From Patescibacteria group bacterium (lineage in GTDB: Bacteria; Patescibacteriota; Patescibacteriia; JBDRGY01), in assembly GCA_043817315.1 (NCBI GenBank), contig JBDRGY010000004.1, forward strand, positions 797 through 64,796: a DNA stretch of 64,000 bases, read 5' to 3'. Numbering within the stretch: position 1 is the first letter of the stretch; the number at the start of each line of letters is the position of its first letter. The translations under genes were made by a program, and so were the position numbers. A model generated the notes under the pieces. The model searched no databases, had not been told where the DNA came from, and worked only from the letters and a program-made list of their open reading frames with translations. This document shows positions 1 through 64,000 of this stretch, one piece after another.

Positions 1-215
1 TCTCCGCAGTCACTAAAGAGACAATCGACGGTCAGGCTGCCGCCATTGTAGAGGGAGAGTTAGACGATTCGGGTTTGGTTTTGGGTATCTTGATTGCCAT
101 CGTCCCCAAAGGCGAAAGCTATTTCATCATTACTGCTAACACCACTACGGAAAAATGGTCAGAATACAAACCGATTTTCTACGAGACGGTTCGCAGTTTT
201 GAATTCGAGTATTAA
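1..215 (+). CDS. 3' end of a hypothetical protein that runs off the window start (stop TAA at 213-215)
   Basis: Open frame from position 3 ending ...KPIFYETVRSFEFEY*. No recognisable family. Confidence 0.3.
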   Translation, partial: SAVTKETIDGQAAAIVEGELDDSGLVLGILIAIVPKGESYFIITANTTTEKWSEYKPIFYETVRSFEFEY

Positions 216-242
216 TAACCATTAACAATTAAATAGAAAACA

Positions 243-1010
243 ATGGCTGACGAGCAAAAAAAATCACCAGTTTTGATTATTGTCATTGTGATAGTAGTTC
301 TGGGAATAGCCATCGGTGTTTACTTTGCGATGAGTGGTGGAGAAGAAATAACTAACACAAATGTTGCTACTAATAGTTCTTCTACCAACACCAATCAGAC
401 AGCCACCAATACCGCAACCGATCCCTACGCCGATTTAATGCAGTATGATGACAAGACGATTGATATCACATCAGCTGACGGCAAGGTAACCGGTCAGATT
501 GCTATCAGCATTGATAAGACTCAAGAAATGCCCATAACAGTAGTTTACTTTATGAGAGTAGATGATGCTTTACCCCAAACCATAGCTGCTACCGGTGGCG
601 GGGCATCATATTACTATATAGCTAGTCATGCCCAAGAGGCAGACCTGAGGGCCGGGGACGGCACCGGTTCTCTTGGAGCAGCTTTCTGCAATGTTGATCA
701 GATCCCCGATGTATTAGCCTTGGCTCAGCAGCGTAGTATTGATGTTGATCTTTATCTAGGTTGTGATGCTCAGTATGAGGTGGGAAATTCAACTGAAACT
801 TTTTATCATATCTACTCCAGTTACTTTAATAATTACACCTGGGATTACAACAATGATGTAATTGGCAAGGATAAACTAGCCGTTTTTGACACTGCCCCTT
901 TCTATGAAGAGGAGGATTTTGAAGGCGTTCAAAGTTGGGGTGCCGATAATGAGACAGTGATCAGAGATGGAGAAGTTATGTCTCAATACGATTTGATTTT
1001 CACCGAATAA
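243..1010 (+). CDS. hypothetical membrane-anchored or secreted protein
   Basis: ORF with an N-terminal hydrophobic helix (VLIIVIVIVVLGIAIGVYFA) followed by an S/T/N-rich linker. No recognised catalytic motif. Confidence 0.5.
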   Translation: MADEQKKSPVLIIVIVIVVLGIAIGVYFAMSGGEEITNTNVATNSSSTNTNQTATNTATDPYADLMQYDDKTIDITSADGKVTGQIAISIDKTQEMPITVVYFMRVDDALPQTIAATGGGASYYYIASHAQEADLRAGDGTGSLGAAFCNVDQIPDVLALAQQRSIDVDLYLGCDAQYEVGNSTETFYHIYSSYFNNYTWDYNNDVIGKDKLAVFDTAPFYEEEDFEGVQSWGADNETVIRDGEVMSQYDLIFTE

Positions 1011-1032
1011 AGAATATTAATAATAAAACAAA

Positions 1033-1530
1033 ATGGCTAAACCAAAAAAACAAATCATGATCGTGGTCGCTATTGTGGTAATAGCTGGAGCAGCTGCCGG
1101 CACTTATTTCGGGTTGGATTATTTGGGTGAATCACGCCTGCAGAGATTCGAAGAGTTGCAAGATGAGCATACGGCCAAGGGAACAACTGTTGAGGCTAAT
1201 GTTAATGCAGTAGCCGTTGCCCTACAAGGGTTGGATTGGCAAACTGGTAAAACGGAAAGCCAGAAAACAATTACCAGCTTCCAAGAGGTCATAGAAATTG
1301 ATGAAGAGTTGGCCAAGCTAGCCAACCAACTTGATTTGGCAGAAGATGCAGCTAAATTCTCCAAACGCAAGGAGACCGAAGAAGTGATTATCGAATTCTA
1401 CCAGAAGACCATAGAATGTGCCGATTACGCCATTGCAGAAGACCAGACATCATTTGCCACCTGTGACACCGAGGCCGGGGAGATCTATGACAGATTTCTG
1501 GCCCTCAATGAAGAATTTAACACTTTGTAA
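1033..1530 (+). CDS. hypothetical membrane-anchored protein
   Basis: N-terminal TM helix (IMIVVAIVVIAGAAAGTYF) and an acidic helical C-terminal region. Translation only. Confidence 0.45.
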   Translation: MAKPKKQIMIVVAIVVIAGAAAGTYFGLDYLGESRLQRFEELQDEHTAKGTTVEANVNAVAVALQGLDWQTGKTESQKTITSFQEVIEIDEELAKLANQLDLAEDAAKFSKRKETEEVIIEFYQKTIECADYAIAEDQTSFATCDTEAGEIYDRFLALNEEFNTL

Positions 1531-1588
1531 TAATTATGCAGAATAGCAAAGAATCGCCTTTGAGGCGGTTTTTTGTTAAAATGAAAAC

Positions 1589-1954
1589 ATGAAAAAAGGT
1601 AATCTATCAGGACTGAAATGGCAGGAGCGGTTTGACTACGTCAAAAACGTTACTTTTAATGAAGACGATTTCAAAACAAAAGGAAGCAAGTTTCAAATCG
1701 TCAAGTTTCCGGCCGGTAAGCAAGTTGATCCACATTTCCACAAAACAAAGGTGGAAGTATTCTATGTCGTTAAAGGCCAGGGGATTATCAAAATCAATGA
1801 TCAAGAATTTCGATGCCAACCCGACGATTTCTTTTTAATAGAAAGAGGTGATGTTCATCAGATAATAAATGATACGGATGAAGATTTTATCATGTTAGTT
1901 TTTCGCACTAACGAAATTCAAGAAGATTTACATTGGCACAATGAAGAAAAATAA
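1589..1954 (+). CDS. cupin-domain protein
   Basis: HFHKTKVEVFYVVKGQG...LIERGDVHQIIN matches the two-motif cupin_2 pattern. Confidence 0.6.
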   Translation: MKKGNLSGLKWQERFDYVKNVTFNEDDFKTKGSKFQIVKFPAGKQVDPHFHKTKVEVFYVVKGQGIIKINDQEFRCQPDDFFLIERGDVHQIINDTDEDFIMLVFRTNEIQEDLHWHNEEK

Positions 1955-2378
1955 GACCAAACTAAAATCAGAGCTTATCGCTCCTTGTGGCATGAATTGC
2001 GGTTTGTGCAAGGCTTATATGGGTTTCGCTCTGGATATGACAAAAGACCAGAGAAAAAAACATGGGGTTGGTCAGTGTTCGGGTTGCCGGGCTAGAGGTA
2101 AGATGTGTGCCTTTTTAAAGAGAGATTGTTTCTCGTTAAAAAATAATAAAATAAAATTCTGTCATCAGTGTAAGAAGATGCCTTGTCAAAACCTGATCCG
2201 TTTAGATAAAAGCTATAAGGAGAAATACCAATACAGTTTTGTTAGTAATCAAGAACAGATAAAGAAGCAGGGGATCAAGAGGTTCCTGGCCAGTCAGGAA
2301 AGAAAATATCGGTGCCCAAAATGCGGAGGATTAATTTGTATCCATGATAAAAAGTGCTATTATTGTAGAGTAAGATAA
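1941..2378 (+). CDS. small Cys-rich protein (DUF3795-like, putative metal-binding)
   Basis: CGMNCGLCKAY...CSGCRARG...CHQCKKMPC...CPKCGGLICIHDKKCYYC. Multiple CxxC pairs. Confidence 0.5.
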   Translation: MKKNKTKLKSELIAPCGMNCGLCKAYMGFALDMTKDQRKKHGVGQCSGCRARGKMCAFLKRDCFSLKNNKIKFCHQCKKMPCQNLIRLDKSYKEKYQYSFVSNQEQIKKQGIKRFLASQERKYRCPKCGGLICIHDKKCYYCRVR

Positions 2379-2395
2379 TTAATTAAGAAAATACA

Positions 2396-3115
2396 ATGGA
2401 CACTAAATATGCCTATTTAGTCGGCAGTCTATTCTTCCTGGCAGTCTGGATAGTAATTTTTGCGCTAAAAAAAGAAACCCGGAAAGAGATGACTATTATC
2501 AGCTTTTTCTTCCTGCCTGTGGTACCGATTTTAGAGTATCTTCACATCAAAGACTATTGGATACCCGGTTTTATTTGGGGAAATTTCTTTGGGGTTGAAG
2601 ATTTTATTTTTGCCTTTTCCTTTGCCGGAATTGCCTCGGTAATCTATCAGGTGGTATTTAAAAAAAGAAAAGAAACCCTTAAGAAATATCTGGTAATTCC
2701 TAAGGTAAGGAAAAACTGGCCCGCCTACCTGATATTTTTCGGGGGCATGGTTTTTATGATATTTTCCTTCTTTTACTTTATGCTAGGAGTCAATTCTGTG
2801 ATTGCCCTCATCTTCGCTTTTTTGTTCGCCGGACTGTATATGATAATGCAGAGAAGAGATTTGCTGGTTAACGCCATATTTTCCGGCTTGTTGATGTCCT
2901 TGCTTTTTTTCCTTTTCTATTTTGTTTTATTCCTAAGACTTTACCCGGACATTATTGAAAGATGGTGGCAGATCTCTGATCTTTCCGGCAACATGATTTA
3001 TGGGCTACCGATCGAAGAAGTTGCCTGGGCTTTTGCCTTTGGTTTTATGTTTGGACCGCTTTACGAATTCGTGTGCCATTTAACCCTGAAAAAGGTAGAC
3101 CAAAACGATATATGA
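2396..3115 (+). CDS. polytopic integral membrane protein (unknown function)
   Basis: Six to seven hydrophobic helices across the ORF. Ends in a 4-nt overlap (ATGA) with the next gene. Confidence 0.5.
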   Translation: MDTKYAYLVGSLFFLAVWIVIFALKKETRKEMTIISFFFLPVVPILEYLHIKDYWIPGFIWGNFFGVEDFIFAFSFAGIASVIYQVVFKKRKETLKKYLVIPKVRKNWPAYLIFFGGMVFMIFSFFYFMLGVNSVIALIFAFLFAGLYMIMQRRDLLVNAIFSGLLMSLLFFLFYFVLFLRLYPDIIERWWQISDLSGNMIYGLPIEEVAWAFAFGFMFGPLYEFVCHLTLKKVDQNDI

Positions 3116-3780
3116 AGCTGACCCTGGCCAATATAAAAAAATCTCCCCAAGTCAAAGCCTACATCGAACAAACCGATCGTGCTTTCAAGGGGCAGGGGTA
3201 TACTGATCATGGTTTCAGGCACGCTAATCTGGTGGCCGATCGAGCCAGTTCTATAGCTCGCAAGGTGGGTCTGGCCAAAAGAGAACAGGAACTATGTGCT
3301 ATTGCCGGATATGTTCATGATATTGGCAATTTTATCGGGCGGATGTATCACCAGAAGTATGGAGCTATACTTTTTCTCCAACTATTTAACAAAGAGAAAG
3401 CCAACCTCAAAGATACCATGGCCATTACCGAGGCCATTATTGCTCACGACCATCATGAAGTCTGGATTCCTTCCAAGATTGGTGCCGTGGTCATTTTGGC
3501 TGATAAAAGTGATGTCCACTGGAGTAGGGTGATTGAAAAAGAAGCCAAGAATCTGGAAACTGATATCCATGATCGAGTCAATTTCTCGGTCAGTAAAAAC
3601 GATTTATACGTTTATCCCCAGAAGAAAGTGATTGAGCTGAAAATCAAGATTAACACCAAGATGACTGATGTAGCTGAATACTTCGAGATATTTACCGGCA
3701 GGATGCATTATGTACGCCAGGCCGCAGAGTATTTGGGGTATAAATTTAGTTTAGTGATAAATAATTCCAAGCTAGCATAG
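3112..3780 (+). CDS. HD-domain phosphohydrolase
   Basis: HGFRHANLV ... HDIGNFIGR ... AHDHHE His/Asp motifs. Start moved to the internal ATG at 3112 (MKLTLANIKK), which overlaps the upstream stop. Confidence 0.55.
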   Translation: MKLTLANIKKSPQVKAYIEQTDRAFKGQGYTDHGFRHANLVADRASSIARKVGLAKREQELCAIAGYVHDIGNFIGRMYHQKYGAILFLQLFNKEKANLKDTMAITEAIIAHDHHEVWIPSKIGAVVILADKSDVHWSRVIEKEAKNLETDIHDRVNFSVSKNDLYVYPQKKVIELKIKINTKMTDVAEYFEIFTGRMHYVRQAAEYLGYKFSLVINNSKLA

Positions 3781-3782
3781 TA

Positions 3783-4604
3783 ATGGATAAAAAACCGAAC
3801 TGGAAACCGACCAAAGCAGAGTATTGGCAATATCTTCCAGCACCCGCACGCCCCTGGCCGAGCGAAGTTGCTTGGTTTGAGAAATACGCTCTTAAGAAAA
3901 AAGAGGAAGGCTTAAAAGATGTTTTAATTTTGGGTTCAACCGTGGAGTTTCGAGCCATGCTCCATAAACACAAAATGAATGTACATGTTGTCGATTTTTC
4001 TAAAGAATTCTACGAGACACTTTCAAGGCAGAAAATGAAATTCAGAAGGGAAGAGGTATTCTATGAACAAAACTGGGTGACAATGGATCTAGGCAAGAAG
4101 TTTGATCTAATTTTTGGTGATTGGGTGCCGGGAGTTTTATACACCAAAGATTACGACAAATTTTATATAAACATAATAAAACACCTAAACAATAAAGGAC
4201 TATTCATCGGCAGAGAATGTTTAAGGCCAAATAAGAATCCGGTTGACCTGGAAAAAGTAGCCAAAGAACACTATAAAAAATACGCTAGCCGGTATTCATT
4301 TTACGAGACCTCAGCCCAATATGCCTATGGTTTTAGCCCGGATCCTGTCACTTCCATGTGGAATATTACCAAAGCCCAGAAAGCCCTTGATGATGTTTAC
4401 AAAAAGAATCTTATGGAAAAAGATGACTTCGATTTTATGACCAAGGCACTTTCTTTTGAGAGTGACGGCAGTATGTCAATAATGGTTAAAGAAGACTTTG
4501 AGAAAGAGATAAAGAAGTATTTCAATATTTTTACAGTTCATCATGTTGAAGAACCATCTTCTGATTGGTTTCCCATTTATGTCCTACAGAAAAAGGGGAA
4601 CTAG
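3783..4604 (+). CDS. hypothetical protein, possible Rossmann-fold methyltransferase-like
   Basis: VLILGSTVEF ... VHVVDFSKEF ... FDLIFGDWV resembles class-I methyltransferase motifs I, II and IV. Weak. Confidence 0.4.
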   Translation: MDKKPNWKPTKAEYWQYLPAPARPWPSEVAWFEKYALKKKEEGLKDVLILGSTVEFRAMLHKHKMNVHVVDFSKEFYETLSRQKMKFRREEVFYEQNWVTMDLGKKFDLIFGDWVPGVLYTKDYDKFYINIIKHLNNKGLFIGRECLRPNKNPVDLEKVAKEHYKKYASRYSFYETSAQYAYGFSPDPVTSMWNITKAQKALDDVYKKNLMEKDDFDFMTKALSFESDGSMSIMVKEDFEKEIKKYFNIFTVHHVEEPSSDWFPIYVLQKKGN

Positions 4605-4619
4605 ATGCCTCCAGAAGAA

Positions 4620-4644
4620 ACAGGGCGAAACACCCTGTTTTTTG
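4620..4644 (+). terminator. rho-independent terminator
   Basis: ACAGGG-cgaaacac-CCCTGT hairpin followed by TTTTTT. Confidence 0.6.
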
Positions 4645-4737
4645 CATTTGACAGATTATTAGTGAAGGAATAAGGTCATATACTAGAGGAATGACAGATC
4701 TTTGACAGAGTTTGGCTAGCTAGAGCCAAAAAGGAGG

Positions 4738-4927
4738 TGGTAACTTCAATACTGATCCTGAATTCTGGGACATGTCAGCTGACGACTACCACTTGTCAGC
4801 CACTTCACTCTGCCTGCCCGGCAACCATCCTGGTGGATGTAATGCCGAGTTGATCGGTGCTTATCCAGCTGATCTGACTCTAGTGGAATACCGATCCTGG
4901 GGGAGTATCAAGGCCATGTATCGTTGA
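4738..4927 (+). pseudogene. orphan 3' cassette or short ORF ending in the island C-terminal motif (...VEYRSWGSIKAMYR*)
   Basis: Frame open from the TAG at 4721. Strong SD AAGGAGG at 4731-4737 but no canonical start nearby (first ATG at 4772). The last 14 aa match the C-termini of the two downstream genes. Confidence 0.35.
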
Positions 4928-4977
4928 GCCTTTTAAGGTTACTGAAGGGTTGGCAACCAGTGAAAGGAGGTTAGGTC

Positions 4978-5727
4978 ATGTTTAGGCATCGAACATTCAT
5001 CTTTTTGATGGTGATGGCGTGTGTGACATTCGGGGCAGAGGCAACTGGACAGAGTGAGCAGTCCGGCCGCGAGTTGGTTTACGCGGAGGATTTCTCGTCA
5101 GACCCCGGCTACGACTCGATGCAGGATCTCTATGCCTTCTGGGATGCATCAGGCGGCAGCTACTTTGCACTCTCGCTGGACGTCAGTTCTGGCCTGGGAC
5201 GATACATGGGATACAGCCCGGAGTTCACAGTCGTCGCGGGCGACTTCACGGTGTCGTTTGACCTGATGGTTCTGGCTCAGGACTGGGGGTGTTATCCCGG
5301 TATCGTTTTTCAGAACACGAATGTACCGGATCCTGCCCAGCCCGATGGGTATCACGTCACCTTCTATGCCAAGTTTTTGTGGAGCGACCATGAAGTGCGC
5401 AAGTTCGCGATCATGCCAGATCAGGGGGAGTACCTTTTGACCCCGAGCTCGCCGAACGTCGGAGAGTGGTACCACTTCGAGGTGGTCTACCACTCCGGCA
5501 GTCAAACCGTCGATTGGACGATTGAGTCAGGCGGAGTGTTCTACCAGGTTGTCGGTGTCTCCTTTCCCCTGTCGACGGGTTTCAACAGGCTCTATATAGG
5601 TGAGATCACTCAGCCTCCTAAATATGGGGAGCAGACGGCGATCCGGGTGGATAATATCTCCGTATGGACCGGGATGGTTCCTGTAGAAAAGACGAGCTGG
5701 GGCAGTGTTAAGGCCATGTATCGTTAG
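4978..5727 (+). CDS. secreted protein, jelly-roll (LamG/DUF1080-like) domain, with conserved C-terminal WGSVKAMYR tail
   Basis: Signal peptide (FIFLMVMACVTFGAEA). SD AAAGGAGG 8 nt upstream. GC-rich codon usage unlike the flanks. C-terminus ...VEKTSWGSVKAMYR*. Confidence 0.6.
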   Translation: MFRHRTFIFLMVMACVTFGAEATGQSEQSGRELVYAEDFSSDPGYDSMQDLYAFWDASGGSYFALSLDVSSGLGRYMGYSPEFTVVAGDFTVSFDLMVLAQDWGCYPGIVFQNTNVPDPAQPDGYHVTFYAKFLWSDHEVRKFAIMPDQGEYLLTPSSPNVGEWYHFEVVYHSGSQTVDWTIESGGVFYQVVGVSFPLSTGFNRLYIGEITQPPKYGEQTAIRVDNISVWTGMVPVEKTSWGSVKAMYR

Positions 5728-5754
5728 ACACGTCAGTGTCAGAGAGGAGGAAGT

Positions 5755-6462
5755 ATGAGACGGGCCTGTCTTACTCTTACGCCGCTGCTGATCATCATTT
5801 TTAGCTGGAGCCTGTGTCTGGCGGACGGTGGTACGGTTTTCTTCATCGTCGACGGTGAGACAGTGGCACAGCTGGAGTGCCAGGAGTTTCCCATGGCCAA
5901 GCCGATCAAGCTGGCTGGCCGAAGTGGCGGTTCTGGCTGCTATCAACGCTCCGGGTTGATCGACAACGTTTACGTCGAACTGGGTGAAACCGGAGTAGTC
6001 TGCAACGAGGATTTCCAGTGCTTCGAGGTAGGTGGCTGGGTTCTCTACGGTGAACCTTCGCCGGTTATCCTGCTTGACTTCGGTAACCCATTACCCTGTC
6101 TGATGACTTCAGGCGACAGTTGGTACGACAGTGGCATATGTTCTGAAGCCCTCTACAATTGGTCAGCCGGATTCCACTTTGCCGCTTATGCTCACGTCGA
6201 TCAACAGGCGGCTTTTCACTCGGTGGAGATGGGAATCGCCGACCAGGATGCCCCCACTGATGAAGGTATCGGTCACGTCATTGGGGTCAATTGGAAAACC
6301 TCTGGCCAAGGCGACTACATCCTGCAGCTGGATACGGACATAGAAACCGTGCAGGTTCCAGCTCCGAGTTGCGGACAGTGGCACTGGATCGAGATCATCG
6401 GTATTCCTACTACCTCAGTCGAGAGTACGGACTGGGGTAGTATCAAAGCGTTATATCGTTAG
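5755..6462 (+). CDS. secreted Cys-containing protein with conserved C-terminal WGSIKALYR tail
   Basis: Signal peptide (LTLTPLLIIIFSWSLCLADG). SD GAGGAGG. GC-rich. C-terminus ...VESTDWGSIKALYR*. Not obviously homologous to 4978..5727 apart from the tail. Confidence 0.6.
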   Translation: MRRACLTLTPLLIIIFSWSLCLADGGTVFFIVDGETVAQLECQEFPMAKPIKLAGRSGGSGCYQRSGLIDNVYVELGETGVVCNEDFQCFEVGGWVLYGEPSPVILLDFGNPLPCLMTSGDSWYDSGICSEALYNWSAGFHFAAYAHVDQQAAFHSVEMGIADQDAPTDEGIGHVIGVNWKTSGQGDYILQLDTDIETVQVPAPSCGQWHWIEIIGIPTTSVESTDWGSIKALYR

Positions 6463-6470
6463 CTCTTTAC

Positions 6471-6497
6471 GGGGTGACCGAAGTCACCCCTTTTCTT
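6471..6497 (+). terminator. rho-independent terminator
   Basis: GGGGTGAC-cgaa-GTCACCCC followed by TTTTCTT. Confidence 0.65.
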
Positions 6498-6501
6498 ATC
6501 T

Positions 6502-6532
6502 AAAAAAAGAGTGCTAAAGGTTTTTAGCACTC
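6502..6532 (-). terminator. rho-independent terminator for the minus-strand tRNA unit
   Basis: GAGTGCTAAA / TTTAGCACTC 10-bp stem. The A-run on plus gives a U-run on minus. Confidence 0.5.
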
Positions 6533-6558
6533 AGGAATATTCTTTTAAGGTAATTTAC

Positions 6559-6635
6559 TGGTCGGAGTGGGGGGACTTGAACCCCCGACCTCAGCGTCCC
6601 GAACGCTGCGCGCTAGCCATCTGCGCCACACTCCG
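6559..6635 (-). tRNA. tRNA-Pro (anticodon CGG)
   Basis: Reverse complement: CGGAGTG TG GCGC AGATGGCTA GCGC G CAGCG TTCGGGA CGCTG AGGTC GGGGG TTCAAGT CCCCC CACTCCG A CCA. Cloverleaf with 7-bp acceptor, T-loop TTCAAGT and encoded CCA. Confidence 0.85.
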
Positions 6636-6878
6636 TTAGAAATTTTTGTTATCTAACCACTTTCTACCAACACCAGATTTCAGGAACCTTTCCCTTTTGG
6701 CGGCTTCTTCTTTTGTTTTGAATTTCTCATAATACATTAGCCAGAACGGTCCATTTTGTCTTGTCCATTTATTTGATCCGTTGTTATGTTCATATAGCCG
6801 TATCTTTGGTGACTTCTTTGTATACCCCACATAACGTTTTTTGTTTTTTGTGCTTCTAAGTACGTAGACATTATACAT
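6636..6878 (-). CDS. GIY-YIG domain protein (YhbQ/UPF0213-like small nuclease)
   Basis: VYVLRS...RYVGYT...RLYEHN matches the GIY-YIG core. Directly abuts the tRNA-Pro. Confidence 0.7.
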   Translation of the reverse strand: MYNVYVLRSTKNKKRYVGYTKKSPKIRLYEHNNGSNKWTRQNGPFWLMYYEKFKTKEEAAKRERFLKSGVGRKWLDNKNF

Positions 6879-6991
6879 TGTTCTTTGATTATTCTAGCCC
6901 CCGCCAGAGGCGGGTCCGCCTTCGGCGGAATCTGCGCTACACCCCGATATGACTATTTTATCAAATCTGGTCTTAAAAAAGAAGCCCGGGA

Positions 6992-7224
6992 TTATGATAA
7001 CTCCCGGGCGGTTCTGGAACGACGGAACAAGAGGCACAGAGGAAAGAAGATCGGCCAGCCGACAGTGCAGAAGAATCTAATGTCGTATTCCTCGCTGTGT
7101 GCCCGGTGCTCGGTCTTTCTATCCGGCCAGGGTACGTCGGCAAACAGGTACTGATAAGAGAGTCGCATGCCGATGAACCAGACTGCCAGCAGGGCATAGG
7201 ACACCACCATACCAATTGGCGACA
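6992..7224 (-). CDS. small two-TM membrane protein, GC-rich, strong SD
   Basis: Start placed at the internal ATG (MSPIGMVVSYALLAVWFIG...) preceded by AAGGAGG 5 nt upstream. GC-rich, like the island genes. Confidence 0.45.
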
Positions 7225-7390
7225 TTTTGCCTCCTTTCCGTCTGAGTAAAGGAACGATTAAAAATGTTAACAAAAAGGATTGTTTTTGTCAATAAATTAG
7301 AGAAATTGAGACATATTGACCGAATTAGCTATTTGTAATAGACTTATAATTGATATTTAATAACAATCTGAAATTTCCGTTTTTTTATCT

Positions 7391-8071
7391 ATGAAAAAAG
7401 TACCGAATCACTTAGGTATAATCATGGACGGTAATCGCCGTTGGGCCAGAAATAGGGGTTTACCCACTTTGGAGGGCCATCGGAGAGGATACAATAAGGT
7501 CAAAAAGGTAGGAGACTGGTGTTTAGACAGGGGTATTAAAATCCTGACTGTTTACGCCTTTTCTACCGAGAATTGGAATAGAAGCAAGAAAGAAGTGGGT
7601 TATTTGATGAAATTACTTAAAAAGGCTCTGACTGATGATATTCAAGAAATGCACCAGAAAAATATCCAAGTCAGAGTAATTGGCCGTGTCTCTCAATTGT
7701 CCAAAGATTTACAAAAGGCGGTTAGAGATGCCGTTAAACTTACCAAAAAGAACACCAAGGGCATTCTCAATATAGCCCTCAATTACGGGGGCCGACCGGA
7801 GATTGTTGATGCTATCCGCAAAGTAGTCAGAAAAAAAGTACCTATCACCGAAGCGGCCATTGCCGATAATCTGTATACCGCCGGTTTGCCTGATCCGGAT
7901 CTGATAATCCGTACTTCCGGAGAATACCGCTTATCCAACTTCTTAACTTGGCAGGCATCTTATTCTGAGCTGATGTTCATCGATAAGCATTGGCCTGCTT
8001 TTACCGAAAAGGATTTGGATAAAGCTATCAAAGAATATCAAAAGAGAAACCGCCGCTTTGGCGGAAACTAA
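7391..8071 (+). CDS. uppS: undecaprenyl diphosphate synthase
   Basis: HLGIIMDGNRRWAR ... TVYAFSTENWNR ... ALNYGGRPEI. Canonical cis-prenyltransferase motifs. Confidence 0.9.
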   Translation: MKKVPNHLGIIMDGNRRWARNRGLPTLEGHRRGYNKVKKVGDWCLDRGIKILTVYAFSTENWNRSKKEVGYLMKLLKKALTDDIQEMHQKNIQVRVIGRVSQLSKDLQKAVRDAVKLTKKNTKGILNIALNYGGRPEIVDAIRKVVRKKVPITEAAIADNLYTAGLPDPDLIIRTSGEYRLSNFLTWQASYSELMFIDKHWPAFTEKDLDKAIKEYQKRNRRFGGN

Positions 8072-8088
8072 AACAAAGACAAAAATAA

Positions 8089-9405
8089 ATGCATCGATTT
8101 TTCGATGCTTTTTGGTTTAAAGATATGGATCTATTTGATAAAAAATTAGAAAAGGATTTGAGCCAGAATGCTCCCTTGGCTGATCGTATGCGGCCGGAGC
8201 AGCTGGAGGATTTTGTGGGACAGAAAAACATCGTAGGTGAAGGCAAGATATTACGCAAAGCGATTGCCAATGATGAAATATTCTCCATTGTCTTCTGGGG
8301 GCCACCGGGTTGTGGCAAGACTACTTTGGCCTACATAATTGCCAAGATGACTAAATCCCATTTCTCCAAGTTCTCAGCCGTGGAATCAGGGGTTAAGGAC
8401 CTGCGCAAGATTATTAAAGAGGCAGAAGACAGAAGAAAACTGCAAGGGACCCGGACTATTCTTTTTGTGGATGAAATCCATCGTTGGAACAAGGCCCAGC
8501 AGGATTCATTTTTACCTTATGTGGAAAAGGGGATCATTGTCTTAATTGGGGCCACTACGGAGAACCCCTCTTTTGAAATAATCGCTCCGCTACTATCCCG
8601 TTCCCGCGTCTTCGTTTTGGAACAGCACCAGAAAGAAGACATCCAGAAGATCATTAAGAAGGCACTGACCGATAAAGAAAAGGGATTGGGTCAGTATAAA
8701 GTTAAAATAGAGAAGAAGGGCATTGAATTGCTGATAGATGCCAGCAATGGTGATGCCCGCACCGTTCTTAACGCTTTGGAAGTAGCCGTAAAAACCACCA
8801 AGTCGGATAAGTCAGGTGAAGTTCACTTAACCTTAAAAATTATTGAAGATGCCCTGCAGCACAAAGCCCTGATGTACGATAAAAAGGGCGAGGAGCATTA
8901 CAACGTAATTTCCGCCTTTATTAAGTCATTAAGAGGCTCTGATCCTGATGCCGCTGTTTACTGGTTGGCCAGGATGATTACTGCCGGAGAAGATCCCCGG
9001 TTTATAGCCAGGCGGCTGGTTATTTTGGCTTCAGAAGATATTGGCAATGCCGATCCTATGGCATTGGTAGTAGCCAATGCCGCGGCTCAGGCAGTGGAAT
9101 ACGTTGGTTTTCCCGAGGCTCAACTCAATCTTTCTCAAGCGGTTATTTATCTGGCTAAAGCGCCGAAATCTAACGCCTCCACAACGGCCTTAGGAGAGGC
9201 CATGAAAGACGTAGAAGCTACTTTAAACCAACCAGTACCTTTGCACCTGCGAAACGCCAGCACCGGTTTAATGAAAGACTTGGGCTACGGCAAGGGTTAT
9301 AAGTATTCTCATAATTTTGGCCAAGAAGAAGGCCAGCAGGATTATTTGCCAAAGGAGCTGAAGGGCAAGAAATATTACGATCCGGAAAAGGATAAAAACA
9401 AATGA
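8089..9405 (+). CDS. rarA: replication-associated recombination protein A (AAA+ ATPase)
   Basis: FWGPPGCGKTTLA Walker A, FVDEIHRWNK Walker B, MgsA-type C-terminal domain. Start may be the internal M at 8125. Confidence 0.9.
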   Translation: MHRFFDAFWFKDMDLFDKKLEKDLSQNAPLADRMRPEQLEDFVGQKNIVGEGKILRKAIANDEIFSIVFWGPPGCGKTTLAYIIAKMTKSHFSKFSAVESGVKDLRKIIKEAEDRRKLQGTRTILFVDEIHRWNKAQQDSFLPYVEKGIIVLIGATTENPSFEIIAPLLSRSRVFVLEQHQKEDIQKIIKKALTDKEKGLGQYKVKIEKKGIELLIDASNGDARTVLNALEVAVKTTKSDKSGEVHLTLKIIEDALQHKALMYDKKGEEHYNVISAFIKSLRGSDPDAAVYWLARMITAGEDPRFIARRLVILASEDIGNADPMALVVANAAAQAVEYVGFPEAQLNLSQAVIYLAKAPKSNASTTALGEAMKDVEATLNQPVPLHLRNASTGLMKDLGYGKGYKYSHNFGQEEGQQDYLPKELKGKKYYDPEKDKNK

Positions 9406-10289
9406 CTCTCGCTATTTTTTTAGCCCTGATAGCTGGTCTATTCTGGGGAATTTCCAATGTAATAGATAAAGCGGTTTTATCCAGATATGTTAAAAATCCG
9501 CTTTTGGTGATGCCGGTAGTTGGCTCCCTGGCCCTGATTGTCGGCACTTTTTTTGTGGTCCTAAATTACCAATCGTTGGCTGTTGATGTGCTGTGGAGCC
9601 TAATATTATTTTCAGCTCTAAATTTCTGCTCCATTGTTTTTTACTTTTTGGCCCTAAAAAGGGAAGAGGTATCTCGGATGGTACCTCTTTATGGAACTAC
9701 CCCAGCCTTTATGGTGCTGATTGAGTTAATGGCCTTTGGCACCAAATTAACCATGGAGCAATATATTGGAGTCATTGCTGTAGTCATCGGGGCTATTATT
9801 TTGTCTTACCGCTCTGGACCTATCAAGTTTAATAAAAAAGGGTTGGCCTTAGTTTTAACTTCCAGTATTTTTTGGGCAACAGCAGTAGTTTTTCTGACAG
9901 ACATCTTTGATAAACACGGTTATTGGCTAGGGTGGGGTTGGCTGCAGGTAACTATCGGGGTGCTTAGTCTATTAAGCTTATTTTTCATTAAGAAAGATTT
10001 TATTAATACCATAAAGGAAAAGGGCAGTCGGGTCGTCTGGTCAATCGTCAGCAGCCAGTTGTTTAGCATGACAGCCGGGGCTTTTCTCTTTTACGCTGGG
10101 ACTCTTTGGGTTGCTTCCTTGTCTTCTGCTATTACTTCTGATCAATTTATCTTTACTTTCCTATTTTCCTTACTAATTTCCTGGAAATGGCCGCAACTAC
10201 TTAAAGAAGAAGTGAGTCCCAAGATAATCATCCAAAAAACTATCAGCATATTATTGATTGTCGCCGGAATCTTTTTAATTAGCCTATAA
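9402..10289 (+). CDS. EamA/DMT-family transporter
   Basis: About 10 TM helices in two halves. ATGA overlap with rarA. Confidence 0.6.
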   Translation: MTLAIFLALIAGLFWGISNVIDKAVLSRYVKNPLLVMPVVGSLALIVGTFFVVLNYQSLAVDVLWSLILFSALNFCSIVFYFLALKREEVSRMVPLYGTTPAFMVLIELMAFGTKLTMEQYIGVIAVVIGAIILSYRSGPIKFNKKGLALVLTSSIFWATAVVFLTDIFDKHGYWLGWGWLQVTIGVLSLLSLFFIKKDFINTIKEKGSRVVWSIVSSQLFSMTAGAFLFYAGTLWVASLSSAITSDQFIFTFLFSLLISWKWPQLLKEEVSPKIIIQKTISILLIVAGIFLISL

Positions 10290-10296
10290 ATATATT

Positions 10297-10485
10297 ATGG
10301 AATGCCAATTAGAAAAAAATAAGGCCGATTGTCCCTGCACTCATGATTGCCCCAGAAGGGGCAAGTGCTGCGAGTGTATTGCCCATCATCGAGTCAGCGA
10401 TGAGTTACCCGCCTGTTACTTTCCAGCTGACGTGGAAAAAACCTACGATCGATCAGTAGATAAATTTATAGCCACCAGAAGTTAG
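10297..10485 (+). CDS. small Cys-rich protein (CPCTHDCPRRGKCCECIAHH)
   Basis: 62 aa with a C-x-C-x3-C-x5-C-C-x-C-x3-H cluster. Confidence 0.5.
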   Translation: MECQLEKNKADCPCTHDCPRRGKCCECIAHHRVSDELPACYFPADVEKTYDRSVDKFIATRS

Positions 10486-10497
10486 CCAGTTTTAAAG

Positions 10498-10527
10498 AAA
10501 GACAAGTATAATCACTTGTCTTTTTGT
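10498..10527 (+). terminator. rho-independent terminator
   Basis: AAGACAAGT-ataatc-ACTTGTCTT followed by TTTTTG. Then a TTGACA-15-TATAGAAT promoter-like sequence. Confidence 0.6.
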
Positions 10528-10657
10528 TGTCCCTATTTATCAGGTCTTGACAGGGTAGAGTGGGAAGTATAGAATCAATGATTATATCCATAAACAATTT
10601 GTATTAATCTCCGTACTGGTTGATTCAACTAATCAATTAAGCAAGGGGATTTTTAAA

Positions 10658-11182
10658 ATGGACAAATTTAAGAAGGTTTTCCAGGGAGAATTGTTTACTA
10701 TCAAGCAGGGGTATTTGAAGTCCCAGAACAAGACAGATCTTTTTTACGAAACTTGCCAGAGACCACCAGCGGTTGGGGTTTTGGCTATTGATAATCAGAA
10801 GAGGATAATTTTAACCAGAGAATTCAGACACCACCTTGGCAGGACGATCTGGCGTATTCCGTTGGGGGGCTTGGAAGATAATAGACGACCTGATGGGGCC
10901 GCCAGGCAGGAACTACTGGAAGAAGCCGGCTTTAAAGCTGGGCAGTTTGATTTGTTTTATAAATCGACTGCTGGTAGCTCTGTTCAGTTTATTTTCTATT
11001 TTTATCTGGCCCGGGACTTAAAACATGTTGGCAAAGACTTAGAACCTGATGAGCACAATAGGGTACACAAAGTTAATCTGAAAAGAGCTCACAATCTGGC
11101 ATTGAAAAACGGTTTCCATAACGAAAATATCTCTTATGCTATAATTAGATTGTGGCATGAGAGAAAGAAATGGTTAAAGTAA
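10658..11182 (+). CDS. NUDIX hydrolase
   Basis: GGLEDNRRPDGAARQELLEEAGF approximates the Nudix box. Confidence 0.65.
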   Translation: MDKFKKVFQGELFTIKQGYLKSQNKTDLFYETCQRPPAVGVLAIDNQKRIILTREFRHHLGRTIWRIPLGGLEDNRRPDGAARQELLEEAGFKAGQFDLFYKSTAGSSVQFIFYFYLARDLKHVGKDLEPDEHNRVHKVNLKRAHNLALKNGFHNENISYAIIRLWHERKKWLK

Positions 11183-11721
11183 AGAAACCCAAATTACTAT
11201 TACATTCCTGTTGTGCTGGTTGCACCGCTTATGTTATTCAATTGTTGAGTAAAGAGTATCAGGTAACCAGCTATTTTTTTAATCCCAATATCCACCCGGA
11301 CCAAGAATACAAGCAGAGATGTCAAGAGTTAAAGAACTACTGCAAAAAGACTAAGGCACCGTTTATCGAAGGGGAATACCAAGCAGAAAAATGGCAGCAA
11401 CTTACTAAGGGCTTTGAATTTGAGCCGGAAAAAGGTAAAAGGTGTCTGATTTGCTACGCCATGCGTTTGGAAAAAACTGCCGAACATGCCAAGCAAAACG
11501 GGTTTGATTTCTTTGCCACCACCTTATCTGTTTCTCCCCATAAACTGGCTGACAGGATTAACCAGTTTGGCAATAAGCTGGCAGAGCTATACGGGGTTAA
11601 GTTTTATGAGGCGGATTTCAAGAAGCAGGAAGGCTATAAGAAAGCTTGTGCCATAAGCAAGGAGGAAAACTTTTATCGGCAGGATTATTGTGGCTGCAGC
11701 TTCAGTAAAAGAGGTACTTGA
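11170..11721 (+). CDS. queH: epoxyqueuosine reductase QueH (DUF208)
   Basis: LLLHSCCAGCTAY ... YFFNPNIHPDQEY ... TTLSVSPHK ... YCGCSF. Characteristic QueH Cys pattern. Confidence 0.8.
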   Translation: MVKVKKPKLLLHSCCAGCTAYVIQLLSKEYQVTSYFFNPNIHPDQEYKQRCQELKNYCKKTKAPFIEGEYQAEKWQQLTKGFEFEPEKGKRCLICYAMRLEKTAEHAKQNGFDFFATTLSVSPHKLADRINQFGNKLAELYGVKFYEADFKKQEGYKKACAISKEENFYRQDYCGCSFSKRGT

Positions 11722-11771
11722 TTTTTTGTGCCCATTTCCTATAATAAATAAAGAAGAAGTAACTATAGTTT

Positions 11772-12104
11772 ATGAATGCTGAAAAATGGGGAGAAATTAT
11801 CGATCTAGTTCAAGAGAAATTTGGTATTCTCGATAAAGGCAAAGAAGCCCTGGATCCGGGCCCCGGAGAAGGGGAGTTTTTGATTTTTGAAGCCCCGATT
11901 GGCAAAATGAAAGTAGTAAGAGAGATTAAACCGGTAGTTTTGGATAGAAAAGTTCATTCCTCCAGACGGGTTGGATCAACTACCACCGAAGAATTTGTCT
12001 ATTCCGATACCGAGAAATATGAAAAACTAAAAGCCTATAACTGGAGTGATGAAGATCAAGTCTGGGTAGAGATGGAAATGAAGCCAGAAGCCTTCTCACT
12101 GTAA
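11772..12104 (+). CDS. hypothetical protein
   Basis: ORF only. Confidence 0.4.
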   Translation: MNAEKWGEIIDLVQEKFGILDKGKEALDPGPGEGEFLIFEAPIGKMKVVREIKPVVLDRKVHSSRRVGSTTTEEFVYSDTEKYEKLKAYNWSDEDQVWVEMEMKPEAFSL

Positions 12105-12129
12105 GTAGTTATTAGTAATTAGTAAAAAT

Positions 12130-12483
12130 ATGTGGTTTAGAAAAAAAGAAGAGGAAATTTCAACCAAAAAGATGACAGAGATTGCTATTGGAGCCGGCAC
12201 CCTGGAATTTATCTACATCATGCTGATTGCCAGTTTTATTCTGGGGATGGAAGGTGTTTTTTATTACAAAAATTTTCCTGAGGTAGTTTTCTTCGGGATG
12301 TGGTTGATACTTTTGGTAATCTCAGCGGCCATTTCCGGGGTTCTGGTAATGGGCTATCCTGCTTATCTAATCTATATTAAAAAGATCAGGGAAGGAGTCT
12401 ACACCTTTATAGTAACCCTGATCACTCTGTTAGTATATTTTATCCTGGCCATGACATTGGGCTGGTTGATGTACGCTAGCTAG
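12130..12483 (+). CDS. small membrane protein (3 TM)
   Basis: Hydrophobic helices. Confidence 0.45.
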   Translation: MWFRKKEEEISTKKMTEIAIGAGTLEFIYIMLIASFILGMEGVFYYKNFPEVVFFGMWLILLVISAAISGVLVMGYPAYLIYIKKIREGVYTFIVTLITLLVYFILAMTLGWLMYAS

Positions 12484-14117
12484 AATTTATACAAATAAAT
12501 GGAATAACCAACCCGAGCTACGGGTTGATATTTTTTTAGCCAGGAAAAATCATCAGCGGCTCCATAAAGATATCCGACCGAAATAGCAATTAGTCCGGAG
12601 AAGTCTTCAGATTCAGCTACTTCTGGGCCAGGAATGGGTTGGTGTTCGAAATAGTATTCTGGCAAGGCCGTTCCGGCGTAGTCCAGGTAGACCTTTTCGA
12701 AATTATTTTCCATCATATAGTTTTTTAAACCAATAAGATCTTGTCCCCAATCCAGATTGGAATCCAGAAGGTACTTGGGACCGTTTTTTGGCCCTCCCAC
12801 CGCTTCATTAAAGTAGGCCAGATAATGAGGAAAGATGTTGACTGAACTGAACAGATAAAAAGCGAATAAAATCATTAAAACAATTGGCCAGAGTCTCTTT
12901 TTTAATAATGGCCAATTGATCATGGAACCGATCAGGATAAAGATGAATGGGTAGATCAATAAGACGTGTCTTAGACCCAGATTTAAGTTGGAAGTCATTG
13001 AGTACAGAAAGTAAAATAGGGGAGGGATGATTAAGATAAAGTAGCGCAAGGGTATCTTTTTGAAATCTGCCTTTCTTTTTTTGATAAGCCATTTAAGAGC
13101 CACCAGTTTGGCAGTAATTAGTAACAAAATGGTCGTCAAAGGTGTTTTTAGCAGAAAGGCTACAGGGAAATAATACCACCAGCCAAAATTGCTGTGTTGG
13201 CCTAATAGATAAGTGCCGTGACCGAAAGAAGAATGAAAGACTACCCTAAAGAAACCGATGAAGTAGTGAGCAGCGGGGAGGTTGCTATTAAACAGAGGAA
13301 TTGATTGGGCAATTGGTCCCACTCTTTGCTGAACAACGGGATCGTCGGCAATTTTACCCATTTCCAGACCATAACCGGCCCAGACAACCAATATGCCTAC
13401 AATGGTGACAACAAAGATAGTGAGCAGAACTTTTTGAAGAGGAAAAGCTTTCTTGTCTTGGCCCCATTTGATAAAAAGCAAGACAATTACCAGCGGCAAG
13501 ATAAGGGGAGCGGAGAATTTGGTTAATAAGCAAAGGCCAAAGGCTAGGGCCAGGAATATCAGATTTTTGAATTGTGGTTTCTTTAGATAATTATAGAGAC
13601 AGTAAAAGGTCAGAAGGAAAAAGAAAGCCAAGGCAATATCGGAGTTAGCTAATCTGGCGTGGGCTAAAATATTGGGACTAAAAACATAGAAAATTAAAGC
13701 TAGGAGTCCAGCCTTCCAGTTAAAAAGTTTTCTGGTAAAGACAAATATTAGCCAGCCTAACAACAGACTTAATATCATAAAAGGAAACCGGGCCCAGAAG
13801 AGTAGAGTATCCGCTGGCACTGTGTTATTATATAAAAAGACAGGGGCATAATGCCACTGATCAGCGTCTTGCCACATAGCTGATTCTGTATCCAGTTGTG
13901 GATTTAGAAATAACAAAGGAAGGCCAGCCAGGTATTTAGTCAGAGGTGGATGTTCCGAATCCCAGCGGTAATCCCGTTCTTTCAGATAAGAATAGCCGGC
14001 CAGAATATGAACTGCCTCATCATAAGTCTGACTTTTCTGTTGAGCCGAGGTAATCTCCAGGCCCAACATCAAAATCAACAGAAAAATCGCTGTTAAATTT
14101 ACTAGTTTCTTATTCAT
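12480..14117 (-). CDS. GT-C glycosyltransferase, family 39/83 (PMT/ArnT-like)
   Basis: N-terminal DEAVHILAGYSYL...EHPPLTKYLAG (the DE motif of PMT/ArnT-type GT-C enzymes), then about 11 TM helices. Confidence 0.75.
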   Translation of the reverse strand: MNKKLVNLTAIFLLILMLGLEITSAQQKSQTYDEAVHILAGYSYLKERDYRWDSEHPPLTKYLAGLPLLFLNPQLDTESAMWQDADQWHYAPVFLYNNTVPADTLLFWARFPFMILSLLLGWLIFVFTRKLFNWKAGLLALIFYVFSPNILAHARLANSDIALAFFFLLTFYCLYNYLKKPQFKNLIFLALAFGLCLLTKFSAPLILPLVIVLLFIKWGQDKKAFPLQKVLLTIFVVTIVGILVVWAGYGLEMGKIADDPVVQQRVGPIAQSIPLFNSNLPAAHYFIGFFRVVFHSSFGHGTYLLGQHSNFGWWYYFPVAFLLKTPLTTILLLITAKLVALKWLIKKRKADFKKIPLRYFILIIPPLFYFLYSMTSNLNLGLRHVLLIYPFIFILIGSMINWPLLKKRLWPIVLMILFAFYLFSSVNIFPHYLAYFNEAVGGPKNGPKYLLDSNLDWGQDLIGLKNYMMENNFEKVYLDYAGTALPEYYFEHQPIPGPEVAESEDFSGLIAISVGYLYGAADDFSWLKKYQPVARVGYSIYLYKF

Positions 14118-14144
14118 TTTTAATAATTAAATTATAACCGCTTT

Positions 14145-14519
14145 ATGCCAAAAAAGATATTGTATTATATTATAGTGTTTTTAGCCGCAGTTATTATTGT
14201 ATTAGTAATTATGTTAGTGCGTTTGGCCGGTGAAGAGGCAGAAACCAATACCAATACCTCAGTAGAGGCTGACCAACGGAACGTCAATAGTCAGCCTAAT
14301 GGTACGGCGGAGTGTCAATCGGATACCGATTGTGTAATTGGAGGCTGTAATAGAACTATTTGTTATGCGCCCTCAGAGGGTTCGGGAATTTCAATTTGTG
14401 ACTGGCGAGATGAGTATCGTTGTTATTCATTGGCCAGCTGTGGTTGTATCAACGGAAAATGTGCCTGGGAAAAAGGAGATGATTTTGATGATTGCTGGAG
14501 AGATCCAGCTGATTATTAA
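14145..14519 (+). CDS. small secreted Cys-rich protein (paralog of 17998..18366)
   Basis: N-terminal TM anchor and a 12-Cys domain containing a CYAPS motif. Confidence 0.5.
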   Translation: MPKKILYYIIVFLAAVIIVLVIMLVRLAGEEAETNTNTSVEADQRNVNSQPNGTAECQSDTDCVIGGCNRTICYAPSEGSGISICDWRDEYRCYSLASCGCINGKCAWEKGDDFDDCWRDPADY

Positions 14520-14544
14520 ATCAAATACCGATAGTGGAATAAAA

Positions 14545-15666
14545 ATGTCTCAGTTTAAAAAATACCAAGCCAAGAAAATCCTCAATAGCTACAAGCACGT
14601 TGATGGCGGCTGGTTTCATATTAAATATTCTGCTTATCCTTATCTTGGCTGCAGCCACGGTTGTCTTTACTGCTGCGAGTGGGGTACTAAGTACACTCCG
14701 TATAAAGGCAATCCCGCCGATTTTACTAAAGTAATTACCGTTAAAGCCAACGCCCCAGAATTATTAAAAAAGGAATTGGCTAAAGTGGACCAGGATTTGA
14801 TTGCAGTAGGAGACTGGCAGCCGGCTGAAGCTAAATTTGGCATATCAAGAAAAATGCTGGAGGTTTGTTTGGAGATGGACTTCCCGGTTTTTTGTCTAGA
14901 GAAATCACCTCTAATTACTAAAGACCTTGATTTACTAAAAAAGATAAATAAGAAAACAGAAGCCTTGGTTGGTTGGTCAATAATTGGGACGGAGGAGGAT
15001 GAACGCAAAAAGGTATTCGAGCCCAATGTCCCTTCTTTTGAATCACGTTTTAAGGCAATGAAAGAAATCGCAGACGCCGGGATCACCACCGGCACGGTTT
15101 TTATGCCAATCCTGCCTTACATTTACGATGACGATGCCAGTCTGGAGGCAGTTGTTATGAGAACCAAAGAAGCAGGCGGCAAATTCGTTTTAGCGGCAGC
15201 TCTGACCTTAGAACAGAACACTGAATTAAAAAGGAGGTATTTAGAATTAATTGCTAAGCATTACCCAAAACTGTTAAATGACTATGAAATCCTGTTTCGG
15301 GGTTACGGACCGCCAAGCAGCTACTGGAGCCCCATACAGCTCAAGATAGATGCCCTATGCCAAAAATACGGCTTATTGAACTATATACCTCGACCGGTTA
15401 AATTCTGGCCCCAAGATATTAGAATTAACAAAGAAATTGCCAACAAATTCCACTTGAAAGCCAAGGAATTACAATTCTATAAAAAAGACGAGCGCCGCGG
15501 TTGGGCTTATAGGCGGGCTGCCTGGGCTTTGGATGAATTGGATAAAGGCGTTGCTGAGATTTATAAAAAAAGTTGGCTGGCCGGCCTGCAAAAAATTGAT
15601 AGTATTGGCAACCGTTTGGCCCATTTAATTGAGAATGAATTGAAAGCCCGGGGCATAGAAAGATAG
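14545..15666 (+). CDS. radical SAM protein, SplB/DNA-repair photolyase-like (COG1533)
   Basis: YPYLGCSHGCLYCC = CxxxCxxC radical SAM cluster motif. Start moved to the internal ATG at 14545 (MSQFKKY), because the listed 14338 start overlaps the upstream gene. Confidence 0.7.
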   Translation: MSQFKKYQAKKILNSYKHVDGGWFHIKYSAYPYLGCSHGCLYCCEWGTKYTPYKGNPADFTKVITVKANAPELLKKELAKVDQDLIAVGDWQPAEAKFGISRKMLEVCLEMDFPVFCLEKSPLITKDLDLLKKINKKTEALVGWSIIGTEEDERKKVFEPNVPSFESRFKAMKEIADAGITTGTVFMPILPYIYDDDASLEAVVMRTKEAGGKFVLAAALTLEQNTELKRRYLELIAKHYPKLLNDYEILFRGYGPPSSYWSPIQLKIDALCQKYGLLNYIPRPVKFWPQDIRINKEIANKFHLKAKELQFYKKDERRGWAYRRAAWALDELDKGVAEIYKKSWLAGLQKIDSIGNRLAHLIENELKARGIER

Positions 15667-15750
15667 CTTAAGGCCACGATTATTTTCTTATTTGAAAATA
15701 CGGCTAATTGTGATAGAATATAGACATTATAATAGAAAGGATAAAATACA

Positions 15751-16800
15751 ATGACAGGAAAAATGAAGGCACTTTTTAAGAATCGCAGGGGCAAAGGAGC
15801 CACTCTTAAAGAAGTTGACATCCCGAAAATTAAGGTCGATGAAGTCTTGATTAAAGTAAAGGCAGCCGCAATCTGTGGTACTGATAAGCATATCTATGAA
15901 TGGGACCAATGGTCCCAGAGCCGAATAAAGCCGCCGATGATTTTTGGTCATGAATGTGCCGGTGAAGTTATTGAGGTAGGGGACAAAGTCAAGAAGATAA
16001 AGAAAGGTGATTGTGTTTCAGCCGAAACCCATATTCCTGATCAAACCTGTAAGTTGTGTCAGATGGGCTTGATGCATATCTGCAAAAACATGAAAATATT
16101 GGGAGTCGATGTAGACGGTGCTTTCGCTGAATACGTAGTTATTCCCGAGATCTGCGCCTGGAAAAATGATCCCAAATTACCGATGGCTATTGCAGCCATC
16201 CAAGAACCGTTTGGTAATGCTACCTATACTGTGATGTCCTCGGTCGTTAAAGATAAAATAACCGTAATCATGGGCGATGGACCGATTGCCTGTTTTGCCG
16301 TAGGCATTGCCAAGGCAGTTGGGGCAAATCCGCTGATTGCTGTAGGTAAATACCCCTATCGCAAAAAACTGTTAAAGAAAATGGGAGCCGATATTATTCT
16401 AGATTCCAAAAAGGACGATGTCCTTAAGCAAGTATTGAAACTAAGCCAAGGCTACGGAGCTGATGTAGTTTTGGAAATGGCAGGCAGCAAAGAAGCGGTA
16501 GAAACCGGATTTGCCGTTTTGCGCAAGGCCGGTCAGTTTACCGCTTTTGGCATACCCAAAGAGCCATTCCTTTTCGATTACGCTAATAATCTGGTGTTCA
16601 AGGATTTGACCCTAAAAGGTATTTCCGGTCGTCTGATGTTTAAAACATGGGAGCAGTTATCTGATTTATTGAATAAAAAATTGGTTGATCCCAAACCAGT
16701 GATTACCCACCAAATACCTTTTGATAACTGGCAGCAAGGTTTTAACATTGTTACCGCCCGAAATAGGGAAGTAGGTAAGGTAGTATTTACCTTTGACTAA
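15751..16800 (+). CDS. tdh: L-threonine 3-dehydrogenase
   Basis: MKALFK...[36 protein letters not shown] matches Zn-dependent Tdh. Confidence 0.85.
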
Positions 16801-17995
16801 TATGTTAGGAAAATATAAAGACAAATTGGAATCGACACTAGCCGAGATCAAAGAAGCCGGCTTATTTAAGGAAGAAAGAATCATAGAGACTCCCCAGAGT
16901 GCCCAGATCGTAGCCAACGGCCAGGAAGTCCTCAATTTCTGTGCCAATAACTATTTGGGATTGTGTAATCATCCGGCCATGAAAAAAGCAGCCCAAGAAG
17001 GGGTTTCTAAATGGGGCTATGGCATGTCTTCGGTCAGGTTTATCTGCGGTACTTTGCAGGTCCACAAAGATTTGGAAAAAAAGTTGGCTGAGTTTTTATT
17101 GATGGATGATACTGTTTTATACTCTTCCTGTTTCGATGCCAATGGCGGGTTGTTTGAAACACTGTTAGGGGAAGATGATGCAGTTATTTCCGATAAGCTA
17201 AACCATGCTTCAATTATTGACGGGATCAGGTTGTCCAAGGCAGAACGCTTTGTTTTTGAGCACCTGGACATGGACGATTTAGAAACGAAGCTAAAAGAAG
17301 CAAATGATAAGAAACTGGGCACTAAACTTATTTGTACTGACGGCGTTTTTTCCATGGATGGAGATGTGGCCAATCTCCGGGGGATTTGTGACTTAGCAGA
17401 TAAATATGATGCCTTGGTGATGGTTGATGATTCTCACGCTACCGGATTTATTGGGAAAAGCGGCCGAGGTACGCCCCAACATTGTGGAGTAGAGGGCAGA
17501 ATAGACATCATTACTTCCACCCTAGGAAAAGCCCTGGGAGGGGCCTCTGGCGGTTTTACCGCCTGTCGCCAGGAAATAGCCGACGTCTTAAGACAACGCT
17601 CCAGGCCTTATCTATTTTCCAATACCTTGGCACCAGTCATTGCCTTCGGTTCTATCAAAGCGATTGAGCTGGTTTCAGAGTCTCCAGAATTACTCAATAA
17701 ACTCAAGGAGAATACCAAATATTTCAGGACCAAGATGGCAGAGGCCGGTTTTGCTATCAGAGAGGGAATTCATCCTATTGTGCCTATTATGCTGGGTGAA
17801 GCCAAATTGGCGGTTGGTATATCATCTGACTTGTTAGAGGAAGGCATATATGTCATCGGCTTTAGCTACCCAGTAGTACCTAAAGGTAAGGCCAGGATCA
17901 GAGTTCAGATCTCTGCGGCTCACCAACAAGAGGATTTGGATAAAGCCATCGAAGCATTTATTAAAATTGGCAAGAAATATCAAGTAATAAAATAG
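16793..17995 (+). CDS. kbl: 2-amino-3-ketobutyrate CoA ligase (glycine C-acetyltransferase)
   Basis: PLP-dependent AOS-family motifs. tdh-kbl operon arrangement. Confidence 0.85.
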
Positions 17996-17997
17996 TC

Positions 17998-18366
17998 ATG
18001 AATAAAAACAAATTGACTGCAGCAACCGTGATAATTATCGGACTGGCTCTAATCGTTTGGTATTTAGCAAGTCAGTACAGCCCTCTTTTTGATGATGAGG
18101 ATGCCGATCAAACTGCTGAGAATGTGAAAATTACCTCTGTTGATGAGATTTGTGATGGAGATGAGGATTGTCCCAAACAATACAGTTGTTATGCTCCAGC
18201 TAGCTGTGATTTTATCGAAGGCAGAACGGTTTGTGACAGACCAGAAGGAGATCCTATCTGTTATTTTAACTGTGTTACTGATGCTGATTGTGGTCAAGAA
18301 GAAACCTGCCAGGAGGTAGATCAGCTAATCAATAATCGTCTGATTGACAAGAAGCTCTGCCTCTAA
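17998..18366 (+). CDS. small secreted Cys-rich protein (paralog of 14145..14519)
   Basis: TM anchor and a Cys-rich domain with CYAPASC. Confidence 0.5.
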   Translation: MNKNKLTAATVIIIGLALIVWYLASQYSPLFDDEDADQTAENVKITSVDEICDGDEDCPKQYSCYAPASCDFIEGRTVCDRPEGDPICYFNCVTDADCGQEETCQEVDQLINNRLIDKKLCL

Positions 18367-18375
18367 GAAAAAATT

Positions 18376-18864
18376 ATGATAAGCAGCGTTTTAATTTGGA
18401 TAGCAGTCATTGTCTTATTCCTGGTGGGATTTCTGGGGATTATTTTGCCATTCTTGCCAGGAATTCCTTTAATATTCCTGGCTACTTTAGTGTATGGAAT
18501 TGGGACCGATTTCAGGGAAATTACCGGAAATACTGTCCTGTGGTTTTTGGGCCTAACTATCTTTGCCTTGATAGTTGATTATTTAAGCGGAATAATTGGA
18601 GCCAAGAAATTTGGGGCCTCCAGGATGGGCATAATTGGTGCCTTTTTGGGTATGATAATAGGCGTTCTTTCGCTGGGCCTGGTCGGTCTTGTCCTGGGGC
18701 CGTTTCTGGGAGCCGTCTTTTTCGAAATACTGGCTGGACGCAAAGAAAAAGATGCGATTAAAATCGGCTTTGGCGCTTTCGTTGGTTTTTTGGCTGGCAC
18801 GCTGTTTAAATTCGTTCTGGGGTTGATCATGATCGGGATTTTCTTTTCCAAAATTATTTTTTAA
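18376..18864 (+). CDS. DUF456-family membrane protein
   Basis: FLGIILPFLPGIPLIFLATLVYG is characteristic of DUF456. Confidence 0.6.
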   Translation: MISSVLIWIAVIVLFLVGFLGIILPFLPGIPLIFLATLVYGIGTDFREITGNTVLWFLGLTIFALIVDYLSGIIGAKKFGASRMGIIGAFLGMIIGVLSLGLVGLVLGPFLGAVFFEILAGRKEKDAIKIGFGAFVGFLAGTLFKFVLGLIMIGIFFSKIIF

Positions 18865-18868
18865 TAAT

Positions 18869-19660
18869 ATGAGTGTATCCAGAATAATATTTGTTACCTC
18901 CTTATTGATTATAATTATTTTCTGTGCTTCCTTTATTTTGTTTCGCTATTATGGCAATCAGGACAATGCAAATTGGTTTAATGATAATTTGCGTGGGGAG
19001 TTAGCAAAGTCTCCGACCTTGCGTTCTTTGTATGCTCTCAATTGGGATGGGGATGCCAAATCTGATTATTTATCCAACAGAAAATTTAAGAAACTAGTGA
19101 TCGAAATTGAATCAATCCAGCAATGTGCTTTGTATTTTGCGGATAATCAAGCGTTGGCTGACCAGATCAATGACTTGATCCAAAAACCAGAAGGAGTCGA
19201 AATTATATTGAATGATTCCATCGATGAAGACGAAATTATTTTCTTGGAAAGCAACCCCCTTGATAGAGCAGTTTCCCGCCTCAAAGCTCGATTGCAGAAT
19301 CATAAGACAGGGGGTGATACCGCTTTTTTGCATGTTTTATGCCTGGATTACAACCGGGATGCCAGCACGACCATCGGCGCCACTTATGAAAACACAACCG
19401 TATTGCTTTTTTATAATAGAATCAAAGAAGTGACCGAAAAAAACTCAGCTGCCCTGCCCATCTATTTAAAAACTACCCTGTTACACGAATTTGGCCACCA
19501 ATTGGGGTTACCGCACCTTGAAGACACCGGCTGTATGATGGCGGCCACAGTAGAAAGTCCTGGCAATGCGATCGGAGCCCTGGACCAAATTCCTCAATCT
19601 TTTTGCCCGGCCAGTTTAAATATGATTCAAACGTTACGTTTGCAGTATCAAGAAACTTAA
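18869..19660 (+). CDS. membrane-anchored metzincin-like zinc metalloprotease
   Basis: HEFGHQLGLPH = HExxHxxGxxH, followed by Cys/Met. Confidence 0.55.
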   Translation: MSVSRIIFVTSLLIIIIFCASFILFRYYGNQDNANWFNDNLRGELAKSPTLRSLYALNWDGDAKSDYLSNRKFKKLVIEIESIQQCALYFADNQALADQINDLIQKPEGVEIILNDSIDEDEIIFLESNPLDRAVSRLKARLQNHKTGGDTAFLHVLCLDYNRDASTTIGATYENTTVLLFYNRIKEVTEKNSAALPIYLKTTLLHEFGHQLGLPHLEDTGCMMAATVESPGNAIGALDQIPQSFCPASLNMIQTLRLQYQET

Positions 19661-19693
19661 TCCCGCTTTTGTCTTAGTATTATTGAACTTTAA

Positions 19694-20563
19694 ATGCCAG
19701 AATTACCAGAAGTCGAAACCATTGTTAGAGACTTAAAAACCAAGCTAAAAGGTAAAAAGATTACCAATTTCACCAGCGATCGGCCCCGACAGCTGAATCT
19801 GTCGGTGGCTTCCTTTGCGAAGAAAATAGCGGGATCTAATTTTATTAATGTCAGGCGCCGGGCCAAGATAATAATCCTTGATTTAAATATAGGACAAAGT
19901 ATCTTGATTCATCTAAAAATGACCGGTCAGTTAATTATGCGTGATCGATCTGGTAAATACTCGGGTGGAGGACATCCCATCGACCATTACTTAAAGGAGC
20001 TACCTAATAAGTTTACTCATGCTATTTGGCATCTCCAGGGCGGCCAGCAGCTTTTTTTTAATGACATTAGAATGTTTGGCTATATTAAACTGGTGCCCAC
20101 CAAAGAATTGCCGGAACTATTTAACAAGATGAAACTGGGGCCGGAGCCGTTGAGCCCCTTATTTAACCTGGCCATGTTCAAGACATTGCTGGAGCGGAAG
20201 AAAATTGCCAAGATCAAGCCTTTATTAATGGAGCAGTCCTTTATAGCCGGGATCGGAAATATCTATGCTGATGAAGTCTGCTATTACGCCAAGGTAAAAC
20301 CAACCAGGATAGTCGGATTCCTCAAAGATGAAGAGATAAAAAAACTGTATCTAGGTATTAAAGAAATACTGCCCCAGGCTATTGAATCCAGGGGGACTTC
20401 AGCTGATACCTATGTTGACAGTGATGGCCAAAAAGGTAATTATGAGACCCAGCTAAAAGTATACGGTCGCAAAAAAGAAAAATGCCTGAAATGTCAGACA
20501 CCGCTTAAGTCTATGAAATTGAGAGGGCGCACTACCGTTTTTTGCCCTAAGTGCCAGGCATGA
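19694..20563 (+). CDS. mutM: formamidopyrimidine-DNA glycosylase
   Basis: MPELPEVETI N-terminus. C-terminal CxxC...CxxC zinc finger. Confidence 0.9.
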   Translation: MPELPEVETIVRDLKTKLKGKKITNFTSDRPRQLNLSVASFAKKIAGSNFINVRRRAKIIILDLNIGQSILIHLKMTGQLIMRDRSGKYSGGGHPIDHYLKELPNKFTHAIWHLQGGQQLFFNDIRMFGYIKLVPTKELPELFNKMKLGPEPLSPLFNLAMFKTLLERKKIAKIKPLLMEQSFIAGIGNIYADEVCYYAKVKPTRIVGFLKDEEIKKLYLGIKEILPQAIESRGTSADTYVDSDGQKGNYETQLKVYGRKKEKCLKCQTPLKSMKLRGRTTVFCPKCQA

Positions 20564-21002
20564 CCAACCAGTGGTACAGAAAGCTAGTTATTATCCCTAA
20601 AGCCCCGCCAGTGGTTACTTGCAAGAAAGTATGGCCCAATCTTTCCCTGAGACGGGGCAGCTGTTTCCTTTCTGGCTCCGGCAGTTTATCGACTAAATGA
20701 TTTAGAACTTTACTTTGTTGGCCTAGAATCAGCCTGAAACCCATTGCGTCTCTGATAACAATAGCCATCAGGATAAAAGAAACGGCAAAGATGGCAGTAT
20801 TGATTCCCTCAGTTAAGCCGAGTATAGCGGTCAGAGAAACCACAAAGGCGGTGTGAGCCGAGGGCATGCCACCGTAAGAAGCAAGAAGCTCGTGCCAATT
20901 AAAATTTCCCTTGATTTGATCAGTAGCAAGCTTTATGGCCTGCGTTATCAATCCGGCCAGGATAGGCACGATTAGAATAGCGTATTCTTGAAAAAAATTC
21001 AT
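20547..21002 (-). CDS. DUF212 (divergent PAP2/YuiD-like) membrane protein
   Basis: GGMPSAHTAFV motif. Confidence 0.7.
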   Translation of the reverse strand: MNFFQEYAILIVPILAGLITQAIKLATDQIKGNFNWHELLASYGGMPSAHTAFVVSLTAILGLTEGINTAIFAVSFILMAIVIRDAMGFRLILGQQSKVLNHLVDKLPEPERKQLPRLRERLGHTFLQVTTGGALGIITSFLYHWLVMPGT

Positions 21003-21821
21003 ATGGATATAATATGCTCAATTATTGCCGGTATCATTCAGGGCGTTACAGAATTCCTGCCAATTTCTTCGTCCGGTCATCTTGTATTATTTCATCAACT
21101 GGTTGAATTTGAAGTGTTAAACGACTTGCTTTTTGATGTGGTGCTGCATTTGGGAACTCTGATTTCTCTGCTGATCTATTTCCGGAAAGATATTGGTAAA
21201 TACATAATAGCCTTTTTTCAAAGTTTTGCAAAGTGGCAGTTAAGAGATAACCTGGATCAGCGTTTAGCCTGGTTTATTGTTATCGGAACCATCCCGGCTG
21301 TAGTTCTGGGATATTTTCTGGATAATATTTTTGAGAATTTTTTCCGTCAAACTTATTGGGTAGCTATTATGTTGATTTTGGTGGCCATTTTATTTTATGT
21401 TCTAGAAAAGATTGCTCCCAAGAATAAGGATTTTAGCGCCCTCAATGTCAAGAATACATTGATGATTGGCTTGGCCCAGGCTATTGCCCTGATTCCCGGG
21501 GTTTCGCGCTCCGGTATTACCATTTTAGCTGGCATGGGTAGCGGTTTAACCAGGCAAATGGCGGCCCGTTTTTCCTTTTTATTATCAATTCCGGTTGTTT
21601 TGGGAGCCGGGCTGAAGAAATCACTAGAGATGACCAGCTATTCCCTTGATGCGGCAACAACCGGGGTTCTGGTAGCAGGTTTTCTGGCTTCAGCTATAGC
21701 TGGTTATGTCTGTATCAAGTATTTCCTGAGATATCTACAAAAAAATACCCTGAAACCATTTGCCATCTACCGCATCTTTCTGGCCTTGGTGGTTTTCGGG
21801 TATTTTTATATATTTAGATAA
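20988..21821 (+). CDS. uppP: undecaprenyl-diphosphatase
   Basis: VTEFLPISSSGHLVLF canonical BacA/UppP motif. Confidence 0.9.
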   Translation: MKKIHMDIICSIIAGIIQGVTEFLPISSSGHLVLFHQLVEFEVLNDLLFDVVLHLGTLISLLIYFRKDIGKYIIAFFQSFAKWQLRDNLDQRLAWFIVIGTIPAVVLGYFLDNIFENFFRQTYWVAIMLILVAILFYVLEKIAPKNKDFSALNVKNTLMIGLAQAIALIPGVSRSGITILAGMGSGLTRQMAARFSFLLSIPVVLGAGLKKSLEMTSYSLDAATTGVLVAGFLASAIAGYVCIKYFLRYLQKNTLKPFAIYRIFLALVVFGYFYIFR

Positions 21822-23382
21822 TTTTGACTATCTCGGGAACTCTTTCCAGGAAATGGAAACGCATCAGCAGTAAAGCAATAGTCAGTCCAGCTACCAGCAG
21901 GGTTTGTAAAATCGTGGGAGCGTGCTGAACTCTGACTTTGATCAGGATATTCAACAGTAAAGCGATTATAATAAAGGCTAAGAATATTTCGTAGAAACGC
22001 TTGGTGAAATTAATAACTTTTTCCACCAAGTTTTCTTTTTTATCGGGTTTAATCTCCGCCACTATATGGGCAGAAGTGGTCTGATCTTCGTTAACGTTGG
22101 AGATAGACTGATTGGTATTGGCGTTTAGGTTGGTATTGGTTATCGTTGCTGGGGGAGTTTCCTCGGTAACAGGAGCGGTTACTTCTTGCTGGGGTTCGGC
22201 CGGAGCAGGTTCCGGTTCGGCATCTGTAGCTGATTCGATTACCGGTATGGCAGTAACGGTTATGGGAATAGAAAGATCCCCGCCGGGAATAAAGGTGACG
22301 TTCTCAGCGACCAGTTGAAAATCCTCTACGTATTCCCCCGGCTCATCCGGTGCTTGAAGGGCAAAGGTAAAGCGACCAGTTTCAGATACGCCCACTGATT
22401 GATTATCTAGACGGGTAGCACGATAAAACTGTTCATCCCAATAATTATGTTTGAAAGGACTGACCCGTCCTGGCGGGTTAGTAACATTTATAGCTACAAA
22501 GTATTGGCCGGTATTGCTCCAAGCAACAGTTCCGGTATTTTTGAAATCAGCCCAATAAGTTAGAGCTTTTCCGGCTTGCAGACTGACTCTTTGGTAGCTT
22601 TGAGCTACTAATTCAGTAGCATAGGATTCTGCCAGAGATTCAGCCGGAGGTGCTGGTGGAGCTACTGGTTCTGGGGTTGGGGTTGGTTCGGGGGTTGGTT
22701 CGGGGGTTGGTTCGGTCACCGGTTCAGGCTCTTCTTCTTGGGAAGGAGTAGTCACCGGTATGGCCGGTTCTGGTTCGGGCACATAAGAAGCTCCGAAGAA
22801 CTGGACACAGACAATAGTTTTACGCCCTTCGATTTCTCCGGCCAGAACAGCCACTCCGATTTCTTTATAACTGGAATTAACAATATTTTTACGATGAGTG
22901 GGAGAAGCCATCCAGGCGTTGACCACATCTTCAGCTTCGATAAAGTCCATCGCCAGATTTTCCCCAGCGTAAGTGTAGACATATCCTGCGTTTTTAAACC
23001 AATACCAAGGTGTAGTTCCCGAAGGTGAAGTATGGGCAAAATAGTTAGTAGCTACCATATCCTGGGCCTTAGCCATGGCTGCCTGATTAAGAACTGAGTT
23101 TTGAGTTAAGGTGGCCAAGCCCTCTCCAACCCTGGCTGAATTGGTCATATTAATAATGTTGGCGGTGGTTATGGAGGCAAATGATGCTTCATCTGGGTAG
23201 GAAAAGAAAAAGAATGAAGTAGTAACCAACTTAACAACAATTAACAGAGCACTATAAAATCTTAGAGCACCCGGACGTAAAGCGTGTGGTTTATGATTAT
23301 TGCAGACATTGGGAATAAAATAATGATTGAAATTATTATTTCCCTCTTTACATCGCACCAGGTTTTTCGGCTCGTATCCCAT
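21814..23382 (-). CDS. membrane-anchored CAP/SCP (YkwD-like) domain protein with PT/PE-rich linker and C-terminal domain
   Basis: NYFAHTSPSG...GENLAMDF...AWMASPTHRKNI CAP motifs. (EPTP)n linker. C-terminal TM helix. Confidence 0.7.
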   Translation of the reverse strand: MGYEPKNLVRCKEGNNNFNHYFIPNVCNNHKPHALRPGALRFYSALLIVVKLVTTSFFFFSYPDEASFASITTANIINMTNSARVGEGLATLTQNSVLNQAAMAKAQDMVATNYFAHTSPSGTTPWYWFKNAGYVYTYAGENLAMDFIEAEDVVNAWMASPTHRKNIVNSSYKEIGVAVLAGEIEGRKTIVCVQFFGASYVPEPEPAIPVTTPSQEEEPEPVTEPTPEPTPEPTPTPEPVAPPAPPAESLAESYATELVAQSYQRVSLQAGKALTYWADFKNTGTVAWSNTGQYFVAINVTNPPGRVSPFKHNYWDEQFYRATRLDNQSVGVSETGRFTFALQAPDEPGEYVEDFQLVAENVTFIPGGDLSIPITVTAIPVIESATDAEPEPAPAEPQQEVTAPVTEETPPATITNTNLNANTNQSISNVNEDQTTSAHIVAEIKPDKKENLVEKVINFTKRFYEIFLAFIIIALLLNILIKVRVQHAPTILQTLLVAGLTIALLLMRFHFLERVPEIVKII

Positions 23383-23631
23383 TGTTTTTATTATAGATTA
23401 ATTCCCTAATTTTTAACAGGTTATTATAGACTAAAAATCATAAAATGTCAACCCCGAAACAAATTTATGATTTCTGAACCCTTTTTTGGGCCCCTTTTTT
23501 AAACTAGCATTTTATTATATATTGAAACGCTATATTATTTCTGGTTTGTTTATACATTTATGTACAAATAGACCCAAATCTTATCAGTTACGGAAAATTT
23601 GTTACGGGGTCAAGGCTTGCTGGTTTTGATA

Positions 23632-23661
23632 CAAAAAAACGGGACAGTCAGCCCCGTTTTT
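23632..23661 (-). terminator. rho-independent terminator after the sortase gene (hairpin is bidirectional-capable)
   Basis: AAAAAAACGGG-acagtcagc-CCCGTTTTT. Confidence 0.6.
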
Positions 23662-23678
23662 ATTATAGGAAAGTATTA

Positions 23679-24314
23679 TTAGATTAGTTCACCGATTACC
23701 ACTAATCGTTTGTCAGTGGAGAACAGGGGAGTGCAGGTAAATAGAGTAACTCGGGGAGTTTCTGTTGCTTCTTTGATACTGATTTCATTGGGTTCGACGA
23801 TTTTAGTTTCTGTTACTACATAATCGTATTCTTGCTCTTGCCAGTAAACAATGAAATTATCGCCATTGGTTATTTTGTCCAGGAGATAAAAGGTTTGGCT
23901 GGATGGGGGGCGGTAGCGAAAGCGATGAGCTGAAATCACCATATTACTGCCATCTACCGGATCGCTGGTATCGGGCAAATGCCAAGCTCCTTGATTGAGA
24001 CAAAGGCCCTCATTGGTACCTTCAATGATTTTGATATAGACCCCGATTTTAGGAATCACCAGATAGTTTTCCAGAGGAATACCTGCTTCGTTGAGGGGAA
24101 TACTGCTTTCTCTCCGTTCAATATCCGGCAAAGTGCTTGATTCTTCTTCATTAACTAATTGAGTGGGAAACGGGTAGTACGGTTCGGGTTCACTGACGCT
24201 ATATTTTATCAAAGGAAAAAAGGGATAGCTGATGACCACTATCCCGATGACAATTAAGGCTATGGCAAGTATCTTGAGCGCTTTGCGTTGTTGCCCAGTC
24301 AGGGATTTAGTCAA
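23679..24314 (-). CDS. sortase (transpeptidase)
   Basis: N-terminal TM anchor. VISAHRF His motif. TLFTCTP = TLxTC catalytic Cys motif. Confidence 0.75.
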   Translation of the reverse strand: MTKSLTGQQRKALKILAIALIVIGIVVISYPFFPLIKYSVSEPEPYYPFPTQLVNEEESSTLPDIERRESSIPLNEAGIPLENYLVIPKIGVYIKIIEGTNEGLCLNQGAWHLPDTSDPVDGSNMVISAHRFRYRPPSSQTFYLLDKITNGDNFIVYWQEQEYDYVVTETKIVEPNEISIKEATETPRVTLFTCTPLFSTDKRLVVIGELI

Positions 24315-24346
24315 TTTTCTACCCCTTTTTCCTTATATAGTAGTTT

Positions 24347-26914
24347 TTAAGCGCGTTTGTGGGCGAAGCTGTATATGGTGATACCACCGGCAATCAACAT
24401 CAGGGCAAAAGCAGCCAGCAGCCAATCCATCATAGTAGCTCCGGTTTCAGTAAGATCGTCTTCAGCACCTAAAACTTGTCCCGCTCTGACTTCCAGGGAG
24501 ACTTTATCATTGACATCATTGACATCGTCAGCTGAAGCAACGGCCAGGTTGATGTATTTGCCGTTCTGCATGGAGGCATCTACTTTTACTTCATAGGTAA
24601 CATCTTTGACTTCACCTGGTACTAGATCACCCAATTCCCAAGAATGGGTATAGCTACCAGATTCGGTGAAAGTGAATCCTTCAGGCAAGATATCAACCAA
24701 TTTGACGTTGAGGGCTGGTGCTTCACCAACACTGGTCACTGTGACCGTGTAGTTGGCAGTACCACCCGGATTGACCAGTTCTTTATCTACGGTCTTTTCT
24801 ATTGCCAGTTCGGATCCGGCTTCTTCACCTAAGACAGTAGGCACTCTAACGTCTATTTTGGCGTCATCAGAAACATCGTCGTGGTTATCGGCTTTAGTGA
24901 TAGCCACATTATCGTATTCTCCTTCACCGAGATTGCTGTCTACATAGACTGTGTAGTTGATTGAATGGTCATCACCAGCAGCTAGAGTGCCAATATCGAA
25001 CATCTTCACTCTTTCACCGGTGTTGGCTCCATTTTCGTAGAAGTAGAGACCAGCTGGCAGAGTATCGGTGACGGTGACGTTCTCCGCTTGGCCTTTACCG
25101 GAATTGCTAACGGTAACAGTATAATCAACTGTCTTTCCAGGATTGGTCAGAGTGGTGCCAGTAGTCTTTAGGATTCCCAGGGAAGGCAAGGCCAGAATAG
25201 TTGTCTCTTCCTCAGCCGTAGCAACAACGTACATTTGTCTGGTGGCTGCCATAGTAAAGTCCGCTTCAACTCCATTTTCCACAACATCATACTCCGTGCT
25301 CAGAGTGGCTTCGTTGATCAAGACAGTGGCATCATCTATTCCACTATTAACCTCAACATCTATCCAAACGGAACCTGAGGCTACTGCTTCACGGAAACCC
25401 AAGTCCCAAGTGACAGTATGGGTGGCTGCGTCATAGGTGCCGCCGTCTGAGTCTATGTAAGTAACCTCAGCCGGTAGCGGATCTGTTAGGGTCAGATGAA
25501 TAGCATACCCTTCAGTCAATTCCCAATCGAGGGTATAACGGAAGGTTTCCGCTTCCATAACCGGATCAGCGCTGTCGGTTTTGTCCAGAGCGAGAACCGG
25601 TTCCACAATCGGCTCAGCTGTTTGGTAATTGATGAAATTATACATTGTCGGCTCTTCTTCAAAGCCGGTATTGGATTGGATATTTACCATGTGTCCATCT
25701 ACTGGAGACAGAGCGGCCCAGCCCTCTTGCATGGTTTCAGTTACCATGTAATCACCAAATTTTAGACCAGTAAATTCGTAATAACCATTTTCATTAGTAG
25801 TTTCACAGTTATCTTCCGGTAGCAAGCCAACCACATTCGCTACAAAATCTCCTTCTGGTGGTTGAACACTTTCTAGCACATCCAGACAGATTTCCCAGCC
25901 CGGTAGGGGAGTATCTGAACTATCGTATTTATAACCGGCAATACGTCCCGGATGGATGTTGCCGAAGTTGCACATAATAGGCACGTCTCCCACAAAGTTT
26001 TCTTCTAGTTCTTCTGTGCAAGTGCCTTCATTATCGTAAGGTAGGGTAACCCAATGGCAGGCATCAGCTTCAGGACTGGTTTGGTTCCAGCCCGGTTGTC
26101 CTACTTCACAGATGTGATAGGTTCCTCTTTCCAGGTTCTCGAACCAGTACCAACCTAGATGTTGTGGATCTGAACTAGTTACCATGGTATCAATCGGATT
26201 CTCCAGATCACTTTCTTTATAGAGTTTGATTGTCCAACCAGGTAGCTTCGGATCATCGTTGTCTTTACCGTTAATGTTCAAGTCGTTGAACTTGTAGCCA
26301 TGGATTGAGTACGTCGGAACAGCGACATTAAAGCCAACGCAGTAGTATTCACCGCCAGAGACTGCATTTATATAATCGTAATTATCGTAGTTTAATACAT
26401 CTTCGTCGCAGTAGAATTCTGCACTAATGGCTTCGCCATTTGCATCACCTGTGTTTCCGCCATGGAATGGCACATAGCCGGCTTGTAAAACTTCACGGAA
26501 CCAGACAGTTGCGCCAGCACCAACATTAATTGTTGTTGATGAGCCAAAAGTAGTCCAGTTTCCGCCAGCAGTACCAATAAGTGTATCGCCAGCATCGGAA
26601 ACCTGTCCATCAAATCCCCATTCAAATTCCCAGTCATCAACTAGTTCACAACCCTCGTGGGTATCGGCCCAAATCTGTGCAGTTGAAGAGGTAATTGCAC
26701 TACCGCCATCACCCCAGTCCGGTAGTTTGGATTCATCATCGCAGACAACTTTGTAAGCTGTGATGGTAGCTTCTACGCTTACAGCCACAGCTCTTTCCGG
26801 AGCCAGAAATAAAACACTCGCCGAACTCATATAGACGACGAGAGTGATATTAACAATCAGATTAGTGGTTTTAATTAGTTTTTGTTTCCATACTTTCTTG
26901 GTTGTTTGACTCAT
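24347..26914 (-). CDS. large cell-surface protein with Cna-B/SdrD-like and DUF11 repeat domains and a C-terminal sorting signal
   Basis: Signal peptide. GYKFNDLNINGKDNDDPKLPGWTIKLY (Cna B-like). Repeated TVTVxNxGxGxAxNVxVxDxLPxG (DUF11). C-terminus DDLTETG + 25 hydrophobic residues + HKRA. Confidence 0.75.
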   Translation of the reverse strand: MSQTTKKVWKQKLIKTTNLIVNITLVVYMSSASVLFLAPERAVAVSVEATITAYKVVCDDESKLPDWGDGGSAITSSTAQIWADTHEGCELVDDWEFEWGFDGQVSDAGDTLIGTAGGNWTTFGSSTTINVGAGATVWFREVLQAGYVPFHGGNTGDANGEAISAEFYCDEDVLNYDNYDYINAVSGGEYYCVGFNVAVPTYSIHGYKFNDLNINGKDNDDPKLPGWTIKLYKESDLENPIDTMVTSSDPQHLGWYWFENLERGTYHICEVGQPGWNQTSPEADACHWVTLPYDNEGTCTEELEENFVGDVPIMCNFGNIHPGRIAGYKYDSSDTPLPGWEICLDVLESVQPPEGDFVANVVGLLPEDNCETTNENGYYEFTGLKFGDYMVTETMQEGWAALSPVDGHMVNIQSNTGFEEEPTMYNFINYQTAEPIVEPVLALDKTDSADPVMEAETFRYTLDWELTEGYAIHLTLTDPLPAEVTYIDSDGGTYDAATHTVTWDLGFREAVASGSVWIDVEVNSGIDDATVLINEATLSTEYDVVENGVEADFTMAATRQMYVVATAEEETTILALPSLGILKTTGTTLTNPGKTVDYTVTVSNSGKGQAENVTVTDTLPAGLYFYENGANTGERVKMFDIGTLAAGDDHSINYTVYVDSNLGEGEYDNVAITKADNHDDVSDDAKIDVRVPTVLGEEAGSELAIEKTVDKELVNPGGTANYTVTVTSVGEAPALNVKLVDILPEGFTFTESGSYTHSWELGDLVPGEVKDVTYEVKVDASMQNGKYINLAVASADDVNDVNDKVSLEVRAGQVLGAEDDLTETGATMMDWLLAAFALMLIAGGITIYSFAHKRA

Positions 26915-27102
26915 ATTTCCTTAATTAATGGTTTAAATTAGGGATTTATATTTAAAATTGACCTTTATTTGAGTATGTAGTCAAGGTAGCAAATTGAGGC
27001 TGTTTGTCAAGTTTATTACAGCATTTTAGGAAAATATGTCAATCTCCAAGCAGCATTATGTTTTCAGGACAACTTAGCACCGCTTGCTCAGTTTGTCAAG
27101 GG

Positions 27103-27132
27103 ATAATAAAAGAGCAGGTATTCTACCTGCTC
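27103..27132 (-). terminator. rho-independent terminator (downstream of 27143..27760)
   Basis: GAGCAGGTA-gaa-TACCTGCTC followed by TTTTATTAT on the minus strand. Confidence 0.6.
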
Positions 27133-27142
27133 CCGGAAAGAA

Positions 27143-27760
27143 CTAAGTGGCTTGCTGCCAGCGTTTGCCGGTGATGAACCGGCCGAAGTGGGGCCAAAAG
27201 GACCAGCGAAGGTTGTGAACCAGAGCCTGTAACAAGATCCAAACAGCCCAGCTACCCAGACAAACTAACAGTCCGGCAGTAGGCCCGGCTCCTAGCCATA
27301 TGTATAAACTGATGATGGCTCCGCGGAACAAAAGTCCGTTGGGACCGCTAACGATGATTGTGGCAAATCCGTAGTAGGCGAAACAGATGAGCATACAGGT
27401 AGTGACCGCATCTCTGTAGTTGAAAAGATAGAGAATGAAGGCCATGAAGGCTCCAATCATGAAACAGGCCACAGGCACCATGGTGGAACCCATGACAAAT
27501 TCTGACCGGTGATTCTTGATTTCGGGATCGAACTTGATGTTAAGGAAGCTGGCGGTCATGGTGAGGGCGACTAAGGGAACATAGACAAGATCCCAAAGCC
27601 GGCTGACTGGCTGGAAAGTCCAGCTATAGAATTGCCAACCTTGACTGGGAATCGATCCGGCAATCAGATGCCAGATCATCCAGAAGGCAGAGATGGTGAC
27701 CAGACTGAACAACGGCCAACGCCAACACAACTGCCATTTCCTGACAGTGACCTGATCCAC
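27143..27760 (-). CDS. Trp-rich polytopic membrane protein (5-6 TM), possible small-solute transporter S-component-like
   Basis: Hydropathy only. No signature motif recognised. Confidence 0.45.
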   Translation of the reverse strand: MDQVTVRKWQLCWRWPLFSLVTISAFWMIWHLIAGSIPSQGWQFYSWTFQPVSRLWDLVYVPLVALTMTASFLNIKFDPEIKNHRSEFVMGSTMVPVACFMIGAFMAFILYLFNYRDAVTTCMLICFAYYGFATIIVSGPNGLLFRGAIISLYIWLGAGPTAGLLVCLGSWAVWILLQALVHNLRWSFWPHFGRFITGKRWQQAT

Positions 27761-27845
27761 TTTTTTCCTCCTTTGGCGGCAGGTTTCAGGTTTCTAATGA
27801 ACAAAGGATAGTTGATAAAATTACCACAGTCAGCAATTTGTTGTC

Positions 27846-27985
27846 AAACAAAAAATCCGGGGTGAACCGGATTATTATCGTTTACCATTGCGAGTCCCGA
27901 GCTATGCTCGGAGCGCGGCAATCCCGTTCTCTTACAGTATCGGGATTACTTCACTTCGCTCCGGCGGAGTTCGCAATGGTTAGTG
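27846..27985 (-). promoter_or_regulatory. GC-rich structured RNA element (about 110 nt) ending in an intrinsic terminator, between a CAP gene and the membrane-protein gene
   Basis: Long-range closing stem CCATTGCGA...TCGCAATGG enclosing three hairpins. Then AATCCGG-ttcacc-CCGGATT followed by TTTTTTGTTT on the minus strand. Confidence 0.3.
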
Positions 27986-28486
27986 TTAGATATTTTGAGG
28001 GTCAGCAAATAGAGCGACAACCAGGATGGAATCCCTTCCATCAATTTTTCCTTTTTGATAAGCAATGCCGATTTCTTGATATTCCGGGGACAGAATCAGT
28101 TTACGGTGAGAAGGACTTTGCATCCAAGCATCGTGAGCTTCAGTCAGATCAACGTAATCCATGGCCAGGTTTTCCCCGGCTTTAGCATAAGGGTAACCAA
28201 CTTTTTCCAGGAAATGCCAGGGACTCTTACCCCAGGGAGAAATATGATCAAAATAGTTATGGTCAAACATATCAGCTAATTTCAATTGAGCCGCCTGCTG
28301 CAGCTTATCGTTCATTGCCAATGACGGCAAACCAAAGTTAATTCTGGCTTGATTGGTCAGGTCAACCAGGCCAGGGGAGTAATCAGCAATTCCTTCGGAA
28401 CTAGTAGGTATCAAAAAAAGCAGGACCGCTAAAAAGCCTACTTTAAGTGATAAAAAAATGATTCGGTTGTCACCCTGTCGTTTCAT
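27986..28486 (-). CDS. secreted CAP/SCP (YkwD-like) domain protein
   Basis: Signal peptide. HNYFDHISPWG...GENLAMDY...AWMQSPSHRKLIL. Confidence 0.7.
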   Translation of the reverse strand: MKRQGDNRIIFLSLKVGFLAVLLFLIPTSSEGIADYSPGLVDLTNQARINFGLPSLAMNDKLQQAAQLKLADMFDHNYFDHISPWGKSPWHFLEKVGYPYAKAGENLAMDYVDLTEAHDAWMQSPSHRKLILSPEYQEIGIAYQKGKIDGRDSILVVALFADPQNI

Positions 28487-28566
28487 TTTAGTTTTTCTTT
28501 TTGTTTTTGACGAGAAGTTCTTTATTCTCTACAATAAGTATATCACAAAATGACAATAAAATCAAG

Positions 28567-29187
28567 ATGGAAAGGCTAATTAAGGAGTTAATAGACCAGG
28601 GGGTCTTAAAGACCCCGGAGATAATAGAGGCTTTTCACACTGTAAGAAGGCGTGATTTTTTGCCGGCAGGCTTAGTGCCAGAAGAGGAAGTAAACGCCCC
28701 TTTGCCTATCGGTCACGGCCAGACTATTTCTCAACCCCTGACAGTTGCCTTTATGTTGGAATTGTTGCAGCCCCAGCCTGGTGATAAGGTTTTGGACATC
28801 GGTTCCGGTAGCGGTTGGCAGACAGGACTGCTGGCTTATTTGGTAGGGGATAAAGGAAGAGTGATTGCCTTAGAGAGAGTTCCCGAATTGAAAAAAAGGG
28901 GAGAAGAAAACCTCCAAAAATACAAATTCCGCAATGTTGAATTCAGAACAGGAGACGGCACCAAGGGTTTGGCAGGGCAGGCTCCCTTTGATAAGATAAT
29001 CGTAGCGGCAGCTGCTCTGGAAATTCCCAATCCTTTGAAAAAACAGTTGGTAGTGGGCGGCCGTTTAGTCATTCCGGTGGGGGAGGGGGAGCAGGCCATG
29101 AATTTATTAATCAAGAAAGCAGACGAAGAATTTGAAGAAAAGAAATATCCAGGATTTCGATTTGTACCATTAATCAGCGACCAGTAA
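28567..29187 (+). CDS. pcm: protein-L-isoaspartate O-methyltransferase
   Basis: HGQTISQPLTVAFMLELL...VLDIGSGSGWQTGLLA. Start placed at MERLIKEL. Confidence 0.85.
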   Translation: MERLIKELIDQGVLKTPEIIEAFHTVRRRDFLPAGLVPEEEVNAPLPIGHGQTISQPLTVAFMLELLQPQPGDKVLDIGSGSGWQTGLLAYLVGDKGRVIALERVPELKKRGEENLQKYKFRNVEFRTGDGTKGLAGQAPFDKIIVAAAALEIPNPLKKQLVVGGRLVIPVGEGEQAMNLLIKKADEEFEEKKYPGFRFVPLISDQ

Positions 29188-29260
29188 CAAGAAACGGGTA
29201 ACGAGCAAAAGGTAACATCTATACTCTCGTTACTCATCACCCATTACTCATTCCTAAACT

Positions 29261-30337
29261 ATGAAAGCAATTATCATGGCGGGGGGTGGGGGCACCAGGT
29301 TGTGGCCCGCCTCCAGAGCCAACAAGCCAAAACAATCCCAAAACTTATTGGGCAATAAGACCTTATTGCAGATTACCTATAAACGGGTGCTCCAGTCTTT
29401 TAATAAGAAAGATATTTATTTAACCTTAGGCCAATCACATCTCAAAGATGTAAAAAAGGAATTACCGGGGTTTACCAAGGATAATTATTCAGTTGAGCCC
29501 TCATTAAGAGACACTGCACCGGCGATAGGTCTGATAGCCGCCGTTTTAAACAAAAGAGATCCTGATTCAGCTATGGTTACTTTGAGCTCTGACCACTTCA
29601 TCAAGGACACAGCGGCCTTTACCAAAACAATGAAGATGGCTGCCAAGATTATCAATAAGTATCCTGACTACACGGGAGTTTTGGGAATTAATCCCACTTA
29701 TCCGGAAACCGGCTATGGCTACATAAATATCGGTAAAGAAATTACTAAGGTTAATAAGGAACCCGTTTTTAGTGTTAAGAGTTTTACGGAAAAGCCCGAC
29801 TTAAAGACAGCCCAGAGATATCTAAAGAGATGGGATTATTTATGGAACTCCGGAAACTTTATCTGGAAGACAGACCATTTATTGTCTTTATTCCAAAAAT
29901 ACCAACCTCAAATTTATCGCAAGTTAATGATTTTGCAGAAATATGTTGATACACCCAGATGGCCCCAGGTGCTAAAGAAGGAATACTCTACTATAAAGAA
30001 GGTGGCCATTGAATTTGCTATCTTGGAAAAAACCAAGAAGATATTCTGCATTCCCTCGTTATTCGACTGGACCGATATCGGTCATTGGCGTTCGGTTAAA
30101 GAAGTGTTATCGGATACAGCAGAGGACAACGTCATTAGGGGCCGGCATCTGGGCATTGATACTAAAGGCTCCCTTATCTATAATCTTTCGGACAAATTAA
30201 TCACCACTGCCGGAATCGAAGACATGATTATAGTTAACACCAAAGATGCCATCCTAATCTGTCCCAAAGACAAAGCCCAAGATGTTAGGGAGATAGTCAA
30301 GAAGATAAAAAAGAAGGGTTATCGCAAGTATCTATGA
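29261..30337 (+). CDS. mannose-1-phosphate guanylyltransferase-like nucleotidyltransferase
   Basis: MKAIIMAGGGGTRLWPASR N-terminal NTP-transferase motif. ManC-like length and layout. Confidence 0.7.
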   Translation: MKAIIMAGGGGTRLWPASRANKPKQSQNLLGNKTLLQITYKRVLQSFNKKDIYLTLGQSHLKDVKKELPGFTKDNYSVEPSLRDTAPAIGLIAAVLNKRDPDSAMVTLSSDHFIKDTAAFTKTMKMAAKIINKYPDYTGVLGINPTYPETGYGYINIGKEITKVNKEPVFSVKSFTEKPDLKTAQRYLKRWDYLWNSGNFIWKTDHLLSLFQKYQPQIYRKLMILQKYVDTPRWPQVLKKEYSTIKKVAIEFAILEKTKKIFCIPSLFDWTDIGHWRSVKEVLSDTAEDNVIRGRHLGIDTKGSLIYNLSDKLITTAGIEDMIIVNTKDAILICPKDKAQDVREIVKKIKKKGYRKYL

Positions 30338-31065
30338 AAAGTCAATTTCAAACCGTAGACGGTCACCGAATTGAATACTACCAGCTGGGCCAAGGACAGC
30401 CCCTGTTTTTTTTACACGGTTGGGGTGCCCGGCCAGTCGCCTATAGCCAAACCATTAAAAGATTAGCCGACCGTTTCCAGGTGATCGCTCCGGTTATGCT
30501 GGGCCATGGTCGGTCCGATCCAGTTCCTCAGGATTATAAATTTCATGATTACGCCGAGGTAGTCAACCGTTTCCTAAAAAAAATGAACCCTCAAAATCCG
30601 ATTGTAGTGGGGCATTCCTTAGGAGGAGCAGTCAGTATATATATTGTCGGACATAACTCCAGCATAAACAAACTATTTTTAGTTAATTCCTCCGGTTTAC
30701 ACATTGAAAGATCAGGCAGTCAATGGAGAAATCTATGGATCCGCAAAGCCTTATTCAATCTCAAATACCCTCACGGATGGCGCCAGCTTGCTTATTTTTT
30801 TCTTAATTCGGCCAAACATTTCTCTGATCTGAAGATATCAGCTCGTTTGACTCAGGGCCTGGATCTGGAAAATGTGCTACAATATATTAAAGTACCTACT
30901 TATTTACTTTGGGGGGATCGGGATTACTTCTTTCCGGTTGAGTATGCCCAGCGTTTTTGCCAGAAAATTCCCACCTGCCATCTGGAAATTATCAATAATC
31001 AAGGTCATGACTGGTGTTTGGTCAGGCCCCAATTATTTAGTGAAGTTTTTTCCAAATATGCCTAA
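30334..31065 (+). CDS. alpha/beta hydrolase
   Basis: GHSLGGAV nucleophile elbow. HGWGARP oxyanion region. Confidence 0.6.
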   Translation: MKSQFQTVDGHRIEYYQLGQGQPLFFLHGWGARPVAYSQTIKRLADRFQVIAPVMLGHGRSDPVPQDYKFHDYAEVVNRFLKKMNPQNPIVVGHSLGGAVSIYIVGHNSSINKLFLVNSSGLHIERSGSQWRNLWIRKALFNLKYPHGWRQLAYFFLNSAKHFSDLKISARLTQGLDLENVLQYIKVPTYLLWGDRDYFFPVEYAQRFCQKIPTCHLEIINNQGHDWCLVRPQLFSEVFSKYA

Positions 31066-32089
31066 GATAAAAAAAGTCACAATTATTATTATAGTTCTGG
31101 TCATTGTCGGAATTTTTTACCTTTTGCAATTGACCTACCAAATCAATTCTAAAAACAGTGATGCTACTGATTCCGTATTTTTTTCCATCGAGCCAGGCCA
31201 GGGCGTCAATGAGATCAGCTTCAATCTGCATGAGGCGGGATTAATCAAAAGTCAGTTTGCTTTTGAGGTTTATTTATGGTTTACCCGTTCCGAGTCAGAT
31301 TTAAAAGCCGGGGAGTTCCAGATCGGCAAAGACATGAGCACTAAAGAGGTCATTCGCATTTTAGTTGACGGTTCCAATTCCAATGAAAGCGTCATCCAAA
31401 TAATTGAAGGCTGGAGAGTTACTGAAATAGCTGAGTATTTGGCGGAGAAGGGAATTGTCTCTGCCAATGATTTTGTGGAAGCGGTATCGGTTCAGGACTC
31501 CAGAACACTTATTCCTGATAAAAATTATGATTTTCTCAGCGACCGCAGCTTGCTGGCTGATTTGGAAGGATATCTTTTTCCTGACACCTACCGGGTATTT
31601 AAAGACTCTGAGGCCGCAGACATTGTAGAGAAGATGTTGGACAACTTTGACTCCAAGCTGACCCAAGAAATGCAGCAGGAAATTGCCAAGCAGGGAAAGA
31701 CCATTTTTGAAATTGTAACCCTGGCTTCTGTTTTGGAAAAAGAATTGCGTACCGATACAGACAGAAAGATGGCGGCTGATTTATTCTACCGCCGCATTGC
31801 TGCAGGGATTCCCATGCAATCTGATGCCACAGTCAATTACGTAACCGGAAAAAGTATGTTGCAGCCTACTTATACAGACACTCAAACCGAATCTCCTTAT
31901 AACACTTATTTATATCGAGGCTTACCACCAGGTCCCATTTGTAATCCATCGCTTTCTTCAATCCAGGCAGCTATTTACCCTGAGGGTAATCAATACTGGT
32001 ATTATCTGAATAAGCCTGACGGCACCACGGTTTTCAGCAAAACTTTAGAAGAACACAATAGTAATAAGATTAAGTACTTGAGTGATTAA
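31058..32089 (+). CDS. mltG: endolytic murein transglycosylase MltG (YceG-like)
   Basis: N-terminal TM. YceG-like core ...PPGPICNPSLSSIQAAIYP. Start at internal ATG 31058 (MPKIKKV). Confidence 0.8.
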   Translation: MPKIKKVTIIIIVLVIVGIFYLLQLTYQINSKNSDATDSVFFSIEPGQGVNEISFNLHEAGLIKSQFAFEVYLWFTRSESDLKAGEFQIGKDMSTKEVIRILVDGSNSNESVIQIIEGWRVTEIAEYLAEKGIVSANDFVEAVSVQDSRTLIPDKNYDFLSDRSLLADLEGYLFPDTYRVFKDSEAADIVEKMLDNFDSKLTQEMQQEIAKQGKTIFEIVTLASVLEKELRTDTDRKMAADLFYRRIAAGIPMQSDATVNYVTGKSMLQPTYTDTQTESPYNTYLYRGLPPGPICNPSLSSIQAAIYPEGNQYWYYLNKPDGTTVFSKTLEEHNSNKIKYLSD

Positions 32090-32771
32090 AATGAAAACAA
32101 TAGTATTATCTTTAGGCGGTTCCTTGATTATCCCTAGTGATAATATCGACATCAACTACCTCAAAAAGTTCCGTAAGTTTATCTTGTCCTTGGTCAAGAA
32201 GAAATATCGAGTGATTATCGTAGCCGGTGGGGGACGGGTTAACTCCAAATATAATAAAGCAGCCCAGCAATTAGCCAGAATCAGCGATGAAGATTTACAT
32301 TGGATCGGCATCAAGGCAACACATCTTAATGCGGAACTTCTAAGGTCAATCTTTTCCCAGTGGGCTTTCCCTAAAGTGGTAGTAAATCCTACCACCAGGA
32401 TAAAAACCAATAAGCCGATAATAATTGGAGCTGGATGGCTGCCGGGCTGTTCCACGGATAAAGATGCGGTGCTCTTGGCTATCAATTTTAAAGCCAAGGA
32501 AGTGATCAATCTGACGGATGTCGATTATGTCTATGATAAAGACCCGGATAAACATAAAGATGCCAAACCGATCAAGCAGATATCCTGGCCAGAATACAAG
32601 AAAATGTTTGGTGAAGTGGTAAAACCACGAATGTCTTCTCCCTTTGACCCCGTGGCCACTAAATTGGCTTGTCACCAGGGAATCAAAGTAGTAATATTAA
32701 ACGGTCGCAAGCTGAAAAATCTGAATAATCATCTATCAAATAATAAGTATTTAGGAACAGTAATAAAATAG
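32082..32771 (+). CDS. amino-acid-kinase-fold protein, archaeal-type UMP kinase-like
   Basis: IVLSLGGSLI...VIIVAGGGRV. Length about 229 aa. Confidence 0.6.
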   Translation: MIKMKTIVLSLGGSLIIPSDNIDINYLKKFRKFILSLVKKKYRVIIVAGGGRVNSKYNKAAQQLARISDEDLHWIGIKATHLNAELLRSIFSQWAFPKVVVNPTTRIKTNKPIIIGAGWLPGCSTDKDAVLLAINFKAKEVINLTDVDYVYDKDPDKHKDAKPIKQISWPEYKKMFGEVVKPRMSSPFDPVATKLACHQGIKVVILNGRKLKNLNNHLSNNKYLGTVIK

Positions 32772-32772
32772 T

Positions 32773-33102
32773 ATGGCGGAAATCGAAAAAATTGGGGAAG
32801 AAAGTTTTATTGCTTTCGATAAGAAAAATATTTCCAAGGTACCGCATGTAGCCGGTATTATTGAGTTGGCCAATTTGGAACGAGAGGTCATCTATATTGA
32901 TTCCTCTCCGGATATCAATAAAAAACTGTTTGAATTGATTGATTCGTATGACCCTTGCCTGGATAATGCAAAATTTTACCGCATTGAAATTAATCCCGGA
33001 GTTGATCAAGGTTTATTAAAAGCTTTTCAGCGCTATAAAGAGGCTCACGAGAACCATATTCCCCGTTGCAATCGTATGGATCCCACTCGTCGAGTGAAAT
33101 AA
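32773..33102 (+). CDS. small degenerate GIY-YIG-like protein, tandem paralog 1 of 3
   Basis: SKVPHVAGIIELAN..VIYID...C...FYRIEINP...YKEAHENHIPRCNRMD. Confidence 0.55.
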   Translation: MAEIEKIGEESFIAFDKKNISKVPHVAGIIELANLEREVIYIDSSPDINKKLFELIDSYDPCLDNAKFYRIEINPGVDQGLLKAFQRYKEAHENHIPRCNRMDPTRRVK

Positions 33103-33113
33103 TACTAATTCAT

Positions 33114-33437
33114 ATGGTGGAAGTAGAAAAAACAGGCGAGAGCTACATTAGGCTCGAAGAAAAGGCCGTATCCAAAGTTCCAACTGTGGCCGGCACTTTT
33201 GTCCTAGCCGATAAAGCCAGAGAGATTATCTACATCGGCATGGCTAAAAATCTGAATAAAGCACTGATGGATACTCTCGAAGGTTACAATTCCTGCCTGA
33301 CCAAGGCCAATTACTTCCAAATTTCCATAAATCCCAACCCCAAAGAAGGAGTGACTAATCTTTTTATCGAGTACAAAGAAGAACATGGTGGCTTTATCCC
33401 TAGGTGCAATAAATACGATCTCTCTCTTGGTAGATAA
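33114..33437 (+). CDS. small degenerate GIY-YIG-like protein, tandem paralog 2 of 3
   Basis: SKVPTVAGTFVLADKAREIIYIGMAKNLNKAL...IPRCNKYD. Start at internal ATG 33114. Confidence 0.55.
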   Translation: MVEVEKTGESYIRLEEKAVSKVPTVAGTFVLADKAREIIYIGMAKNLNKALMDTLEGYNSCLTKANYFQISINPNPKEGVTNLFIEYKEEHGGFIPRCNKYDLSLGR

Positions 33438-33473
33438 TAAAAAATAATTGAAGGTAATTTAAATAACCATACT

Positions 33474-33809
33474 ATGGCAGGAATTGAAAAAATCGGTGAT
33501 GACTTTCTGCCTTTTAATGATAGGACCGTTTCCAAAGTGCCAGGCGTGGCTGGTACTTTTATCTTGGCTGATAAAGCTAGACAGATTGTCTACATCGGCT
33601 TTGGTACTAATCTGAACAAAATGTTGATGGATGTCAAAAAAACCGGCAATATGTGTTTGGGCAGGGCCAGCTTTTATCAAATTGCCATGAACCCTAGTCC
33701 GCTAGAAGGAGCAGCCCGGATTTTCTCAGATTACAAAGAGGCCCATAGCGGAATGATACCCCGCTGTAATAAGTATGATTTGTCGGTTAATATCGGCCGA
33801 TTGCCTTGA
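33474..33809 (+). CDS. small degenerate GIY-YIG-like protein, tandem paralog 3 of 3
   Basis: SKVPGVAGTFILADKARQIVYIGFGTNLNKML...IPRCNKYD. Confidence 0.55.
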   Translation: MAGIEKIGDDFLPFNDRTVSKVPGVAGTFILADKARQIVYIGFGTNLNKMLMDVKKTGNMCLGRASFYQIAMNPSPLEGAARIFSDYKEAHSGMIPRCNKYDLSVNIGRLP

Positions 33810-33810
33810 C

Positions 33811-33861
33811 CCCGTCGCTCGCGAGCGACAGGGTTGACAAGTATTTCTGACACTATATAAT
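33811..33861 (+). promoter_or_regulatory. strong hairpin plus consensus sigma70-type promoter (TTGACA-16-TATAAT) for rplJ-rplL
   Basis: CCCCGTCGCTCGCGAGCGACAGGG palindrome, then TTGACA (33834-33839), a 16-nt spacer and TATAAT (33856-33861). Confidence 0.6.
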
Positions 33862-33976
33862 TGATTTACATCTAAATAGCCGCAGACAATAGGTATCCCC
33901 TAAAAAGGGAATAAACCCTATCTAGGCAATATACCTAACAGGGTCTGTGGTTATCCACAGATTTTTTAATAATATT
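33862..33976 (+). promoter_or_regulatory. rplJ leader with attenuator-like hairpin (putative L10(L12)4 autoregulatory leader)
   Basis: About 115-nt leader ending in CTGTGG-ttat-CCACAG followed by ATTTTTT, 10 nt before the rplJ ATG. Contains TTATCCACA. Confidence 0.45.
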
Positions 33977-34498
33977 ATGGCCAAAACCAAGCAAAGAAAA
34001 AAAGAAGATATTAAGAATCTCGAAGCTAAATTTAAGGAAGCCAAGACTATTGTTTTTGTTGACTATAAAGGTCTGGCAGTCAAAGAAGTAGAAGAGTTAA
34101 GGAAGAATCTTCGCGACAATCAAATAGATTACGTAGTATCCAAAAAGTCCTTAGCCAATATTGCCGCTGAAGAAGCTGGCTATCAGGATGTGGATCTTAA
34201 GAAGTTAGAGGGTCAACTGGCCATAGGATTTGGCCAACAAGAAGTTTTGCCTGCTAAATTGCTTTATCAGTTTGCAGTGCAACACGAGTCGTTAAAGTTA
34301 CTGGCTGGTTTGGTTGATGGCAAAATGGTTGACCAAGAGAGGATTACGGCCTTGGCTCAATTACCAACCAAGGAGGAGCTATTAGCCAAAATGGTCGGCT
34401 CTATCAAGGCTCCAATTTCCGGCTTGCTCAATGTACTACAGGGAAATATGAGGTCTCTGGTTTATGCCCTCAAAGCCATAGCAGAATCAAAAAGTTAA
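33977..34498 (+). CDS. rplJ: 50S ribosomal protein L10
   Basis: MAKTKQRKKEDIKNLEAKFKEAKTIVFVDYKGLAVKEVEELRKNLR. Start at the internal ATG. Confidence 0.9.
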   Translation: MAKTKQRKKEDIKNLEAKFKEAKTIVFVDYKGLAVKEVEELRKNLRDNQIDYVVSKKSLANIAAEEAGYQDVDLKKLEGQLAIGFGQQEVLPAKLLYQFAVQHESLKLLAGLVDGKMVDQERITALAQLPTKEELLAKMVGSIKAPISGLLNVLQGNMRSLVYALKAIAESKS

Positions 34499-34523
34499 TT
34501 ATAAGTAAGATAAAGGAGTAAAT

Positions 34524-34964
34524 ATGACAGATGAATCAAAACAGGAGGAAGTTAAAGAAGAGAAAGAAGAAAAAAAGGAAGTTGAAGTTCCCGCCAAGTT
34601 TCAAGACATTGTAACCAAGATTGAAGGTCTTTCCGTGGTTGATTTGGCAGAATTGGTTACCATCCTGGAAGACAAATTTGGTGTCTCGGCTGCTGCTCCG
34701 GTAATGGCCGTGGCCCCTGGTGCCGTAGCCGGACAGGCAGAAGCAGAGGAGAAATCTTCCTTTGACGTTGAGCTAACCGAAGCCGGCGGTAATAAGATTT
34801 CCGTAATTAAAGTGGTCAGGGAAGTAACTCAAAAAGGTTTGAAAGACGCCAAGGACTTAGTTGACGCTGCCCCCAAAGTGATCAAAGAAGGGGCAACCAA
34901 GGAAGAAGCCGAAGATATCAAGAAGAAAGTCGAAGAAGCAGGCGGTCAGGTTACTCTAAAGTAG
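34524..34964 (+). CDS. rplL: 50S ribosomal protein L7/L12
   Basis: [17 protein letters not shown]...[56 protein letters not shown]. Confidence 0.9.
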
Positions 34965-34974
34965 ATTGCAATAA

Positions 34975-35020
34975 CAAAAAAGGACCGAAGAGGATATGCT
35001 CTGTCGGTCTTTTTTATTTC
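34975..35020. terminator. bidirectional rho-independent terminator between rplL and the convergent minus-strand gene
   Basis: GGACCGA...TCGGTC hairpin, A-run before and T-run after. Confidence 0.55.
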
Positions 35021-35028
35021 AGTAATTA

Positions 35029-37287
35029 TTATAGGCTGATTTGGAATAGCTTAGTTTTATTAAGTAGGTAGATTGTTGCTTCATCATCGGTAACCACAAA
35101 GTCTTTGAGTCCATCAAATTGATCCGATCGGTATTGATTTATCAACAGACCTTTTTTATCCAGTATCACTAAGCGATTATTTTCTGGATCTAGAACGTAG
35201 ATGTTGTCCAGTTCCGACCGAGTGTAGATGCGAGTGGAGTTGGATAGGGAGGGCTCAAACTGACCAAGGGTAAATTCATCTTTAGCCCCCTGGGTCAATT
35301 TCCAGATCTGGCCGTCAGCCTTTAAGACATAAATATTACCATCGATAGTTATTGAAGTTGCATCGGTCAGATCCAATTCTTCAGTTATCCAGGATTGACC
35401 AGAAGCATACCCGGTAGCAGTGGCATTGTGGCGGAAGATTTGATTATTCTTGGTGTCAAGAATATAAAGCCGTCCCGCGAAACTTTCTAAGTATCCGACT
35501 TGCTTATCTTGGTTGGCAAAGCTAATTTCTCTCTCGACCAGACTACCATCAGCCAAGGCAAATCTGGCAATCTTATCAGAATTGGTGTAGAACACAATAT
35601 AGTTATTATCCGAAGGAATAGCCTTCATCTGGAGGTTGCCGATTTCTTCCGTGGTATTAGTCACAATATCGGATTCTTTAGTCTCCAGATCATAACCGTA
35701 GATAGAATTATTATTGGGATTAAATGAATATATTTTGCCATTGATTAAAGTAATTCCTCTAACTGCAGCTCCTTCTTCGGCCGTGGCGAAATCAAACACT
35801 TCGGTAGGTTCAGTAATATTATTGATATGATTTATTTTATCTGACTTTTCTCGAATTGACTTATTAAACTGAGCAATCTGATCTTGGAATTGTTTTTTAT
35901 CCGGTAATTGGCCGACCAGATCCCGGGCAACATTGAGGATAGCCAGGGCTTTTTGGTCGTCTCCGTAGATAAGGGTGGCATCAATCTCGGCCAACTTTTG
36001 ATCAATGTCGGTAATTATCTGATTGTATTCTGTGGTTACTTTTTCTTTCTCCTGTCCCTCTCCTAGCGTAACTATGCTTTGGGCGAAACCGAATATGAGG
36101 ACAAAAGCAATGATCAGCAAGGCCTTTCTCTGAGTGGGTAGGCCCCGGAATTGTTCAATCCAGGTGGCCAGATTAACCGCCACTTTATCGGGAAAACTTT
36201 TTAGTTGCTGACGGGATGTTTTCCAGTTTTTGAAAAAGTTATAGATCCCCAAAAGTCCTTTGGTGATCAGTAGGAAGATGCCTTTGATAATATTCCAAAA
36301 AACCATGGCAATTCTTAGCAGCAGGTTGCCCTCCTTTTCTTCTTTGTATTTGGGTTCCTGGCTGGGGCGTACTTTCTCGGGATAAGATTTCTCTTCTTTG
36401 GTCTGGCGCAGGACTTTCTCATTAAAAAATGCCCTGGCCTTATCCGTGCTGGCCAGCAAGTTTTTCTTAACAGCCGGCCACAAAGAGGGGGTAAGTAATT
36501 CGGAAGTTTGTCGCTCTCTGGTTTGTAATTCGTCCATTGAAACTTGAGGAGCCGAGTACTGTGAATGTTCCAGATGGAGGGGCATATAGGTTTTCTTGGC
36601 CTCTGCTTCGGTCAGGGCATGAACGATTAGGGCGGCAAAAGTAGTTCTCTGGTTGGTATCAATCAGCAAGTTTTCAATGTAGGCGGCAGCGTCCTGAGGC
36701 CGGGAACCGGAAATTGTTCTTTTAAGTTTTTCTTGGGAGACAAAATCAAAAAGGCTGCTGGTGGCACAAAGCAAATAATCACCTTCGGCCAGCTGTCCCG
36801 AGACGATATTGGCAAATATTTTTAGAGGATTAATTTCTATTTCGGCAGGAGTTTGAGAAGCCTCCAGGATATCGACAATCTTGGGTCCGTGAATTAATAA
36901 GGCTTTCATGGTTCCCAGCTGAGTAAGGTGAAGTTCGTTATCTTTGATAACGGCGATAATAATATTCAGTTTATCCACCCAGTTGGTCAAACCGTCCTGG
37001 ATAAGTTGGTGCAGTTTTTCATTGGTTTTCTGCAGGGCGTTTTCAAAAGCAGTCTCAATGTTAAGATCAGACGATTGATAATAATGTTTTTTGACTTCTT
37101 CTTGAATGGTGTTGATGATATCCTGATTTATCCTGTCCTGGGAGTGGATGTCGGTAATAATCAGTAGTTTTCCAAAAGTGTCTTCTTCCACCGGGGTGGG
37201 ATGGGAAATATAAACATTGCCGGTTGACTGTGATTTGTCCGGGTCGTATATAAGAAACTTGTCTACAACGATAGTGGTTTTACTCAT
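35029..37287 (-). CDS. membrane protein with N-terminal PP2C-like phosphatase domain, TM helices and C-terminal beta-propeller-like repeats
   Basis: PP2C-like ...NIIIAVIKDNELHLTQLG...GDYLLCATSSLFDFVS. Two TM segments mid-protein. Repeated IYxLDxxNNxI units at the C-terminus. Start placed at MSKTTIVV (37287) rather than the listed 37404. Confidence 0.5.
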   Translation of the reverse strand: MSKTTIVVDKFLIYDPDKSQSTGNVYISHPTPVEEDTFGKLLIITDIHSQDRINQDIINTIQEEVKKHYYQSSDLNIETAFENALQKTNEKLHQLIQDGLTNWVDKLNIIIAVIKDNELHLTQLGTMKALLIHGPKIVDILEASQTPAEIEINPLKIFANIVSGQLAEGDYLLCATSSLFDFVSQEKLKRTISGSRPQDAAAYIENLLIDTNQRTTFAALIVHALTEAEAKKTYMPLHLEHSQYSAPQVSMDELQTRERQTSELLTPSLWPAVKKNLLASTDKARAFFNEKVLRQTKEEKSYPEKVRPSQEPKYKEEKEGNLLLRIAMVFWNIIKGIFLLITKGLLGIYNFFKNWKTSRQQLKSFPDKVAVNLATWIEQFRGLPTQRKALLIIAFVLIFGFAQSIVTLGEGQEKEKVTTEYNQIITDIDQKLAEIDATLIYGDDQKALAILNVARDLVGQLPDKKQFQDQIAQFNKSIREKSDKINHINNITEPTEVFDFATAEEGAAVRGITLINGKIYSFNPNNNSIYGYDLETKESDIVTNTTEEIGNLQMKAIPSDNNYIVFYTNSDKIARFALADGSLVEREISFANQDKQVGYLESFAGRLYILDTKNNQIFRHNATATGYASGQSWITEELDLTDATSITIDGNIYVLKADGQIWKLTQGAKDEFTLGQFEPSLSNSTRIYTRSELDNIYVLDPENNRLVILDKKGLLINQYRSDQFDGLKDFVVTDDEATIYLLNKTKLFQISL

Positions 37288-37392
37288 ATTTATACCTATA
37301 TTATGATACGAATATGCTTCTAAGGCAAATGGCTTGAATTTGTGGGGCAACAATATTATACTATAAATATAACAACTAATAAATGCGGGAAA

Positions 37393-37959
37393 ATGCTTGA
37401 ACACTTATTTGGTTCACGGACCAGAGTTAAATTGCTTCGATTATTTCTGTCCAATCAGGAAAGAGCCTTTTTTGTCCGGGAATTAACTCGCAAAATTAAT
37501 GAGCGTATAAATTCTGTTAGGCGCGAACTGACCAATTTAGAGAAAATAGGAATTATTATCAAGAGAACAGAGAAGAGAAAAGTTTATTACCAAGTCGATA
37601 AAGAACACATCCTTTATCAGGAATTAAGAACTTTGATCTTAAAAGCGGAAGTTGGCTTGGAGAGAAGCTTGGCCCGTACCATTAAGAATATCGGAAATGT
37701 TCGGCTGATGGTTTTAACCGGTATGTTTACCGGCATGAAAGAAGAAACCCAGACTGACATGTTAATCGTGGGTACAATTAACCGAAAAAAGTTAGCTAAC
37801 CTGATGATAAAGTTTCAGACTGACTTTGGTCGTCAGATCAACTATACCGTGATGACTTCCAAAGAATACAAATACCGCAGTGATTTAACGGACCGATTTT
37901 TATTCAACATTCTGGAGAACAATAAAGTTGTCTTGGTGGATAAGATAAATACGGAATAA
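37393..37959 (+). CDS. winged-helix transcriptional regulator-like protein
   Basis: MLEHLFGSRTRVKLLRLFLSN...FFVRELTRKIN N-terminal wHTH pattern. Start at internal ATG. Confidence 0.5.
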   Translation: MLEHLFGSRTRVKLLRLFLSNQERAFFVRELTRKINERINSVRRELTNLEKIGIIIKRTEKRKVYYQVDKEHILYQELRTLILKAEVGLERSLARTIKNIGNVRLMVLTGMFTGMKEETQTDMLIVGTINRKKLANLMIKFQTDFGRQINYTVMTSKEYKYRSDLTDRFLFNILENNKVVLVDKINTE

Positions 37960-37969
37960 GGTAGATCAG

Positions 37970-39217
37970 ATGAATAAAATTGCCACCCCAACCCTCCAAC
38001 GTTTGCTGGCCTCCCACGGGCTACAAGCAGCCGGCAAAACATTCGTAGATATCTTTATGGGTATTTACATTTGGAAACTGACAGAGGACCTGACACTGGT
38101 TGCTCTGTTTTTTTTACCTTTTGTTATTGTCCATACTATCTCCTTTACCCTGTTTGCCAATCCCGTCAAGAGGGGACACATCCATGTACCTCGCCGCATC
38201 GGTTTACTGGGGGTGATGTCAATTGTGGTTATTGTTGCCTTCTTGGGAGAAAGATCGATTGACTACCTTATGCCAATTGCCATAGGATACGGCCTTTTTA
38301 ACGGCATGTATTGGATCAGCTATCACGTTTTAAGATTTGATCTGACCAGGCCAGCCAACAGGGGTAATTACATTGGCATGGAAAAGGCAATTAAGAGGAT
38401 AGTTGGCGTAGTGATGCCGGCTCTGGGCGGTTCTTTAATAGCTCTCAACTTGTTTGATCTAAACTACGGAGCTGTATTTATCTTCACCGGGTTTCTCTAT
38501 TTATTATCCTTTTTCATCGGTAACGTAAAAATAAAGCACAAAAAGATGGGGGCACCACTTCATCTACGGGAAACGATTAAGGTGCTGCGGAAGAATAAAG
38601 ACATAGTTAAAGCGACGACTGCTTATATTTTTACAGGGATAAGCCGGGGCGGGGCTATGCAGAAACTAATCCCAATATTAATATTTGATATTCTAAACAG
38701 CGAATTTCAATTAGGAGGATGGCTTTCCCTTGTTTCTGTTGTATCGATTATCATGTCTGTTTTGGTCGGCAAATTTTTACATTATCGACATTACCGAAAA
38801 GCCATATCTATTGCCGGAGTGATTTTCTTTATATCAATTCTATCATTAGTAGGAGTGCCGGGATTGGTCACTTATCTAGTTTTTGCCATTGTTAAAGGAT
38901 TGGTCATATTGTATATAACAATACCGAAACAGGTTGTGAGTGATAACCTGATTCACAGCGTCGAAGACCACAATGCTCATCGAGTTGAATACATCGTGAT
39001 TAGAGAATGGTTTGGTGTCGGTCTGGGTCGGACCTTTAGTTATATCATGCTGCTATTCGCTGTAGGTGTTGGTGGCACTGAGCTAAAGATAATTTTGACA
39101 ATCATGGCCTTTGCAGCATTGGCAGAGGTTTGGTTACTGGGCTCTATCAACAAAAACTGGTATACCAAGAAAGATTGGCATGGCATCTCTTGGTCAAAAA
39201 GCGAGAACTTACAATGA
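37970..39217 (+). CDS. MFS-like polytopic membrane transporter
   Basis: About 12 TM helices. Confidence 0.5.
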   Translation: MNKIATPTLQRLLASHGLQAAGKTFVDIFMGIYIWKLTEDLTLVALFFLPFVIVHTISFTLFANPVKRGHIHVPRRIGLLGVMSIVVIVAFLGERSIDYLMPIAIGYGLFNGMYWISYHVLRFDLTRPANRGNYIGMEKAIKRIVGVVMPALGGSLIALNLFDLNYGAVFIFTGFLYLLSFFIGNVKIKHKKMGAPLHLRETIKVLRKNKDIVKATTAYIFTGISRGGAMQKLIPILIFDILNSEFQLGGWLSLVSVVSIIMSVLVGKFLHYRHYRKAISIAGVIFFISILSLVGVPGLVTYLVFAIVKGLVILYITIPKQVVSDNLIHSVEDHNAHRVEYIVIREWFGVGLGRTFSYIMLLFAVGVGGTELKIILTIMAFAALAEVWLLGSINKNWYTKKDWHGISWSKSENLQ

Positions 39218-39837
39218 AATACCTTACTGTTTACAAAAAATTTAGAAAGAATATTGCCAAATTTCCCGATAAGGAAAAGGAAAAGATTTGGCAAGCTTAT
39301 TTATACGCCAAGAAGTATCATAAAGGACAAATATGTTATCCCGGCTTTCCTTTTATCATTCATCCTATGGGTGCTGCTAATTTCTTGATGGAATTTGGGT
39401 ATTGGGAGCACGAAATGGTTATGAGTGCTTTACTGCACGACGTGGTAGAAGACACACCAGCTACATTAAAAGAGGTTAAGAAGAAATTCGGTAATCGAGT
39501 TTATCGGCTGGTTAGGGGCAATACCAGAATAAAACCAAAAAGCGAGACAACTCAATTAATTCGATTCAGAAATAAAATTGCCAAGTTCCGTAAAACAATG
39601 AAAGCCAGCAAGGAAATAAGAGCTATTAAATGCTGTGATTTGCTTTTTAACGTATCTTGGTGGCGTTACAATCCCAAAAAAAGTTGGCAGACGGATAAAT
39701 TCCCCCGACGCATAAAGGAAGCACAAGCACTATATTTACCATTGGCCCAAAAGACGGATAGGAGAATATATCTTCGAATGAAAAAAGAGTATGCTAAATT
39801 CTTAAAATGGTACGGTAAAAAACCTAAGTTTCCTTAA
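39214..39837 (+). CDS. HD-domain (p)ppGpp hydrolase-like (RelA/SpoT-family small alarmone hydrolase)
   Basis: YHKGQ...HPMGAANFLMEFG...SALLHDVVEDT = RelA/SpoT HD motif. Start at MKYLTVYKK. Confidence 0.65.
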   Translation: MKYLTVYKKFRKNIAKFPDKEKEKIWQAYLYAKKYHKGQICYPGFPFIIHPMGAANFLMEFGYWEHEMVMSALLHDVVEDTPATLKEVKKKFGNRVYRLVRGNTRIKPKSETTQLIRFRNKIAKFRKTMKASKEIRAIKCCDLLFNVSWWRYNPKKSWQTDKFPRRIKEAQALYLPLAQKTDRRIYLRMKKEYAKFLKWYGKKPKFP

Positions 39838-39839
39838 AG

Positions 39840-41048
39840 ATGACTAAAAAAGTCTGGTTTAAAAATAACAAAGGACAAAAATTGGCCGGGATTTTGCATA
39901 TCCCTAAAAAATTCCCAGGCCAGAAACCGGCTGGGGTGGTTTTGTGCCACGGGCATCATGATACCAAAGATCGCAATCATCTTAAGGAAATCGCTTCTGG
40001 TTTGACTAAAGCGGGAATGATGAGCCTGCGTTTTGATCTCAGCGGTAACGGGGAGTCGCAAGGCCAATTTAAAAAGGAAACCTACACTCAATACATCAAG
40101 GATTATAAATCAGCTGTTGATTTTATTGCCAGGCAGGGGATTAAACGTATTGGGGTGGTCGGACACAGTATGGCCGGGACAATTATTCTGGAAGAAAGAA
40201 TTTACGATCACAGAATCCATTGCATCGGATTATATAACCCGGTGACCTATCTAAAAGAAGTTCACGGAAAATCTCTCAAGGCTAAGGATTATAGAAAGTT
40301 GAAAGAGAAAGGGTATTACAGCTTTGTCAGTGTCCATGACGGAATAGAGTATTATACTTATAAACCTTTCTTCGACGATCTAAAAAACCATGATCCTTTG
40401 CAAGCAGCCAAGGCGGTGACCTGTCCGGTAATTATTTACCAGTCCACCAAAGATTCCAATATGCCGGTCAGTCACTCCAGGGATTTGTACAAAGCCCTGC
40501 TGACCGAAGTCAAGTTTCTAAAAATAATGAAAGCGGATCACAATTTCCGGCAGAAGAAGGTCCGTCAGGAATTAGTCAAAGATATTGTCTACTGGTTTTC
40601 CAAGTATCTGCACTACCGCTCTCCCGTGATCAATGCATTTGTTCAACACCAGGGTAAGCTGCTGATGCTTAAAAGGAGTGACAGAGTTGGCACTCATCAA
40701 GGCATGTGGGATTGTGTTGGTGGTTATCTGATGAGCGATCTGGCCAGAGACGGAGAATTGAAAATAAAAGAAGATCCCAAAACCAGAGCGATTTATGAGA
40801 TAGGGGAGGAGCTGGGCATTGCCCGGAAAGATTTGAAGCTTATCAAAGAAGTTAAACCGGTAGAGTGGTACGATCAACCGGAAGACAAAACTTGGTATAT
40901 CTATCCTTTTCTTTTTGAGTCTAAAACTGAACAAATAAAACTGGATTGGGAACACACTAATTATAAATGGATAACACTCCAGCAATTAAAAAAGTTTAGA
41001 CACATCAAGGGATTAGATATTAATTTAAAAAAGTTAATTAAAAAATAG
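39840..41048 (+). CDS. fusion protein: alpha/beta hydrolase (dienelactone-hydrolase-like) + C-terminal NUDIX domain
   Basis: GHSMAG nucleophile elbow in the N-terminal half. C-terminal GGYL...RAIYEIGEELGI Nudix-box-like. Confidence 0.6.
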   Translation: MTKKVWFKNNKGQKLAGILHIPKKFPGQKPAGVVLCHGHHDTKDRNHLKEIASGLTKAGMMSLRFDLSGNGESQGQFKKETYTQYIKDYKSAVDFIARQGIKRIGVVGHSMAGTIILEERIYDHRIHCIGLYNPVTYLKEVHGKSLKAKDYRKLKEKGYYSFVSVHDGIEYYTYKPFFDDLKNHDPLQAAKAVTCPVIIYQSTKDSNMPVSHSRDLYKALLTEVKFLKIMKADHNFRQKKVRQELVKDIVYWFSKYLHYRSPVINAFVQHQGKLLMLKRSDRVGTHQGMWDCVGGYLMSDLARDGELKIKEDPKTRAIYEIGEELGIARKDLKLIKEVKPVEWYDQPEDKTWYIYPFLFESKTEQIKLDWEHTNYKWITLQQLKKFRHIKGLDINLKKLIKK

Positions 41049-41068
41049 AAAAGTTTCATAAAAAAGTC

Positions 41069-41097
41069 TTGATAAAAGATTTTTTTTATTCTATAAT
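41069..41097 (+). promoter_or_regulatory. sigma70-type promoter (TTGATA-17-TATAAT) in an extremely AT-rich spacer upstream of the ATP-grasp gene
   Basis: TTGATA 41069-41074 and TATAAT 41092-41097. TTATCCACA at 41111-41119. Confidence 0.5.
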
Positions 41098-41253
41098 ATA
41101 GGCGTAATAGTTATCCACAATAAATTTTTTATATTTTTTCTTTATAACTTTTTTAAAAGAGTGCTAAAAAAAATAGAGGAGGGGATTAATATTTTTTCGA
41201 AGAGAATAATTTTGTAAACAAAAAACTACAAAAATAGTTTTTAAATTATTTTA

Positions 41254-42429
41254 ATGGCCAACAATAACCAAAATAACGGTCAAAACAACCAAGAAACATA
41301 TCAAAACGGCAACGGTAACCGTATGGTAGAAAGGCTTAGAAAGCGCAAAAAAGCCCAAAAGATTGATAAAATCGTCAAAGTTGCCGAATCCGAGATAAAA
41401 TCACTGCATATCGGTGTTTTATGCAACGTTTTTGAGCCCAAAGGCAAGAAAAATTTGGTGGAACAGGATTTAACCAAAATAGGCAAAGGCATTCAAAAAG
41501 CTTTAGAAAAGAACGGTCACAAAGTGACCTTTTTTGATATGAATCATAATCCTTTACCGATCAGAAAATTACAAAAAGCCGAAGTTGATATGATGTTTAA
41601 TGTTTGTGAAAGGGTAAATGAAAGTTCCCTACTGGAACCTCATGCAGCTTCTTTGTTGGATATCTTTGAAGTTCCTTACACCGGCTCCAATCCGCAAACT
41701 CTGGCTTTGTGCATTGATAAGATTAGAGTAAAAAAATTATTAAACTATCACGGCGTCCCTACACCTAACTACGATTATATCTATAATGTAGATGATAGAA
41801 TCAGGGGCGACCTAAAATTTCCTCTAATAGTTAAGCCAGCCAATACCGACAACAGTATTGGCATCACCAATGATTCTGTAGTTACCAACTGGGAGCAGCT
41901 AAAGAAACAAACAGAGTATGTTATCCGAAGGATAAAACGACCAGCCTTGATCGAAGAGTTTATTGATGGAGATGAAATAGATGTTTCCATTATTGGTAAT
42001 GATAAAGAGTTGACGGTGCTGCCGATGACCAAATGGGATTTTAGCAAACTGCCGGGAAATCTATGGCACATCTTTCCCTTTGAAGCCAAGTGGGAAGAAG
42101 AAGATTCTCCATACTATAATATCGAAGCAGAACGTCCAGCCAAGATTGGGAAAAGGTTGGAGGATACTATTAAGAAAATTGCTACAGACACCTACAACAT
42201 TCTGGACTGCCATGATTACGGTAGGGTAGAGATTAGGGTAGACAAGGAAGGCAATCCCTATGTTTTGGAATTAAACCCCAACCCTTCAATTGGTGAAGAG
42301 GACTGTGTACCGGGAGCCGCCGAATTGATCGGAATGGATTACCCAACTTTTATTGAGACTGTTGTTAAGTTAGCCATTCGTCGTTACCAAAAACATCCTC
42401 CCTATTATCATCTACAATCAACTGTCTGA
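41254..42429 (+). CDS. ATP-grasp enzyme (D-Ala-D-Ala ligase-like fold) with N/Q-rich N-terminal tail
   Basis: Pre-ATP-grasp and ATP-grasp layout. ...FPLIVKPANTDNSIGIT... Confidence 0.6.
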   Translation: MANNNQNNGQNNQETYQNGNGNRMVERLRKRKKAQKIDKIVKVAESEIKSLHIGVLCNVFEPKGKKNLVEQDLTKIGKGIQKALEKNGHKVTFFDMNHNPLPIRKLQKAEVDMMFNVCERVNESSLLEPHAASLLDIFEVPYTGSNPQTLALCIDKIRVKKLLNYHGVPTPNYDYIYNVDDRIRGDLKFPLIVKPANTDNSIGITNDSVVTNWEQLKKQTEYVIRRIKRPALIEEFIDGDEIDVSIIGNDKELTVLPMTKWDFSKLPGNLWHIFPFEAKWEEEDSPYYNIEAERPAKIGKRLEDTIKKIATDTYNILDCHDYGRVEIRVDKEGNPYVLELNPNPSIGEEDCVPGAAELIGMDYPTFIETVVKLAIRRYQKHPPYYHLQSTV

Positions 42430-42431
42430 TT

Positions 42432-42833
42432 ATGTACTTGTTTATTAATACCGCAGAACAAAATAGAATTACTGTCGGCCTGATAGAGTCCGATTTTTTA
42501 TTTGATAAGATAATCGAGCCATGCCAGTGGCAGGAGTCGGAGAAGCTGGTGCCCCTGATTAACAGAGTTATAAAAAAGAACAAGCTCACTTTAAAAAAAT
42601 TAAAAGGGATTATTGTGGTCAAAGGGCCAGGCGGTTTTACTTCTTTGAGAATTGGTGTTATCACAGCCAACACCTTAAGCTATTCATTGAAGATACCGGT
42701 GGTGGGTGTCCGCTTGGGCCAGGGGATGATAAAGCAGGGGATAAAAAGGATTAAGAAGCTTAGATCATTCAGAATAATCGAACCCCATTACGGCAGACCG
42801 CCCAATATTACCAAGCCTAAGAAGAATAAATAA
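42432..42833 (+). CDS. tsaB: TsaB/YeaZ-like protein (short form)
   Basis: ITVGLIESD...VVKGPGGFTSLRIGVITANTLSYSLKIPVVGV matches the TsaB N-domain. Only 133 aa. Confidence 0.55.
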   Translation: MYLFINTAEQNRITVGLIESDFLFDKIIEPCQWQESEKLVPLINRVIKKNKLTLKKLKGIIVVKGPGGFTSLRIGVITANTLSYSLKIPVVGVRLGQGMIKQGIKRIKKLRSFRIIEPHYGRPPNITKPKKNK

Positions 42834-42854
42834 TAGTTAATAAGTAAGCAATCG

Positions 42855-42884
42855 CAGGGTAATAATTTTCCCTGTTTTTTATTT
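42855..42884 (+). terminator. rho-independent terminator
   Basis: CAGGG-taataatttt-CCCTG followed by TTTTTTATTT. Confidence 0.6.
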
Positions 42885-42921
42885 GACAAATAGTCCAATA
42901 AATATTGTAAACATAAAAAGT

Positions 42922-43020
42922 GTTGACTTGTGCATTAAAGTGGTGTAAAATGTAAGTACTGTGGTGAAAAGTGGATAAATGTGGGGATAAGTCAGAAATC
43001 TGTGGATAACCACTATAATT
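42922..43020 (+). promoter_or_regulatory. mra promoter (TTGACT-17-TAAAAT) with downstream GTGG direct repeats at 10-bp periodicity (putative MraZ operator)
   Basis: GTGG at 42941, 42961, 42971, 42981 and 43002. TGTGGATAA (DnaA-box-like) at 43001-43009. TATAAT at 43014. Confidence 0.5.
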
Positions 43021-43038
43021 TATTAAAACTCAATACCC

Positions 43039-43470
43039 GTGTTCATAGGAGAATATCATCATAATATTGATCAGAAAGGCCGTTTGGCTGTACCAGTTAA
43101 GTTTCGAGCTGCCTTGAAGCAGGGAGCTGTAGTTACCAGAGGATTGGACAACTGCTTGTTTCTTTACACTAAAGTAGAGTGGAAAAAATTGGCGGATAAA
43201 TTGGCAGCTCTGCCCATTTCCAAGGCCAACACCCGTGCCTTTGCCCGATTAATGTTAGCTGGCGCTATGGATGTACGAGTTGACGGACAAGGAAGGGTGA
43301 TCCTACCGGATTACTTAAGAGACTATGCCACTATAAAAAAGAGAGTAGTTGTAACCGGTTTATACAATCGATTGGAAATCTGGGACAAGACTGTTTGGGA
43401 CAAATATAAAGCTAACACTGAAAGGGATTCCACCGATATTGCAGAAGCTTTGGGCGAAATTGGCGTTTAG
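43039..43470 (+). CDS. mraZ: transcriptional regulator MraZ
   Basis: MFIGEYHHNIDQKGRLAVPVKFR and second DxxGR repeat. Confidence 0.9.
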   Translation: MFIGEYHHNIDQKGRLAVPVKFRAALKQGAVVTRGLDNCLFLYTKVEWKKLADKLAALPISKANTRAFARLMLAGAMDVRVDGQGRVILPDYLRDYATIKKRVVVTGLYNRLEIWDKTVWDKYKANTERDSTDIAEALGEIGV

Positions 43471-43471
43471 T

Positions 43472-44413
43472 ATGCCAAGGACAAAACATATCCCGGTTCT
43501 ATCAAAAGAGGTTCTTCAATATTTAGACCCCCAGCCAAATCAAAACTTTATTGATTTAACTTTAGGGGGAGCCGGCCACACGGTGGCCATCTTGGAGGAA
43601 ACCGGTCCTGAAGGAAAAATGTTAGGAGTCGATTGGGACCGATTGGCTCTATCAGAAGCCAAGCAAAATTTGAAACGCTTTCCTACCAAGAGATATCATT
43701 TAGTATCAGACAATTTTGTTAACTTAGAAAAAGTAGTCAATGAATATCCCGATATACATCCGATTAGCGGTATTTTACTCGACCTGGGCTTATCTAGCCT
43801 TGCAATCGAGGATGGATCTAGAGGATTTTCTTTTCTAAAAGACGGCCCCCTAGACATGAGATTTTCTGGTGAGGGAGAAACTGCAGCCGATCTTTTAAAC
43901 AAATTATCAGCTAAAAATTTGCGCGATATACTCTGGGAGTACGGCGATGAGAAATATGCCTCTGAAATCACAAAACAAATTTTAACAACAAGGCAAAAAC
44001 AAAAATTTTTGAAAACTCATCATCTAACTTCCGCCGTACTCCAAGTATATCGTCATAAACCAAAGCCAAAAAAAATTCACCCGGCCACCAAGACTTTTCA
44101 GGCATTGCGCATTGCCGTCAATAAAGAACTTTCTAATTTATCCGAAGTATTACCCCAAGCAGTTTCTTTGATAGCGAAAGGGGGGAAGCTGGCTGTCATT
44201 TCTTTTCACTCCAAAGAAGACAGTATAGTCAAGAATTATTTCCGTAATCAGGCTAAAGAATGTCTCTGCCCGCCCCAATTCCCGGTCTGTAGGTGTGATC
44301 ATCAAAAGAAGCTCAAGATCGTTACCAAAAAACCAATTTCTCCCAGTCAAAAAGAAATTTATAATAATCCGCGATCTCGTAGCGCTAAATTACGGGTCGC
44401 TCAAAAAATATAA
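43472..44413 (+). CDS. rsmH: 16S rRNA m4C1402 methyltransferase
   Basis: HIPVL...FIDLTLGGAGHT...DLGLSS. Confidence 0.9.
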   Translation: MPRTKHIPVLSKEVLQYLDPQPNQNFIDLTLGGAGHTVAILEETGPEGKMLGVDWDRLALSEAKQNLKRFPTKRYHLVSDNFVNLEKVVNEYPDIHPISGILLDLGLSSLAIEDGSRGFSFLKDGPLDMRFSGEGETAADLLNKLSAKNLRDILWEYGDEKYASEITKQILTTRQKQKFLKTHHLTSAVLQVYRHKPKPKKIHPATKTFQALRIAVNKELSNLSEVLPQAVSLIAKGGKLAVISFHSKEDSIVKNYFRNQAKECLCPPQFPVCRCDHQKKLKIVTKKPISPSQKEIYNNPRSRSAKLRVAQKI

Positions 44414-44418
44414 AAAAA

Positions 44419-44781
44419 ATGTCCAAATTCATACTTTTCTCCAGATTCAACAAAAAACACATTCGTCCTCAAATGAACGGGAAACAAAAAAAGTTTTCTG
44501 TTAACGCCAATATGCTACGATTGATGATAGTATCTACTGTACTGGCCTTGGGCATTTTTTATCTGGTTGAAACAAACCAAGTTTCCACACGAGGTTTTGA
44601 ACTAAGAAACCTGCAGGATAAAGTTGATGAATTGAATGTTCAGAATGAAAAGCTGGAGGTAGAGGCGGCTGAGATGAAATCTATGCAGCGAATCGAAGAA
44701 TTAAGCCAAGAATTAAATCTAATTTCCGGTGGCCCGGTACTGTATCTTAATACAGCTAGCGCAGAAGTGGCCGCCAAATAA
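44419..44781 (+). CDS. ftsL: cell division protein FtsL-like
   Basis: Single TM and coiled coil. Position between rsmH and ftsI. Confidence 0.55.
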   Translation: MSKFILFSRFNKKHIRPQMNGKQKKFSVNANMLRLMIVSTVLALGIFYLVETNQVSTRGFELRNLQDKVDELNVQNEKLEVEAAEMKSMQRIEELSQELNLISGGPVLYLNTASAEVAAK

Positions 44782-44836
44782 CATAAAAATAAAAAGTTAA
44801 GAGTTCGTTTCTCTTAACTTTATATTTTGAAATCCT

Positions 44837-46588
44837 ATGGTGTCTAAAAAGCAAAAAAAGAAAATTGGACCAGACCGCGTCTACTTGCTTGCCATAGCTA
44901 TTTTTATTTTTGCCGGCTTTGCCATCTTCAGGCTTTTTGATTTACAAATTTTACGAAATCACTATTACGAAGCCTTGGCTTCCGGCCAGCACGAAATTTC
45001 GGAAAAGTTGATGGCCGAAAGAGGGGAGATATATGTGCGGGAGAGGAATTCTGATGAGTTGTTTCCCATTGCCCAAAACCAAGAACTGAATTTAGTCTTT
45101 AGCATCCCCAGAAAGATAAAAAATCCCAAGGAGGTCCTGGACAAGATAACCCCTGTTTTGGAAATTACCGAGGAAGAGGTTCCTACCATGATGGAGAGGT
45201 TATCCAAGGAAGGTGATCTTTATGAACCGCTACGGCACCTGGTTAGCGATCAAAAAGTTGCTGAGCTGGAGAAATTGGAGATAGAAGGAATTGATTGGAT
45301 GCCGGAGACCAATCGCTATTATCCGGAAAAAAATATTTACTCACATATTACCGGTTTCTGGGGATACCTCAATGACCAAAGAGTGGGCCAATATGGCCTG
45401 GAGGGTTATTTAGATGAACAGCTTTGCGGCAAGACGGGCAGCATCATAGCCGAGAAAGATGCTGGCGGGCGTTTTATTACCATCGGTCAGAAGTTCTTAG
45501 AAGAAGCTCAAGACGGTGATGACTTTGTCTTAACGATTGATCGAACGATTCAATACAACACTTGTTCCAAATTAAAAGAAGCAACTATGAAACACGGAGC
45601 TGATAAGGGTAGTGTTATAGTGCTAGACCCCAAAACCGGAGCCATCTTGGCTATGTGTAATTACCCGGATTACGACCCTAATGATTATAGCGCCACCGAG
45701 GACATTGAAGCTTTTAAAAATACCGCTCTTTACGATATGTGGGAGCCGGGCTCTGTCTTCAAATCGATCACTATGGCTGCTGGCTTGGATCTGGGATTAG
45801 TCAGCCCGGGCACTACTTACGTGGATACCGGTGAATTAAAATATGGTAAATACACTATCAAGAATTCCGACGGCAAGGCCTATGGTACCCAAACCATGAC
45901 CAATGTACTGGAAGAATCTCTTAATACCGGCGCTGTTTTTGTAGCAGAACATGTAGGCAATGAAAGATTTTATAACTACGTCAGGGACTTCGGTTTTGGT
46001 GAGAGGATCGGCTTACCGCTGGAAAGTGAAAGTGTCGGAGACTTAAGCACCATTGCCAAGCTCAGAGATATCTACACGGCCACCGCTTCCTACGGACAGG
46101 GAATTACCGTTACCCCGATCCAATTAATAATGGCTTATTCAGCCATTGCCAATGATGGCCTAATGATGAGGCCATTTATAATTGACGAAATAGTTAAGAA
46201 CAACGGTACCACCGTCAAGTCTACTCCCGAGGAAATGCGTCAGGTGATATCGGCCGAAGCGGCTAATACCCTGTCGGCCATGCTGGTTTCTGTCTTGGAA
46301 AACGGACATGCTCAGAGGGCTTTGGTGCCGGGCTATTTTATGGCCGGAAAAACGGGGACCGCTCAAGTTGCCAGAAGCAGCGGAGCCGGTTACGAATCAG
46401 GTTTGCACAAGGATACCTTTGTAGGATTCGGACCGATTTCCGATCCCCAATTTGTGGTTTTAACCAAACTTGATAATCCCAAAGACGTTCCTTGGGCAGC
46501 CAGCTCAGCGGCCCCCTTGTTTGGTGAGATTGCTCAATTTCTGGTAAACTACTATCAGATCCCCCCGGAGCGTACTATCGATCGATAA
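44837..46588 (+). CDS. ftsI: penicillin-binding protein (FtsI/PBP2-type transpeptidase)
   Basis: SVFK (SxxK), SLNTG (SxN), KTGTAQ (KTG). Confidence 0.85.
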   Translation: MVSKKQKKKIGPDRVYLLAIAIFIFAGFAIFRLFDLQILRNHYYEALASGQHEISEKLMAERGEIYVRERNSDELFPIAQNQELNLVFSIPRKIKNPKEVLDKITPVLEITEEEVPTMMERLSKEGDLYEPLRHLVSDQKVAELEKLEIEGIDWMPETNRYYPEKNIYSHITGFWGYLNDQRVGQYGLEGYLDEQLCGKTGSIIAEKDAGGRFITIGQKFLEEAQDGDDFVLTIDRTIQYNTCSKLKEATMKHGADKGSVIVLDPKTGAILAMCNYPDYDPNDYSATEDIEAFKNTALYDMWEPGSVFKSITMAAGLDLGLVSPGTTYVDTGELKYGKYTIKNSDGKAYGTQTMTNVLEESLNTGAVFVAEHVGNERFYNYVRDFGFGERIGLPLESESVGDLSTIAKLRDIYTATASYGQGITVTPIQLIMAYSAIANDGLMMRPFIIDEIVKNNGTTVKSTPEEMRQVISAEAANTLSAMLVSVLENGHAQRALVPGYFMAGKTGTAQVARSSGAGYESGLHKDTFVGFGPISDPQFVVLTKLDNPKDVPWAASSAAPLFGEIAQFLVNYYQIPPERTIDR

Positions 46589-46598
46589 ATTATCAATA

Positions 46599-47885
46599 AT
46601 GAAAAAGTGGTTACAAAGTTATCTTAATAAATTGGCCAAGAGGATTTTGGTCAAATACCAGCCAGATATTATTGGAGTAACTGGTAGCTATGGTAAAACT
46701 TCAACTGTGGAAGCAATTTACCAGGTTTTGGCAACTACTTATTCGGTTAGAAAGAATCTGAAAAATTACAATAACGAAATTGGAGTACCCCTTTCCATAA
46801 TCGGTAAAGAAACTGGCGGAAAGAATTTCTATAAATGGCTGGGAGTGATTTTTAAAGCTTGGTCTTTATTACTGTCTCGAGATAACAGCTACCCTCAAAT
46901 TTTAATTTTAGAAATGGCCGCCGATCACCCCGGAGACATTAAATACTTAGTTAAAATGGCACCGCCTAAAGTTGGGGTGATTACCGCGATTGGCCCTGTC
47001 CACCTGAAGTTTTTCAAAAAAATTGAAAAGGTCTTGGACGAGAAAAAAATGATTGTTTCTAAATTACCCGAGGACGGATTTGCCATCTTGAATGCGGATG
47101 ACAATTATGCCATATCCGTCAAGGATCAGACTAGGGCCAAGGTGCTATCATATGGATTCTCTGAAGAGGCAGTGGTTCGGGCTTCCGACCACCTGATTTT
47201 TTCCGAATTGCCTGAGGAGGTTGAGAAAAGAGTAAAGGGAGTCAGTTTCAAACTTCATTATCAAGGCAATACGGTCCCCGTTTTCTTGCCCGATGTTCTG
47301 GGTAGACACCAGATCTACTCAGCTTTGGCGGCCGCTGCTTGTGGAATCAGTTTTAACGTAAATTTGGTAGATACGGCTGAAGCCTTAAAACGTTTTCAAT
47401 CTCCCAAAGGCCGCATGAAAATCATTGACGGAATCAAACACACCGTTTTAATCGACGATTCCTACAATTCCTCACCGGTGGCTTGCGAAGCTGCTTTAGA
47501 AGTATTGTCTCGTATCCCAGCCGAAGGAAAAAATAAATTTGCCGCCCTGGGTGATATGGCCGAGCTTGGTGAGTTTATGGAAGAGGGTCATTATCAAGTG
47601 GGCAAGAAGGCAGCCAAGGTTTGTGACTATTTGGTAACAGTGGGGGAAGCCGCCAAGATGATGGCGGAACAAGCTATTAAGTCCGGCATGTCGCAAGACA
47701 AAGTATTCAGCTTTGGTTCGGCGGATCGAGCCGGCCGCTTTATTCAAGAAAGAATCAAGCAAGGCGACATTGTTTTAATAAAGGGATCACAAGTATCCAG
47801 AATGGAACGGGTAGTTAAAGAATTAATGGCAGAGCCTGAGAAAGCCAACGAGTTATTAGTGCGCCAAGGTTCTAGTTGGCAATAA
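46599..47885 (+). CDS. murF: UDP-MurNAc-tripeptide--D-Ala-D-Ala ligase
   Basis: GVTGSYGKTST P-loop. DDSYNSSP (MurF-type rather than MurE-type). Confidence 0.8.
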   Translation: MKKWLQSYLNKLAKRILVKYQPDIIGVTGSYGKTSTVEAIYQVLATTYSVRKNLKNYNNEIGVPLSIIGKETGGKNFYKWLGVIFKAWSLLLSRDNSYPQILILEMAADHPGDIKYLVKMAPPKVGVITAIGPVHLKFFKKIEKVLDEKKMIVSKLPEDGFAILNADDNYAISVKDQTRAKVLSYGFSEEAVVRASDHLIFSELPEEVEKRVKGVSFKLHYQGNTVPVFLPDVLGRHQIYSALAAAACGISFNVNLVDTAEALKRFQSPKGRMKIIDGIKHTVLIDDSYNSSPVACEAALEVLSRIPAEGKNKFAALGDMAELGEFMEEGHYQVGKKAAKVCDYLVTVGEAAKMMAEQAIKSGMSQDKVFSFGSADRAGRFIQERIKQGDIVLIKGSQVSRMERVVKELMAEPEKANELLVRQGSSWQ

Positions 47886-47973
47886 AGAAACGGAAAATAT
47901 CAGAGATCCCTTTGGGGATTTTTTTCTTGATTTTTAACGGGAGTTAAGCTACAATAGGAAAACGATTAATAAT

Positions 47974-48594
47974 TTGGATATTATGACAAGCAGGGAAAAT
48001 CCAGAGGGAGCCCAACCAGGAGACAAAAATCCTGAAATCCCTGAAGGATTTGAAACAATATTAGAAGGCAAATCACCCGAGGAACAGACAGAAATATTAG
48101 CAGCTATTGCAGCTGATGCAGAATTGCTAAAGCCAACGGGCGGGGAAAGGCCAGGGCTAAACAAACAGGAAATCATTGAGCATTCTATCGGTTATTGCAA
48201 TCTTTATATTGAAATTTGGAGTAAAATAATAGGTTTAAATCATACATCTATAAGGCAATGTGAATCAGAGGGAGACCAACAAGCTGGAGAAATTGAAGAT
48301 ATCAAGCAACAAATAATAGATCATACAAAGGAATTGGAAAAGTGGGAAAAGATTAAAAAAGAAATTGAACGTGGGGAAACAGAGAATCTGCTAATTGAGA
48401 TAGAGCGATCAATAGAAACCCATACCGAGACGCTTAGTTCTTGGGCCAAAAAAATTGCGGATGCTAGCCATGATACACCTGATGAAGAAATTGCTGAGTT
48501 TAGGGTGGAGCTAATCAAAGCTGCCAGCAGACTTGCTGATGCATCTGAACACAAACGATTGCTTAGATTTATGCGGGAGCAAAAAGTTAAATAA
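47974..48594 (+). CDS. acidic coiled-coil protein (paralog of the next gene)
   Basis: Glu-rich. Shares the ENLLIEIERSIETH motif with the next gene's DGLLLEIEEMIQKD. Confidence 0.45.
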   Translation: MDIMTSRENPEGAQPGDKNPEIPEGFETILEGKSPEEQTEILAAIAADAELLKPTGGERPGLNKQEIIEHSIGYCNLYIEIWSKIIGLNHTSIRQCESEGDQQAGEIEDIKQQIIDHTKELEKWEKIKKEIERGETENLLIEIERSIETHTETLSSWAKKIADASHDTPDEEIAEFRVELIKAASRLADASEHKRLLRFMREQKVK

Positions 48595-48612
48595 ATATAA
48601 GCACACTAGTTT

Positions 48613-49443
48613 ATGCCGGAAAGAGAAAAACCAATTCCCAAAGATATGGAAGATTTGATTTTCGACGAAGAAGAGGGTGGGAGAACAATCAAACAAAAAG
48701 CTCATGATTATCATCAAGATGAGGCCATGCTTAAGGAAGTTGAAGAAGGGGGGAAGCAAGAGGACTTGGAAATCGATTATCAAGAAGTGATCGACATGAT
48801 CGAAAAAGAATCGCCTCAAAAAGCCCAAGAGATGCTTATAGGCTTTTGTCAGGGATATGTAGAAAGATTATCAATGCCAGGGGACAGAGAGAAATGGACT
48901 GAATATGTAAGGCGGCTACAAAAAGGAGAGGTCGATGGTTTACTCTTGGAAATTGAGGAGATGATCCAGAAAGACGTCAATAGTCTAACAAAGTTGAATG
49001 AAGAGGCCGATACTGTTCCCAGCGATGGTTTTCATCAAAACGATAATGTTAAAAGAAAAAAACAAGTTTTAAAGAGTCTAAGGGGGCTAACTACCCTGGA
49101 GAACTTGTTATGGAGATTAGAAAAAGAATTGAAGCCGGAAATGCTGGCTGGGTTGAAAAAAGAGTTACTGGACCATTGCCGTACTTGGATCGATATTGCA
49201 CAACAAGAGCATGATCATGAAGGAGAAAGAGCCTGGCTGCAGGCGATGACCGAATTACAAAATGGGGATTCGGATGAAATGTGGAATGCAATCAGAATTA
49301 CCATAAACAAAAAAATAAGAGAGTTTGATCTAGCTGATAAAATGGGAAAAGAGAAAGATACAAAAAGGCTGACAGCTGATCTTTCTGAACTAACCAGAAT
49401 CCAGAGTAGTCTGCTCAAAGTACTGCGCAGCCAGGAACACTAG
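48613..49443 (+). CDS. acidic coiled-coil protein (paralog)
   Basis: Glu-rich. Shared motif as above. Confidence 0.45.
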   Translation: MPEREKPIPKDMEDLIFDEEEGGRTIKQKAHDYHQDEAMLKEVEEGGKQEDLEIDYQEVIDMIEKESPQKAQEMLIGFCQGYVERLSMPGDREKWTEYVRRLQKGEVDGLLLEIEEMIQKDVNSLTKLNEEADTVPSDGFHQNDNVKRKKQVLKSLRGLTTLENLLWRLEKELKPEMLAGLKKELLDHCRTWIDIAQQEHDHEGERAWLQAMTELQNGDSDEMWNAIRITINKKIREFDLADKMGKEKDTKRLTADLSELTRIQSSLLKVLRSQEH

Positions 49444-49445
49444 AT

Positions 49446-49958
49446 ATGAAAATTGCCCTAAAAATAATTTTCGTTATCTTGTTAATTTGGGGCACAATCG
49501 TCATCGCCAGAGGGGGTTACATCGGTTTACTAGATAACGTTAATCTGATATGGCACGAAGCAGGCCATACCTTATTTGTTTTCTTCGGTGATTTCGTCAG
49601 AATATTAGGGGGATCACTGACTCAAGTCTTAATACCGCTACTATGTGGTGTTGTTTTTTTAGTCAAGCGCCAGTGGTTTGCCAGCACTTTCGCTTTGTGG
49701 TGGGCAGGCCAAAATCTTACTAATGTCAGTATCTATATTGGTGATGCCCGGGCTCTGAAGTTAGACCTTATTGGTGGAGAGGCCTCTATCCATGACTGGA
49801 ATTATCTTTTGGGGATGATGGGCCAGCGGCATTTGGATATGGCCATAGCTAGTTATGTCTGGTGGATCGGGATGATAGCCATGGGAGCAGCCCTGTTTTT
49901 AACACTTTATTTTATTTGGCGTGATGACATCAAAACCAAAAAGGGGATAGCGCTTTAA
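49446..49958 (+). CDS. membrane protein (unknown function)
   Basis: Four to five TM helices. Confidence 0.5.
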   Translation: MKIALKIIFVILLIWGTIVIARGGYIGLLDNVNLIWHEAGHTLFVFFGDFVRILGGSLTQVLIPLLCGVVFLVKRQWFASTFALWWAGQNLTNVSIYIGDARALKLDLIGGEASIHDWNYLLGMMGQRHLDMAIASYVWWIGMIAMGAALFLTLYFIWRDDIKTKKGIAL

Positions 49959-49982
49959 AACCACTAAAAATTAATTATTACC

Positions 49983-50013
49983 AAAAAACACCCCCTATTT
50001 AGGGTGATTTTTT
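49983..50013. terminator. bidirectional rho-independent terminator
   Basis: AAAAAA-CACCC-cctattta-GGGTG-ATTTTTT. Confidence 0.6.
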
Positions 50014-50020
50014 AACGGAA

Positions 50021-50275
50021 AGAAAATAGGGGACAAGCGTGTTGATTGCCTGTCCCCTGACGCATAGCCATGTAGAGTGCAGATCGGAACGTCCAGGTGT
50101 TGAGCCTGGAACCTAATCGTTGGCTGCAACGACCTGAGGCTATCAACCTCTTTAAGGACGCCCTAATTTGGCACCTCCCCCTTTCGGGCATTTGCGGCTT
50201 CGCGTCGACATGAACCCGCCTACCAAGAGGCGGGGGGTACCGCGACAGCAGTCATCATCGTCTGCCCTGCTGCCA
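50021..50275 (-). ncRNA. candidate structured ncRNA 1 (about 250 nt, GC-rich, ORF-free), identity unassigned
   Basis: Minus-strand TTGACA(50310-50305)-17-TAATAT(50287-50282) promoter. No ORF over 42 codons in any frame. Multiple GC hairpins including a CCC-GAAA-GGG GNRA hairpin. Ends in GGGGACA...TGTCCCC followed by UAUUUUCU. Confidence 0.35.
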
Positions 50276-50323
50276 ATAATTATATTAGATAAAAGCAATT
50301 AATATGTCAATTGATATATTGTG

Positions 50324-50354
50324 GAAAAAAAACGGGCAAGTTTTTAACTTGCCC
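50324..50354 (-). terminator. rho-independent terminator (after the small acidic ORF)
   Basis: GGGCAAG-ttaaaaa-CTTGCCC followed by GTTTTTTTT on the minus strand. Confidence 0.6.
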
Positions 50355-50497
50355 TAAAGATCGTCTGCCTCTTCTTCAAGCTCGATACTTCTGATGACAG
50401 CAGCCAGGTCATGTTCCTGGCTAACGGGTACAGGCTGATCTTCACCGTCTTCTTCTCTCATCCAATTCTCGGGATTTATCAGTTCGGCATGGTGCAC
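50354..50497 (-). CDS. small acidic protein (48 aa with GTG start, or 35 aa from the internal ATG)
   Basis: AAGGAGG then 5 nt then GTG. ...MREEDGEDQPVPVSQEHDLAAVIRSIELEEEADDL*. Below the ORF-track size cutoff. Confidence 0.3.
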   Translation of the reverse strand: MHHAELINPENWMREEDGEDQPVPVSQEHDLAAVIRSIELEEEADDL

Positions 50498-50820
50498 TTT
50501 ATCCTCCTTGGTTGGAGCTTCTCCACAAAAACCTTAAGTTTGACATTATGACCGAAAGAGTTGGGGACATCTCCAGCCGGAGCCGTCAAAGCCATCCTGG
50601 GGCGCCGACTTACGGTCTGGGGTGCAATGAGCTGTTGCTTCAATATTGCGGAGGTTGAGAGCGGTTGAGAGCAAGTGTTTGTAGATCGTGCCTATTTACC
50701 GATCTCTCAGCCTCCACTTGGAGAAGGAGTATGAAGCGAATTAATTCTATCTGATAATACGAATCTAGTCAAAAAAATTTGACAAAATATAGTTTAGTAA
50801 TAATATGGAAGCAGCTCTTT

Positions 50821-51294
50821 ATGTCGGATAACACTTTAGGCCAAAAGCGAAGGAGGGACCAAGTGTCTGAATCGAGACAAGGCTTACCTCGAGTTCTTGT
50901 CATCTTAGCCAAGAGAAAATTCAACCGGGACTTGGGAAGCGGTGGGACTCCCACATATTGGTTAGTGCACAGTGAAGTGGTGGAGCTCCATACTTGTACT
51001 ACTTGCCGAGGTTTGATCCGGCAGATTCGAAGTGCTCAGCGCCAGTCCCGACCTTTTGGGGCAGTAGTGGTGGAGGCGACTGATAACGAATCCAGCATTC
51101 GCCAGGAAGTGCTGGAAGAAGCTATGGAGCATATACCGGAAGGTACTACTTTGTTGAAAATAGAAAAGGGGCCGGTCTGTATGCAAGTCTGTTCTTTTGA
51201 CGCTGCGGAAGGCGATTTCGCGGTACGGGGCAACAGTACCAGCGGCGACCGCTTAGCCGCAACCATCATGGCCCTTTGCTCATCAGCACAATAG
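50821..51294 (+). CDS. hypothetical GC-rich protein (start uncertain; GTG at 50857 has a perfect AAGGAGG SD)
   Basis: The listed ORF starts at 50779, but a TTGACA-16-TAATAT promoter lies inside it. Internal ATG at 50821 or GTG at 50857. Confidence 0.4.
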   Translation: MSDNTLGQKRRRDQVSESRQGLPRVLVILAKRKFNRDLGSGGTPTYWLVHSEVVELHTCTTCRGLIRQIRSAQRQSRPFGAVVVEATDNESSIRQEVLEEAMEHIPEGTTLLKIEKGPVCMQVCSFDAAEGDFAVRGNSTSGDRLAATIMALCSSAQ

Positions 51295-51299
51295 TCTAT

Positions 51300-51380
51300 A
51301 CCAGGGCGCTTCCTTAAGAAGCGTCTTTTTAAATAAAAAAGACGTATCCTGGAATCTGGATACGTCTTATGAATAAGGTA
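51300..51380. terminator. pair of convergent terminators
   Basis: GCGCTTC-cttaa-GAAGCG followed by TCTTTTT for plus. AGACGTATCC-agattcca-GGATACGTCT followed by TTTTTTATTT on minus. Confidence 0.6.
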
Positions 51381-51387
51381 CATCTCT

Positions 51388-51642
51388 TCAGCTGTCGTTG
51401 CCTTCGGCAGGTGGCTGCCATTCAGTCAGCAGTCGTTCCGGGACGAAAGTCTTGCCGTGAGGTTCGTCTGACTGGGTGTCGAAAACCTCTACCTCTAGCC
51501 AGTTCTGCGGTCTTTCCCCATTTGGCTTGACTTCGCCAGTCAACCTGAGCCTATTACCCTCCGGAGTCAATTGACCCAGCTTGGTGGTGACCGGAGCACG
51601 GACAGTACAAAAGACAACTTCTCCCTTCTCTGGAACTGACAT
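51388..51642 (-). CDS. small GC-rich protein, family member A (LLTEW family)
   Basis: SD AGGAGA. ...LRLTGEVKPNGERPQNWLEVEVFDTQSDEPHGKTFVPERLLTEWQPP. Confidence 0.55.
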   Translation of the reverse strand: MSVPEKGEVVFCTVRAPVTTKLGQLTPEGNRLRLTGEVKPNGERPQNWLEVEVFDTQSDEPHGKTFVPERLLTEWQPPAEGNDS

Positions 51643-51789
51643 AGGTCTCTCCTGGTATGGGCCTGGACCATCACTTCGACCTTAGCCAGCTCATGCTGCC
51701 GTAAGTGATTACATTTTAGTTCTAATTAGGTTTTTGTCAAGAAATGAGCGCATCGCGTCGGAGACGCGATGCGCTCTGGAAAACTCCTC

Positions 51790-52038
51790 CTAGATTCCCT
51801 TGAACGGCCAATGCCACTCGGTCAGCAGAACCTGCGGAAAAACTGCCCTACCCAACACCTTATCGTCCAGGAAGTTTCTCCTGACCTCTGCTTCAACTCC
51901 GGCAGCTGGCCTGCCTTGCCAGACAACCTGTTCTTCATGACCCGTTAAGATCAGGTAGTGATCGTCTGGGGTTACTTCTCCAAAGTCAGTGTCAAACGGT
52001 TCTCTGACTTTGTGTCTTTTGGCATCGATCAGGCCCAT
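51790..52038 (-). CDS. small GC-rich protein, family member B
   Basis: Start at the internal ATG with SD AGGAGG (MGLIDAKRHK...). ...LILTGHEEQVVWQGRPAAGVEAEVRRNF...RAVFPQVLLTEWHWP. Confidence 0.55.
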   Translation of the reverse strand: MGLIDAKRHKVREPFDTDFGEVTPDDHYLILTGHEEQVVWQGRPAAGVEAEVRRNFLDDKVLGRAVFPQVLLTEWHWPFKGI

Positions 52039-52173
52039 CCCTATCCTCCTGTCGGCGGTTTTTGCCGGCCCAACTACCTGATTACCGAAATGTATTAATA
52101 ATACTATTCTATATTTTCTATTTGTCAAGAAAAAGAGTATAATAATTGTGTAGGATTATTAATCAAAATAGCA

Positions 52174-52761
52174 ATGGAACAAGAAAAAAACGATTATCAA
52201 CAACCAAGTCAATTTGGCAACCAAGAACCGGCCAAAAAACATTTTGGCTTGAAAAAAGCAGTTCTGGTCATCAGCATTGTTATTGTCTTGAATCTGTTTA
52301 TCGGCTATGGCATAACTACTTTTTGGCATACACCCCAATATGAGGACTACTGCACCGAGGAGATTACCTCTAAGACATATTCTGACCAGGAATCCTGTGA
52401 AGCAGCTGGAGGTAAATGGATAATAAGCGCAGAAGTGGGTGTCCCGGAAGAGAAAAGCAGAATAAGTAATTGGTGTGAAATGGATTACCAGTGCCGGCAG
52501 GAGTATCAAGCAGCTTCCGATGTTTATGGCCGTAACTTCTTTGTCGTTGAAATAATAGCTGGAGTAATTCTGATAGTAGTCGGCTTGTTTGCCATCAAGG
52601 CCCAGTCGGTTTCTTTGGGGCTTTCTTTCGGTGGTCTGCTGGCCTTGATTGTCGGTACCATGCGGCACTGGTCAGGGATGCAGGAATATCTGAGATTTAT
52701 CATTCTAGGTCTGGCCCTGATTATCCTGATCTGGGTGGGAGTCAAGAAGTTCAAAGATTAA
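52174..52761 (+). CDS. membrane protein (host-like AT-rich composition)
   Basis: N-terminal TM, a Cys-containing ectodomain, C-terminal TMs. Confidence 0.5.
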   Translation: MEQEKNDYQQPSQFGNQEPAKKHFGLKKAVLVISIVIVLNLFIGYGITTFWHTPQYEDYCTEEITSKTYSDQESCEAAGGKWIISAEVGVPEEKSRISNWCEMDYQCRQEYQAASDVYGRNFFVVEIIAGVILIVVGLFAIKAQSVSLGLSFGGLLALIVGTMRHWSGMQEYLRFIILGLALIILIWVGVKKFKD

Positions 52762-52773
52762 TCACAATATTTT

Positions 52774-53538
52774 ATGCGAGTAGACGATCAAGACAAGTCT
52801 AAAAAAGAAGAAAAACTAAAGGAAGAGTCAAAACAACCAGAACCTGCTAGAGGAGACAAGCCCAAAAAGAAGGGCCACCTGTTACGCAACTGTTTTATCA
52901 TTGTGCTCATTGTCTTCATTTTATTGATCTTGGCGATTGTTTCCCTGTTCTTCTTTAAGGTCCCGGTTATTTCTTCAATCGTTGGATTAAACAGTCAGAA
53001 GGATTTGGGGATTGAAGCCACTGAGGAAGCTAAAGACAGTGCCCAGCAAAAAGTGCCCTGGCAATTTACGGCTGAGATGTCGGAATATACCTTGACGGGG
53101 AATAGAACTTTTTCCGGGAAGATGGACTTAGATGTAGAACTGACATCAGAAGAGGTTACTTCCTACCTTGGACTAATGGGATTTCCGGATGAAGTCATTG
53201 AAAATGTCCAAGTTAAAATGGTTGAAGGCGGAATGGAAATTTCTTCTCAGATAAAAGAGCCGGTTAACTTACCAGTATATTTTAAAGTAGATATAGATAA
53301 GGAGTCAGCCAAAAGTGTCAGCCTAGACATTCAGAAAGCTAAAGTGGGATGGTTCTCTGTACCGCAAAAGTACATAGATCAGGCCGAAGAGTTTTTCCAA
53401 GACACAGTCAATGGGAGGTTAACGGAGGTGGAGGCAGTAAGCATCGAAACCCTTGAGTATCATGACGGCTATTCCGTTTTTAAAGGCACAGTGCCTGAGA
53501 AAGTGGAACCAGCTTATGGTAAATGGCTTGATATCTAA
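52774..53538 (+). CDS. membrane-anchored protein with Lys/Glu-rich N-terminal tail
   Basis: Single TM and an extracytoplasmic domain. Confidence 0.5.
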   Translation: MRVDDQDKSKKEEKLKEESKQPEPARGDKPKKKGHLLRNCFIIVLIVFILLILAIVSLFFFKVPVISSIVGLNSQKDLGIEATEEAKDSAQQKVPWQFTAEMSEYTLTGNRTFSGKMDLDVELTSEEVTSYLGLMGFPDEVIENVQVKMVEGGMEISSQIKEPVNLPVYFKVDIDKESAKSVSLDIQKAKVGWFSVPQKYIDQAEEFFQDTVNGRLTEVEAVSIETLEYHDGYSVFKGTVPEKVEPAYGKWLDI

Positions 53539-53607
53539 GCTAGTATAAATCAAACAGAACCCGGGTCAATAGGCTTGGGTTCTTATATATAAAAAAACGG
53601 ACGACTA

Positions 53608-53892
53608 TCAAGTCGTCCGGATAAGCCAATCGGGCAGATCTTCGGTCATGATGTGTCTGATCGGTACCACGACGGGACCGTTGTAGGAAGCCTTGCCGCT
53701 CTCCAGCTCCACCTCAATACCGCATTCGAAACGCCAGTGTCCTCGAGGATCGTGGAAGATGGCAATGCCCTCTTCTCCGGTAACCCGGCCGGAAGCACCA
53801 TGAGGGATTTTGACCGTCTTACCATGATGACCCAACACTTCCACTTCACCTACTTCTACCTGTAAGCCTTTCAATTGACTGATTTTCAACAT
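53608..53892 (-). CDS. small GC-rich protein, family member C
   Basis: Start at the internal ATG with SD GGGAGGA (MLKISQLKG...). ...RVTGEEGIAIFHDPRGHWRFECGIEVELESGKASYNGPVVVPIRHIMTEDLPDW. Confidence 0.5.
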   Translation of the reverse strand: MLKISQLKGLQVEVGEVEVLGHHGKTVKIPHGASGRVTGEEGIAIFHDPRGHWRFECGIEVELESGKASYNGPVVVPIRHIMTEDLPDWLIRTT

Positions 53893-54058
53893 GATCCTAT
53901 CCTCCCAAGGAAAGGTGGGGGTTCTTGATGCCCGATTGCTAAGGTACATTTGCCTTATCTTACAGTTTCTCTTTTATTTAGTCAAACCCTGCACCAGACG
54001 GTGCAGGGTAAATTAAAAAGGACGGCGGATAGTTTGCCGTCCAATGAACATGGGCCCT

Positions 54059-54280
54059 CTAGCCCTCGACTGGGTCCAGATGAGTGGCTGGCACCAAGAC
54101 ATGGTCACCTTCGACTACCACTTCGATCAGCAGCCCCTGATCTTGTGAGGGTAGTTTGGCCTCGTGAGCCAGTCTGGCCTCAGTACCTTGGAGCAAAACC
54201 TTGGGCAAGGTGCCGACTCTGACATCGGCCCTCTGGTTGACTATAACTCTGGTTCCTGCCATCAGCTTGCTATTGGCCAT
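54059..54280 (-). CDS. small GC-rich protein, family member D (shorter)
   Basis: MANSKLMAGTRVIV...GLLIEVVVEGDHVLVPATHLDP. Confidence 0.45.
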   Translation of the reverse strand: MANSKLMAGTRVIVNQRADVRVGTLPKVLLQGTEARLAHEAKLPSQDQGLLIEVVVEGDHVLVPATHLDPVEG

Positions 54281-54436
54281 GATGTTCCCCCCTGGTTGTC
54301 GCTCTCCCGTTCTTAAGACCCGAAACAGTTTATTACAATATTACTTATTGATTTTTTTGTCAAGCCCTGCATCAGACGATGCAGAGCAAGTAGATAAAAA
54401 AAGATGGCAGATGCTCTTGCCATCTTGGGCCGTGGG

Positions 54437-54709
54437 CTAGCGGCTCTCATCAACCAGTCCCAGCATGACATCAGTGATGTCGATGACTCCTGGTTCCCGG
54501 TCGGGCCCGATCAAGCAGACCATGCCTCGGTGCACCTGGCCAAACTCATCGGTGAACTCCCGGTCCTCTCCCAGGTAGCGAAACTGGGTGCCGCCCGGGA
54601 ATCGGTAGTTGCGAGGCGAATCATCTTTCTTGATCGGAGCCTCTTTCTGTCCCGGGGCCGGAGACTTTAGCTCCAGCTACTTACCATTTAGTTCTGCCCT
54701 GGTGACCAT
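54437..54709 (-). pseudogene. family member E interrupted by an in-frame TAG after codon 10
   Basis: SD GGGGG then 7 nt then ATG. MVTRAELNGK*LELKSP...RFPGGTQFRYLGEDREFTDEFGQVHRGMVCLIGPDREPGVIDITDVMLGLVDESR*. Stop at 54677-54679. Not in the ORF track because it has no long ATG-initiated frame. Confidence 0.4.
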
Positions 54710-54845
54710 TTGGTTACCCCCTTTTCGGGCCTCCTACCTCGTAGATTTGGCGCCCTGGAATGAACATTTAAACTTAAGGGATATTAAAGAATTTGTCAAG
54801 GCCTTAGCCGTAGTCAAAGCTCTTTTGTCAATGGGCGGCTTTTGC

Positions 54846-55490
54846 TTAGGTCGCCCTTTTTGTTTCCCGGTATAAATGGATAATTCGTTGAATAAAAGTA
54901 AAGTGGGTAAAAATGGCCATAATAATCATCAGGATGACAATAGCGTCTAGGCCCCAGAAATGAGCTAGAAACAAACCAATTATTAACAGGATAAAACGGG
55001 GAGCTCTTTGAAAAAAGCCTATGTTACACTCGATGCCGATCCCCTCAGCCCTGGCCCGGACGTAGGATACTAAAAAGGAACCGATTAAGGCCAACCAGAT
55101 AAATATTACCTGCCAGTCTTTGAGGGAATCGAGGTAGTGAAGATAAATGGCCAAAAAGATTACAAATTCAGAATATCGATCTAGAAAGGAATCAAAGAAA
55201 GCGCCAAAGCTGGAGACTCTATTTTGTTTTCTGGCTACCATTCCGTCGATCACGTCAAAATTGACAGCCAGAAAAGTAATGATACCGCCGATCAAGAAAT
55301 TCCCGAGATAAATAAAATAGGCGGCGATCAAGAACATTACAAATCCCAGAACCGTAACCAGATTAGGATGCACTTTTGATTTGGCCAAGCCATTGGCTAT
55401 GGGCTGCCACAGTTTTAAGTAACTCAGGGAAACAGGGTGGTGGCGGGAAAAGTTGAATCGTGATTCTATCATATCACCATTGTAGCACAT
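54846..55490 (-). CDS. CDP-alcohol phosphatidyltransferase
   Basis: DVIDGMVARKQNRVSSFGAFFDSFLD = DG-x2-AR-x8-G-x3-D-x3-D. Confidence 0.8.
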   Translation of the reverse strand: MCYNGDMIESRFNFSRHHPVSLSYLKLWQPIANGLAKSKVHPNLVTVLGFVMFLIAAYFIYLGNFLIGGIITFLAVNFDVIDGMVARKQNRVSSFGAFFDSFLDRYSEFVIFLAIYLHYLDSLKDWQVIFIWLALIGSFLVSYVRARAEGIGIECNIGFFQRAPRFILLIIGLFLAHFWGLDAIVILMIIMAIFTHFTFIQRIIHLYRETKRAT

Positions 55491-55574
55491 CGAATGTTTA
55501 ATAACGAGATTGACAGGAGCAGTATATAAAGTTATGATTCAGCCGTCTATCAATAAATCAGCGACGGCGCTAAT

Positions 55575-56573
55575 ATGAAAAGATATCGTAAAAAAATTTG
55601 CTTGCTGTTTGCCGGAGGTACAAAATTATCCCACTCGAGTGGTAAGGGTTTTGAAGTTAAAAAGACTGACGATATTAAACCCTGGCTAATGCATTTTGAA
55701 GAATTGAATATTATGGCTGACATTGAGTCGGTTTTTATTTTTGGCGGAAAGTCGGAGAATGTAACAGTTGATCAATGGATCAAATTAATCGATGAGATCA
55801 AGAAGAGAATCAATTCCAGCGACGGATTCGTAGTCTTGCAGGGACCACAGACTATGAACTATACAGCTTGCGCCCTGACCTTTGCTTTCCAGAATTTAAA
55901 CAAACCGATTATTTTAACCGGTTCCCCGTTTACCCCCCAGACTAAAAGTCAGCAAGCGGATCCGCTAGAAGAGTATAAGGGTTTAGGAATCAAAGCCAAT
56001 TTACTAAACGCCATCCAAGTTGCTTTGTCCGATATCAACCAGGTGGCCATCCTTTTCGGCTCGCGCCTGATTTCTGGAGTACAAGCGGTACAGGCTACTC
56101 CGCCAGGGTTGAATTTCTTTGATTCTTTCTCCGGTCATTTTTTGGGAAGGGTTGATTTTGGCATTAGTTTGTTTGGCAAAACTAAAAAGAGTAAAGCCAA
56201 AATGAAGTTTAGTAACGGCTTTGACAATAAAGTCTCTATTTTGGACTGGCATCCGGGGGTGGATGTCTCCTTGATCCAGAATCTGAAAAAACAAAAAATT
56301 CACGGATTGATAATAAGAATGCATCATCAGACAGTGCTGCCCGACAGTTTCTTGCCCGCTCTGCGAAAACTAGCCAAGGACAGTATTCCGGTAATTATCT
56401 ACCAATCCGGCCAAGAACAAAAATTTTTAAAAGGCGCCAATATCATCATGATTGAAAATATGAGCCTGTCAGCTGTTTTGGTGAAATTGATGTGGGTGTT
56501 GGCTCAGACCAAGAGCCTGTCCAAAATTAAAAGTCTAATGGCTAGAAATTTATCAGGAGAGATAGTCAAATAG
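55575..56573 (+). CDS. asparaginase/glutaminase-family protein (catalytic motif degenerate)
   Basis: LLFAGGT N-terminal motif. VVLQGPQTM where the canonical motif is HGTDTM. Confidence 0.55.
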   Translation: MKRYRKKICLLFAGGTKLSHSSGKGFEVKKTDDIKPWLMHFEELNIMADIESVFIFGGKSENVTVDQWIKLIDEIKKRINSSDGFVVLQGPQTMNYTACALTFAFQNLNKPIILTGSPFTPQTKSQQADPLEEYKGLGIKANLLNAIQVALSDINQVAILFGSRLISGVQAVQATPPGLNFFDSFSGHFLGRVDFGISLFGKTKKSKAKMKFSNGFDNKVSILDWHPGVDVSLIQNLKKQKIHGLIIRMHHQTVLPDSFLPALRKLAKDSIPVIIYQSGQEQKFLKGANIIMIENMSLSAVLVKLMWVLAQTKSLSKIKSLMARNLSGEIVK

Positions 56574-56574
56574 T

Positions 56575-57168
56575 ATGAAGGTATACTTTTTCGGACCAGC
56601 AACCAGTAAAACTAAAATGTGTCAGACTTACGGCACCATTTTGAGTTTGCTGAAAAAAGCTGACCTGGAAGTCTATTCCAACCAGGAGCCAACAGATCTC
56701 TCTGAAGAGTTGAGTCAGATTTATCAATCAGGCGGCATGATATTAGACAAGATGGAAGCTTTTATTATCGAGGGCTCAACCCCAGATCAGGAAATCGGTT
56801 ATTTCTTAGCCTATGCCTTAAGCCAGAAAAAGCCAACCTTATATTTATCTGAAAAGTCACATCAAATAAAATCCACTCTTAAATATCTGAAAAGCAAATC
56901 CACTCCCAAATTTTTGCAGATTACCACTTATAGTCAAAAGAATATAGAGGAACAGCTTATCAAATTTCTACAGCTGATCAAAGCCGGTAAAATAAAAGAG
57001 ATTCCTTCTATCAAGTTCACACTGCGCATCACTCCTTCTATTGAGCGCTTTCTTCATTGGAAGACTCACAACACCGATAAGTCCAAAGCGGACTTTTTAC
57101 GACAAGATATTGAAGAGATGATCAAGAAAGACGACAAGTATCAGCGGTTTTTGAGAAATAAAGACTAA
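56575..57168 (+). CDS. hypothetical protein, possibly nucleoside 2-deoxyribosyltransferase-like fold
   Basis: VYFFGP...EVYS pattern. Weak. Confidence 0.35.
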   Translation: MKVYFFGPATSKTKMCQTYGTILSLLKKADLEVYSNQEPTDLSEELSQIYQSGGMILDKMEAFIIEGSTPDQEIGYFLAYALSQKKPTLYLSEKSHQIKSTLKYLKSKSTPKFLQITTYSQKNIEEQLIKFLQLIKAGKIKEIPSIKFTLRITPSIERFLHWKTHNTDKSKADFLRQDIEEMIKKDDKYQRFLRNKD

Positions 57169-57193
57169 GCCTCTTTATAATTTAGGTAAAAAG

Positions 57194-58939
57194 TTGTATA
57201 GTATTACTATGAACAAATTATTAATTCTCTCGGTAATCATAATTTTTGGAGGATTTTTTGTTACACCGGTTTCGGCTCAGGAAATTGAAGAAATCAAAAG
57301 CTTTGATATCAGAGTTGTTCTAAATGAAGACAGCACCTTCACCATTACTGAAACTATCCTATATGATTTCGGGGAGGATGCTTATAATAAACACGGTATC
57401 ATCAGGGAGATGCCCTATAAGTATCAGAGGAAAGGAGCCAATTATAACGTCAGAATAACTCTATTGTCGATTACCGATTCTGCCGGCAATCCTTACAATT
57501 ATAGTACCAGTCGCTCCGGCGGTAACCTTTACCTAAAGATTGGTGATGCCGATGTTACGGTTACCGGCAAGAGGGCATACCAAATTGAATACAAACTAGC
57601 CAGAGCTATAAACTATTTTGCCGATCACGACGAATTTTACTGGAATGTAACTGGTACTGGCTGGCCGGTAGATATCGAGCAGACAACGGCAACTATCACT
57701 ATGCCTCAGTCCGTTTTGATGGAAGATTTGCAGTTTGCCTGCTATACCGGTTATTACGGTGCCACTGAAGGTTACTGTGATTACGAGATGATCGATGAGC
57801 AACATTACGTTTATTACACCAAAGAGGCTTTGGTGGCGGGCGAGGGCTTGTCGATCGTTCTGGGTTTGCCCAAGGGGATTATACAGCAGCCTACTCTGGC
57901 TCAGAATCTATTGTGGTTCTTTCAGGATAACTGGTATATTTTTCTGCCCTTACTCGTCCTGATTATCCTGATCTATGTTTGGTGGACTAGGGGCCGGGAC
58001 CCAGAAACAAAATTGAGTGAAACCATAATTCCTTATTACGCACCTCCTAATGATATGCCCCCAGGACTTTTGGGGGTAGTCTATGACGAAAAGGCTGATC
58101 TTAGAGATATCAGCTCCTCAATTATTGATTTTGCAGTCAGAGGCTATATTAAAATAAAGAAAATTGGCAAGAAAGACTCTGACTATGAATTTATTAAAAT
58201 AAAAAATATTGACGATACTTTTGAACCGTACGAAAGAGATGTCTTCAAAGCTATCTTTAAGAATACTAATTCCAGAAAATTATCCAGCCTCAAATACAAA
58301 TTTTATAAAGAATTGCCTGCCATCAAAAAAACCCTTTATCAATCGGTGGTAGATCAAGGTTTTTTTCCGATCAATCCGGATAAAGTACGAGGATCCTATG
58401 TTGGTTGGGGAATAGTATTCATCATAGTCGGATTTATCCTGATGTTTGTCGGTATCTCTGTTTATGCCGGCATAGCAGTGATGGCTAGTGGAGTCCTGGT
58501 AACCTTCTTTGCCAAAGCTATGCCCAGGAAAACCAAGTTTGGAACTAATACCCACGCCAAAATATTGGGATTGAAGATGTATATGTCAGTGGCTGAAAAA
58601 GACCGGATAAAATTTCACAATGCTCCAGCCAAAAGCCCGGAGGTTTTTGAGAAACTGTTGCCCTATGCCATGGTTCTGGGGGTGGAGAAAGAATGGGCTG
58701 AAGAATTTAAGGATATGTATAAAACGCCGCCTGATTGGTACCAGGGAGATACCATCCGGGGATTTAATTCTCTGTACCTCATAAACTCATTGAGCTCTAT
58801 GAATCGGTCAGTCGGTAGTACTATTACTTCAAGGCCTCCAAGTCGCAGTAGTGGTAGTGGGGGAGGATTCTCGGGTTTTTCCGGTGGTGGTGGTTTTTCT
58901 GGCGGTGGTTTTGGAGGCGGAGGCGGAGGCAGCTGGTAA
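57194..58939 (+). CDS. DUF2207-family membrane protein with Gly-rich C-terminal tail
   Basis: Signal peptide, large ectodomain, 3 TM, and a ...SGSGGGFSGFSGGGGFSGGGFGGGGGGSW tail typical of DUF2207. Confidence 0.65.
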   Translation: MYSITMNKLLILSVIIIFGGFFVTPVSAQEIEEIKSFDIRVVLNEDSTFTITETILYDFGEDAYNKHGIIREMPYKYQRKGANYNVRITLLSITDSAGNPYNYSTSRSGGNLYLKIGDADVTVTGKRAYQIEYKLARAINYFADHDEFYWNVTGTGWPVDIEQTTATITMPQSVLMEDLQFACYTGYYGATEGYCDYEMIDEQHYVYYTKEALVAGEGLSIVLGLPKGIIQQPTLAQNLLWFFQDNWYIFLPLLVLIILIYVWWTRGRDPETKLSETIIPYYAPPNDMPPGLLGVVYDEKADLRDISSSIIDFAVRGYIKIKKIGKKDSDYEFIKIKNIDDTFEPYERDVFKAIFKNTNSRKLSSLKYKFYKELPAIKKTLYQSVVDQGFFPINPDKVRGSYVGWGIVFIIVGFILMFVGISVYAGIAVMASGVLVTFFAKAMPRKTKFGTNTHAKILGLKMYMSVAEKDRIKFHNAPAKSPEVFEKLLPYAMVLGVEKEWAEEFKDMYKTPPDWYQGDTIRGFNSLYLINSLSSMNRSVGSTITSRPPSRSSGSGGGFSGFSGGGGFSGGGFGGGGGGSW

Positions 58940-58969
58940 TATTTGAAATTAATTTGGAAATACAATTTT

Positions 58970-59479
58970 ATGGCGAAAATTTTAATGATTATCGCGCCGG
59001 AAAGTTTTGATGCAAAGGAATTTAAAATTTGTAAGCAAACTATCGAAAAAGCCGGACATCAGGTAGACGTAGCTGCTCGCTACAAGGGAGAAGCTAAAAG
59101 TAATAAAGAAGACACCTATCAGGTAACAATTGGCATCAGGGAGGTGAAAATGGAAGAGTATCAGGGCATTCTGTTTATCGGCGGATCAGGGGCGGCCATC
59201 TATTTAAATGACGACGAAGCACATATATTAGTGCGGATCGCCAGCGATATCGGTCAAGCGATAGGGGCTATCAACATTGCCCCCTCTATTCTGGCCAATG
59301 CCGGAATACTCAGCGGCCGCAAAGCTTCTGTGTTTCCCTCTGAAGAGGAGAACATGAGGGCCAAGGGGGCAGAGCTGATGTCATCTGACGTTACAGTAGA
59401 CGGGAAAATCGTGACAGCTTCAGGCGCCTATGCGGCGGAGGAATTTGCCCGGCATTTTGTTGAGGCCTTGAACAAATAA
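58970..59479 (+). CDS. DJ-1/PfpI-family protein (nucleophile Cys replaced)
   Basis: KILMIIAPE...GILFIGGSG...AINIAPSIL, where Cys is expected in AICHGP. Confidence 0.55.
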   Translation: MAKILMIIAPESFDAKEFKICKQTIEKAGHQVDVAARYKGEAKSNKEDTYQVTIGIREVKMEEYQGILFIGGSGAAIYLNDDEAHILVRIASDIGQAIGAINIAPSILANAGILSGRKASVFPSEEENMRAKGAELMSSDVTVDGKIVTASGAYAAEEFARHFVEALNK

Positions 59480-59481
59480 CT

Positions 59482-59787
59482 ATGTCTAAAATATTAATAA
59501 CCACTAATTTTATTGTTCAGCCAGACAAGGTTAATCAGTTTAAAGATTTCCTGCAGTAATTGGTAAAGGCTGGCCAAGAGCTCAAGGGGGTTGAAAAAAG
59601 TTATATTTGTCGCCATCAAGAGTAGTCTAATATATTGTCCACCTGGACCATAATCGATACGCCGGCCAACGCCGAGAATCTCAAAAGAACTTTCCGAGAC
59701 GATATAGACTTTGCTCAAAAATATTTAGCGGCAATGGAGCTTCTGGAAGCTAAACCGAAATTAGCTACTTACCAAATCGTGGGATAA
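59482..59787 (+). pseudogene. ABM (antibiotic-biosynthesis-monooxygenase-like) domain gene with two in-frame stops (TAA 59557-59559, TAG 59623-59625)
   Basis: MSKILITTNFIVQPDKVNQFKDFLQ*LVKAGQELKGVEKSYICRHQE*SNILSTWTIIDTPANAENLKRTFRDDIDFAQKYLAAMELLEAKPKLATYQIVG*. Confidence 0.5.
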
Positions 59788-60097
59788 AAAAACGCCCCCA
59801 CATCCTCAAGGGCGCTTGTCAGTCAGCTGAAGGGTTACCTTCAATGGCCCACTGTCTAGGAGCGGGCGCCTGGCCAGGCGACAGGAATTCAGAAACCGAT
59901 CTCATGCCTTCTTACGCCCGGAAGACACGAATGCAGGGACGTCTGCATGCCGCAGGGGGTGGCGGACGGTGTCCTAGGTTCACTGCCAGGTCAGACTAGC
60001 TGATTCCTTTTCGAACAGCTGACTTATGTAGCGCTTATGGAGGAATAGGGAGCGTCAAAGCTCCTTGATAATGAACAAAATCCGAGTAAGCGGATAA
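59786..60097 (-). ncRNA. candidate structured ncRNA 2 (about 300 nt, GC-rich, ORF-free), identity unassigned
   Basis: Minus-strand TTGACG(60131-60126)-15-TATAAT(60110-60105) promoter. Stops in all frames. Many GC hairpins. Ends in ACGCCC...GGGCGT followed by UUUUUUU (plus 59785-59814). Confidence 0.35.
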
Positions 60098-60180
60098 ATA
60101 AGATATTATACCCTATTATTATCTACGTCAAGTAATCATTACCCTTTTTAAGGAAATTTGTTATAATTAATTAAGCTATT

Positions 60181-60696
60181 ATGGAGGACCAAAAGAAAAA
60201 TACCGCTTTTTTGTACCTTTTTGGTGTAATTATCGTTTGTTTTATTGCTCTGCGAATTTTTCAGGTTACAGTGTCAGACGAAGAAGAGAAAACTAACCAG
60301 GCAGTAGCAAACTCTAATGTGGCTAATGCCAGCATTGAAGAAAACTTTCAACTACTCCTGGAGATCAGAGCTCCTTTTTCCAATACATCAATCCAAATTG
60401 ATAATGAAGGCCAGATTACCTATCAAAAAATTGTATTTGGTTTGCAAGAAGATAGTCAGCAAGAAAAAACTATCAATCAAGAAAAACTTATAAATCTGCA
60501 GAATCTAATATCAAGTAGCCAGTTCTTTTCCATGAATAGTGCCTATCGGTCCCAGGAAATCGTGGAAGACTCCACTTTCTCTATTTTGAGTATTAGCTGG
60601 GACGAGGATGATCACTCTGTCTTATGTGAGACTAATTGTCCGGATGGTTTTAATAGTATTCAAACGCAAGTCGAATCACTTTGGAATAATATTTAA
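60181..60696 (+). CDS. hypothetical membrane-anchored protein
   Basis: N-terminal TM (FLYLFGVIIVCFIALRIF). Confidence 0.45.
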   Translation: MEDQKKNTAFLYLFGVIIVCFIALRIFQVTVSDEEEKTNQAVANSNVANASIEENFQLLLEIRAPFSNTSIQIDNEGQITYQKIVFGLQEDSQQEKTINQEKLINLQNLISSSQFFSMNSAYRSQEIVEDSTFSILSISWDEDDHSVLCETNCPDGFNSIQTQVESLWNNI

Positions 60697-60706
60697 TTAT
60701 ATCAAT

Positions 60707-61654
60707 ATGAAAGCAATTCGTTATCTTATCTTCCTGGCAATTTTCTTAGTCGTCGTTTACGGAATTCTAACCGTGACTTATTTCGGTTTATATTCCGATT
60801 CCAAATATGCCAAGGGCCAGGATTTAGAAGCAGCCCAGGATGGTCAATTTGTCAATTTGTCGACCGGAGAAATTTTTTACCGTGAGGCTGGACTGGGTAA
60901 AAAAGTAATCTTTCTTCATGGCTTTGGCGATTCTTCAGCCAGCTTCGAGAAGATAATGGAAGAAATGAGCAGCCAGTACCGGGTCTATGCTTTAGATTTT
61001 CCGGGTTTTGGTTTTTCCAGCAAAGAAAAAACAAACGAAATGAATCTGGAAGAAAAGGTTCAGACAGTCTTGGACTTTATGGATTTTAAGAACACGGATA
61101 AAGTGTATTTAGTCGGTCACTCCATGGGAGGAGCAGTGGCTACTCAACTGGCTGTTGATTATCCAGAAAAAGTAGAGAAACTGGCTTTAATCTCGACCGC
61201 TGGATACGGGGATGATCATGGAGCCTATTCGACACTAAAATGGATTCCTCCTCCGCTGGATAAGCTTTTTGTCCGCTGGTTCTTGTTTAACAATAATACA
61301 GTAAAAAAGAATCTGGATGCAGCTTTTTATGATGATGATTTGGCCTCAATAGAGTTAGTAAACCAGTATCTGGAACCCACTCAAACCAAAGGGGCGGATT
61401 GGAGCTACTTGAAAAATATCAAACAAGGTATTGCTCCGGATCTTAAAGATGAGTTTGCCAAGGTTACACAGCCGACACTATTAATCTGGGGCAGGGATGA
61501 CGAAATGATATCCAGTGACACCATGGCCTCCTTAAGGGGAATAATGCCGAATGCAACAGGTTATTTCTTAGAATTTACCGGACATCTGGTCCACCAGGAA
61601 AGCCCTGAGGGAGTAGCTTCACTGCTGGAAAATTTCTTTAGTCAAATTCTATAA
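60707..61654 (+). CDS. membrane-anchored alpha/beta hydrolase
   Basis: GHSMGGAV nucleophile elbow. Start at the internal ATG. Confidence 0.6.
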   Translation: MKAIRYLIFLAIFLVVVYGILTVTYFGLYSDSKYAKGQDLEAAQDGQFVNLSTGEIFYREAGLGKKVIFLHGFGDSSASFEKIMEEMSSQYRVYALDFPGFGFSSKEKTNEMNLEEKVQTVLDFMDFKNTDKVYLVGHSMGGAVATQLAVDYPEKVEKLALISTAGYGDDHGAYSTLKWIPPPLDKLFVRWFLFNNNTVKKNLDAAFYDDDLASIELVNQYLEPTQTKGADWSYLKNIKQGIAPDLKDEFAKVTQPTLLIWGRDDEMISSDTMASLRGIMPNATGYFLEFTGHLVHQESPEGVASLLENFFSQIL

Positions 61655-61657
61655 ACG

Positions 61658-62173
61658 ATGAATTTCTTTGAGCTGATAAAAAAACGGCATTCAATTCGTC
61701 AATACAAAAAACGGGAAGTACAAAAAGATAATATCAAAAAGATATTGGAAGCGGTTAAGACTGCTCCCTCTGCTGGCAATGTTCAGGCATACCATATCTT
61801 TGTGGTTAAGCAACAAGCCAATAAAGATCAGTTGGCCCTGGCCGCTTTCGGCCAGAATTTTATTGCTCAAGCGGGAGTGGTTTTTGTCTTTATGGCGGAC
61901 CCCTCTCGTTCCTCCTCGCGGTACGGCTCCAGGGGGGCGGAATTATACGCCACCCAAGATGCCACCATTGCCTGTAGTTATGCTCAATTAGCTGCTCGGG
62001 ATCTGGGATTGGGAGCTTGTTGGGTCGGGGCCTTTGACGAAGAAAGAGTCAGGCTGATTTTAAAAGCTCCCAACGAGATGTTGCCGGTGGCCATCCTGCC
62101 GGTTGGCTATTCAGCAGTTCCCGGAAGTAGATGCCAAAGAAGGCCCCTCAAAGATATTTTCACTGATAGTTAA
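61658..62173 (+). CDS. nitroreductase-family protein
   Basis: MNFFELIKKRHSIRQYKK...AGNVQAYHIFVV. Confidence 0.8.
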   Translation: MNFFELIKKRHSIRQYKKREVQKDNIKKILEAVKTAPSAGNVQAYHIFVVKQQANKDQLALAAFGQNFIAQAGVVFVFMADPSRSSSRYGSRGAELYATQDATIACSYAQLAARDLGLGACWVGAFDEERVRLILKAPNEMLPVAILPVGYSAVPGSRCQRRPLKDIFTDS

Positions 62174-62244
62174 TAAAGTGCCAGGTCTGACGAGTATCTA
62201 GCGCTTTTTTTATTGGTTTATTCGGGTTATAATTAAACTACTTT

Positions 62245-63564
62245 ATGCAGCAAATCGCCTTATCCATTATCAAAAAACTACAAGCCGCCGGCTTTGTGGC
62301 TTATCTGGCCGGTGGTTTTGTGCGTGATAAATTGATGAAGAAGCAGCCGGATGATTTTGACATTGCTACTTCAGCCAAACCCAGTCAAATAGAAAAGTTA
62401 ATGCCCAAGACCATTTCCGTGGGTAAAGAGTTTGGTGTCATTATTGCTATTGTCAAAGGTCACAGTTTTGAAATAGCCACTTTCCGTTCCGATGCCGGTT
62501 ATTCAGATGGGCGTCGGCCCGATGCTGTTTATTACGCTAAGCCAGCCAATGATGCCCAGCGTAGAGATTTTACCATCAACGGCATGTTTTATGATCCGAC
62601 CAAAAAGAAAGTGATTGATTTTGTCGGGGGACAAAAGGATTTAAAGAAGAAGATAGTACGTTTTATTGGTGATCCCAACAAAAGGATCAAAGAAGATCAC
62701 TTACGACTCCTACGTGCCATCAGATTCAAAAACGTTCTAGGGTTTAAATATCATCCTAAGGCTTGGCTAGCAGTTAAGAAACATGCCAAGCTAATCAGAA
62801 CTGTTTCCGGGGAAAGGATTAAACAGGAGCTAGACAAGATTTTAGCATCTCCCAATCGAGCCAAGGCCATTTTGGATTTACAAAAGTCCGGAATCTTAGC
62901 ACAAATATTGCCGGAAGTAATTAAAATGATAGGAGTAGCTCAACCTTATCAATTTCACGGTAGGGCAGACGTTTTTAAGCATACTATTAAGTGTGTGGCT
63001 CAATTACCGGAAGAAGTTTCCCGGGAACTGGCCTGGGCGGCCCTATTACACGATTTGGGTAAGCCGGCAACGTTTAGGCGGGCTGATCGTATCCGTTTTA
63101 CCAGACATGTTCAGAAGTCAGTGGAAATTTCCAAGAAGATTCTAAAGAGACTTCATTTCTCCCGGAAAGAATCAGAGAAAATCTTATGGTTGGTCAAGTA
63201 TCATCATCTGTTACAGAGTTATGACGACATGAAATTATCAACCAGAAGGAAATGGTTACTGGATCCTTTTTTTCCTGATTTATTGGAATTGGCCAAGGCT
63301 GATACCGAAGCTACTCCGGCCATTCGTTGGTTTAAGGAGTATAAAAAAATAAAAGCAGCTATGGGGGCGGCCCATAAGAAATTCCCCAAAATTCCTAAAT
63401 TGATTTCTGGTAAAGAAGTGATGAAATGGTGTAAAATAGAGGAAGGACCGATGGTTGGAAAGATACTGGCTAAAGTTAAAGAGGCCCAGTTGGCTGGCAA
63501 GCTAAAGACTAAAACCGAGGCCAGAAACTATGTTAAAAAAATTAAAGTATCAAACATCAGGTGA
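62245..63564 (+). CDS. cca: CCA-adding tRNA nucleotidyltransferase (class II Pol-beta NTase + HD domain)
   Basis: YLAGGFVRDKLMKKQPDDFDIAT head motif. C-terminal HD domain (LHDLGKP). Confidence 0.85.
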   Translation: MQQIALSIIKKLQAAGFVAYLAGGFVRDKLMKKQPDDFDIATSAKPSQIEKLMPKTISVGKEFGVIIAIVKGHSFEIATFRSDAGYSDGRRPDAVYYAKPANDAQRRDFTINGMFYDPTKKKVIDFVGGQKDLKKKIVRFIGDPNKRIKEDHLRLLRAIRFKNVLGFKYHPKAWLAVKKHAKLIRTVSGERIKQELDKILASPNRAKAILDLQKSGILAQILPEVIKMIGVAQPYQFHGRADVFKHTIKCVAQLPEEVSRELAWAALLHDLGKPATFRRADRIRFTRHVQKSVEISKKILKRLHFSRKESEKILWLVKYHHLLQSYDDMKLSTRRKWLLDPFFPDLLELAKADTEATPAIRWFKEYKKIKAAMGAAHKKFPKIPKLISGKEVMKWCKIEEGPMVGKILAKVKEAQLAGKLKTKTEARNYVKKIKVSNIR

Positions 63565-63943
63565 TGGCTGTGAAGTGATTGATGTCACCGGCGACATCCA
63601 GGATTTAGTTAGCCAGTCTTCGGTTCAAGAAGGGTTAGTTGCAGTCTGCGTGCCGGGCTCAACAGCCTCTATCAGCACTACAGAATTTGAGCCGAATACG
63701 GTGGTCGATATTAAGAATCTTTTTGAAAAAGTCATTCCTGATGCCCAGGATTACCAGCACAACAAAACCTGGGGAGATGGGAATGGCTTTTCTCATTTAC
63801 GGGCCACTTTGCTTGGTCCTTCCCAAAGTTTTGCCATTGCCAAAGGCCAGGTATTAACTGGTAGCTGGCAGCAGATTGTCTTGATAGATTTCGATAATAA
63901 AGCCAAAACCAGAGAAGTAATTGTGAAAATTATTAAGGGGTAG
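63530..63943 (+). CDS. YjbQ/UPF0047-family protein
   Basis: ...NGFSHLRATLLGPSQSFAIAKGQVLTGSWQQIVLIDFD matches the UPF0047 core. Confidence 0.75.
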   Translation: MLKKLKYQTSGDGCEVIDVTGDIQDLVSQSSVQEGLVAVCVPGSTASISTTEFEPNTVVDIKNLFEKVIPDAQDYQHNKTWGDGNGFSHLRATLLGPSQSFAIAKGQVLTGSWQQIVLIDFDNKAKTREVIVKIIKG

Positions 63944-64000
63944 CAAAATCGCTAGGAACCAGGCCCTGAGGGGCTTTTTTTGTTGACTTTTTTCCATAAA

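What the first reader, a model, noticed from the sequence alone, without database searches (positions are those of the whole stretch)
50021..50310. Candidate about 250-nt structured ncRNA with its own promoter and terminator (unassigned)
This 250-nt GC-rich stretch in an AT-rich genome has no ORF over 42 codons on either strand. A near-consensus minus-strand promoter (TTGACA-17-TAATAT) sits upstream, and an intrinsic terminator (GGGGACA...UGUCCCC followed by UAUUUUCU) sits downstream. The body folds into several stable hairpins including a GAAA-tetraloop hairpin. The size suits a housekeeping RNA such as RNase P RNA, tmRNA, long SRP RNA or 6S RNA, or a novel RNA. By eye I could not match RNase P CR-I/CR-V, the tmRNA TLD or the SRP domain IV consensus.
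Basis: seen in the sequence. Interest (0 to 1): 0.6.

Follow-up and report, generated by a model that had tools for sequence, protein, structure and literature searches.

The report
Orphan small non-coding transcription unit
A roughly 250-base stretch with its own promoter and a strong terminator, showing no sign of coding for protein, sits at the end of a row of tiny stand-alone genes in a Patescibacteria genome; it is probably a lineage-specific small RNA, is not a housekeeping RNA, and its folded structure and function remain unproven.

Summary
Three of its claims need correcting.

- **ORFs:** there is a 59-codon ATG ORF and a 79-codon open frame, not "no ORF over 42 codons".
- **GC content:** the high GC (56% vs 42%) is shared by six neighbouring mini-genes, so it is not RNA-specific.
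- **Fold signal:** the fold z-score comes mostly from the terminator. The body alone scores z about -1.7, ordinary for intergenic DNA here.

Rfam 15, ARAGORN and reading by eye find no RNase P RNA, tmRNA, SRP RNA or 6S RNA. No frame has coding-like codon usage, and the longest frame has no protein homologue. The unit does not resemble the neighbouring small-protein family, even when frameshifts are allowed.

I found no RNA homologue. The only other copy is 100% identical and comes from the same population, so covariation cannot be tested.

Best reading (about 0.45): a stand-alone, lineage-specific non-coding RNA cassette in a hypervariable array of promoter-gene-terminator units. Main rival (about 0.28): an eroded cassette. 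Interest is low.

The parts
50334..50354 (-). Intrinsic terminator of the upstream unit F (47-aa ORF). It insulates the candidate from read-through.
   Evidence: GGGCAAGTTAAAAACTTGCCC followed by T8; 9-bp stem.
50301..50320 (.). 20-bp near-perfect palindrome AATATATCAATTGACATATT covering the -35 hexamer. Possible operator for a dimeric DNA-binding protein (inference only).
   Evidence: Inverted repeat I10, 93% complementary. It is unique in the window, and the relaxed pattern occurs at chance level elsewhere.
50282..50310 (-). Sigma-70-type promoter: -35 TTGACA (50310-50305), 17-nt spacer, -10 TAATAT (50287-50282).
   Evidence: It uses the same TTGAC[AT] type as the promoters of the neighbouring units at 54363, 53985, 52128, 51740 and 50772.
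50024..50277 (-). Predicted transcript of about 250 nt. The start (50274-50277) and the end (in the U-tract near 50024) are inferred, not mapped.
   Evidence: Position relative to the -10 hexamer and the U-tract. No coding signal in any of six frames. No Rfam family.
50244..50274 (-). 5' hairpin GGCAGCAG / CUGCUGUC (8 bp).
   Evidence: Mean pair probability 0.99 in the ensemble.
50226..50238 (-). C-rich stretch ACCCCCCGCCUCU, resembling an anti-Shine-Dalgarno sequence.
   Evidence: Read from the sequence. Its local pairing is only moderately defined, P 0.6-0.7.
50059..50206 (-). Predicted long imperfect rod domain. It is closed by GACGCG/UGCGUC and AGCCG/UGGCU, has an inner 8-bp helix GGGCGUCC/GGACGUUC, and carries two small side hairpins.
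   Evidence: Pair probabilities 0.89-0.99 for the main helices. The z-score of this domain is only -1.9.
50179..50188 (-). CCC-GAAA-GGG tetraloop hairpin.
   Evidence: P 0.68.
50172..50178 (-). Perfect Shine-Dalgarno-like GGAGGUG. It is followed after 4 nt by AUU rather than by AUG, GUG or UUG.
   Evidence: Read from the sequence. The frame it would open has non-coding codon usage.
50017..50058 (-). Intrinsic terminator T1: 11-bp stem AGGGGACAGGC / GCUUGUCCCCU with a 9-nt loop, then AUUUUCUUUCC.
   Evidence: P 0.99; -20.1 kcal/mol, among the top three in the window. The simple scan missed it because the loop exceeds 8 nt.
49989..50006 (.). Second, bidirectional terminator. It also ends the convergent 170-aa gene ABIB97_03010.
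   Evidence: Listed on both strands, with T-runs on both sides.
50012..50191 (-). 59-codon ATG ORF (part of the 79-codon open frame 50251-50015), judged non-coding.
   Evidence: It has no SD sequence. It runs through terminator T1 to a stop codon beyond the U-tract. Its codon score is -0.35, against +0.19 to +0.38 for real neighbours. It has no homologue and is not called in any assembly.

Best explanation
The element is a stand-alone, non-coding cassette at the end of a hypervariable array of promoter-gene-terminator mini-units in a Patescibacteria (CPR) genome.

It is most likely transcribed from its own sigma-70-type promoter to its own strong intrinsic terminator, giving an RNA of about 250 nt that is not translated. 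It would then act in trans as a lineage-specific small RNA.

The transcription-unit anatomy and the lack of coding signal are shown by the sequence. Transcription itself is inferred.

The mode of action is a guess. The RNA would use either its exposed C-rich anti-SD-like stretch (ACCCCCCGCCUCU) or its perfect SD-like GGAGGUG to pair with G-rich ribosome-binding sites or to titrate an RNA-binding factor. I give that specific step only about 0.1-0.15.

It is not a housekeeping RNA.
For: **Transcription-unit anatomy**
- An upstream terminator, then a 10/12 promoter, then about 250 nt, then one of the three strongest terminators in the window, all on the minus strand.
- The promoter is of the same TTGAC[AT] type as those of six neighbouring units that carry real genes annotated in the NCBI record.

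**Non-coding**
- All six frames score -0.22 to -0.35 log2-odds per codon, and no 25-codon window goes above +0.03.
- The neighbouring small genes score +0.19 to +0.38 in frame by leave-one-out, including the one with an in-frame stop.
- The longest frame has no homologue among 5.8 billion protein clusters.
- No ORF of the region is called in the protein collection, which draws on NCBI, ENA and Logan assemblies.
- The NCBI record has no feature between ABIB97_03010 and ABIB97_03015.

**Not an eroded copy of the neighbouring family**
- The family HMM gives no hit at E<=50.
- Frameshift-tolerant alignment to six family members gives z from -1.1 to +0.2.
- DNA similarity to the other units is at chance level.

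**Signals kept while coding signal is absent**
- Near-consensus promoter and terminator alongside total absence of coding signal fits selection on a non-coding product better than neutral decay does (inference).
Against: - No diverged homologue was found. The only other full copy (L009) is 100% identical and from the same population. There is therefore no conservation or covariation evidence.
- The body's predicted folding is not better than chance: z is -1.7 without the terminator, and it is unremarkable among intergenic windows.
- No complementarity longer than 12 nt to anything in the 64-kb window, which is the chance level.
- It lies in a fast-changing region where other units show decay (in-frame stop in unit A) and where synteny with the nearest relative is lost.
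- A promoter match of this quality is common in this window.
- No expression data.
Confidence: 0.45

Rival explanations
1. It is an eroded cassette. It was once a small protein gene like its neighbours, with a promoter, an ORF of about 80 codons and a terminator. The reading frame has been destroyed. It may still be transcribed, but the product has no function.
For: - Same strand, architecture, size class and GC as units A-F.
- The array shows decay: unit A has an in-frame TAG at codon 11, and unit F has a 240-nt leader with no coding signal before a 47-aa ORF.
- The region is hypervariable between relatives.
- A 79-codon open frame persists.
- The body is not significantly structured.
- No homologue anywhere.
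Against: - No residual similarity to the family in any frame, even allowing frameshifts.
- No residual codon bias, even locally, whereas unit A with its stop codon keeps it.
- The promoter and terminator are still near-consensus, although the coding signal would have had to decay completely.
Confidence: 0.28
2. The signals are juxtaposed by chance, and there is no dedicated transcript. The promoter-like site is one of many chance matches. The hairpins serve only to stop convergent or read-through transcription between unit F and the 170-aa gene.
For: - Promoter-like sites at 10/12 or better are no more frequent than in shuffles: 28 against 24 +/- 5.
- Tandem terminators between convergent genes are common.
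Against: - Unit F already has its own strong terminator at 50354-50334, so a further 290 nt with a second minus-strand-specific terminator is unexplained.
- The positional probability of the promoter is about 0.01.
- The terminator ranks in the top three of the window.
- The 56% GC body differs from typical spacers here, which have GC 0.18-0.47.
Confidence: 0.12
3. It encodes a small protein. This would be either the 59-codon ATG ORF (50191-50012), or a 51-codon version of it started at AUU four nucleotides after the perfect SD GGAGGUG.
For: - The ORF exists.
- A perfect SD-like GGAGGUG sits at 50178-50172, with AUU a short distance downstream.
Against: - There is no SD before the ATG.
- AUU is not a normal start codon.
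- The ORF runs through terminator T1, and its stop codon lies beyond the U-tract.
- Its codon score is -0.35, like the off-frames of real genes.
- The product is Arg- and Cys-rich, unlike the acidic neighbours.
- No homologue.
- Not called by NCBI, ENA or Logan gene finders.
Confidence: 0.05
4. It is a highly divergent housekeeping RNA that Rfam models miss in CPR bacteria. 6S RNA is the least implausible candidate.
For: - The size is compatible.
- It has a strong promoter.
- A 148-nt imperfect rod domain is predicted.
- 6S RNA is poorly conserved in sequence (general knowledge).
Against: - No match to any Rfam family, even at E<=10 on the region alone.
- ARAGORN is negative.
- There are no CR-I/CR-V, tmRNA tRNA-like domain or SRP domain IV sequences by reading.
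- The predicted fold is two 5' hairpins plus a branched rod, not a closed rod with a central bubble.
- It lies in a hypervariable cassette array.
- It was not found in the available part of the nearest relative.
Confidence: 0.04

Closest known systems
Generic bacterial intergenic small RNA gene (sigma-70 promoter, no ORF, Rho-independent terminator)
   Same: - Own promoter and own strong intrinsic terminator.
- About 250 nt.
- No coding signal.
- A 5' hairpin and C-rich and G-rich single-stranded-looking stretches of the kind used as seed regions by some Gram-positive sRNAs (the latter comparison is from general knowledge, not tested here).
   Different: No homologue, no target complementarity within the window, no expression data, and no significant structure beyond the terminator. 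It belongs to no described family.
Phage 'moron'-type autonomous cassettes (promoter-gene-terminator units with composition unlike the surroundings)
   Same: Each unit of the array, this one included, is bracketed by its own promoter and terminator. Each has a higher GC than the flanking genome.
   Different: There are no phage genes or PHROG/PADLOC matches nearby. This unit carries no gene. The comparison concerns architecture only.
6S RNA
   Same: Size range, and a predicted long imperfect helix in part of the molecule.
   Different: No Rfam match. There are extra 5' hairpins and no evident central bubble. It is not conserved at the locus. It lies in a variable region rather than a housekeeping context.
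Small beta-barrel protein cassettes of the same array (ABIB97_03025, 03030, 03045, 03050)
   Same: Same strand, promoter type, terminator type, unit length class and GC.
   Different: No sequence similarity at DNA or protein level, no Shine-Dalgarno-plus-start arrangement, and no codon bias.

Membership tests
Bacterial RNase P RNA | Match to the covariance models (Rfam RNase P families), including the P4 helix built from CR-I and CR-V | tested here: not met
   No hit at gathering in the window. No hit at E<=10 on the region. No GAGGAAAGUCC or ACAGAA-type sequences on reading.
tmRNA | tRNA-like domain plus tag-peptide reading frame | tested here: not met
   ARAGORN finds only tRNA-Pro in the window. 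There is no Rfam hit.
SRP RNA (small or long bacterial type) | Domain IV / helix 8 motif with a GNAR tetraloop and conserved internal loops; match to the Rfam SRP models | tested here: not met
   No Rfam hit at any threshold used.
6S RNA | Match to the Rfam 6S models | tested here: not met
   No hit at E<=10.
6S RNA | Single closed rod with a large central bubble, 5' and 3' ends paired | tested here: not met
   The MFE and ensemble fold has an independent 5' hairpin, a second local hairpin region, a branched rod at 50206-50059 and a separate terminator. This is a single-sequence prediction only.
6S RNA | Binding to RNA polymerase holoenzyme | not testable with these tools
   This needs an experiment.
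Intergenic trans-acting sRNA gene (generic kind) | Own promoter | tested here: met
   TTGACA-17-TAATAT at 50310-50282. It lies directly after the upstream unit's terminator.
Intergenic trans-acting sRNA gene (generic kind) | Rho-independent terminator | tested here: met
   11-bp stem plus U-tract, -20.1 kcal/mol.
Intergenic trans-acting sRNA gene (generic kind) | No protein-coding signal | tested here: met
   Codon-usage log-odds are negative in all six frames. There is no homologue and no gene call.
Intergenic trans-acting sRNA gene (generic kind) | Discrete transcript detected | not testable with these tools
   No RNA-seq data are available.
Intergenic trans-acting sRNA gene (generic kind) | Conservation or covariation in relatives | tested here: inconclusive
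   Only a 100% identical copy from the same population was found. The protein-anchored scans of genome and metagenome contigs, the metagenome and viral DNA-pattern scans, and the phage and plasmid BLAST searches found no homologue. Whole genomes of relatives could not be searched with a profile.
Small beta-barrel protein cassette family of this array (as a pseudogene) | Recognisable similarity to family members in some frame | tested here: not met
   HMM search of the six-frame translation gives no hit at E<=50. Frameshift-tolerant alignment gives z from -1.1 to +0.2.
Small beta-barrel protein cassette family of this array (as a pseudogene) | Same cassette architecture (promoter, about 250-300 nt, terminator, minus strand, GC above 50%) | tested here: met
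Riboswitch or cis-regulatory leader | A downstream gene on the same strand under its control | tested here: not met
   The unit ends in two terminators and faces the convergent 170-aa gene. There is no Rfam riboswitch hit.

The most novel reading that the evidence does not exclude
The RNA is the non-coding partner of the small beta-barrel proteins encoded by the neighbouring cassettes. These proteins weakly resemble the Sm/LSm fold. On this reading the hypervariable array would be a previously undescribed RNA-plus-RNA-binding-protein cassette system in CPR bacteria, for example for host interaction or defence.
Probability: 0.05. Interest if true: 0.6.

Novelty: new member of a known kind. Interest (0 to 1): 0.2.

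Why it matters
If it is real, it would be one more lineage-specific small RNA in a Patescibacteria genome. Almost nothing is known about RNA-based regulation in this group, and such streamlined genomes are not expected to keep useless transcription units.

Its practical value is modest. It is an orphan with no family, no target and no expression evidence.

The more informative finding is the context. It lies in an array of autonomous promoter-gene-terminator mini-cassettes with high GC, rapid turnover and signs of decay.

Tried and rejected
**Known RNA families**
- Rfam 15 at gathering thresholds on the whole window found only tRNA-Pro.
- Permissive Rfam scans of 49900-50450, 50020-50285 and 50300-52300 gave only sub-threshold noise.
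- ARAGORN found no tmRNA.

**Search for homologues**
- blastn against phages and plasmids: no match.
- Loci of relatives anchored on the adjacent 170-aa protein: none.
- Loci anchored on MurF: 7 loci, the nearest with 80% MurF identity, and no RNA hit by nhmmer.
- The 276-aa neighbour in JGI metagenomes: none.
- The 276-aa neighbour in the protein database: only itself and the L002 homologue, whose contigs end too early.
- Exact-protein look-ups returned only same-population contigs.
- DNA-pattern scans of viral contigs (4 patterns) and JGI metagenomes (1 gapped pattern) gave only chance hits in unrelated coding regions.

**Possible relationships that did not hold up**
- Homology to the structured 3' region of the relative L002: z -0.65, rejected.
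- A paralogue elsewhere in the window: none.
- The motif GCCCGAAA..GGGGG..CCAAAT shared with unit A's leader looked striking. It is within chance by Smith-Waterman against shuffles and has 20 chance matches in metagenomes.
- A decayed member of the small-protein family: no support.
- A DGR template repeat: there is no second copy or variable repeat in the window. This was not pursued further.

**Coding**
- Codon test, homologue search and cluster look-up were all negative.

**Targets**
- RNAduplex on translation-initiation regions gave physically implausible multi-loop duplexes and was discarded.
- The longest contiguous complementarity is 12 nt or less, which is chance level.

**Context proteins**
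- Pfam, PADLOC and PHROGs found nothing.
- Exhaustive HMMER with the small-protein family found only the window's own proteins plus three giant proteins, one of them scanned and found to carry Ig domains.
- The AlphaFold2 model (pLDDT 79) has no significant Foldseek match. The best are Sm/LSm chains at E 0.14-0.4.
- A PDB profile search found nothing.

Full report
**What is at the coordinates**

On the minus strand, the order of features is as follows.

| Feature | Coordinates | Source |
|---|---|---|
| Terminator of the upstream unit | 50354-50334 | |
| -35/-10 pair TTGACA-17-TAATAT | 50310-50282 | |
| About 250 nt of 56% GC sequence | 50277-50024 (inferred) | |
| 11-bp hairpin AGGGGACAGGC/GCUUGUCCCCU, then AUUUUCUUUCC | 50058-50017 | |
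| Second, bidirectional terminator, which also closes the convergent 170-aa gene | 50006-49989 | |

The simple terminator scan missed the first hairpin only because its loop is 9 nt. In my own scan it is among the three most stable terminator-like hairpins of the 64-kb window, at -20.1 kcal/mol. The CCC-GAAA-GGG hairpin is present at 50188-50179.

So the physical description is right. One statement is wrong: there is a 59-codon ATG ORF (50191-50012), a 48-codon TTG ORF and a 79-codon stop-free frame, not 'no ORF over 42 codons'.

**Is it more than chance?**

*Promoter.* Sites with 10 of 12 matches or better occur 28 times in the window, against 24 +/- 5 in shuffles. The match alone means little. 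Its placement within the few tens of bases between one terminator and a GC-rich body that ends in a top-ranked terminator has a chance probability of about 0.01.

*Folding.* The folding z-score that looks impressive for the whole unit (-4.4; -3.9) falls to -1.7 once the terminator hairpin is removed. The 145-nt core scores -1.9 and the 5' part -1.2. The mRNAs of the neighbouring small genes range from +0.6 to -1.5. In a scan of all intergenic gaps (mean z -0.74, sd 1.42), no window from the interior of the unit is among the best 25. The claim of a 'structured' body is therefore not established by thermodynamics.

*GC content.* GC is 55.8% against 42.4% for the window. But the six neighbouring units have GC 0.49-0.57, so the composition is a property of the local island, not of this RNA.

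**Where it sits**

The window comes from a Patescibacteria (CPR) MAG.
- The neighbours are ABIB97_03005 (276 aa), 03010 (170 aa), 03015 (47 aa), 03020 (143 aa), 03025 (83 aa), 03030, 03035, 03040, 03045 and 03050.
- The consecutive tags 03010 and 03015 flank the candidate, so the NCBI record annotates nothing there.
- Upstream lies the mraZ-rsmH-ftsL-ftsI-murF cluster.

Reading the minus strand from 54810 to 50025 shows seven mini-units of one design. Each has a TTGAC[AT] promoter, usually a Shine-Dalgarno sequence and a 73-94-codon ORF, and an intrinsic terminator.

| Unit | Coordinates | Content |
|---|---|---|
| A | 54810-54400 | ORF with an in-frame TAG at codon 11 |
| B | 54363-54020 | 73-aa ORF |
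| C | 53985-53598 | 94-aa ORF |
| D | 52128-51746 | 81-aa ORF (82 aa in the NCBI record) |
| E | 51740-51339 | 83-aa ORF |
| F | 50772-50334 | 240-nt non-coding leader plus a 47-aa ORF |
| G | 50310-50017 | the candidate |

The proteins of A-E form a divergent paralogue family with 18-38% identity and a C-terminal motif such as LLTEW. The family has no Pfam, PADLOC or PHROG match. In an exhaustive search of 1.84 billion representatives it has essentially no relatives.

An AlphaFold2 model of the 83-aa member (pLDDT 79) is a small all-beta barrel. Its best PDB matches are Sm/LSm chains, but only at E 0.14-0.4. I treat that as a lead, not a finding.

**Is the candidate coding, or a dead copy of its neighbours?**

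*Codon usage.* A codon-usage model trained on the island's genes gives the true frame of each real gene +0.19 to +0.38 log2-odds per codon by leave-one-out. This includes unit A with its stop codon. The 143-aa plus-strand gene is the one exception: its true frame scores -0.09, though that is still its best frame. Off-frames score -0.08 to -0.46. All six frames of the candidate score -0.22 to -0.35, and no 25-codon window exceeds +0.03.

*Homologues and gene calls.*
- The 79-codon frame has no homologue among 5.8 billion protein clusters.
- None of the region's ORFs is in the 15-billion-protein collection.
- The ENA gene calls on contigs spanning the unit skip it.

*The 59-codon ORF.* It has no SD sequence, runs through terminator T1 and stops only beyond the U-tract.

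*Similarity to the family.*
- A family HMM finds nothing in any frame.
- A frameshift-tolerant protein-to-DNA alignment scores at or below shuffles, z from -1.1 to +0.2.
- DNA alignment to units A-F and to the relative's unit is at chance.

So the sequence is non-coding, and it is not recognisably a decayed family member. An old, fully eroded cassette cannot be excluded. But such erosion would be expected to degrade the promoter and terminator too, and they are near-consensus.

**Is it a known RNA?**

No.
- Rfam 15 reports only tRNA-Pro in the window at gathering thresholds.
- With permissive filters on 551 nt and on 266 nt, the best hits are 12-22 bits against gathering scores of 37-85, mostly on the wrong strand or over the terminators.
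- ARAGORN finds no tmRNA.
- The predicted fold has four parts: a very stable 8-bp 5' hairpin, a poorly defined C-rich region, a 148-nt imperfect rod with two small side hairpins, and the terminator. It is not a 6S-like closed rod, and it carries none of the RNase P or SRP signature sequences.

**Homologues**

I found none with any divergence. The searches are listed in full under 'tried and rejected'.
- The nearest relative (MurF 80% identical) is held as L002, with L012 the same contig and L011 a second assembly. It keeps synteny through the 276-aa gene and the first 47 residues of the 170-aa gene, then differs.
- At the corresponding position L002 has an 89-aa paralogue of the cassette family, followed by a 230-nt strongly folding 3' region (z -6.1). 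That region is not similar to the candidate (z -0.65). Its contigs end before anything further.
- Two ENA contigs and one Logan contig of the same population cover parts of the unit. L009 covers it all and is 100% identical, while differing at 8 positions elsewhere in 2.1 kb. With about one substitution expected in 290 nt, that is uninformative.
- Scans of genome, metagenome and viral collections, and BLAST against phages and plasmids, gave nothing or only chance matches.
- Covariation therefore cannot be tested with the data I could reach.

**How it most likely works**

The steps, with their basis:
1. *Shown by sequence:* an autonomous transcription unit, insulated upstream and terminated twice downstream.
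2. *Shown by sequence statistics:* no coding capacity.
3. *Inferred:* it is transcribed as an RNA of about 250 nt.
4. *Guess:* it acts in trans.

The only features suggestive of function are:
- a C-rich, anti-SD-like stretch (ACCCCCCGCCUCU, 50238-50226);
- a perfect SD-like GGAGGUG (50178-50172) with no usable start codon after it;
- a 20-bp palindrome over the -35 hexamer (50320-50301) that could be an operator.

I found no complementary target of more than 12 nt in the window. I put about 0.45 on 'functional or at least dedicated non-coding RNA cassette'. Within that, I put only 0.1-0.15 on a specific SD/anti-SD pairing or titration mechanism.

The main rival is an eroded cassette (0.28). 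Chance juxtaposition gets 0.12, a small protein 0.05 and a divergent housekeeping RNA 0.04.

**Verdict**

It is an orphan candidate sRNA, ordinary in kind, in an interesting but poorly understood cassette array. Interest is low (0.2). The array itself, and the idea that its small beta-barrel proteins and this RNA work together, is the only route to something novel, and I rate it unlikely (0.05).

Noticed in passing
window 50334-54810, minus strand: Array of six autonomous mini-units (A-F) besides the candidate. Each has a TTGAC[AT] promoter and an intrinsic terminator, and A-E carry a Shine-Dalgarno sequence and a 73-94-aa ORF. GC is 0.49-0.57 against 0.42 for the window. The proteins of A-E are divergent paralogues with a C-terminal LLTEW-like motif. 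The AlphaFold2 model is a small beta-barrel (pLDDT 79), with only weak Sm/LSm-like Foldseek hits (E 0.14-0.4). There is no Pfam, PADLOC or PHROG match and almost no relatives among 1.84 billion representatives.
   Followed up: partly
window 54677-54679 (unit A, ATG at 54709): In-frame TAG at codon 11 of an otherwise coding-looking 90-codon frame (codon score +0.19). It could be a pseudogene, a sequencing error or stop-codon read-through.
   Followed up: partly
window 50498-50744, minus strand: About 240 nt lie between the promoter of unit F and the SD-GTG start of the annotated 47-aa ORF (ABIB97_03015). They have no coding signal in any frame, and the fold z is -1.7. This is a second unexplained non-coding stretch next to the candidate. 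A 19-nt stretch (50593-50575) is 89% identical to L002 8963-8945, which is marginal (3 of 300 shuffles score as well).
   Followed up: partly
L002 8895-9135, minus strand: In the nearest relative, the 89-aa cassette gene is followed by a 230-nt region. It has a 13-bp long-range helix and a terminator, with z -6.07, and no promoter of its own. It is not similar to the candidate.
   Followed up: partly
window 54384-54367 and 54006-53989: A hairpin lies immediately upstream of the -35 hexamers of units B and C: CTGCATC-GTCT-GATGCAG and CTGCACC-GTCT-GGTGCAG. The two copies differ by a compensatory T:A to C:G change. It could be an operator or a structural element.
   Followed up: no
window 50301-50320: 20-bp near-perfect palindrome AATATATCAATTGACATATT overlapping the -35 hexamer of the candidate's promoter. 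It is unique in the window.
   Followed up: partly
L009 1-422 (joins window at 51630): In a 2.5-kb ENA contig of the same population, the 83-aa ORF is fused in frame to an unrelated AT-rich N-terminal ORF of about 137 codons. The breakpoint is at the start codon. Coverage is about 2x, so this is either a cassette rearrangement or an assembly chimera.
   Followed up: no
window 50125 and about 50293: In sample ERZ24794679 two contigs end on either side of the 5' half of the candidate: L001 at 50125 and L010 at about 50293. This could reflect population heterogeneity at this unit, or simply low coverage (4x).
   Followed up: no
window 49446-49958 versus L002 7840-7980: Synteny with the nearest relative ends inside the 170-aa membrane-protein gene. 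Only the first 47 residues are conserved (68% identity). The relative has a 62-aa remnant and then a different 262-aa membrane protein.
   Followed up: partly
window 27801-27960 (-), 23423-23582 (-), 37685-37844 (-): Other intergenic windows with fold z-scores of -4.2 to -4.8, stronger than the body of the candidate. No Rfam family matches at gathering thresholds.
   Followed up: no
L002 / L012 (JAIWBS010000059.1): The contig is deposited as 'Pirellulales bacterium', but it carries a CPR-type division and cell-wall cluster with MurF 80% identical to this Patescibacteria window. This is a probable binning contaminant.
   Followed up: no

What the first reader, a model, noticed from the sequence alone, without database searches (positions are those of the whole stretch)
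51388..54709. Cluster of at least five paralogous small GC-rich proteins (LLTEW family), one carrying an in-frame TAG
Five minus-strand genes share a pattern: an N-terminal M(A/V/L)x...G, then LTGE/VTGEE, then an acidic strand (EVEV, EAEV, EVEL, EVVVEG, IDITDV), then a VPxxLLTEW-like C-terminus. These are A (51388..51642), B (51790..52038), C (53608..53892), D (54059..54280) and E (54437..54709). All are much more GC-rich than the genome and have strong SDs. They are interleaved with AT-rich host-like membrane genes. Copy E is interrupted by TAG at codon 11. A 13-bp perfect-stem hairpin (51742-51772) lies between A and B. The loose pattern resembles small beta-barrel domains such as PRC-barrel, but I cannot assign a family. 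Tentatively this is a novel multicopy small-protein module, possibly horizontally acquired.
Basis: partly seen in the sequence, partly recalled or inferred. Interest (0 to 1): 0.7.

Follow-up and report, generated by a model that had tools for sequence, protein, structure and literature searches.

The report
Small SH3-like protein genes in Patescibacteria
Five small, GC-rich, separately transcribed protein genes are really there in this candidate-phyla-radiation bacterium, but only two (perhaps four) belong to one new, very narrowly distributed family of SH3-like mini-barrel proteins of unknown function, and the in-frame TAG is an ordinary nonsense mutation.

Summary
The window is a Patescibacteria (CPR) MAG contig. 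All five minus-strand ORFs exist as described. They are GC-rich (52-58% against 42%), and each has its own sigma70-like promoter, Shine-Dalgarno site and intrinsic terminator.

**Family membership**
- A and B are clear paralogues (39% identity, z=15).
- An exhaustive HMMER search of 1.84 billion proteins found only two further relatives, in two related Patescibacteria. One relative's contig carries three more members in tandem around the same conserved membrane-protein gene.
- D is a probable distant member and C a possible one. Both rest on weak profile-profile signal that lines up with the family motifs.
- E shows no similarity to the others and forms a separate family.

**Fold and databases**
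- The shared "hhVPxxLL" tail resembles the generic SH3 signature.
- Pfam, NCBIfam, PHROGs, PADLOC, PDB sequences and the phage collections gave no match.

**The in-frame TAG**
- A co-occurring strain has an intact 88-aa allele of E with Leu at that codon. dN/dS is 0.24, so the frame is coding.
- TAG is also the normal stop of B, D and E, so the window's E is a nonsense allele.

Function is unknown. The best guess is fast-evolving cytoplasmic protein-binding modules. This is a new family of a known fold, of modest interest.

The parts
51388..51642 (-). Gene A (84 aa, ABIB97_03025): core member of the new SH3-like family
51713..51740 (-). Promoter of A (TTGACA-16-TAAAAT)
   Evidence: 11 of 12 matches to consensus.
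51339..51368 (-). Intrinsic terminator after A
   Evidence: 11-bp stem plus T-run.
51790..52038 (-). Gene B (82 aa, ABIB97_03030): core family member, orthologue of P0012 (53% identity)
52101..52128 (-). Promoter of B (TTGACA-16-TAGTAT), back-to-back with the promoter of the 195-aa membrane-protein gene
   Evidence: The block TTATTATACTCTTTTTCTTGAC is conserved in L005.
51746..51776 (-). 14-bp perfect hairpin: terminator of B, directly upstream of A's -35
53608..53892 (-). Gene C (94 aa, ABIB97_03045): ORFan, possible remote member or same fold
53957..53985 (-). Promoter of C (TTGACT-17-TAAGAT)
53598..53619 (-). Terminator after C
53989..54006 (.). Palindrome CTGCAC-N6-GTGCAG abutting the -35 of C's promoter
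   Evidence: 2 copies in the window against 0.02 expected. The same element lies before the s3 promoter in L005.
54059..54280 (-). Gene D (73 aa, ABIB97_03050): probable distant family member
   Evidence: blastp to P0013 gives E=3e-4, 39% over 49 aa, in register with the family motifs. Shuffle p=0.001. Coding-type GC1/2/3 of .69/.36/.61. mRNA z=-0.75.
54335..54363 (-). Promoter of D (TTGACA-17-TATTGT)
54020..54042 (-). Terminator after D (GGACGGCaaactatCCGCCGTCC plus T-run)
   Evidence: Read from the sequence.
54367..54384 (.). Palindrome CTGCAT-N6-ATGCAG abutting the -35 of D's promoter. It carries a compensatory change relative to the copy at 53989-54006.
54437..54709 (-). Gene E: nonsense allele (TAG at 54677-54679) of a separate small-protein family
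   Evidence: The intact 88-aa allele P0011 is 66% identical, with CTG at that codon. dN=0.25, dS=1.04. No similarity to A-D.
54771..54799 (-). Putative promoter of E (TTGACA-17-TAAGTT). Similarity to the E2 locus L004 begins here.
   Evidence: Not reported by the consensus scan, so weaker than the others.
54401..54426 (-). Terminator after E
52174..52761 (+). Conserved 195-aa, 4-TM, Cys-rich membrane protein gene. The small-gene arrays flank it in both the window and L005.
   Evidence: 72% identical orthologue in L005/L007, with small ORFs on both sides.

Best explanation
**What the locus is (shown).** It is a lineage-specific array of autonomous small-protein genes in a Patescibacteria genome. 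Each unit consists of a sigma70-type promoter, an SD site, an ORF of 73-94 codons and an intrinsic terminator. Each encodes a soluble, mildly acidic protein (pI 4.8-6.0) with no signal peptide.

**Family membership.**
- A and B are shown to be paralogues of a previously undescribed family. Its consensus is F..V.EP...G..TP..H.L.(P/L)TG....G.EV.V.....G..hVP..LLT.W..P.
- The predicted fold of A is an SH3-like small beta-barrel.
- D is probably a very divergent member and C possibly one (weak evidence).
- E belongs to a different small-protein family. In this genome a nonsense TAG inactivates it.

**Evolution (shown).** The family is confined to a few closely related Patescibacteria. There it sits on both sides of a conserved 4-TM membrane-protein gene downstream of the dcw cluster. 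It evolves about twice as fast as its neighbours and gains or loses copies between lineages.

**Mechanism (inferred, roughly 0.2-0.3 likely).** Like other stand-alone SH3-like barrels such as FeoA, PsaE, NdhS or CarD-RID, the proteins would act as abundant stoichiometric binders of a peptide segment of a partner protein. Duplication and divergence would retune specificity. The syntenic membrane protein is the most obvious candidate partner.
For: **The genes are real and independently transcribed.**
- ORFs, SD sites, promoters and terminators are all present. The region has 16 promoter-like sites against 6.0 expected, and 15 terminator-like sites against 5.4.
- All five show coding-type GC1>GC3>GC2 periodicity.
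- The C and D transcripts have no excess RNA structure.
- Independent ENA assemblies reproduce the region at 99.4-99.9% identity.
- E against E2 gives dN/dS=0.24.

**A and B belong to a family.**
- A-B give z=14.9.
- The exhaustive HMMER search found P0012 at 8e-19 and P0013 at 1.7e-6.
- L005 s4, s5 and s2 link to the core with z=3.5-14. The 7-sequence alignment is A3.

**Synteny.** L006 carries mraZ-rsmH-PBP-murF followed by P0013. L005/L007 carry the mem195 orthologue flanked by six small ORFs.

**D.**

**C/D group.** hhalign scores 24.7 with P=4.8e-4. The shuffled null is 9.4 +/- 1.9 with a maximum of 14.6.

**Fast evolution.** A/P0013 are 36% identical where MurF, PBP and MraZ are 78-88%. 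B/s6 are 53% identical where mem195 is 72%.

**TAG is a true stop.** B, D and E themselves end in TAG, and E2 has CTG at that codon.
Against: - Membership of C and D is not significant when each is taken alone: HMM E=4-8 in a database of 326 ORFs, and composition-controlled p=0.03 and 0.13.
- hhalign probability for the C/D group is only 32%, and the signal is unstable across subsets.
- The C model has low confidence (pLDDT 57). D and E were not modelled.
- The 'hhVPxxhh' motif resembles the generic SH3 signature. It could therefore reflect a shared fold rather than shared descent.
- No functional evidence exists. There are no annotated homologues and no informative domains in the neighbours.
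- The synteny with the membrane protein rests on only two lineages.
Confidence: 0.6

Rival explanations
1. This is a hot-spot of unrelated ORFans. Apart from the A/B duplication, the five genes are independent acquisitions or inventions. They resemble each other only through amino-acid composition and a common beta-rich fold signature.
For: - No pairwise significance beyond A-B.
- The HMM scores of C, D and E are explained by composition.
- E is clearly separate.
- GC3 and TAG stop usage are foreign-like.
- Gene content differs between strains and lineages.
Against: - The D-P0013 alignment is in register with the family motifs, p=0.001.
- The independent {C,D,s1,s3} profile matches the core profile co-linearly, far above the shuffled nulls.
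- The same locus holds bona fide family members in three lineages.
Confidence: 0.25
2. This is a mobile cassette array. Promoter-ORF-terminator units would be exchanged between co-occurring Patescibacteria by recombination at hairpin/-35 junctions. They would serve as a diversifying repertoire for immunity, anti-phage defence or host interaction.
For: - Between two populations, E and E2 are about 75% identical in DNA (dS about 1), while the adjoining D-C block is about 99.6% identical.
- The E2 unit has a different upstream neighbour, and homology starts at the -35 TTGACA.
- In L005 a block beginning with the same palindrome plus TTGACA and carrying s3-s5 sits between the conserved promoter block and the B orthologue.
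- The palindrome carries a compensatory change.
Against: - Repeat analysis of 49900-55000 found no flanking direct repeats. The ORFs of the 50000-56500 region include no obvious recombinase, but the rest of the window was not screened for one.
- The palindrome is short (18 nt) and has only 2 copies in 64 kb.
- There are no relatives in IMG/VR or in phage genomes.
- The motif's hits in viral contigs are few, about as many as a rough estimate of chance.
- PADLOC gives no hit.
- Ordinary homologous recombination between strains explains the mosaic equally well.
Confidence: 0.1
3. The GC-rich units are non-coding RNAs or spurious ORFs, not protein genes.
For: - GC-rich islands in an AT-rich genome are often RNA genes.
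- A neighbouring unit at 50000-50280(-) does look like a structured RNA, z=-4.1.
- C, D and E have no distant protein homologues.
Against: - Each ORF fills its transcription unit and has an SD at the correct spacing.
- Codon-position GC periodicity is present.
- Protein-level conservation far exceeds DNA conservation for A/B/P0012/P0013.
- E/E2 give dN/dS 0.24.
- The C and D RNAs fold no better than shuffles.
- There are no Rfam matches.
Confidence: 0.03
4. The in-frame TAG in E is decoded, by read-through, pyrrolysine or an alternative code, so E is full length.
For: The 79 codons after the TAG are still open, and the frame is under purifying selection in the E2 allele.
Against: - TAG terminates B, D, E and many host genes.
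- The intact allele has Leu (CTG) there, not a conserved TAG.
- No in-frame ATG, GTG or TTG follows until about 30 codons before the end of the ORF (and sequence reading).
- The alternative explanations are a recent nonsense mutation or a consensus error in a low-coverage MAG.
Confidence: 0.02

Closest known systems
SH3-like small beta-barrel fold (SCOP b.34; eukaryotic SH3, KOW, Tudor/chromo-like, Sm-like domains)
   Different: There is no sequence similarity to any Pfam SH3-clan family or to any PDB chain. The proteins are stand-alone, cytoplasmic and acidic. The peptide-binding residues of canonical SH3 domains (ALYDY, WW) are absent.
Stand-alone bacterial SH3-like proteins encoded next to a membrane partner, e.g. 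FeoA (PF04023) with FeoB
   Same: They are similar in size (about 75-85 aa), SH3-like fold and cytoplasmic location. They often occur as more than one paralogue and are encoded beside a membrane protein gene (general knowledge; PMC8980893 was listed but not read). Here the family flanks the conserved mem195 gene in two lineages.
   Different: There is no FeoA Pfam hit even at E<=10. The neighbouring membrane protein is not FeoB-like: it has no Pfam domain and no G-domain. The interaction is purely hypothetical.
   Same: It is a small all-beta protein of similar length.
Integron gene-cassette arrays and orphan immunity-gene arrays
   Same: These are tandem, same-orientation, small, compositionally atypical ORFs of unknown function whose content varies between strains.
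   Different: The 50000-56500 region holds no obvious integrase ORF and no attC-like sites of 55-140 nt; the whole window was not screened for a recombinase. Each unit carries its own promoter and terminator. No toxin or polymorphic-toxin gene is seen in the region, and PADLOC is negative.

Membership tests
New 'LxPTG...VPxxLLTxW' family (this work; core = A, B, P0012, P0013, L005 s2/s4/s5) | Significant sequence similarity to the core profile | tested here: met
   Met for A and B: A-B z=14.9; HMMER gives P0012 at 8e-19 and P0013 at 1.7e-6; s4, s5 and s2 are linked.
New 'LxPTG...VPxxLLTxW' family: membership of D | Significant, in-register similarity to at least one core member or to the profile | tested here: inconclusive
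   blastp of D against P0013 gives E=3e-4, shuffle p=0.001, in register. Against that, HMM p=0.13 and hhalign of D alone gives P=0.46.
New 'LxPTG...VPxxLLTxW' family: membership of C | Significant, in-register similarity to the profile, or the same fold with equivalent motifs | tested here: inconclusive
   HMM shuffle p=0.03. hhalign gives P=0.095 for C alone and 4.8e-4 when C is grouped with D, s1 and s3. The AF2 model has only pLDDT 57, with similar strand order.
New 'LxPTG...VPxxLLTxW' family: membership of E | Significant similarity to the profile | tested here: not met
   SW z<1 against A-D. hhalign of the E/E2 profile against the core, the group and the union gives P>=0.095. HMM shuffle p=0.3-0.5.
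SH3-like fold (structural class) | Predicted or solved structure superposes on SH3-fold barrels | tested here: met
Pfam SH3 clan families (SH3_1-9, FeoA, KOW, PsaE, NdhS, CarD_TRCF_RID etc.) | Match to the family HMM at or near the gathering threshold | tested here: not met
   No Pfam hit for any of the 12 small proteins to any such family at E<=10.
PRC-barrel (PF05239) | Match to the PF05239 HMM, or PRC-barrel structures as the closest fold | tested here: not met
Integron cassette array | IntI tyrosine recombinase with attI, plus attC sites bounding promoterless cassettes | tested here: not met
   Each unit has its own promoter. The only repeated element is an 18-nt palindrome. There are no long imperfect inverted repeats. 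The whole window was not scanned with an integrase HMM.
Known anti-phage defence or phage protein families | Match to PADLOC or PHROGs models, or to phage genomes | tested here: not met

The most novel reading that the evidence does not exclude
The arrays would be an exchangeable repertoire of autonomous promoter-ORF-terminator cassettes encoding SH3-like binders. The cassettes would be swapped among co-occurring Patescibacteria at hairpin/-35 junctions. They would be kept diverse by conflict, such as immunity, anti-phage defence or host-symbiont interaction. That would be a promoter-carrying, integrase-less analogue of integron cassette arrays in ultra-small bacteria.
Probability: 0.1. Interest if true: 0.65.

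Novelty: new member of a known kind. Interest (0 to 1): 0.3.

Why it matters
CPR/Patescibacteria genomes are dominated by proteins of unknown function, and small proteins are the least studied of them. This locus defines a new sequence family with a confidently predicted SH3-like fold. The family has an extremely narrow distribution, with relatives found in only two other lineages among 1.84 billion representative proteins. It shows rapid divergence, copy-number turnover and a live nonsense polymorphism. That makes it a compact example of lineage-specific gene-family birth and decay in reduced genomes. If a partner such as the syntenic membrane protein were identified, it would also give a handle on a CPR-specific process. 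As it stands it is a modest addition, not a new kind of system.

Tried and rejected
**RNA explanations**
- Rfam at gathering and permissive thresholds found only a distant tRNA-Pro. RNA-gene explanations for A-E were dropped.

**Protein family and sequence searches**
- Pfam, NCBIfam, PHROGs, PADLOC and PDB-sequence searches gave nothing.
- K-mer-seeded searches of 5.8 billion proteins with A+B, E+E2 and C returned only the same population's variants.
- tblastn of A and E2 against 50,697 phage genomes, and IMG/VR scans with the B/P0012 and E/E2 patterns, gave nothing.
- BFVD fold search had no hit at E<=0.001. The AFDB50 library was unavailable.

**Locus searches**
- Genome-contig scans with the neighbouring pgsA-like protein and the mem195 alignment found nothing.
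- The metagenome scan recovered only the L005 organism again, as L007.
- Family alignments were too divergent for the back-translation locus search.

**Side leads**
- The hairpin-plus-TTGAC pattern in viral contigs gave 5 hits, about what I estimate for chance. They were not followed up.
- The ncRNA-like stretches downstream of family genes in the window, L005 and L006 do not align, so there is no evidence of a co-occurring conserved RNA.
- A DGR-type mechanism for the E/E2 divergence was considered and dropped. The repeat search of 49900-55000 found no template-like copy of E, the differences are spread over the gene, and many are synonymous. No reverse-transcriptase search was run.
- A RiPP-precursor reading was rejected. 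The proteins are Cys-poor, their C-terminus rather than a leader is conserved, and no modification-enzyme domain was found in the neighbouring genes scanned.

**Technical failures**
- Retrieval of the rest of the NCBI contig failed.
Full report
**Source and setting.** The window is part of a 136,977-bp contig of a Patescibacteria (CPR) MAG (locus tags ABIB97_030xx). Its GC content is 42.4%. The finding lies just downstream of a dcw cluster (mraZ, rsmH, PBP, murF). Most genes there are on the plus strand. The plus-strand gene run is interrupted by two GC-rich stretches, about 49960-52170 and 53540-54845, that carry minus-strand units.

**The observation.**
- All five ORFs are present at the stated coordinates, and E has TAG at codon 11.
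- GC is 0.52-0.58 and GC3 0.55-0.68. Host genes have GC3 0.29-0.51, and the ribosomal protein genes L10 and L7/L12 have 0.40 and 0.44. The bias is therefore not an expression-linked codon preference.
- Each ORF has an SD 6-9 nt upstream of the ATG. A-D have TTGACA-type promoters matching 9-11 of 12 consensus positions. All five have an intrinsic terminator. E's promoter is weaker, TTGACA-17-TAAGTT.
- The hairpin between A and B is a 14-bp perfect stem at 51746-51776 and is B's terminator.
- Independent ENA assemblies reproduce the region at 99.4-99.9% identity (L001, L003, L013). It is not an assembly artefact.

**Coding or not.**
- All five frames show GC1>GC3>GC2 periodicity like the bona fide genes.
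- The C and D transcripts fold no better than dinucleotide shuffles (z=-0.6 and -0.75).
- Rfam finds nothing.
- For A and B, similarity to relatives is detectable at the protein level, down to 33-53% identity.
- E can be compared with a second allele, E2 (P0011, 88 aa, 66% identical). There dN=0.25 and dS=1.04.
- These are protein genes.

**Are they one family?**
- Only A-B are significantly similar among the five (39% over 72 aa; SW z=14.9). All other pairs have z<2.
- The A+B profile does not detect C, D or E.
- The exhaustive HMMER search of 1.84 billion representatives with the A+B profile found just two relatives, P0012 (8e-19) and P0013 (1.7e-6).
- P0013 lies at the end of a contig of GCA_048633705.1 that is syntenic with the window: mraZ-rsmH-PBP-murF-276aa....
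- P0012 lies on a 3.7-kb ENA contig, L005, which is the same organism as L007. That contig carries the orthologue (72%) of the window's 195-aa membrane protein, flanked by six small ORFs of 79-98 aa.
- Of those six, s6 (=P0012), s4, s5 and s2 join A, B and P0013 in a 7-member alignment. Its consensus is F..V.EP...G..TP..H.L.(P/L)TG....G.EV.V.....G..hVP..LLT.W..P.
- An HMM built from this alignment recovers only those seven among all ORFs of at least 45 aa in the window and loci. C, s3 and D are among the top ten non-members (E=4-8 in a database of 326). After composition-preserving shuffling this is p=0.03, 0.05 and 0.13, and 0.3-0.5 for E and E2.

Two further tests give limited support for C and D:
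- D aligns to P0013 in register with the family motifs (RVI..R.D / K..L.GT / GL.IEV). blastp gives E=3e-4 and shuffling gives p=0.001.
- An independently built alignment of {C, D, s1, s3} matches the core profile co-linearly over 47 columns. The hhalign score is 24.7 with P=4.8e-4, against shuffled nulls of 9.4 +/- 1.9 (maximum 14.6). The probability is only 32%, however, and the signal weakens in subsets.
- The E/E2 profile matches nothing.

Conclusion: A and B are definite members, D probable, C possible, and E a different family.

**Fold.**
- AlphaFold2 on A gives pLDDT 79.6 and pTM 0.69, an all-beta protein.
- In the model, residues 61-74 (GKTFVP-ERL-LTE) form strand d, a 3-10 turn and strand e. 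This is the position of the canonical SH3 'G..GhhP.NYV' signature (my reading).
It marks the fold, not necessarily common descent.
- No PRC-barrel match was seen.

**Databases.** There are no matches in Pfam, NCBIfam, PHROGs, PADLOC, PDB sequences, BFVD, phage genomes or IMG/VR. NCBI annotates A-D as hypothetical proteins.

**The TAG in E.**
- TAG is the ordinary stop of B, D and E and of many host genes.
- The intact allele E2 has CTG (Leu) at this codon and a normal ATG and SD.
- After the TAG there is no in-frame start codon until about 30 codons from the end.
- The window's E is therefore a recently inactivated allele, or a consensus error in the MAG. It is not a recoding event.

**Evolutionary behaviour.**
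- The small proteins diverge faster than their neighbours. A/P0013 are 36% identical where MraZ, MurF, PBP and RsmH are 78-88%. B/s6 are 53% identical where mem195 is 72%.
- Copy number and content differ at the same locus. L005 has s3-s4-s5 between the conserved promoter block (TTATTATACTCTTTTTCTTGAC) and the B orthologue. It has s1-s2 where the window has mem254 and C-D-E.
- Between two co-occurring populations the D-C block is about 99.6% identical, while E and E2 are about 75% identical. The E2 unit abuts a different upstream gene (AstE/AspA-like), and homology to the window starts at the -35 hexamer.
- The family members are GC-richer than their host genes in all three lineages. This argues against a single recent transfer. 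It fits either a family-specific compositional constraint or circulation in a shared accessory pool. No donor or mobile-element gene was found.

**Regulatory oddity.** An 18-nt palindrome, CTGCAy-N6-rTGCAG (extended form CCCTGCAC...GTGCAGGG), sits immediately 5' of the -35 of the D and C promoters. One symmetric (compensatory) change distinguishes the two copies. The same element precedes the s3 promoter in L005. There are only two copies in 64 kb against 0.02 expected. Its role (operator, RNA or DNA hairpin, recombination junction) is unresolved.

**How it most likely works.**
- Shown: these are five autonomous transcription units for small soluble proteins, two of which are certainly SH3-like family paralogues.
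- Inferred: like other stand-alone SH3-like barrels, the proteins act as stoichiometric binders of a peptide segment of a partner. Duplication and divergence would alter specificity.
- The conserved 4-TM, Cys-rich membrane protein that the arrays flank in both lineages where this can be seen is the obvious candidate partner, a FeoA/FeoB-like arrangement. I put this at 0.2-0.3.
- The turnover, the relaxed constraint (dN/dS 0.24) and the nonsense allele mark the genes as accessory rather than core.
- A conflict-related role (immunity or defence) is equally unproven.

**Verdict.** The 'five paralogues' interpretation is only partly right. The family is new at the sequence level but belongs to a very common fold class, and nothing points to a new kind of system. 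Interest is modest (0.3). Novelty: a new member of a known kind.

Noticed in passing
window 50000-50310 (-): A GC-rich unit of about 270 nt with no ORF. It has its own promoter (TTGACA-17-TAATAT, 50310-50282) and a terminator. It folds far better than shuffles (z=-4.1, 0 of 200). There is no Rfam match, so it is a candidate novel structured ncRNA.
   Followed up: partly
window 50354-50737 (-): A 47-aa, extremely acidic ORF (pI 4.1; ABIB97_03015) with a strong SD (GTG start) and terminator. It is preceded by a leader of about 230 nt from a TTGACT-17-TAGAAT promoter. A strain variant differs by QP>RH.
   Followed up: partly
window 50863-51294 (+): A GC-rich 143-aa ORF (GTG start after an AGGAGGG SD), antisense-embedded among the minus-strand units. 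It carries a CTTC (CxxC) motif after a beta-strand, and its only Pfam hit is a faint one to iodothyronine deiodinase, a thioredoxin-fold family (E=0.079). It is possibly a thioredoxin-like protein.
   Followed up: partly
window 53989-54006 and 54367-54384; L005 about 1399-1420: A conserved palindrome, CCCTGCAy-N6-rTGCAGGG, lies directly upstream of the -35 TTGACA of the C, D and L005-s3 promoters. It carries a compensatory change. It could be an operator, a hairpin or a recombination junction.
   Followed up: partly
window 4772-6462 (+): Three consecutive GC-rich ORFs (GC3 0.61-0.68 for the two long ones, which also have signal-peptide-like N-termini). All end in the same C-terminal motif WGS[VI]KA[ML]YR. 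They look foreign to this genome and are possibly a transferred secreted-protein family.
   Followed up: no
window 27143-27760 (-): Another compositionally atypical gene (GC 0.52, GC3 0.64, TAG stop) among AT-richer neighbours.
   Followed up: no
window 59734-60079: A GC-rich (up to 0.615) intergenic stretch without a convincing ORF. There is no Rfam match at E<=0.1. It is another possible ncRNA.
   Followed up: partly
window 53542-53569 (-): A promoter-like site (TTGACC-16-TATACT) lies just after C's terminator and points antisense into the 3' end of the 254-aa membrane-protein gene. It may be an antisense transcript or an sRNA.
   Followed up: no
L005 2990-3250 (+); L006 305-590 (+): GC-rich, ORF-free stretches ending in terminator-like hairpins lie downstream of the family genes in both relatives; the L005 one is also preceded by a promoter-like site. 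They do not align with each other or with the window's ncRNA candidate.
   Followed up: partly
window 6636-6878 (-), next to tRNA-Pro at 6559-6635: An 80-aa ORF whose N-terminus (YVLRS...RYVGYT) looks GIY-YIG-like abuts a tRNA-Pro gene and is followed by a GC-rich stretch (6890-7260) without a clear gene. The resemblance was judged by eye only; no domain search was run.
   Followed up: no

What the first reader, a model, noticed from the sequence alone, without database searches (positions are those of the whole stretch)
59786..60131. Second candidate about 300-nt structured ncRNA (unassigned)
The architecture matches candidate 1. A minus-strand TTGACG-15-TATAAT promoter precedes a GC-rich 300-nt body with stops in all frames and many perfect hairpins, for example CGCCUGG/CCAGGCG and AUGCAG-acgucc-CUGCAU. 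An intrinsic terminator (GCGCCC...GGGCGU followed by UUUUUUU) closes it. It lies between an ABM pseudogene and an AT-rich promoter region. The two candidates do not obviously resemble each other, so they could be two different housekeeping RNAs or novel RNAs.
Basis: seen in the sequence. Interest (0 to 1): 0.6.

Follow-up and report, generated by a model that had tools for sequence, protein, structure and literature searches.

The report
Orphan GC-rich structured RNA candidate
A roughly 310-base, GC-rich, strongly folding, non-coding unit with its own promoter and terminator sits in a fast-changing gene slot of an uncultured Patescibacteria genome; it matches no known RNA family and has no detectable relatives, so it is at best a species-specific small RNA of unknown role and not a missing housekeeping RNA.

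Summary
On the minus strand, a sigma-70-type promoter (TTGACG-17-TAATAT, 60131-60103) is followed by a 44-nt AU-rich leader. Then comes a 266-nt core of 57% GC (60056-59791) whose ends pair in a ~27-bp interrupted helix, and a strong intrinsic terminator (59817-59786). This core has the lowest folding energy of all 8,496 270-nt windows scanned in the 64 kb. Its dinucleotide-shuffle z is about -4.3. After correcting for composition against native sequence it is only in the top 1.6%. It shows no codon periodicity, no ORF with a ribosome-binding site and no protein homologue. It matches no Rfam family even at E<=10, while a diverged L10 leader elsewhere in the window is detected. Five relatives at ~60% protein identity keep the flanking genes. 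In this slot they carry a metallo-beta-lactamase-fold gene, an intact ABM gene, or nothing. Only a same-species contig has the element. Pattern and translated searches of GTDB genomes, JGI metagenomes, IMG/VR, phages and plasmids found nothing. Verdict: a credible but orphan, lineage-specific non-coding RNA gene candidate. The housekeeping-RNA idea is not supported. Function cannot be tested by covariation. A captured, functionless GC-rich fragment remains a serious rival.

The parts
60103..60131 (-). Sigma-70-type promoter: TTGACG (60131-60126), 17-nt spacer, TAATAT (60108-60103). The overlapping TATAAT (60110-60105) would have only a 15-nt spacer. Predicted start near 60095-60098.
   Evidence: Sequence. 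Promoter scan 9/12. TTGAC-N18-TAATAT occurs only here and at candidate 1, 0.02 expected, though the pattern was chosen post hoc. The relaxed motif occurs 28 times vs 7.0 expected.
60057..60097 (-). AU-rich 5' leader with a small hairpin, AUCCG-CUUACU-CGGAU (60095-60080), followed by UUUUGUU and an AAGGAG motif. No usable start codon follows.
   Evidence: Terminator-like scan hit. Pair probability 0.89. Read from the sequence.
60017..60056 (-). 5' strand of the closing helix P1 (RNA nt 45-84): GACGCUCCC / UCCUC / GCGCU / AGUCAGCU, separated by 3-5-nt internal loops.
   Evidence: MFE and partition function give helix probabilities 0.81-0.98. P1 alone scores -40 kcal/mol.
59868..59996 (-). Long central arm (RNA nt 105-233) ending in a three-hairpin junction. 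It includes the C-rich loop CACCCCCU (59961-59954), the hairpin AUGCAG/CUGCAU (59948-59931) and the 10-bp hairpin UCGUGUCUUC/GAAGGCAUGA (59930-59902).
   Evidence: Probabilities are 0.95 and 0.89 for the two strong hairpins and 0.4-0.8 for the rest of the arm.
59829..59867 (-). Two high-confidence hairpins at the main junction: GCCCGCU-CCUAGAC-AGUGGGC (59867-59847) and GAAGG-UAAC-CCUUC (59842-59829).
   Evidence: Pair probability 0.99 for each.
59791..59828 (-). 3' strand of closing helix P1 (RNA nt 273-310). It overlaps the terminator stem.
59786..59817 (-). Intrinsic terminator: AAGCGCCCUU...GGGGGCGUUU stem (-13.9 kcal/mol) plus a U7 tract (59792-59786). The stem is mutually exclusive with the outer part of P1. 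The U tract overlaps the TAA stop of the ABM pseudogene on the other strand.
   Evidence: Terminator scan, 11 pairs. Forcing the local hairpin costs 9.6 kcal/mol relative to the MFE fold.
59482..59787 (+). Flanking ABM-domain pseudogene with in-frame TAA (59557-59559) and TAG (59623-59625). Context only, not part of the RNA.
   Evidence: Gapless tblastn alignment to the intact 101-aa ORF of L007, E=3e-15. Period-3 signal is retained.
60159..60183 (+). Conserved extended -10 (TGTTATAAT, 60159-60167) and start codon (60181) of the divergent DUF6438-like gene. This marks the right-hand limit of the lineage-specific insert (about 59788-60158).
   Evidence: Comparison with L007, L001, L002 and L006. 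Pfam DUF6438 match.

Best explanation
This is an independently transcribed, lineage-specific (orphan) non-coding RNA gene of about 305-310 nt in a Patescibacteria (CPR) MAG.

Shown: a credible sigma-70-type promoter and a strong intrinsic terminator bracket a 57%-GC body. The body is non-coding and folds unusually stably, with its 5' and 3' ends paired in a ~27-bp interrupted helix that encloses a multi-branched core.

Inferred: the transcript is made and is stable, because paired ends plus a terminator hairpin protect against exonucleases. Because ~60% of its bases are paired and it lacks a long single-stranded seed, it more likely acts as a folded scaffold or protein-binding RNA than as a classical base-pairing sRNA. 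The long terminal helix might also serve as an RNase III processing stalk. The exposed C-rich apical loop (CACCCCCU) is the best candidate for any base-pairing contact.

The unit was acquired, or arose, in a hypervariable slot between the DJ-1 and DUF6438 genes. Its promoter sits where the minus-strand MBL-gene promoter sits in relatives. Its biological function is unknown and it is probably accessory, not essential.
For: The promoter and terminator are correctly placed and oriented at the exact edges of the GC-rich body.

Fold: MFE -117.4 kcal/mol, z = -4.28, with 0 of 100 shuffles as stable. The plus strand gives only z = -1.84. The core gives z = -4.44, while 12 GC-matched coding and leader controls range from +1.2 to -3.2. 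The core has the lowest raw MFE of 8,496 windows.

The structure scan ranks a true RNA, the L10 leader, first and the tRNA region second. The method is therefore informative.

Non-coding: period-3 power is 0.8 (p = 0.55), against 1.5-8.2 for coding controls including the neighbouring pseudogene. No Pfam hit on any stop-free piece. No protein homologue for the 75-codon frame. No similarity to the MBL gene that occupies the slot in relatives.

The element is present and identical in an independent assembly of a different strain, L003, which has 93 mismatches in the flanks. It is not an assembly artefact.

A second unit with the same promoter form and similar fold statistics lies at ~50020-50310.

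Long GC-rich intergenic regions in AT-rich genomes are the established enrichment criterion for structured ncRNAs (PMC6429828, PMC11109978).
Against: There is no homologue anywhere, so there is no covariation and no evidence of selection.

The strain comparison is uninformative. It shows 0 differences in the RNA, but the whole 3.5-kb flank differs by only ~0.4%.

Against native sequence, corrected for composition, the fold is only z = -2.5 (top 1.6%, 25th locus). One coding control reached a shuffle z of -3.2.

Relatives lack the element, so it is dispensable for the lineage.

The promoter may simply be inherited from the lost MBL gene. Transcription has not been shown.
Confidence: 0.5

Rival explanations
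1. Functionless relic. A fragment of foreign or shuffled GC-rich DNA was captured in a decaying, hypervariable slot. It lies behind the ancestral promoter of the lost MBL-fold gene and in front of a hairpin plus T-run. It may be transcribed but does nothing.
For: The slot differs in every relative: an MBL gene, an ABM gene, or nothing. The neighbouring ABM gene is itself a pseudogene. The TTGAC -35 element lies at the position and orientation of the MBL promoter in L001, L002 and L006. No homologues exist. The composition-corrected fold signal is moderate.
Against: Random captured DNA would not be expected to have the lowest folding energy in 64 kb with ends that pair over ~27 bp. It would not be expected to start and end exactly at a promoter and a strong terminator, or to lack any coding periodicity if it came from a gene. 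A second unit of the same design exists in the window.
Confidence: 0.3
2. A highly diverged housekeeping RNA (RNase P RNA, 6S RNA, SRP RNA or tmRNA) that Rfam thresholds miss, as is known for some CPR RNase P RNAs.
For: In CPR genomes, 10 of 35 RNase P RNAs fell below default thresholds (PMC8172020). In this window the L10 leader also scores below its gathering cut-off. The size (~300 nt) and paired termini resemble those of stable RNAs.
Against: No hit to any of these families even at E<=10 on the isolated 326 nt. The diverged CPR RNase P RNAs in PMC8172020 were recovered once thresholds were lowered. ARAGORN finds no tmRNA. The universal P4 motifs (GGAAAGUCC, ACAGAA) are absent from the sequence as read directly. 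An essential RNA would not be missing from the syntenic slot of all relatives and from 185,579 GTDB species representatives in the pattern searches.
Confidence: 0.04
3. A DNA-level or mobile element: a MITE-like insertion whose terminal inverted repeats are the two strands of 'P1', or a cluster of protein-binding palindromes.
For: The GC-rich segment is bounded by an imperfect ~38-nt inverted repeat. It is an insertion relative to L007. It holds 10 hexamer palindromes in 270 nt against a mean of 3.8, placing it in the top 1% of windows.
Against: It is single-copy in 64 kb and has no related copy in any collection. No clear target-site duplication is visible. The strand asymmetry of folding (z -4.3 vs -1.8) and the promoter/terminator orientation point to an RNA rather than a DNA function.
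Confidence: 0.08
4. A small protein gene: the 28-aa minus-strand ORF or the 51-aa plus-strand ORF (59844-59999). Alternatively, a decayed copy of one of the GC-rich small genes found nearby.
For: Neighbouring GC-rich minus-strand units with the same promoter style do encode small orphan proteins. A 75-codon stop-free frame exists on the plus strand.
Against: No period-3 signal. No Shine-Dalgarno sequence at a workable distance from any AUG (read). No Pfam or database homologue. No tblastx similarity to the other small genes. The plus-strand ORF lacks a promoter and terminator in its orientation.
Confidence: 0.05

Closest known systems
Orphan, independently transcribed bacterial sRNA genes / candidate structured ncRNAs found as long GC-rich intergenic regions in AT-rich genomes (GC-IGR approach; PMC6429828, PMC8632094, PMC11109978)
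   Same: Own promoter and Rho-independent terminator. Intergenic and non-coding. GC content far above the surrounding sequence. Strong predicted secondary structure.
   Different: Published candidates are accepted on the basis of multiple homologues with covariation. This one has no homologue beyond one near-identical strain. At ~310 nt and ~60% paired, it is also larger and more compact than typical base-pairing sRNAs.
Stable housekeeping RNAs with paired termini (6S RNA RF00013; RNase P RNA RF00010/RF00011; tmRNA; SRP RNA)
   Same: Length class of 200-400 nt. 5' and 3' ends paired in a long helix. High GC relative to the genome. Strong promoter.
   Different: No covariance-model match even at E<=10. 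No family-specific motifs. Not conserved in relatives. The branched core is unlike the 6S rod-and-bubble.
Candidate 1 in the same window (~50020-50310, minus strand)
   Same: Same promoter form (TTGAC-N18-TAATAT). Similar length (~280 nt), GC content (~57%), terminator and shuffle z (-4.5). No Rfam family. Absent after the homologous neighbour gene in a relative (L010).
   Different: No sequence similarity and a different predicted architecture. Its composition-corrected fold signal is stronger (z -3.9 vs -2.5).
rRNA-type processing stalks (long 5'/3' flanking helices cut by RNase III)
   Same: A ~27-bp interrupted terminal helix encloses the folded body.
   Different: This is an analogy from anatomy only. 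No processing data exist, and no RNase III site can be predicted from sequence.

Membership tests
RNase P RNA (bacterial type A/B) | Match to the covariance model, including the P4 core (CR-I GGAAAGUCC, CR-V ACAGAA) | tested here: not met
   No hit at the gathering score or at E<=10 on 901-nt and 326-nt extracts. The motifs are absent when the sequence is read directly. Diverged CPR forms are normally recovered when thresholds are lowered (PMC8172020).
tmRNA | tRNA-like domain with T-arm and CCA end, plus a tag reading frame | tested here: not met
   ARAGORN finds only tRNA-Pro in the window. No Rfam tmRNA hit.
6S RNA / SRP RNA | Covariance-model match. Rod with a central bubble (6S) or the helix-8 GNRA/symmetric-loop motif (SRP). 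| tested here: not met
   No hits at E<=10. The predicted fold is multi-branched.
Any housekeeping RNA | Conservation across related genomes | tested here: not met
   Absent from the syntenic slot in L001, L002, L004/L005, L006 and L007. No relative in genome, metagenome or viral collections. Whole genomes of the relatives could not be searched.
Independent sRNA / ncRNA gene (generic) | Own promoter, and an intrinsic terminator at the 3' end on the same strand | tested here: met
Independent sRNA / ncRNA gene (generic) | No protein-coding capacity | tested here: met
   No ORF of 34 aa or more on the transcribed strand. No period-3 signal. No Pfam or protein homologues.
Independent sRNA / ncRNA gene (generic) | Structure supported by covariation | not testable with these tools
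   The only other copy (L003) is identical over the RNA.
Independent sRNA / ncRNA gene (generic) | Detected transcript | not testable with these tools
   No transcriptome data are available.
Riboswitch / cis-regulatory leader | A downstream gene on the same strand under its control | tested here: not met
   A strong terminator is followed only by the oppositely oriented ABM pseudogene and the DJ-1 gene. No Rfam riboswitch hit.
MITE / repeat element | Multiple copies; terminal inverted repeats with a target-site duplication | tested here: not met
   Single copy in the window. No copies in the collections. An inverted repeat is present but no duplication is evident. Only 64 kb of the genome could be checked.
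Protein-coding gene or recent pseudogene (including the MBL-fold gene of relatives) | Similarity to a protein, or residual codon periodicity | tested here: not met
   tblastn with the MBL proteins finds nothing. tblastx against the window finds nothing. Period-3 is absent, whereas the adjacent ABM pseudogene keeps it.
Type I toxin-antitoxin sRNA | An adjacent small hydrophobic toxin ORF with complementarity | tested here: not met
   No such ORF. The 10-nt complementarity to the DUF6438 start codon ranks 39th of 72 in the duplex comparison.

The most novel reading that the evidence does not exclude
Candidates 2 and 1 are functional members of a lineage-specific pool of GC-rich accessory transcription units in this Patescibacteria clade. 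The pool is on the minus strand, uses TTGACA-type promoters and is otherwise made up of orphan small-protein genes. Under this reading they represent new classes of compact, ~300-nt structured RNAs (RNP scaffold, ribozyme or regulator of the GC-rich small genes) that are invisible to comparative methods because the lineage is so sparsely sampled.
Probability: 0.12. Interest if true: 0.6.

Novelty: new member of a known kind. Interest (0 to 1): 0.3.

Why it matters
If real, this would be one of very few candidate regulatory or structural RNAs described for CPR/Patescibacteria. These organisms have tiny genomes and an essentially uncharted RNA biology. It would also show that highly structured RNA genes can appear in a hypervariable slot within a single species-level lineage. 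As it stands, the finding answers no open question. Its practical value is negative: it should not be annotated as rnpB, ssrS, ffs or ssrA. It does illustrate a wider pattern in this genome of GC-rich mini transcription units that deserves transcriptomic follow-up.

Tried and rejected
1. Rfam at gathering score on the whole window. Rfam in E-value mode on 901 nt, on 326 nt and on the whole window. Nothing relevant was found.

2. ARAGORN: no tmRNA.

3. Remnant of the MBL-fold gene that fills the slot in relatives: tblastn negative.

4. Paralogue or pseudogene of the nearby GC-rich small genes: tblastx negative, and there is no period-3 signal.

5. Protein-coding remnant: Pfam on eight stop-free pieces and a 5.8-billion-protein search with the 75-codon frame were both negative.

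6. Homologue hunting:
   - blastn against phages and plasmids.
   - Exact 19-22-mers in IMG/VR. The two hits for one GC-rich 19-mer were chance matches in 62-66% GC contigs.
   - A 'pseudo-protein' trick: six wobble-tolerant 24-nt seeds with tblastn confirmation, run against GTDB genomes, JGI metagenomes and IMG/VR. No relative was found.
   - Structure-aware patterns with loops fixed and stems free, run against genomes, viruses and metagenomes. The two metagenome hits were chance.

7. Synteny route: five relatives were fetched and none carries the element.

8. Selection from strain comparison: uninformative, because the whole 3.5-kb flank is nearly identical.

9. Antisense targeting of the divergent DUF6438 start codon (10-nt match): not better than other genes in a duplex ranking.

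10. C-rich loop against G-rich ribosome-binding sites of two GC-rich small genes: 7-nt matches only, kept as a weak lead.

11. Pairing between candidates 1 and 2: not above shuffles.

12. CRISPR or tandem-repeat context: none.

13. Alternative genetic code as the explanation for the in-frame stops nearby: all three stop codons are used as stops.

Full report
**What is there.**

- TTGACG lies at 60131-60126. TATAAT follows after 15 nt (60110-60105), and the overlapping TAATAT follows after the canonical 17 nt (60108-60103). The consensus scan reports the 17-nt version (9/12).
- A 44-nt AU-rich leader follows. It carries a small hairpin (AUCCG/CGGAU, 60095-60080).
- Next comes a 266-nt body of 57% GC (60056-59791) in a window averaging 42%.
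- The unit ends in an 11-pair stem plus U7 (59817-59786).
- The U tract overlaps the stop codon of a plus-strand ABM-domain pseudogene.

**Is the promoter credible?** The relaxed motif TTGACN-N16-18-TANNNT occurs 28 times in the window against 7.0 expected from shuffles. Most sites lie just upstream of genes. This organism therefore uses such promoters, and roughly three quarters of the matches should be real. The exact form TTGAC-N18-TAATAT occurs only twice (0.02 expected), here and at the other unassigned unit near 50282-50310. That pattern was chosen after seeing both sites.

**Is the fold more than chance?**

- The 315-nt minus-strand RNA has an MFE of -117.4 kcal/mol and z = -4.28 against dinucleotide shuffles, with 0 of 100 shuffles as stable. 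The plus strand gives only z = -1.84.
- In my own re-computation the core alone gives z = -4.44. Twelve controls (GC-rich small genes, a leader, other GC-rich coding stretches) range from +1.2 to -3.2.
- I folded every 270-nt window of the 64 kb on both strands (step 15, n = 8,496). The core at 59790-60059 (minus) has the lowest raw energy of all (-111.4). The other unassigned unit is second (-110.8).
- After regressing energy on base composition, the element is only z = -2.5, rank 140 of 8,496 and the 25th independent locus. Candidate 1 is 4th at z = -3.9.
- The scan is informative. Its top locus is a ribosomal-protein L10 leader (RF00557, 33.5 bits, E = 4e-4) upstream of rplJ-rplL. Its second locus is the tRNA-Pro region.
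- The fold signal is therefore real but moderate once composition is taken from native sequence.

**Anatomy**.

- RNA nt 45-84 pair with nt 273-310 in four helical segments totalling 27 bp (probabilities 0.81-0.98). They are separated by 3x3, 5x4 and 5x4 internal loops. The GC-rich segment is thus exactly the domain closed by this helix.
- Inside lie a weak hairpin, a long arm (nt 105-233) that ends in three hairpins, and two very confident hairpins (nt 234-254 and 259-272, P = 0.99).
It cannot form as written.
- The local terminator hairpin (-13.9 kcal/mol) competes with the outer part of the closing helix. Enforcing it costs 9.6 kcal/mol. The released RNA should therefore refold with paired ends.

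**It is not coding.**

- The longest stop-free run on the transcribed strand is 33 codons. The plus strand has a 75-codon run with a 51-aa ATG ORF.
- Period-3 power is 0.8 (p = 0.55) for the core. It is 1.5-8.2 for coding controls, including the adjacent ABM pseudogene at 2.2.
- Pfam finds nothing in eight stop-free pieces.
- The 75-codon frame has no homologue among 5.8 billion proteins.
- tblastx against the rest of the window is negative.

**It is not a known RNA.**

- Rfam gives only tRNA-Pro at gathering thresholds.
- In E-value mode up to 10, on 901 nt and on the isolated 326 nt, only trivial short matches appear.
- ARAGORN finds no tmRNA.
- This matters because CPR RNase P RNAs are known to fall below default cut-offs. 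They were, however, recovered once thresholds were lowered (Lui et al. 2021, PMC8172020).
- The same permissive mode here does recover a sub-threshold L10 leader.
- The P4 core motifs of RNase P are absent on direct reading.

**Context and relatives.**

- The DJ-1 protein next door is identical to NCBI MFH1598029.1 from a 'Patescibacteria group bacterium' MAG.
- A DJ-1 search gave one same-species contig and several relatives at 60-63% identity.
- The local gene order is asparaginase, 197-aa ORF, DUF2207, DJ-1, [slot], DUF6438-like, alpha/beta hydrolase, nitroreductase, CCA-adding enzyme. It is conserved on the longest relative contig (L001), and the shorter contigs show parts of it.
- The slot varies between relatives:
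  - A 202-aa metallo-beta-lactamase-fold gene on the minus strand in L001, L002 and L006.
  - Nothing (20 bp) in L004 and L005.
  - An intact 101-aa ABM gene followed by 32 bp in L007.
- The window's ABM sequence aligns without gaps to the L007 protein but carries in-frame TAA and TAG codons.
- The extended -10 (TGTTATAAT) of the DUF6438 gene is conserved between L007 and the window. About 370 bp (59788-60158) are therefore specific to the window's lineage.
- The element has no similarity to the MBL gene. However, its -35 element lies at the same place and orientation as the TTGACA promoter of that gene in the relatives. The body may have replaced the MBL coding region behind an older promoter.
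- The same-species contig L003 differs at 93 of 4,785 positions. It carries the element unchanged, so an assembly artefact is excluded.
- The differences are concentrated right of 61447. The 3.5 kb around the element differs by only ~0.4%, so the identity says nothing about selection.

**Search for relatives elsewhere.**

- blastn against phage and plasmid collections was negative.
- Exact 19-22-mers in IMG/VR gave nothing or chance hits in 62-66% GC contigs.
- To gain sensitivity I submitted the 75-codon stop-free frame as a pseudo-protein. This yields six wobble-tolerant 24-nt seeds plus tblastn confirmation. It found no relative in one genome per 185,579 GTDB species, in 241 million JGI metagenome records, or in IMG/VR. 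The window's own genome is evidently not in those collections.
- Structure-aware patterns (loops fixed, stems free) gave nothing in genomes or viruses. They gave two chance hits in metagenomes.
- The element is therefore an orphan as far as these tools can see.
- Homologues below roughly 85-90% identity, or located elsewhere in the genomes of the 60% relatives, would have been missed.

**Wider pattern.**

- The window holds a set of GC-rich (48-60%) mini transcription units on the minus strand. Each has a TTGACA-type promoter, while the core genes are almost all on the plus strand.
- Most of these units encode orphan small proteins with clear codon periodicity and no Pfam or PHROG family. One of the proteins has a homologue in relative L001.
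- Two units are non-coding and strongly folded: this finding, and the one at ~50020-50310 (z = -4.5, no Rfam hit).
- The two share no sequence and no above-chance complementarity.
- The neighbour gene of candidate 1 is followed directly by another gene in a 71%-identical relative. Candidate 1 is therefore also not syntenically conserved.

**Mechanism.**

- Shown: a promoter-body-terminator unit, non-coding, with an unusually stable fold and paired termini.
- Inferred: it is transcribed into a stable ~305-310-nt RNA. Given ~60% paired bases and no long single-stranded stretch, it is more likely a folded scaffold or protein-binding RNA than a classical seed-pairing sRNA. Alternatively, the ~27-bp terminal helix could be an RNase III processing stalk.
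- Base-pairing leads were checked and are weak:
  - A 10-nt complement to the start codon of the divergent DUF6438 gene ranks 39th of 72 in the duplex comparison.
  - The C-rich loop CACCCCCU has only 7-nt matches to G-rich ribosome-binding sites of two GC-rich small genes.
- I put 0.5 on 'genuine lineage-specific ncRNA gene'. I put 0.3 on 'captured, functionless GC-rich fragment behind an inherited promoter'. Small weights go to a DNA-level or mobile element (0.08), a small protein gene (0.05) and a diverged housekeeping RNA (0.04).

**Verdict.**

- The interpretation as an unassigned structured ncRNA is reasonable but unproven.
- The housekeeping alternative is not supported.
- Novelty is that of one more orphan sRNA candidate, although in a phylum where almost none are described.
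- Interest is modest (0.3). It would rise only if transcription and homologues with covariation were found.

Noticed in passing
It has a TTGACA-17-TAATAT promoter (50310-50282), a ~260-nt body of 57% GC, and a terminator GGGGACAGGC...GCUUGUCCCC plus a U-run. Shuffle z is -4.5, and it is the 4th strongest composition-corrected fold in the window. There is no Rfam hit even at E<=10. It contains an AUGAUGA/C-box-like motif. A 71%-identical relative (L010) has another gene directly after the neighbouring 170-aa gene instead.
   Followed up: partly
window 33862-33978, plus strand: A ribosomal protein L10 leader (RF00557) scores 33.5 bits, below the gathering score of 44 (E = 4e-4). It follows a TTGACA-16-TATAAT promoter and lies upstream of rplJ (33947-34498) and rplL (34524-34964). 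It is the strongest fold outlier in the window. Standard Rfam annotation would miss it.
   Followed up: yes
window 59482-59787, plus strand: An ABM-domain pseudogene with two in-frame stops (TAA 59557-59559, TAG 59623-59625) and no frameshift. It aligns without gaps to an intact 101-aa ORF in relative L007. Both stop codons are unchanged in the same-species contig L003, whose only difference in this gene is at 59550.
   Followed up: yes
window 59480-60180 versus L001:6510-7339, L002:2310-3098, L006:757-1517, L004:651-671, L007:561-903: The slot between the DJ-1 and DUF6438 genes is hypervariable among lineages at ~60% identity. It holds a minus-strand metallo-beta-lactamase-fold gene (faint Anti-Pycsar Apyc1 Pfam hits in two of them), nothing, an ABM gene, or an ABM pseudogene plus the RNA-like unit.
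   Followed up: yes
window 50340-54800 and 6990-7292, minus strand: A series of GC-rich (48-60%) mini transcription units, each with a TTGACA-type promoter. They encode orphan small proteins of 47, 84, 112, 113, 73, ~90 and ~78 aa with no Pfam or PHROG family. The 84- and 112-aa proteins are paralogues sharing an LLTEW motif, and the 112-aa one has a homologue in relative L001. The core genes around them are on the plus strand at ~40% GC.
   Followed up: partly
window 54437-54709, minus strand: A GC-rich small gene with strong codon periodicity. It starts at an ATG with a G-rich ribosome-binding site but has an in-frame TAG at 54679-54677 after 10 codons, followed by 79 further codons. This could be a nonsense pseudogene, readthrough or a sequencing error. 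The window uses TAA, TAG and TGA as stops (41/20/11).
   Followed up: partly
window 59790-60059: Ten hexamer palindromes in 270 nt: AGCGCT, CAGCTG (twice), TTCGAA, CCTAGG, GCATGC, GACGTC, GAATTC, TGGCCA and GGCGCC. The window mean is 3.8, so this region is in the top 1% of windows (shuffle p about 0.016). The significance is unknown.
   Followed up: partly
window 57947-62731 versus L003: Divergence from the same-species contig is mosaic: about 0.4% over 57947-61446 and about 6% over 61447-62731. This suggests a recombination tract boundary inside the alpha/beta hydrolase gene.
   Followed up: no
window 60030-60044 and 60174-60188: AGCGCTTATGGAGGA inside the element resembles AGCTATTATGGAGGA at the start codon of the divergent DUF6438 gene (13 of 15). 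RNA nt 57-66 (UCCUCCAUAA) is therefore complementary to that start region. It did not stand out in the duplex ranking of 72 start regions (39th).
   Followed up: yes
window 6640-6880, minus strand, just upstream of tRNA-Pro (6559-6635): A small ORF (MYNVYVLRSTKNKKRYVGYT...) that looks like a GIY-YIG nuclease-domain protein by eye. It is preceded by GC-rich hairpins at ~6900-6945. It was not tested against any library.
   Followed up: no
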